Below, in pieces: positions 1 to 17,929 of a stretch of 17,929 nucleotides of DNA. This DNA is from Desulfobacterales bacterium HSG16. GTDB lineage: Bacteria > Desulfobacterota > Desulfobacteria > Desulfobacterales > HSG16. How positions within the stretch are numbered: the first letter of the stretch is position 1; the number at the start of each line of letters is the position of its first letter. Made by a program: the position numbers and the translations under genes. Location of the stretch: positions 1 through 17,929 of the forward strand of contig JAUCGE010000078.1 in the NCBI GenBank assembly GCA_030377965.1. The letters run 5' to 3'. The notes beneath the pieces are model-generated. The model had not been told where the DNA came from. It made no database searches and saw only the letters and a program-made list of their open reading frames with translations.

Positions 1-263
1 CCACTTGAGCATTGACCAAAAAGAACAAATATTGGATTATGTTCAACAATTCATTAATGTAAAATCAGACGCTGACTGTGTTACCTGATTTTTTCGATTT
101 TGTACGGATTTTTATTGCAACGGCACAGGTACTTATTTGGTATCTTCTTTAAATTTTATAGTATTCAAGGCGATGTAGATGGTTGAAAAAATCAGAAAAA
201 TATGCCAAAAGAATAGAGGCAACGATTACACATTCAATAATCAAATAAACACAGAAGGTAACC

Positions 264-3200
264 ATGTCTGAAAAGCCTACATATAAAGAACTGGAACAGC
301 GGGTTCGAGAGTTAGAGAAAACAGAATCTGAGCTCAATCAAGTGACGGCAGCCTTGCGTGATAGTGAGGAGCGGTTTAGAACTGTTATGGAGCAGTCTCC
401 TTCGGCCATTGAGATCTATGACCCAAACGGAAAATTGTTAATCGTCAATGATAAATGGGAATCATTCTGGAACATTAAGAAGAGTGATGTAGAGGATTTC
501 AATATCTTTGACGATCAGGAATGTGAAAGAACAGGATTAACTTCAGCGTTCAAAAAAGCACTACAGGGTAAATCAAGCACAATACCTCCGGCAAAGTACG
601 ACCCAAAAGAGAGCGGTATGACAGGCGGCTCAATTCGATGGATTAATTCAAAGATGTATTCAATAAAAAACCAACATGGAAAAATAACAAATATTGTTTT
701 AGTGGTGGAGGACATCAGCGAGCTTAAACTGGTGGAGGAGACGCTGCGGGAAAGTGAGGAAAAATATCGTACATTGTTTAATGGGGAATCAGGCGCTATA
801 GCTCTGATTGAAGTGGAAACTGGAAACATGCTGGAAGTCAATCAAGCATTTATCAATCTTTATGGATATAGTAGAGAAGAAGTGCTCCATATGAATAATA
901 CCGATTTCTCCGCGGAGCCTTATGAAACCAGAAAAGCTACCCAAGAACATAGTATCATGGTCCCGATAAGATGGCATAAAAAAAAGGACGGAACAGTTTT
1001 TCCTGTAGAAATTACAGCTAATATCTTCAACTATAAGGGAAGAGATGTTCATATTGCAACAATTAGAGATCTCACCGAGCATAAACAAGCAGAAGATGAA
1101 CTGTTAATAACTACCGTTTCTAAAGACTATGTTGACAATATTCTCAAGTCGATGCTTGATAGCCTGATAGTTGTGAATCCTGATGCTACCATCAGGACGG
1201 TCAACCAGGCAACGCTTAATCTTTCAGGATATGAAGAGCAGGAACTTCTTGGAAAACCTGTTGAAACCATCATAATGAAAGAAAAAGGATTGTACCGTGG
1301 AACAGGAATTGAAGAATTGCTTAAAAAAGGGTTTATTCAAGGTCTGGAAAAAACCTATTTGACAAAAGATGGGAGCAAAATTCCTGTGTTGTTTTCAGGT
1401 TCGGTTATGCGTGATGAGGAAGGGGCAGTTCGGGGCATTGTCTGTGTGGCACAGAACATCACCGAACGTAAACAAGTTGAGGAAGCGATTTTGGAGAGTA
1501 AAACCAATTTCCAAAATTTTTTTGATACCATTGATAATTATCTCTTCATCTTAGATGAGAAGGGCTACATACAGGATGTCAATCAAGCTGTCAAAAACCG
1601 GCTGGGATATACTCTAAATGAATTAAAAAACCAATCAGTATTGTTAGTACATCCCGAAAATAGACGAGACGAGGCTGGACAAATTGTGGCAGACATGTTG
1701 AAAGGATCTAAAAAATCGTGTCCTGTACCCATGATCACAAAGAGTGGCGAACTGATCCCTGTTGAAACCTATGTGGCTACGGGTACTTGGAATAGTAAGC
1801 CTGCTATTTTTGGAGTAAGTAAAGATATTTCGTCCCTGAAGGAATCGGAACAAAAATTTGCCAAGGCTTTTCACTGCAATCCAGCTATTGCAGGATTTAG
1901 CGATGTGGAAACCGGCAAATATATTGAAGTCAACCAAACTTTCTATGATGAACTTGGGTTCACACCTGAAGAAGTCATCGGAAAATCTGCCTTTGAAGTT
2001 CTTCGATTTGACACTCAATATAGGAAAAAAGCAATCGCTAGATTAAAAGAGTGTAATCAATTGAAAAATCAAGAAATAACCATTTACACTAAAAAAGGAG
2101 TCCCTCTTCATGTGTTGCATTCGACAGAAACTATTAAACTTAATGGCAGGCACTACCTTTTTACTTCAGCACTGGACATCACTGATCGCAAACGGACGGA
2201 AATAGCGCTGAAAGAAAGTGAAACAAAACTTAAAGAGTCTCAAAAAATCGCACGTATGGGGCAATGGGAATTGGATTTGAAAACAGATACATTCTCCTGG
2301 TCAGATGAAATTTATCAGATTTTCAGCATTGATCCTGATGAATTTGGTGCATCTTATGAGGCTTTTCTTGAAATAATTCACCCTGAGGATAGAGAAAGTG
2401 TGAATAAAGCCTATACGGATTCTCTAAAAAACAAAATGCCCTATGAGATCGTTCATCGTTTGTTATTGAAAGATGGCACAGTTAAATTTGTGGATGAAAT
2501 TTGTCGTACTGAATATGATAAAGAAGGAACCCCATTACGCTCAATTGGTACAGTACAAGATATTACCGGACTTAAACAGATCGAGGAAGAACTTCGTCTT
2601 GCCAAAGAACAGGCTGAAACGACGAATAGATCAAAAAGTGAATTCCTTGCCAACATGAGTCATGAAATTCGAACTCCCATGAATGCAATAATTGGATTCA
2701 GCGGATTGTTATTGGATGGGAATGAGAAGCGGGATGATAAAGACAAGTTATCTCCTGATGATATAAGCCAAATAAGAAAAATATATACATCAGCAAGAAA
2801 CTTGATTGCCATTATCAATGATGTCCTAGATTTTTCAAAGATTGAAGCTGGAAAATTAGATATGGAAATCATTGATTTTGATATTAGAAGAGTTGTTGAG
2901 AATCTGACAAGTGTGCTTCAAGAAAGCGTAAGCACAAAGAAAGTAAAGCTGACGGCCAAACTTGAGCCTGATATCCCATTTTATCTTAAAGGCGATCCCG
3001 GCAGATTTTATCAAGTCCTTGTAAATTTAACCAATAATGCCATTAAATTTACAAAAGAAGGTAGCGTTTCAGTTAATATCTCATTGGAAAATGAATTTCC
3101 TACAAAAGTAAAATTAAAAGTTGTTGTTATTGATACAGGCATAGGCATACCTGAAGATAAACAAGATCGACTTTTCAAAGCTTTTAGCCAAGCTGATTCT

Positions 3201-3857
3201 TCACATACCAGGCAATACGGTGGCACAGGTCTTGGACTTGTAATATCAAGGCGACTTGTTAAACTGATGAATGGGGAACTCCACTTTTACAGTAAAAAAA
3301 GAGAGGGATCTACTTTTTGGTTTACCGCTACGTTCGATAAAGGTAAATCGCCTGAAAAAGAAGACAAAATTGTAATTTCAAAAATGCCTGAGTTAAACAT
3401 ACTGTTAGTTGAGGATCAACCATTCAATCAAGAGCTGATGATTGCAGTTTTGGGCAAACATGACGTGACTGTGGCTAATAACGGTAAAGAAGCTGTTGAT
3501 ATTTTAAAGAAGAAGCGATTTGATATGGTGTTAATGGATATTCAAATGCCCATAATGGACGGTTTTGAGGCAACTGCAATTATTCGTGATCAAGAATCCA
3601 ACGTTCTTAATCATGATGTCTTCATTGTTGCAATGACAGCCCATGCTACAAGAGAAGACCGACAAAAATGTATTGATAGTGGTATGAGTGATTATCTATC
3701 CAAACCGCTCGAACCAAATGACTTATTTGCCATAATTAATGAACAATTTGATATACAGGTTGATGATGAAGCTCCTGAAGATGGTGATGTGGGTGACATC
3801 CATTTGCTTGATATAGAAACACTTCTGAACCGTGTTGGTGGTAAAGAGGACTTATAG
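264..3857 (+). CDS. Cytoplasmic multi-PAS hybrid sensor histidine kinase / response regulator (about six PAS-like modules, HisKA, HATPase_c, C-terminal receiver)
   Basis: 1197-aa ORF with AGAAGGT 4-5 nt upstream of the ATG. The N-terminus is a coiled coil (KELEQRVRELEKTESELNQ) followed by repeated PAS signatures, for example NGKLLIVNDKWESFW, LEVNQAFINLYGYSREEV, RTVNQATLNLSGYEEQEL, IQDVNQAVKNRLGYTLNEL, IEVNQTFYDELGFTPEEV and a PAS_3-like QWELDLKTDTFSWSDEIYQIF...IHPEDRE. The H-box is SEFLANMSHEIRTPMNAIIGF, with His about codon 800 (nt 2661-2663). N/G boxes are LVNLTNNAIKFT, DTGIGIPED and GGTGLGLVISRRL. Receiver motifs are ILLVEDQ, VLMDIQMP (Asp about codon 1092, nt 3537-3539), AMTA and DYLSKP. 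No hydrophobic TM segments, so it is a soluble sensor. Confidence 0.9.
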   Translation: MSEKPTYKELEQRVRELEKTESELNQVTAALRDSEERFRTVMEQSPSAIEIYDPNGKLLIVNDKWESFWNIKKSDVEDFNIFDDQECERTGLTSAFKKALQGKSSTIPPAKYDPKESGMTGGSIRWINSKMYSIKNQHGKITNIVLVVEDISELKLVEETLRESEEKYRTLFNGESGAIALIEVETGNMLEVNQAFINLYGYSREEVLHMNNTDFSAEPYETRKATQEHSIMVPIRWHKKKDGTVFPVEITANIFNYKGRDVHIATIRDLTEHKQAEDELLITTVSKDYVDNILKSMLDSLIVVNPDATIRTVNQATLNLSGYEEQELLGKPVETIIMKEKGLYRGTGIEELLKKGFIQGLEKTYLTKDGSKIPVLFSGSVMRDEEGAVRGIVCVAQNITERKQVEEAILESKTNFQNFFDTIDNYLFILDEKGYIQDVNQAVKNRLGYTLNELKNQSVLLVHPENRRDEAGQIVADMLKGSKKSCPVPMITKSGELIPVETYVATGTWNSKPAIFGVSKDISSLKESEQKFAKAFHCNPAIAGFSDVETGKYIEVNQTFYDELGFTPEEVIGKSAFEVLRFDTQYRKKAIARLKECNQLKNQEITIYTKKGVPLHVLHSTETIKLNGRHYLFTSALDITDRKRTEIALKESETKLKESQKIARMGQWELDLKTDTFSWSDEIYQIFSIDPDEFGASYEAFLEIIHPEDRESVNKAYTDSLKNKMPYEIVHRLLLKDGTVKFVDEICRTEYDKEGTPLRSIGTVQDITGLKQIEEELRLAKEQAETTNRSKSEFLANMSHEIRTPMNAIIGFSGLLLDGNEKRDDKDKLSPDDISQIRKIYTSARNLIAIINDVLDFSKIEAGKLDMEIIDFDIRRVVENLTSVLQESVSTKKVKLTAKLEPDIPFYLKGDPGRFYQVLVNLTNNAIKFTKEGSVSVNISLENEFPTKVKLKVVVIDTGIGIPEDKQDRLFKAFSQADSSHTRQYGGTGLGLVISRRLVKLMNGELHFYSKKREGSTFWFTATFDKGKSPEKEDKIVISKMPELNILLVEDQPFNQELMIAVLGKHDVTVANNGKEAVDILKKKRFDMVLMDIQMPIMDGFEATAIIRDQESNVLNHDVFIVAMTAHATREDRQKCIDSGMSDYLSKPLEPNDLFAIINEQFDIQVDDEAPEDGDVGDIHLLDIETLLNRVGGKEDL

Positions 3858-4252
3858 CAGCCCTTGTTTGTGACAACCTAAAACTGATCCACTTTGATAA
3901 CCCAAAATTGACCCACCCTCCTGGATGTGTTTTGACAAGGTCATACATGGTCTTATATTTATCAAGGGCTTCATGATTGAGACAATAACATGTACACATA
4001 CCTTCAACCGTTCCGAGTATGATGCCCCGGCCTTCTTCAAACTTTTCAAGTGCTGGCTCACAGTGGACCCGAAAATCCCAATAATCCCAGTTCAGACAAA
4101 TGGTAGTTGTCTTGAACTGAGATTTGGGGGATTATGGGGATTAAGAGGAAAAGGACATATTTCGAAATTGGTAATCAGCATTTTTCCCGGCTTTTCATTT
4201 ATGAAAAAGAACAAATCAATAGTAAATATTTTTAAAAAGGACAATAAAATCA

Positions 4253-4942
4253 ATGCTATATATAAACAACAGGCTTCTTGTCTTAGATAGAATTCTTAAA
4301 ATTTATGACGGGTTTATGGCCCAACAGGACATTGCCTGCTCAAAGGGATGCGCTGCATGTTGTACCCGCAATGTCACCACAACCACATTGGAAGGGTATC
4401 GACTCATGGAATACATGATATCTATGGGCAGCAATGAGGAATTGATGGCAAAAATAGAGAATGAATCGGATCGACCGCGTTTTGTTCCCACACTTACCAC
4501 AAACCGGCTGGCCGAGCTTTGTATGCAGGGAGAACAGGTTCCCGAAGAAAAAAATGATGCAGCCTGGGGCGAATGCCCTATGCTGAAAGATAACCAGTGT
4601 CCAGTCTATTCAGCAAGGCCGTTTGGATGCAGATGTATGGTATCCGTATCGGATTGTCGTGGGCAGAGCGCGGCTTCCATGCCTGACTTTCTGCTGACAG
4701 TAAACGAAGTTTTCTTACAATATATTGAGCATATTGATCCGTCTGGTAAATCTGGAAACCTGACAGATATACTCATTTATATGTCAAACCCGGACAAGCG
4801 GAACCAGTATCTTGCCGGTAATATTGAGGATGGCAGCAGTGAAAATACGCTTATTTCAAATCACCCTGTGAAAATGCTGATGATACCGCCCGAACACAGG
4901 GAGAGGATAGCGCCTTTGATTGAAAGCCTCAACAGGATTTAA
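4253..4942 (+). CDS. YkgJ/UPF0153-family cysteine-cluster protein (putative Fe-S or Zn-binding CxxCxxCC domain)
   Basis: 229-aa ORF with AAAGGA upstream. It carries the signature CSKGCAACC plus a downstream CPVY...RPFGCRCM cysteine set typical of the YkgJ-type zinc/iron-chelating domain. An alternative start at ATG 4316 (MAQQD) is possible but lacks an RBS. Confidence 0.7.
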   Translation: MLYINNRLLVLDRILKIYDGFMAQQDIACSKGCAACCTRNVTTTTLEGYRLMEYMISMGSNEELMAKIENESDRPRFVPTLTTNRLAELCMQGEQVPEEKNDAAWGECPMLKDNQCPVYSARPFGCRCMVSVSDCRGQSAASMPDFLLTVNEVFLQYIEHIDPSGKSGNLTDILIYMSNPDKRNQYLAGNIEDGSSENTLISNHPVKMLMIPPEHRERIAPLIESLNRI

Positions 4943-5786
4943 TCGGTATTTTAAGCACCTTTGCTGCATTTGTTCCGCAGATGAGCTCGATATCGCTTTT
5001 TGCAATACCTGATTTTTCAAGTTCCTTGAAATATCTCGGTGATTTCAGCAGAGGATAATCTGTGCCAAAAAGTATTTTTTCACGGCAACCGGGTAGTCTC
5101 ATAGCATGTTTAAAAATGTCCGGTTGATAGAGAAAAGGGGAGGCAGCCGTGTCATACCATACATTTTTCAACACATCCCCGGCTTCTTTTTTCAAAAGAA
5201 GGAAGAAGAAAATCCCTCCGCCCCAATGAGCGAAAATAATGCGGTTATCCGGGTATCGTTTAGCTGTTTTATATATCTGACTCAATGTGTTAGGCGATTT
5301 TCCAGGGTACATATGGCCTACAGGCTCGTTTGTGTGAATAAGAACCGGAACGTCTTTTTTTCGGCATATGTCCATGACCGGTTCGAGCCTGTCTCGTGCC
5401 TCCTGGTCTATTCCCGACTGATAAATTGCAAGTTCACCAATGCCTGAAAGTCCATGATCCAGGCAGCGGGCAGCTTCCTCGCCTGCTTTTTCATGGCAGG
5501 GATCAAAACAGCCAAAGCCGATCAGCCGATCTGGATATCTGGACACAGCTTCCATTATAAAATCGTTTTCCCTTATATATATTGCAGGATCTGTCCAGGG
5601 AAAACCGAAAATTACGGATTTGTCGATTCCATCTTCGTCCATCTGTCTTACAAGCTCGTCTGCTCCCACAATCTTTGACCTGGGAGAATCGTACAGGAGC
5701 TTGAATGCTGGTTCGCCGGGAAAAAAAGACTCTCTTTCTGCTCTGATTCTTTTCGAGAACAGGTGAGTGTGAAAATCAATTATCAT
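4929..5786 (-). CDS. Amidohydrolase-2 family metal-dependent TIM-barrel hydrolase
   Basis: 285-aa ORF beginning MIIDFHTHLF, the classic HxH metal-binding start of PF04909-type amidohydrolases. Later His and Asp residues (VLIHTNEP, IFAHWGG, FGTDYP) match the TIM-barrel hydrolase pattern. Its 3' end overlaps the convergent upstream gene by 14 bp. Confidence 0.8.
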   Translation of the reverse strand: MIIDFHTHLFSKRIRAERESFFPGEPAFKLLYDSPRSKIVGADELVRQMDEDGIDKSVIFGFPWTDPAIYIRENDFIMEAVSRYPDRLIGFGCFDPCHEKAGEEAARCLDHGLSGIGELAIYQSGIDQEARDRLEPVMDICRKKDVPVLIHTNEPVGHMYPGKSPNTLSQIYKTAKRYPDNRIIFAHWGGGIFFFLLLKKEAGDVLKNVWYDTAASPFLYQPDIFKHAMRLPGCREKILFGTDYPLLKSPRYFKELEKSGIAKSDIELICGTNAAKVLKIPIKSC

Positions 5787-5923
5787 CAGTCAATCCTCCA
5801 TATAAACAATCTCATCTTGGACATTGAATGCAAAATGTGGTATTGATACCCCAAAATTTATTTTAAGTCTATAGTACAACGGCATTTGTTTTTCAACATT
5901 TAATAACACAGGAGATTTCGAGT

Positions 5924-6472
5924 ATGAATTTTGAGCAGGCAGGACGTGAAAACACAGAAAAATGCCTGGAACTGGCATTTAAGCGGAGTCAGGAACTGGG
6001 AATTGATGAAATTGTGCTGGCTTCCACAACCGGCAGAACGGCATATAAAGCACTTGAAATCTTTTCAGATTTAAAAATCGTTTCAGTAACATATCATGGA
6101 GGATTCAAAGAGCCTTTTAAAAACGCCATGTCAGATGAAACCAGAAACGACCTTGAATCAAAAGGAGTTCGGATAGTATCGGCTACACACGCCCTGTCCG
6201 GCGTGGAACGTTCCATTGCAAGAAAATACACAGGCAGTTATCCTGTATTATTGATTGCTGATACCCTGAGATTGTTCGGACAGGGAACCAAGGTGGCCGT
6301 AGAAATTTCGATCATGGCAGCAGACAGCGGAAAATTGAGCGGAAAAGACATCATTGCCATAGGCGGCACAGGACGCGGTTCAGATTCAGCGCTTGTATTA
6401 AAACCTGCCAATCAGTCGGATCTGTTTGACATGAAAATTCGAGAAATCATCTGTAAACCCAGCAATTTTTAA
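5924..6472 (+). CDS. Stand-alone pyruvate kinase C-terminal (alpha/beta) domain-like protein
   Basis: 182-aa ORF with RBS AGGAG (5910-5914) 9 nt upstream. The sequence GIDEIVLASTTGRTAYKAL...VRIVSATHALSG...GKDIIAIGGTGRGSDSALVLKP resembles the effector-binding C-terminal domain of pyruvate kinase without the catalytic barrel. Assignment is by memory of the domain pattern only. Confidence 0.55.
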   Translation: MNFEQAGRENTEKCLELAFKRSQELGIDEIVLASTTGRTAYKALEIFSDLKIVSVTYHGGFKEPFKNAMSDETRNDLESKGVRIVSATHALSGVERSIARKYTGSYPVLLIADTLRLFGQGTKVAVEISIMAADSGKLSGKDIIAIGGTGRGSDSALVLKPANQSDLFDMKIREIICKPSNF

Positions 6473-6497
6473 ATGGAAAAAAATCGGTTTAAAAAAT

Positions 6498-6992
6498 ATG
6501 AAACAGAAAATTCCGCATTACGAACGGCATGTGGTGCTTATGGCTCCGGAAGTTCACTGGAATACGGGCAACATAGGCAGAACCTGTATTGGTACGGGGG
6601 CATTTCTTCATCTGGTCAGGCCATTGGGGTTTTCTATAGACAGCCGTGAAGTTAAGAGAGCTGGACTCGATTACTGGCCAAAGGTCAAATTGTCGGTGTG
6701 GGAGGATTTTTCTGTTTTTTTAAACGGCATGAAACCTGAAGCGGAAGAAGTGGCCCTTTTTTCCAAAAATGGCGCAAAATCTTTCTGGGAAATGCCCCGA
6801 TCCTCGCGGCTCTTTTTGATTTTCGGTTCTGAAACCAGAGGATTACCGGAAAACCTTTTATCCATGTACCCGGACAAGATATTTCATATTCCGATTTCAG
6901 ATGACATAAGGTGTCTGAATTTGTCCACATCGGTAGGTATTGCTCTGTATGAAAGCCTGAGAATCGCTGATTTCTCACACTCATGGAAATGA
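6498..6992 (+). CDS. trmL: tRNA (cytidine/uridine-2'-O-)-methyltransferase TrmL (SpoU/TrmH family)
   Basis: 164-aa ORF. The motifs HVVLMAPEVHWNTGNIGRTC, GLDYW, LIFGSETRGLPENLL, IPISDDIRCLNLSTSVGIALYE match the TrmL/SPOUT pattern (E. coli TrmL: PPNTGNIIRLC...RAGLDY...FGPETRGLP...RSMNLSNAV). Confidence 0.85.
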   Translation: MKQKIPHYERHVVLMAPEVHWNTGNIGRTCIGTGAFLHLVRPLGFSIDSREVKRAGLDYWPKVKLSVWEDFSVFLNGMKPEAEEVALFSKNGAKSFWEMPRSSRLFLIFGSETRGLPENLLSMYPDKIFHIPISDDIRCLNLSTSVGIALYESLRIADFSHSWK

Positions 6993-7091
6993 AAGCTTGA
7001 ATTTTTTTTCCAAACTCGTTATATATGCTTTCATAACAATTTCGATTTCAATATTGATCAACCTTTACACAAAAATTGAAAGGAGGTTCAA

Positions 7092-7712
7092 TTGCTCGAA
7101 TACCTTCGTTTTGCTATCACTCCTCTAAATCTTCCATTCACTATTTTCTTAGGTGTCGTCATGCTTTACTGGCTGGCTGTCATAATTGGCGCTGCTGATA
7201 TGGATATGTTCCACGCTGATATGGACATGGATATGGATATAGACGGTGTGGAAGGTGTCGGTCATTCCCTGTTTCATTTCCTGAACATCGGTGATGTACC
7301 GGTTATGGTCATCATAAGCGTAATGGCTTTTGGCGGCTGGGCTTTTTCCATGATCACAAATTTCTATTTCAACCGGCCCGGAGACATATTGCTCGGACTT
7401 GGTCTGCTCGTCCCAAATCTGATAGTCACCCTTCTTGTTGGATCAGTCATATTGAGACCGGTGGCAAAACTGTTCAAATCCCTCAATTATGAAGACAAGG
7501 AAGCCCAGAAAATAGTATATCGTGTGGGCAGAGTCGTTTCCGGGGAGGTCAACAATGAGTTCGGCCAGGTGGAAATGGAAACTGAGGGAGCCATCATTAC
7601 CATAAATGCCCGAATTCCCGACGGCTTGCCTCTTAAAAAAGGGGAAAGAGTCCTTGTTTTTGACGAAGACAAGGAAAAGAACGTCTATTTTGTCGAAAAA
7701 TTTACCGAATAG
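7092..7712 (+). CDS. NfeD-like / YqiJ-type membrane protein (flotillin partner) with acidic Met-Asp repeat loop and C-terminal OB-fold
   Basis: TTG start 4 nt after AAAGGAGGT (7078-7086). ATG 7161 is an alternative start. It has three hydrophobic helices: LPFTIFLGVVMLYWLAVIIGAA, VPVMVIISVMAFGGWAFSMI and ILLGLGLLVPNLIVTLLVGSVIL. The C-terminal beta-rich segment GRVVSGEV...GQVEMETEGAIITINARIPDGLPLKKGERVLVFDE is typical of the NfeD OB-fold. The stop (TAG 7710-7712) is embedded in the RBS of the following flotillin gene, so the two are translationally coupled. Confidence 0.7.
   Translation: MLEYLRFAITPLNLPFTIFLGVVMLYWLAVIIGAADMDMFHADMDMDMDIDGVEGVGHSLFHFLNIGDVPVMVIISVMAFGGWAFSMITNFYFNRPGDILLGLGLLVPNLIVTLLVGSVILRPVAKLFKSLNYEDKEAQKIVYRVGRVVSGEVNNEFGQVEMETEGAIITINARIPDGLPLKKGERVLVFDEDKEKNVYFVEKFTE
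7197..7244 (+). repeat. In-frame hexanucleotide (GATATG/GACATG) microsatellite encoding (Asp-Met)n: ADMDMFHADMDMDMDID
   Basis: Read directly: gatatggatatg ttccacgct gatatggacatggatatggatatagac. Confidence 0.8.
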
Positions 7713-7723
7713 GAGGATGTAAA

Positions 7724-9901
7724 ATGCAGGATATCATTGTTTTCATCACTGGCATAGGCGGATTTTTGATCGTTGGCATAGGATGCGGGCTTCTAATCAT
7801 GCTCATCAAATGCTACCGAAAAGTGGAACAGGGCCAGGCTCTTATCAGAAACGGAATGGGAGGAACCAAAGTGACCTTTTCCGGTATGGTCGTGATTCCC
7901 ATTCTTCACAGGTCTGAAATGATTGAAATCTCACTCAAACGGGTGATAATTGACCGGCATGGATCTGAAGGGCTGATATGCCAGGATAACATGCGGGCAG
8001 ACATAAAAGTGGTATTCTTTGTTCGGGTGAACAAGACAGAACCGGATGTTCTCAAGGTAGCCCAGACAGTCGGATGCGACAGAGCTTCCCATCAGAAGAC
8101 CATCCAGGAGCTGTTTGATGCCAAGTTCTCAGAAGCTCTCAAGACCGTGGGAAAACAATTCGATTTCGTGGATCTTTATAATTCACGGGAAAAATTCAAG
8201 GACGAAATATTGAATATCATCGGCACGGACTTGAACGGATTTGTCTTAGATGATGCCGCAATTGATTATCTGGAGCAGACCAACCTGGATATGCTCAATG
8301 AATTCAATATTCTCGACTCCGAAGGCATAAGAAAGATCACCGAACTGACTTCCAAACAAAAGATTCAGTCCAACCAGCTGGCCAGAGGACGTGAGAAAAC
8401 CATAACACAGCAGGATGTAGAGGCAAAAGAAGCGATTCTTGTGCTTAACAAGCAGCTTGCGGAAGCTGAAAATCAGCAGCGCAGAGAGATCGAATCCATA
8501 AAGGCCAGAGAAGACGCTGAAATAGAAAAAGTTCAGCACGAAGAACACCTCAAATCTGAAAATGCAAGAATCAGCATGGAAGAAGAGGTTAATGTTGCAG
8601 AGGAAAATAAACAGCGCCAGATCATTGTAGCTCAGAAAAACAAGGAAAAAACCGAGGCTGTCGAAACCGAGAGAATCGAAAAGGATCGTATGCTCGAAGC
8701 AAACGAGCGCGAGCGTCTTGTATCCCTGGCTCAGATCGAAAAAGACAAAGCCATTGAGATAGAACGCAAAGCGATCCAGGATGTTATAAGAGAGAGAGTG
8801 GCGGTAGAAAAAACCGTTGTGATCGAACAGGAAAAGATCAAAGATACCGAGGCATTTGCCGGAGCTGACAGAGAAAAGAAAGTCGTGATGACTCATGCTG
8901 AAAAAGAAGCTGAGGAAAAACTGATCAAAGACATCAAGGGCGCTGAAGCTGAGAAAAAAGTCGCAGCGCTTCAGGCTGACAAGGAACTCTACAAGGTTGT
9001 AAAATCTGCCGAAGCGAATCGGCAGGCAGCAGATCTCAAGGCCGAAGAAGTGGTTATTGAGGCTGAAGCCTATCAGAGTGCTGCAGAAAAGAAATCTGCT
9101 GCCAAGAAAATGCTGGCAGAAGCCGAAATCGAAGAAAAGGCGGCTCCCGGACTTGCGGAAGTAAAAGTTGCCCAGTCCCAGGCAGATGCCATAGAAAAAC
9201 GTGGTGCAGCAGAAGCCAAGGTGATCGATAACAAGGGTACTGCAGAAGCCAAGGTGCTGGAACTCAAAAACCAGGTGACAGCAAGAAGCATTGATAACAA
9301 AGGCACGGCAGAAGCAAAAGTACAAGCTCTCAAATTTCAGTCGGAAGCAAAAGGTATTGAAAACAAGGCCAATGCAATGAAACTGCTTGACGCGGTGGGC
9401 CGTGAACATGAGGAATTCAAGCTTCGACTTAATAAGGAAAAAGATATCGAACTTGCTGCCATAAATGTTCAGAAAGAAGTTGCAGAAAACCAGGCAGTCA
9501 TTATCGGAGAAGCTTTGAAATCTGCCAAGGTGGATATCATCGGAGGGGAAACCACATTTTTCGACAGGATTGTCAATGCTGTATCTGCCGGAAAGGCCGT
9601 AGATCGATTGGTGACAAGTTCCAAGACAATAAGCGATGTCAAGGAGACCTTTTTCAATGCTGATCCGAATTTTTTCCGGAGCCAGATAAAAGATTTCTTT
9701 ACCCAGTTCGGACTCAGTTCCGAAGATTTTAAGAATTTGAGCATTTCAGCAGCCCTGACTCAGCTTCTGTCCATAGTCGAAAAACCTGAAGATCGATCAC
9801 AGGTTTACGATCTTATGGCCCTGGCTGAAAAATCAGGCTTGAAAGATCGGATGTTGTCTATTGTCGATACAAAACCTGTCAAGAAGAAGAAACAGGGTTG
9901 A
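7724..9901 (+). CDS. Flotillin-like SPFH/band-7 protein (YqiK/FloT-like) with extended Ala/Glu/Lys-rich coiled coil
   Basis: RBS AGGAGG (7711-7716) 7 nt from the ATG. An N-terminal membrane helix (IIVFITGIGGFLIVGIGCGLLIMLI) is followed by an SPFH core: QALIRNGMGGTKVTFSGMVVIPILHRSEMIEISLKR...CQDNMRADIKVVFFVRV. Then comes a very long EA-repeat coiled coil, giving 725 aa against about 550 aa for E. coli YqiK. Confidence 0.85.
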   Translation: MQDIIVFITGIGGFLIVGIGCGLLIMLIKCYRKVEQGQALIRNGMGGTKVTFSGMVVIPILHRSEMIEISLKRVIIDRHGSEGLICQDNMRADIKVVFFVRVNKTEPDVLKVAQTVGCDRASHQKTIQELFDAKFSEALKTVGKQFDFVDLYNSREKFKDEILNIIGTDLNGFVLDDAAIDYLEQTNLDMLNEFNILDSEGIRKITELTSKQKIQSNQLARGREKTITQQDVEAKEAILVLNKQLAEAENQQRREIESIKAREDAEIEKVQHEEHLKSENARISMEEEVNVAEENKQRQIIVAQKNKEKTEAVETERIEKDRMLEANERERLVSLAQIEKDKAIEIERKAIQDVIRERVAVEKTVVIEQEKIKDTEAFAGADREKKVVMTHAEKEAEEKLIKDIKGAEAEKKVAALQADKELYKVVKSAEANRQAADLKAEEVVIEAEAYQSAAEKKSAAKKMLAEAEIEEKAAPGLAEVKVAQSQADAIEKRGAAEAKVIDNKGTAEAKVLELKNQVTARSIDNKGTAEAKVQALKFQSEAKGIENKANAMKLLDAVGREHEEFKLRLNKEKDIELAAINVQKEVAENQAVIIGEALKSAKVDIIGGETTFFDRIVNAVSAGKAVDRLVTSSKTISDVKETFFNADPNFFRSQIKDFFTQFGLSSEDFKNLSISAALTQLLSIVEKPEDRSQVYDLMALAEKSGLKDRMLSIVDTKPVKKKKQG
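9209..9322 (+). repeat. Tandem 22-aa (66-nt) repeats inside the flotillin coiled coil (IDNKGTAEAKV...), including exact 15-nt copies gcagaagccaaggtg at 9209-9223 and 9242-9256
   Basis: Direct inspection: atcgataacaagggtactgcagaagccaaggtg (9224-9256) against attgataacaaaggcacggcagaagcaaaagta (9290-9322). Confidence 0.8.
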
Positions 9902-9916
9902 ACGTAAAAACCTGAA

Positions 9917-9959
9917 AAACCGGATGTCATTCGATTTATAGATATCCGGTTTTACTTTT
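9917..9959 (+). terminator. Hairpin (aaaccggat / atccggttt, 18-nt loop) plus T-rich tail, 16 nt after the flotillin stop
   Basis: Stem 9917-9925 pairs with 9944-9952, followed by tactttt. The loop is long for an intrinsic terminator. Confidence 0.35.
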
Positions 9960-10011
9960 CTGCCAGTGCCAGGTAACTCAGGGATTTCCCAATTAATAAA
10001 ATACCTGGTAG

Positions 10012-10040
10012 GGCGGGGTTCCGTCCCCGCCATCTTTCTT
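10012..10040 (+). terminator. GC-rich stem-loop (ggcgggg ttccgt ccccgcc) followed by atctttctt, a rho-independent terminator-like element
   Basis: Perfect 7-bp GC stem 10012-10018 / 10025-10031, 6-nt loop, T-rich tail 10032-10040. It sits between the flotillin gene and the giant gene. Confidence 0.45.
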
Positions 10041-10160
10041 GGCAGAGAACAACGCCCGGCGATCAGGCAACTGGTGGGCAACGCTTCGCTTTTGCCCACC
10101 CTGCTAAAAAATGTCACGAAATTTTTGCACAGGTACATATGCCAGCAATCAGGCAAAAAT

Positions 10161-10180
10161 TCGATTAAATTTTGAATCGA
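10161..10180 (+). promoter_or_regulatory. Perfect palindrome tcgatt-N8-aatcga 17 nt upstream of the giant gene RBS, a candidate operator or leader hairpin
   Basis: tcgattaaattttgaatcga, read directly. RBS AAGGAG at 10197-10202, 8 nt before ATG 10211. Confidence 0.3.
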
Positions 10181-10210
10181 TCAAATTTCAGATAAAAAGG
10201 AGTAATACCA

Positions 10211-13200
10211 ATGCCCCCCGAAGATGAACAAAAACTGGGAACCGAAGGCGAAGTGGTATTGGAGGGCGGAACCTATGAGATCATCAGAAACCGCCTGTCA
10301 AGCCACGGCCAGGATCTGCAATCAAGGCTCGGACAGCTCAATGAAAGCCGAAAAGAAATTTTCGGCTCCATAGAAGCCACCATTCTGACAACAGAACGCG
10401 TAAGTACAAAAAACAACTGTGTTCCCAGAGATCTTGTTCCGGTCGGGGGAAACAGGTTCGTTTTCGGGTTTAATGTTCATCTGGGGCTGAAATCCGAGAT
10501 GAATTTATCCGATGTATTCGCTATTTATGAATATAAAGATCGAGCTTTTCGCGAACAGCCCCTCGATATGTTGAAGGCAGGCAGATTCGAAGAGGATTTT
10601 TTAAACCTGTACAAGTATTACAAGGGAACCCGATTTGCAAAATTTTCCATTATCGGTCCCAATCTTTTCATGATATTCAGAGTAGGCAAAACCCCAAAAG
10701 ACATAAAAACATTCAAGTGGGCCGTAAGTGACGAAGGTATAACCTATATCGATAACCGAAGCGATCACGAATTCAAATATCCTCCCCAGCACGACTTTAC
10801 ATGGACACGTACCAACAGAGACCTTCACCGTACCGGGCTTCACCCCCACATCTCTATCGAAGAAAAAGTCTTTGTAGAAGCTGTAGGAGGCGACATAACC
10901 TTCAAAGTGGAAGATAACACAGACAGCGGCCAGGGCATATATGCGGAAGTCGTGGAAAATCTGGACCAGACTCTTGATGACGCTGATATCCGTTATGCCA
11001 TCTTAGGCCACATCATACTTGTCAGGATCAAGCCCTATATGGAGAGTGATTTTCGATATTTTATATTCAATGAAAAAGACCAGACGGTTCATCGTGTGGA
11101 TGGGATAGAAAATTCCTGCGTTTTCCTGCCGGATGACCAGGGGCTTATCTTTTCAAAAGGATATTACCTTCAGACCGGCGAACTCAAGCAGTTCGACTCC
11201 GAAACCGAGGATATGATATTTGAAAACCGCATTGCAGCAGCAAACGGTGAAGACTACCTTTATACCTTTTACAATCAGGAAACCGGCGAGCATGTACTTC
11301 TTCCTTATAATATAATCGACCAGAAAGTGGAAAACCCCATTTCCTGTCATGGTTTTTCCAACTTCGATACAGGCGAAATGCTTATTTTTCGGGGTGATCC
11401 CGATCCTGCAAAACATCATGCCATCCAGATATGGCAGACTCCTTATGTAAGCGGGGAACATGCCTTTACAGAGGAAAACGACTCCCTGCTTTATAAAATC
11501 GGAAACCCCGACATCGTAAGATGCATGGCCGAATGCAATGAATTGTTAAAGTTGATCTACAAGGAATCCCTGTATGGAGGCATTTACATAGATATGGTCA
11601 AGAAAGCCACGACCATAGCAGATACATGGTTCTGGCTGGACAAGGAAGAAGCCTTCAACTTAAAAAACACAATAGTAGAAGTCAGGGATGCGGCAAACTC
11701 GGCTATTGACGAGTTTGAAAAGGTAGTAAGACTTAAAAAGAGTACAGCCGACGAAGTTGTAAGAGTATCTGACAGGGCTGTAGATATCCTGAAACGAGCA
11801 GCTCCCGACAGGATGGAAAGCATCGACCATTTTGTCGCTGGCCTGGCAGAACTCCGGAGCGTCAGGGGTGAAATCATATCCTTGAAGGAACTGCGCTATG
11901 TGGATATTGCCGCAGTGGAAAATCTGGAAGGCAGAATTATAACATCCACTGAAGAGATGTCTGCCATATGCGTCGAGTTTTTACTCAAACCAGAATCGCT
12001 GATACCCTATGAAAATCGCGTGACAGGTATTGAGGGAAAAGTCGTGGAACTGGCAAAAGTGACAGAAGCCAAAGCGCTTGAAAAAGAAGTTGCTGATGCA
12101 GGAAACGAACTTGAAATGCTCATAGAGATCGTGAGCAATCTCAAGATAGAAGATGCTACACATACCACAAAAATCATAGAAAATATTTCAGAAATTTATT
12201 CTTCTGTAAACCGTATCAAGGCAGCCATAAAAAATAAGGTAAAAAGCCTGCAATCCACAGAAGGCGCTGCCCAGTTCAATGCCCAGTTGAAACTTTTGAA
12301 TCAGAGCGTCATAAATTATCTTGATATCTGTGACACCCCTCAAAAATGCGACGAATACATGACAAAAGTCATGATATCAGTGGAAGAACTCGAAAGCAGA
12401 TTTTCAGATTTTGACGAGTTTATCCTCGAACTGTCTGGTAAAAGAGATGAGGTTTACAACGCATTTGAATCAAAAAAACTGAATCTTGTGGAAGCTCGGA
12501 ACAAGAAGGCCAATACACTGATGAGTGCTGCGGAAAGAATCTTGAAAGGGATTCAGAACCGCGCTAAGGGAATGGATGACGTTGACGCTATCAACGGATA
12601 TTTTGCCTCGGATATGATGATCGAAAAAATCCGGGATATAATAGCCCAGTTGATCGAACTGGACGATTCGGTAAAAGCCGATGATATCCAGTCCAGGCTC
12701 AAAACCGTTCGTGAAGATGCTGTCCGCCAGTTAAAAGACCGGCAGGAACTTTTTGTTGATGGGGCAAATGTAATCAAATTCGGAGAACACAATTTTTCTG
12801 TCAATGTACAGGCTCTGGATCTGACCATCGTCATGAAAGATGGTCAGATGATGTTTCATCTTACCGGAACAGATTTTTTTGAAACTATTGATGATAAAGA
12901 GTTTCTATCTACCCGTCCTGTCTGGAACATGGATGTACCCTCGGAAAACAGAGATGTTTACAGGGGAGAATTTTTAGCTTACAAAATGCTTGAACAGATC
13001 GAAGCAGGGGACGAAACTCTTGATCATTTGAAAGCTTCTGCAATAGCAGGAGAGGACGAAGAAAATCCAAATCTGTGGACCGAGGCAGTGCAGAAATTTA
13101 TGGGGCCTCGATACACAGAAGGCTATGCCAAGGGCGTGCATGATCATGATGCTGCAAAAATTTTAAGCGTTCTGGCAAAAATGCATTTTTCCATCGGCCT

Positions 13201-15931
13201 GTTGCGTTTTCACCCAAAGGCCAGGGCATTGGGCCGACTTTTCTGGTTTTTGTACGAGAATGATAAAAACCGAAAAAGTCTTGTTGCAAAACTCAAAAGC
13301 TTTGGCTTGATGCAGGAACTTTTCCCGGACAAAAAAAAGCAGGACAATTATATCTGCCAGTTACAGAGTTCGGTAAAGGATTTTATCCGTAAAAGCAAAT
13401 TATTTCCTGAAGAATTATTCGAAGTTACCGGTCAATACCTTTTTCACGAATTGAGCAGGCGTGAAATCGTGCCGGGCGAGCATTTTGTGATATCCAAAGA
13501 AGCCTGGGAGCTTGTTCGTGAGTTCAACCGCTATTTAAAGACTCACAGGTTCATGGATAAATTCAAGGGAGCAAGAAAAGAGCTTGAAAATGATTCCATA
13601 GCAGAATTTGAGCTGGTCTTGAACTGGATGCAGGCATATGTGGATACTCTGGACAATGAAGAACTCGCCGATTATTCCGATGAGGCAGCAGTCCTCGTGT
13701 TCGCCCGGAGTCAGGAAGCAGAAGCCGAGCAGAAAAGAAATGTGGTGGATGTTGCAGTCACAGCCGAAATCGAGAAAATGGCAGGCGACCATAGAGTTTT
13801 AAAGTCCGGTAATTACTATCTCAATTATAACCGGTTCATGGAAAAACTGGGCAAATATGAACGTGAAATAATCCCCATGTTCGAAAAAAGTGCAAGTCTC
13901 AAAAAAGAATTGACGGACAATATGCGCGAAGATATGCGTCTGGATGAATTCAAACCCAGAATACTTAGCTCTTTTGTCAGAAACAAACTGATAAACACGC
14001 TCTACCTGCCCCTTGTTGGTGATAACCTGGCAAAACAGATCGGAGTTGTAGGAGAAGCAAAGAGAACCGATCTTATGGGACTTCTGCTTTTGATATCTCC
14101 TCCCGGATACGGAAAAACCACTTTGATGGAATATCTGGCCAACCGTCTGGGTATTATCTTCATGAAGATAAATGGCCCTGCCATCGGCCATAGGGTGACA
14201 TCCCTTGATCCTGCCGAAGCACCCAATGCAAGTGCAAAAGAAGAGGTGCAAAAACTTAATCTGGCATTGGAAATGGGCGACAATGTCATGCTCTATCTTG
14301 ATGATATCCAGCACTGCAACCCGGAACTTTTGCAGAAATTTATATCCCTTTGCGATGCTCAGAGAAAAATAGAAGGCATATATAAGGGCAAGAGCCGCAC
14401 CTACGATCTGAGAGGTAAAAAAGTAGTTGTTGTCATGGCCGGAAACCCATTTACGGAAAGCGGCGAAAAATTCCAGATTCCCGATATGCTCTCCAACCGT
14501 GCGGACACTTACAATTTAGGCGATATAATAGGAGACAGCGCAGACGCTTTTAAAATGAGCTATCTTGAAAATGCCCTGACCTCCAACGCAGTGCTGAACA
14601 AGCTTTCCAGCAGAAGCCAGAAGGATATTTACAGCATCATCCGGATAGCGGAAACCGGCAACAGGGAAGGAATCGAGTTCACCGGCAATTATTCAGGTGA
14701 AGAAATCAACGAGATGGTCTCGGTCATGAAGAAGATGATCGTAATCCGGGACGTAATTTTGAAGGTAAACACCGAATATATTTATTCGGCGGCCCAGTCC
14801 GACGAATACCGTACAGAACCCGCCTTCAAACTTCAAGGTTCCTATAGAAACATGAATCGTATCACCGAAAAAATAGTTCCCATAATGAACGATGATGAAC
14901 TTGTCACCATGATTCTGGCCCATTACGAAAACGAGTCTCAGACATTGACTACCAGCGCTGAAGCAAACCTTCTGAAATTCAAGAAACTTACCGGCTGGAT
15001 AAGTAATGAAGAAGCCGAGCGCTGGAAAGAGATCAAGAAAAAATTCAACCAGAAACAACTGTTTCACGGTGCGGATGCAAGCGACCCGGCTTCCCGTGTA
15101 GTAGCTCAATTGATGGGTTTTCAAGACGGCCTGGAATCGATAAAAGAGGTGCTTGCTTCCGGCATGAAAAAAGCAGGCAAGGCTGATCCTGCAGAAAATA
15201 TCGTCACCCAGCTAGTGGGTTTTCAAGACGGCCTGGAATCAATAAAAGAGGTTCTGTCTCTTGGCATGGAACAAATGACATCAAAAGAAAAAAGAGCTGA
15301 TAAGACAGGAAAACAACCTCTGGATACTCATGTCAGCTTCAGCCCGGAAACCATGAAAAAGCTCGAAAAATTATTGAGCGGAATGAAGCCGGTTTCTGTA
15401 GTTGCAGCGCCTATGGGCCAAGCGGTCCCTTCTGTACCGTTACAGACCCAGAGGAGCGATATATCGGTAGCAAAAAACGCAGCACAGATGGCCCGTGGCG
15501 GATTTCCCGAATCAGCGCCAATGGTTCCGGACACTGCCCGCGAGATCCACAAAATGCCCAAAAATCTTTTTTATCGGTCAATAAAAACCGGCGATGCAGG
15601 TGCAATTACAAAATTGCTCGAACAAGGACAGGACCCCAATGTTTCCACCACAGAAGGAGCTACTCCACTGATGGCGGCTGCTTTTCACAACCATTTTAAA
15701 ATAATAGATATTCTGCTTCAAAAAGGTGCGAAAATAAATACACGGGACAAAGATGGTTATACAGCTTTGATGATAGCCTCCTGCAAGGGATATGAAAAGG
15801 CTGTCAAAATGCTTTTGAAGCATGGGGCAGATCCAAAATTACAAGACAAAGACGGCATGACCGCCTTGGACTGGGCGCAGAAAAGCGATCTTCAGGGAAT
15901 AAAAGAGTTGTGGAATGATGGGACAGAATAA
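10211..15931 (+). CDS. Giant (1906 aa) multidomain protein: uncharacterized N-terminal region, long coiled-coil scaffold, single AAA_5-like P-loop ATPase module, 34-aa tandem repeats, C-terminal ankyrin repeats
   Basis: 5.7-kb uninterrupted ORF with RBS AAGGAG. Walker A is LLISPPGYGKTTLMEY (nt about 14096-14122). Walker B is DNVMLYLDDIQH (nt 14288-14310). The sensor-1-like motif is KKVVVVMAGNPFTE. The ankyrin block is TPLMAAAFHNHFKIIDILLQKGAKINTRDKDGYTALMIASCKGYEKAVKMLLKHGADPKLQDKDGMTALDWA. No TM helices or signal peptide are apparent. Confidence 0.85.
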   Translation: MPPEDEQKLGTEGEVVLEGGTYEIIRNRLSSHGQDLQSRLGQLNESRKEIFGSIEATILTTERVSTKNNCVPRDLVPVGGNRFVFGFNVHLGLKSEMNLSDVFAIYEYKDRAFREQPLDMLKAGRFEEDFLNLYKYYKGTRFAKFSIIGPNLFMIFRVGKTPKDIKTFKWAVSDEGITYIDNRSDHEFKYPPQHDFTWTRTNRDLHRTGLHPHISIEEKVFVEAVGGDITFKVEDNTDSGQGIYAEVVENLDQTLDDADIRYAILGHIILVRIKPYMESDFRYFIFNEKDQTVHRVDGIENSCVFLPDDQGLIFSKGYYLQTGELKQFDSETEDMIFENRIAAANGEDYLYTFYNQETGEHVLLPYNIIDQKVENPISCHGFSNFDTGEMLIFRGDPDPAKHHAIQIWQTPYVSGEHAFTEENDSLLYKIGNPDIVRCMAECNELLKLIYKESLYGGIYIDMVKKATTIADTWFWLDKEEAFNLKNTIVEVRDAANSAIDEFEKVVRLKKSTADEVVRVSDRAVDILKRAAPDRMESIDHFVAGLAELRSVRGEIISLKELRYVDIAAVENLEGRIITSTEEMSAICVEFLLKPESLIPYENRVTGIEGKVVELAKVTEAKALEKEVADAGNELEMLIEIVSNLKIEDATHTTKIIENISEIYSSVNRIKAAIKNKVKSLQSTEGAAQFNAQLKLLNQSVINYLDICDTPQKCDEYMTKVMISVEELESRFSDFDEFILELSGKRDEVYNAFESKKLNLVEARNKKANTLMSAAERILKGIQNRAKGMDDVDAINGYFASDMMIEKIRDIIAQLIELDDSVKADDIQSRLKTVREDAVRQLKDRQELFVDGANVIKFGEHNFSVNVQALDLTIVMKDGQMMFHLTGTDFFETIDDKEFLSTRPVWNMDVPSENRDVYRGEFLAYKMLEQIEAGDETLDHLKASAIAGEDEENPNLWTEAVQKFMGPRYTEGYAKGVHDHDAAKILSVLAKMHFSIGLLRFHPKARALGRLFWFLYENDKNRKSLVAKLKSFGLMQELFPDKKKQDNYICQLQSSVKDFIRKSKLFPEELFEVTGQYLFHELSRREIVPGEHFVISKEAWELVREFNRYLKTHRFMDKFKGARKELENDSIAEFELVLNWMQAYVDTLDNEELADYSDEAAVLVFARSQEAEAEQKRNVVDVAVTAEIEKMAGDHRVLKSGNYYLNYNRFMEKLGKYEREIIPMFEKSASLKKELTDNMREDMRLDEFKPRILSSFVRNKLINTLYLPLVGDNLAKQIGVVGEAKRTDLMGLLLLISPPGYGKTTLMEYLANRLGIIFMKINGPAIGHRVTSLDPAEAPNASAKEEVQKLNLALEMGDNVMLYLDDIQHCNPELLQKFISLCDAQRKIEGIYKGKSRTYDLRGKKVVVVMAGNPFTESGEKFQIPDMLSNRADTYNLGDIIGDSADAFKMSYLENALTSNAVLNKLSSRSQKDIYSIIRIAETGNREGIEFTGNYSGEEINEMVSVMKKMIVIRDVILKVNTEYIYSAAQSDEYRTEPAFKLQGSYRNMNRITEKIVPIMNDDELVTMILAHYENESQTLTTSAEANLLKFKKLTGWISNEEAERWKEIKKKFNQKQLFHGADASDPASRVVAQLMGFQDGLESIKEVLASGMKKAGKADPAENIVTQLVGFQDGLESIKEVLSLGMEQMTSKEKRADKTGKQPLDTHVSFSPETMKKLEKLLSGMKPVSVVAAPMGQAVPSVPLQTQRSDISVAKNAAQMARGGFPESAPMVPDTAREIHKMPKNLFYRSIKTGDAGAITKLLEQGQDPNVSTTEGATPLMAAAFHNHFKIIDILLQKGAKINTRDKDGYTALMIASCKGYEKAVKMLLKHGADPKLQDKDGMTALDWAQKSDLQGIKELWNDGTE
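13990..14620 (+). other. AAA+ (dynein-related AAA_5 / MoxR-McrB-like) ATPase module within the giant protein
   Basis: P-loop GYGKTT (Gly at 14105-14107, Lys 14114-14116). The Walker B reads hhhhDD (Asp-Asp at 14300-14305), without the usual DE. Spacing and the IEG...VVVVMAGNP segment resemble AAA_5 layouts (for example MoxR DEINRA...ATQNP). Confidence 0.6.
15101..15268 (+). repeat. Two tandem 34-aa (102-nt) repeats QL(M/V)GFQDGLESIKEVL(A/S)xGM, with 35/36-nt identical cores at 15115-15150 and 15217-15252
   Basis: Direct comparison: gggttttcaagacggcctggaatcGataaaagaggt against gggttttcaagacggcctggaatcAataaaagaggt. The flanking codons are divergent. Confidence 0.85.
15578..15910 (+). other. 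C-terminal ankyrin-repeat block (3 full repeats plus a capping repeat) of the giant protein
   Basis: TPLH-like and hairpin consensus: GATPLMAAA...IIDILLQKGAKIN, DGYTALMIAS...AVKMLLKHGADPK, DGMTALDWAQ. Confidence 0.7.
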
Positions 15932-15962
15932 GACCTGTTTCAGATAAAACCTGAATCTATAT

Positions 15963-15988
15963 AGCCACCGCATGTATCTGCGGTGGCT
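15963..15988. terminator. 9-bp stem hairpin (agccaccgc atgtatct gcggtggct) between convergent genes, a candidate bidirectional terminator
   Basis: It lies 32 nt after the giant gene stop and 30 nt after the stop of the minus-strand gene 16018-16293. The minus orientation is followed by a moderately T-rich tract. Confidence 0.4.
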
Positions 15989-16017
15989 CTCAATTTATGA
16001 AAAAAACCTTTTATTCC

Positions 16018-16293
16018 CTAAAATTGCAGAAGAGCTACTGGCAGCAGAACTGATACAGCAATCCAGAAAATCGTTTTTACCATGCCTGCATAATCGGGAG
16101 AAATCGGCAGATTGTACAATTCCTTATGCACTCCGGCGTTTTCTCCTGTCGTATCTTCAGGTGAAACCATGTATAAAGCAAGCCCTTTGACATGTCCCCA
16201 CTTTTCCTTTGATTCTTCATTTTTTATAGACACATCTGCACTTGCATTTTTCGGCATAAAAACTGTTTCTGAATAATAACAATTGCTGTTCAT
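16018..16293 (-). CDS. Small (91 aa) hypothetical protein with C-terminal hydrophobic anchor (TIFWIAVSVLLPVALLQF)
   Basis: Strong RBS AGGAGGA (plus coordinates 16301-16307, reverse strand) 7 nt upstream of the ATG. There is a single C-terminal TM-like segment. I recognise no family. Confidence 0.55.
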   Translation of the reverse strand: MNSNCYYSETVFMPKNASADVSIKNEESKEKWGHVKGLALYMVSPEDTTGENAGVHKELYNLPISPDYAGMVKTIFWIAVSVLLPVALLQF

Positions 16294-16367
16294 GGTGTTC
16301 TCCTCCTGATAAATTATTAAACATAAAGTTTGCCATATCTATCGGCATCAATTCTTCGATCATCTTT

Positions 16368-16394
16368 TTGACATATGATAATCAATCTGATAAT
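16368..16394 (+). promoter_or_regulatory. Sigma70-like promoter candidate for the MocR-type regulator gene: TTGACA (16368-16373), 15-nt spacer, GATAAT (16389-16394)
   Basis: Consensus -35 hexamer and a 5/6 match at -10. ACAGAT direct repeats and an ATCTG...CAGAT inverted repeat follow immediately (16386-16438). Confidence 0.35.
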
Positions 16395-16435
16395 TAATAA
16401 CAGATACAGATTATGAAAAATTAAACCATAACAGA

Positions 16436-17911
16436 TTGGAGGCGCTATTGTTGAGAGCAGTTAAAGAAAAGCCTGATTTTCAGTATCTCAGGCTAGCAAA
16501 TGAAATAGAGGGTAAAATTATAGGGGGTGAATACAGAGCTGGTGACAAACTGCCTTCCTTGAGAAAACTGCACAAGCAGATCAGCCAGAGTATTTCCACC
16601 GTATATCAGGCATATATCGAACTTGAAAACAGGGGCATTGTGGAGTCACGTTTGAAATCTGGATTTTATGTAAAGCCACTCCTTCATGTCAAACTGTCGT
16701 CTCCAAAAAGTGTAACACCCTCTGCCATACCGAAAAAAGTCAGTATCTGTACTATTGCAAATTCGATCATTGAAGCCATGAGTGATCCTGGGATTCTTCA
16801 ACTTGGAGGTGCTGCGCCGAGTTCTGACCTCCTGCCTTCCAAGCAGTTATCGAGAATCATCAAGTCAGCGTCTCAGGAGGAAATGAAACATATCATGCTT
16901 GATTACGAAATCCCTGCCGGGAACATGGAGCTCAGACGTGAGATAGCGAAAAAAACTTTTGGACTTTTTGAGAAAATAACGACCAATGAAATCATTACGA
17001 CAAATGGGTGTATGGACGCTGTCAGCCTCTGCCTCAAGTCTGTGGCAAAACCGGGGGATACCATTGCTGTGGAATCTCCGACTTTTCATGGTTTTTTGCA
17101 GTTGATAGAAGGGTTTGACATGTATGCACTTGAGATACAGACCGATATCGTAAAAGGCATTGATACAAAAAAACTGATGAAAGCCATAGACCAGCATGAT
17201 GTCAAGGCATGTATTTTAAACACTACCTTCAACAATCCCACAGGATTTTCAATGTCTGACAGGAGAAAACGCGAACTTGTCACATCGTTGAACAAAAAGA
17301 ATATCCCCATAATTGAAGACGATATTTATGGGGATTTATATTTTGGGGAAAAACGCCCTTCCACCCTGAAATCTTTTGATAAAAAAGGACTTGTCTTATA
17401 TTGCTCATCATTTTCCAAAGCCCTTGCTCCCGGCTTGAGGGTCGGTTGGACGATACCAGGAAAATTCAAGGAAACAGTCATGCGAAACAAAATGATCGCA
17501 TCTCTGGCTTCCTCTCGTCTGAATCAGGTGATAATCGCCCGTTTTTTAAAAAGCGGCTCATATGACAGACATTTGAGAAAGATCAGGAACCAGTTGAAAA
17601 ACCAGGTGAGCAATACATCTCTTGCCATTGCACGCCATTTCCCGGAAAATACCAAAATTACCTCACCTGCCGGCGGGCTTTTACTATGGTGTCAACTTGA
17701 TCCGGCTATTGATGCTATGGAATTATACTATGAAGCTAAGAAACGTAACATCTCCATTCTGCCGGGTGCTATCTGTTCAGGGACAAAAAAGAACCATAAT
17801 TGTATCAGGATCAGTTGCGGATATCCCTGGAGCAAGGATCTGGAAAATGGAATCATTACACTGGGCCGTTTGATTTCGGATCTTGTCGATAAAAAAAATG
17901 GGGCGAATTGA
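16436..17911 (+). CDS. MocR/GabR-type transcriptional regulator (GntR-family HTH fused to PLP-dependent aminotransferase-fold domain)
   Basis: The N-terminal GntR HTH pattern is FQYLRLANEIEGKIIGGEYRAGDKLPSLRKL...STVYQAYIELENRGIVESRLKSGFYV. The C-terminal roughly 350 aa show aminotransferase class I/II fold features (IITTNGCMDAVSL, SFSKALAPGLRVGW, with the lysine of SFSK as the likely PLP site). The annotated TTG at 16436 overlaps a GGAGG (16438-16442). The real start is more likely TTG 16448 or 16451. Confidence 0.85.
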   Translation: MEALLLRAVKEKPDFQYLRLANEIEGKIIGGEYRAGDKLPSLRKLHKQISQSISTVYQAYIELENRGIVESRLKSGFYVKPLLHVKLSSPKSVTPSAIPKKVSICTIANSIIEAMSDPGILQLGGAAPSSDLLPSKQLSRIIKSASQEEMKHIMLDYEIPAGNMELRREIAKKTFGLFEKITTNEIITTNGCMDAVSLCLKSVAKPGDTIAVESPTFHGFLQLIEGFDMYALEIQTDIVKGIDTKKLMKAIDQHDVKACILNTTFNNPTGFSMSDRRKRELVTSLNKKNIPIIEDDIYGDLYFGEKRPSTLKSFDKKGLVLYCSSFSKALAPGLRVGWTIPGKFKETVMRNKMIASLASSRLNQVIIARFLKSGSYDRHLRKIRNQLKNQVSNTSLAIARHFPENTKITSPAGGLLLWCQLDPAIDAMELYYEAKKRNISILPGAICSGTKKNHNCIRISCGYPWSKDLENGIITLGRLISDLVDKKNGAN

Positions 17912-17929
17912 ATGTAAACGCTAAATGCC

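Follow-up and report, generated by a model that had tools for sequence, protein, structure and literature searches.

The window analysed here is a stretch of 17,929 nucleotides from Desulfobacterales bacterium HSG16, and within its positions 7092-15931 three open reading frames follow one another on the plus strand, with the coordinates and strand that had been read from the sequence alone. The first gene (7092-7712, 206 aa) has a TTG start codon preceded by an AGGAGG ribosome-binding site. The second (7724-9901, 725 aa) begins 11 nt past the stop codon of the first, and a GGAGG motif overlaps this stop codon ahead of the flotillin gene start. The third (10211-15931) encodes a giant soluble ATPase of 1906 aa. 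This arrangement, in which a YqiJ-like gene is followed by a long flotillin gene and then by a giant ATPase gene on a single strand, is the gene order of bacCDE in Pseudomonas aeruginosa and of the operon described by Ravi et al. (PMC11237479). Upstream of the triad, Pfam identified a SpoU methylase gene and a PK_C-like gene, while the PspA and CesT profiles gave no match anywhere in the window.

The first gene is predicted, from homology, to encode a short NfeD-like inner-membrane protein of the YqiJ/YuaF type, orthologous to BacC (PA3730/PA14_16160), with which it shares 25% identity over its full length (E = 3e-14). The protein has three hydrophobic segments and a putative C-terminal OB-like domain. 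With Pfam, its score against YqiJ_N stays just below threshold (22.7 bits for a cut-off of 23 bits, E = 1.2e-4), and neither YqiJ_OB nor NfeD matches it. The profile of its family aligns by hhalign with E. coli YqiJ (probability 96%, E = 3e-9, 155 columns) across both the membrane part and the OB part, the alignment reaching YqiJ residue 193 within the OB region (139-198) with a low per-column confidence there. NCBIfam returned no match for this protein or for the flotillin.

The product of the second gene is clearly assigned, by comparison with its homologs, to the long YqiK-type flotillins, as a predicted ortholog of BacD, also called PaFlo3 (PA3729/PA14_16180), to which it is 45% identical (E = 6e-169). 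An N-terminal membrane anchor, which corresponds to its single hydrophobic segment (residues 1-32), is followed by an SPFH/Band-7 domain, a predicted EA-rich helical region and a C-terminal segment; long helices span residues 199-600, and the sequence contains AEAKV repeats. Its SPFH membership is assigned through homology to E. coli YqiK, which was detected by BLASTP (E = 9e-38, 28% identity over 450 aa) and by hhalign (99.9%). Residues 1-450 align to YqiK, including the YqiK Band_7 region (39-192), and the hhalign alignment ends at YqiK residue 476, partway into the YqiK Flot domain (406-530). The Pfam Band_7 and Flot models gave no match to the protein even at E ≤ 10; Pfam SPFH models miss the BacD-type flotillin subfamily. 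Searched against PDB sequences, neither the flotillin alone nor the profile of its family gave anything beyond a weak coiled-coil match to QmcA. In the AF2 model, built on a 30-sequence alignment, the N-terminal domain is poor, with pLDDT below 50 across residues 29-205.

Between the flotillin and giant genes lies a structured non-coding spacer of 309 bp (9902-10210, plus strand). As the sequence-only reading had noticed, it contains terminator-like hairpins: a terminator scan located at 9916-9953 a hairpin with a 13-bp stem, followed by ACTTTTCT, two further GC-rich hairpins occupy positions 10012-10031 and 10073-10100, and the RNA fold z-score of the spacer is -5.5. The presence of a terminator-like hairpin between the two genes means that their expression may be partly uncoupled in this window. 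The spacer holds no small open reading frame resembling the DUF6812 gene which a close relative carries at this place, and Rfam identified no family in the spacer nor in the whole window. Sigma-54 motifs are as frequent in the window as expected by chance (13 versus 13.9), none of them being placed as a promoter of the triad and the sole intergenic match lying on the minus strand at 10067-10081. Likewise, a sigma-70 scan did not exceed shuffled sequences.

The third gene is predicted to encode a giant soluble ATPase of the DUF3686/DUF7902/AAA+ type, orthologous to BacE (PA3728/PA14_16190). More than 3000 homologs (protein clusters) from different phyla share about 55% identity with it. Pfam places DUF3686 at residues 35-474 (E = 4e-179), DUF7902 at residues 596-678 (E = 5e-26) and an AAA domain at residues 1292-1412 (E = 1.2e-6). 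A segment scan found no hydrophobic segment in the 1906-aa protein, consistent with the earlier proposal that it has no membrane anchor of its own. DUF3686, which is found almost only at the N-terminus of proteins of 1600-1900 aa, has as its core an N-terminal helix (aa 19-51) followed by a beta-propeller of about 28 strands (aa 57-409), together encoded by 10265-11437 (plus strand). The propeller region is modelled by AF2 with pLDDT values mostly of 85-92, and its Foldseek matches in the PDB (probability 0.97-1.0) are the propellers of WD40/Elp1, prolyl-oligopeptidase, PON1, CyRPA and DDB1. A long-helix region comes next (aa 426-847; 11486-12751, plus strand), delineated from AF2 secondary structure and Pfam and including DUF7902, whose helices are 20-57 residues long with pLDDT values of 55-87. 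The coiled-coil stalk initially described corresponds to this stretch of long helices, of about 420 residues. After it, the AF2 model shows a small beta domain (aa 854-892) and an all-helical domain (aa 918-1176), encoded by 12770-13738 (plus strand) and modelled with pLDDT values of 74-94. These two domains have no sequence relative in the PDB.

The single AAA+ module, with its conserved C-terminal extension, is encoded by 13940-14980 (plus strand) and is supported by Pfam AAA and by invariant alignment columns. It contains a Walker A motif, (G)PPGYGKTT (K1302), a Walker-B-like DDIQH motif (D1364-D1365), the sensor-1 asparagine N1412 within MAGN, the arginine motif PDMLSNRAD (R1430), and QGSYRNMN. 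Among about 300 homologs, Walker A is kept in 302 of 306 sequences and DDIQH in 294 of 303, and these two motifs, together with MAGN and PDMLSNRAD, are invariant or near-invariant in the family. Since the Walker B motif is Asp-Asp and not Asp-Glu, hydrolysis could be slow or regulatory. The presence of one AAA module agrees with the sequence-only reading. Its proposed relationship to dynein finds no specific support in the domain scores, AAA_5 (E = 4.3e-5) being weaker than AAA (1.2e-6) and also than AAA_22. In the PDB, sequence matches of the module are to p97/Cdc48 and RuvB and cover only the Walker A/P-loop region.

Downstream of the module, a tail motif, V.QL.GFQDGLESIKEVL, which is conserved in the family consensus, is duplicated in tandem with a period of 34 aa (15114-15274, plus strand). 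At the nucleotide level it appears as a direct repeat of 59 nt with 85% identity and a spacing of 102 nt. The protein ends with about three ankyrin repeats (aa ~1790-1890; 15548-15889, plus strand), which were expected from the first inspection and are recognized by Pfam Ank_2, Ank and Ank_4. Such an ankyrin tail is present in 8 of 387 giant homologs, all of them close relatives, and is a lineage-specific add-on; TPR tails occur in three other homologs. Across the family, the part of the protein that precedes Walker A is of tightly conserved length (1179-1337 aa, median 1297), while C-terminal tails can be anything from 320 to 620 aa long.

The functional link between the giant ATPase and the flotillin/NfeD pair, initially suggested by gene order, was examined by a gene-neighborhood survey of giant homologs and is upheld by it across phyla. 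Of at least 568 confirmed matches in species genomes, up to 80 loci entered the survey, and 74 of them had upstream DNA and were informative. In 69 of these 74 loci, distributed over at least seven phyla (Planctomycetota, Verrucomicrobiota, Bacteroidota, Clostridia, Kiritimatiellota, Omnitrophota and Desulfobacterota), a flotillin gene lies directly upstream of the giant homolog on the same strand; in the other five, it was not found there. The full triad, with a YqiJ-like gene upstream of the flotillin gene, is present in 57 of the 69 loci, the remaining 12 comprising seven in which the flotillin is cut by the contig end and five which lack YqiJ. Elsewhere, the median length of the spacer between the flotillin and giant genes is 128 bp, and in two loci the genes overlap by 11 bp, which gives the minimum of the range (-11 bp). 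In the reverse direction, 3 of 3 sampled BacD-type flotillins have a giant gene downstream. The association of the flotillin and giant genes is thus real and reciprocal. The triad also exists in Desulfonema ishimotonii, a relative within the Desulfobacterales. The same triad, at 34-40% identity, is found on annotated Pseudomonas, Streptomyces and Deinococcus replicons, and the operon has spread both vertically and horizontally. The pairwise identities of the three proteins correlate (r = 0.56-0.76), which is consistent with co-inheritance but not discriminating, as any genes with a common phylogeny would correlate. In 18-21 Bacteroidota loci, the operon is extended to CesT_Tir_1-PspA-YqiJ-flotillin-giant with a divergent HTH+S24 regulator; most non-Bacteroidota loci have no pspA within 10 kb. 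Collectively, and along with the co-transcription of the P. aeruginosa orthologs (PMC10948618), these data strongly support that the three genes form one functional unit, a conserved operon in which a giant soluble ATPase is tied to a membrane scaffold of flotillin.

The sequence-only reading had regarded this combination as an undescribed system, which is not the case. Ravi et al. (bioRxiv 2020; mSystems 2024; PMC11237479) have described an operon encoding YqiJ/YuaF, a Band-7/flotillin protein and a protein composed of a "beta-propeller + coiled-coil + AAA-ATPase", which is often associated with CesT/Tir-PspA and also exists in abbreviated forms without PspA. The window shares with it the same three families, in the same order and on the same strand, and the propeller, helical and AAA+ architecture, and the Bacteroidota loci retrieved here reproduce exactly the Dokdonia neighborhood of their Table S3. 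Compared with the full operon, the window lacks CesT/Tir, PspA, PLD and the divergent HTH-S24 regulator, and it matches the abbreviated three-gene form without the CesT/Tir-PspA dyad. The ankyrin repeats and the duplicated tail motif of its ATPase are not mentioned by these authors (PMC11237479).

The orthologs of the triad are found in the P. aeruginosa bacABCDEF operon (PA3732-PA3727), a biofilm-associated cluster and Psp-like system (PMC2587700; PMC10948618), in which bacC, bacD and bacE correspond to PA3730-PA3728 and BacD to PaFlo3 (PMC13086221). The proteins of the window are respectively 25%, 45% and about 34% identical to BacC, BacD and BacE, the giant having the same Pfam architecture. 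The P. aeruginosa locus reads DUF2170-PspA-BacC-BacD-giant-PLD, the giant (P0243) sitting between BacD and the PLD gene, with recJ two genes downstream of the giant. Unlike the window, bac thus begins with BacA (DUF2170, CesT/Tir-like) and BacB (PspA), ends with BacF (PLD) and has a putative sigma-54 promoter, for which the window has no motif above chance; conversely, BacE is devoid of the ankyrin tail. Since the operon has already been described and its genes match bacC-bacD-bacE, the window is a further member of a known system. For co-transcription and for induction by stress or phage, we rely on the literature on this orthologous operon. In P. aeruginosa, RT-PCR has shown that bacA-F are co-transcribed, and all the bac operon genes are co-upregulated in a bacA mutant (PMC10948618). 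The PspA homolog PA3731 is induced by osmotic shock (PMC2587700) and every phage-infected sample of P. aeruginosa showed upregulation of PA3728-PA3732 (PMC12041424), while deletion of paFlo3 decreases biofilm by only ~20%, with no strong stress phenotype (PMC13086221).

More distant systems share only part of this organization. E. coli yqiJK and Bacillus yuaF-floT similarly encode an NfeD-like membrane protein followed by a translationally coupled flotillin. However, in E. coli yqiK is followed by sibD/ibsD and not by a giant ATPase gene, and the flotillin of the window is longer than YqiK (725 versus 553 aa). In the HflK/C-FtsH system, an SPFH cage organizes or encloses an AAA+ protease, and the AAA+ ATPase Vps4 remodels ESCRT-III/PspA-like membrane polymers. 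Both are functional analogies only, in which an SPFH scaffold or a polymer is genetically coupled to an AAA+ ATPase, and there is no homology past the generic SPFH and AAA+ folds. In contrast to the FtsH and Vps4 systems, the giant is devoid of transmembrane segments and of protease and MIT domains, and some 1250 residues, which make up the propeller and the helical domains, precede its one AAA module.

Orthology to bacCDE, domain architecture and conserved synteny being established for the window triad, it probably represents the core of a BacC-BacD-BacE-type operon, in which an ATPase machine would act on a flotillin scaffold in membrane maintenance. In the mechanism we propose, the flotillin and its short NfeD partner would assemble into an oligomeric SPFH scaffold at the cytoplasmic face of the inner membrane, which may recruit the giant via its N-terminal beta-propeller and helical arm. 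Through its single AAA+ module, the giant would oligomerize, and ATP would drive the remodelling, loading or disassembly of the flotillin complex or of the partners of the latter, a PspA/ESCRT-III-like polymer being a likely substrate where it is encoded in the operon. The whole unit would belong to an envelope-stress or membrane-maintenance response, and the Desulfobacterales variant is the abbreviated three-gene form, its giant having gained ankyrin repeats that would provide one more site for docking proteins. That the unit remodels membranes or serves in quality control, as first suggested, is plausible; most likely, it maintains the membrane under envelope stress, with flotillin or PspA assemblies being remodelled by the ATPase.

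By analogy with HflK/C-FtsH, the target of the giant might instead be clients and not the scaffold or PspA. The flotillin/NfeD cage would then sequester damaged or unassembled membrane proteins, which the giant would unfold or extract. Around Walker A, the sequence most resembles classical AAA unfoldases of the p97/Cdc48 type, modules such as the propeller and the Ank/TPR tails typically bind clients or adaptors, and S. aureus FloA-NfeD, as cited in PMC13086221, stabilizes unfolded proteins under stress. Yet no protease is recognizable in the operon and no degradation partner is conserved in its neighborhood, where the recurrent extra partner is PspA/CesT, which makes such a quality-control function rather unlikely. 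The bac data also bear on a role in anti-phage defense or abortive infection, in which the scaffold would sense phage envelope damage and the giant NTPase would be an effector or a sensor. In favor of it, PA3728-PA3732 respond to phage infection as described above, the operon has a patchy distribution that includes megaplasmids (for example pQBR103), a PLD-family gene is added in P. aeruginosa, and a phage CII-like regulator gene or an S24-repressor gene adjoins some Verrucomicrobia loci or the Bacteroidota loci, respectively. However, induction by phage is also a classic behavior of Psp envelope-stress systems, and the flanking genes are ordinary housekeeping genes and not defense islands. 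The proteins are, moreover, unusually conserved for such a role, with ~50-55% identity across phyla, no more than 826 clusters at 50% identity and a single fixed architecture. Nor is the phage-defense-type identity initially put forward backed by the searches: the significant PADLOC-DB v2 matches (PDC-M72A, Ankyrin and MzaA) cover the ankyrin repeats only, the AAA-region matches to mad8 and TRIP13 are borderline (E ~0.01), and no homolog was found in 50,697 phage records. A defense function hence appears improbable.

The name carried by the family in public databases would imply that the giant is an ATPase of DNA repair and that its position beside flotillin/NfeD genes has no functional meaning. 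This proposal draws on inherited names ("DNA repair ATPase" and what Pfam states for DUF3686), on weak RuvB_N/RuvB matches near Walker A, and on the proximity of recJ in P. aeruginosa; no literature naming DUF3686 was found. Against it, Pfam, NCBIfam and PDB searches revealed no DNA-binding, nuclease or helicase domain, and the RuvB similarity is confined to ~50 residues of the P-loop. Synteny with membrane protein genes in 69 of 74 loci, with overlapping stop and start codons in some, and the co-transcription shown in P. aeruginosa are similarly at odds with a fortuitous adjacency. We consider this explanation very improbable indeed, and the giant family is mis-named in public databases.

Within the preferred reading of a membrane-maintenance machine, a bolder version, possible but doubtful, is that the giant represents a new class of bacterial membrane-remodelling motor, responsible for the ATP-dependent assembly or stripping of flotillin cages and, where present, of PspA/ESCRT-III polymers. 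It would consist of an AAA+ hub bearing arms of fixed length (~1300 residues) tipped by beta-propellers, which would dock on these cages and polymers, a layout that recalls a coat-like protein made of a propeller and a helical arm. To our knowledge, there is no agreement on what flotillins do at the molecular level in bacteria, and no partner that consumes energy is known for them. If true, the giant would be the first ATPase partner of prokaryotic flotillins and a counterpart of Vps4 or of uncoating ATPases. As the genetically tractable orthologous bacCDE genes are available in P. aeruginosa, what the Desulfobacterales locus contributes is little more than a variant with an ankyrin tail. For the family, a very large ATPase of unusual conservation is coupled to one subfamily of flotillins, which may provide an experimental handle on the function of flotillin scaffolds.

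The three genes lie on one strand, as the sequence-only reading had placed them, with open reading frames at 7092-7712 (+, 206 aa), 7724-9901 (+, 725 aa) and 10211-15931 (+, 1906 aa) encoding a YqiJ-like protein, a flotillin and a giant ATPase, respectively. The first two are 11 nt apart, and a GGAGG ribosome-binding site overlaps the stop codon of the YqiJ-like gene. The surrounding genes are unrelated to this triad: upstream lie those for a PAS hybrid histidine kinase, a CxxCxxCC protein, an amidohydrolase, a PK_C-like protein and a SpoU methylase, and downstream there is one for a GntR/aminotransferase regulator. The kinase (1197 aa, 264-3857) is a multi-PAS hybrid histidine kinase/response regulator. 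After it comes a 121-aa ORF (3925-4290) that matches no family and shares 38 nt with the beginning of the CxxCxxCC-domain gene (4253-4942); neither the kinase nor this ORF has any relation to the triad.

The link of the giant ATPase to flotillin and NfeD-type proteins was investigated using an alignment of 20 diverse giant homologues, with which one genome per species in GTDB was scanned. From at least 568 confirmed matches, 80 loci were kept, in which ORFs were called and then searched iteratively with HMMs of the three window proteins. A flotillin gene was found immediately upstream of the giant gene, on the same strand, in 69 of the 74 loci with at least 300 bp of upstream sequence. Fifty-seven of these 69 also carry a YqiJ-like gene; in the other 12, the flotillin gene is cut by the contig end (7) or the YqiJ-like gene is absent (5). 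Neither gene was found upstream in 5/74 loci. The surveyed loci span Planctomycetota, Verrucomicrobiota, Bacteroidota, Clostridia, Kiritimatiellota, Omnitrophota and Desulfobacterota, and the triad also occurs, at 34-40% identity, on annotated replicons of Pseudomonas (the megaplasmid pQBR103), Streptomyces and Deinococcus. Conversely, within the flotillin subfamily, each of the three members sampled is preceded by a gene of ~200-250 aa and followed by a DUF3686 giant. Giant homologues are thus decisively associated with flotillin/NfeD genes, and the functional link that had been proposed is strongly supported, to the extent that synteny allows. In three Verrucomicrobiota loci (L046, L059 and L060), a longer flotillin ORF (724-810 aa) has no separate YqiJ-like gene upstream; here the two genes may be fused, the partner may have diverged, or the ORF may have been called too long.

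The first protein of the triad has three hydrophobic segments and scores 22.7 bits against Pfam YqiJ_N, just below the 23-bit cut-off. Aligned by hhalign with E. coli YqiJ, which is composed of YqiJ_N and YqiJ_OB, a 16-member profile of its family gave 96% probability (E 3e-9), spanning the membrane portion and extending into the OB domain. The flotillin is matched by no Pfam model, even at E <= 10, nor by any sequence in the PDB. Its alignment with E. coli YqiK starts at residue 1 and takes in the Pfam Band_7 region of YqiK (E 9e-38, 28% identity across 450 aa; 99.9% by hhalign). The protein has a single N-terminal hydrophobic segment as well as long helices and AEAKV repeats; its AF2 model is poor in the SPFH region. 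More than 8000 relatives were found, and among the 120 listed, which bear the source names 'flotillin' or 'YqiK', none carries a precomputed Pfam domain. The protein is therefore, on sequence grounds, a genuine flotillin of a subfamily missed by Pfam models.

In the giant ATPase, Pfam identifies DUF3686 (E 4e-179), DUF7902, AAA and Ank. No hydrophobic segment was found, in agreement with the earlier view that it has no membrane anchor of its own. An AF2 model of residues 1-1200 (51-sequence alignment, mean pLDDT 81.8) predicts a helix (aa 19-51), an all-beta domain of ~28 strands (57-409), long helices (426-847), a small beta domain (854-892) and a helical domain (918-1176). Foldseek searches of the PDB retrieved beta-propellers, namely Elp1 and other WD40 proteins, prolyl oligopeptidase, PON1, CyRPA and DDB1; no member of the giant family has a solved structure. 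The AAA+ motifs PPGYGKTT, DDIQH, MAGN and PDMLxNRAD are near-invariant in ~300 homologues. At the Walker B position (D1364-D1365, window 14300-14314), Asp-Asp replaces the usual Asp-Glu in 294/303 homologues, and ATP hydrolysis may hence be slow or regulated. The description of this module as dynein-related was unwarranted, AAA_5 matching more weakly than classical AAA, and similarity to PDB sequences extending no further than the P-loop in p97 and RuvB.

The tails of the family vary from 320 to 620 aa, with Ank, TPR or nothing; ankyrin repeats occur in 8/387 homologues, all close relatives. The C-terminal tail of the window protein contains a 34-aa (102-nt) tandem duplication (15114-15172 and 15216-15274, 85% identity) of a motif, V.QL.GFQDGLESIKEVL, of which the family consensus conserves just one copy. 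One homologue of 1711 aa (P0037, 57% identity) belongs to a eukaryotic protein set (eukprot), where it is probably a bacterial contaminant or was acquired by recent transfer.

This operon had already been described, contrary to the earlier suggestion: Ravi, Anantharaman, Aravind and colleagues (PMC11237479; preprint 2020) reported an operon of CesT/Tir-PspA and three further proteins, one of which is a 3TM protein typified by YqiJ/YuaF, and the Flavobacteriia loci fetched here reproduce their arrangement. Clustering of the remaining ORFs placed CesT_Tir_1 and PspA/IM30 upstream in 18-21 Bacteroidota loci, together with a divergent HTH+peptidase-S24 regulator. This LexA/CI-like repressor, of the self-cleaving type, was found at L013:3938-4735 (-) and in 17 other Bacteroidota loci; a phage CII-like (Phage_CP76) gene occurs instead at L024:6170-6685 and in 6 other Verrucomicrobia/Kiritimatiellota loci. 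Both suggest damage-inducible or phage-style control of the operon. On pQBR103 of Pseudomonas fluorescens SBW25 (L081 1-13172), the triad follows YjfI-PspA and polyamine-related genes, in the order YjfI-PspA-rhomboid-DUF2491-DUF350-DUF1190-glutathionylspermidine synthase-like-YqiJ-like-SPFH-giant ATPase, which merges the flotillin/AAA+ and polyamine types of PspA operon of Ravi et al. Neither PspA nor CesT was found in the window, whose operon is the abbreviated three-gene form.

Starting from the pQBR103 giant, a search reached P0243, a P. aeruginosa homologue of 1746 aa that belongs to a cluster of 3222 sequences; its locus has the order DUF2170, PspA, 213-aa protein, 688-aa protein, giant, PLDc_2, YaeQ, RecJ and M4 peptidase. 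We take this locus to be PA3732-PA3727, followed by recJ and lasB. The window YqiJ-like protein and flotillin are 25% (E 3e-14) and 45% (E 6e-169) identical to their P. aeruginosa orthologues BacC and BacD, and the Pfam Band_7 and Flot HMMs match neither the window flotillin nor BacD (L085:5785-7851). The gene order at the P. aeruginosa locus matches that of the bacA-F operon (PA14_16140-PA14_16200), which is co-transcribed and whose BacB-F products increase 6- to 13-fold in a bacA mutant (PMC10948618). It has been shown that PA3731 is induced by osmotic shock and that mutating it impairs biofilm, swarming, rhamnolipid production and virulence (PMC2587700), while PA3728-PA3732 are upregulated in phage-infected cells (PMC12041424). 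BacD is PaFlo3, whose partner has been classed as a short NfeD and whose deletion lowers biofilm by only ~20% (PMC13086221). No paper characterizing the giant ATPase itself was found. By analogy with this orthologous system, the window triad may be co-transcribed and induced by stress or phage. By homology, architecture, synteny and orthology, it is a further case of an already described, mechanistically uncharacterized operon family, within which the ankyrin tail of its giant sets it apart.

Co-transcription has to be considered in light of the 309-bp spacer between the flotillin and giant genes (9902-10210), many relatives having, unlike the window, near-zero spacers (median 128 bp across surveyed loci, with an 11-bp gene overlap in two Clostridia loci). 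Its fold z-score is -5.5, with three strong hairpins: one terminator-like (9916-9953) and two GC-rich, GGCGGGG...CCCCGCC (10012-10031) and GGTGGGCAA...TTGCCCACC (10073-10100). The latter look like REP-type intergenic elements, with no further copies in the window. The giant may therefore be expressed here by read-through or from a separate promoter. In a close relative that also bears ankyrin repeats (P0007), the flotillin and giant genes are separated by a DUF6812 gene of 83 aa (L089:8735-8986); no such ORF was found at this position in the window.

Regarding function, in the most likely account the flotillin and the short NfeD would build a cytoplasm-facing SPFH scaffold recruiting the soluble giant via its propeller and helical arm. 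The giant would oligomerize through its AAA+ module and, in an ATP-dependent manner, remodel the scaffold or associated PspA polymers, or extract clients. A less likely, rival reading is client quality control. An anti-phage defense role finds little support. The distance from N-terminus to Walker A is tightly kept (1179-1337 aa) while the tails vary, and sequence conservation is very high (~50% identity across phyla). Clustered at 50% identity, the N-terminal domain gives only 826 groups among 1.84 billion representatives, the listed full-length members (~1600-1900 aa) bearing it N-terminally. All this is more in keeping with a machine under structural constraint than with a rapidly evolving defense gene. 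NCBI, UniRef and Pfam label the family 'DNA repair ATPase' or 'ATPase involved in DNA repair', which would make the giant a true DNA-repair protein. This possibility likewise has little in its favor; since no DNA-related domain or context was found behind the name, it looks like a propagated misannotation.

For the long-flotillin subfamily, SPFH surveys built on domain models will undercount its members. P. aeruginosa offers a better setting than the HSG16 locus for studying the action of the ATPase on flotillin or PspA.
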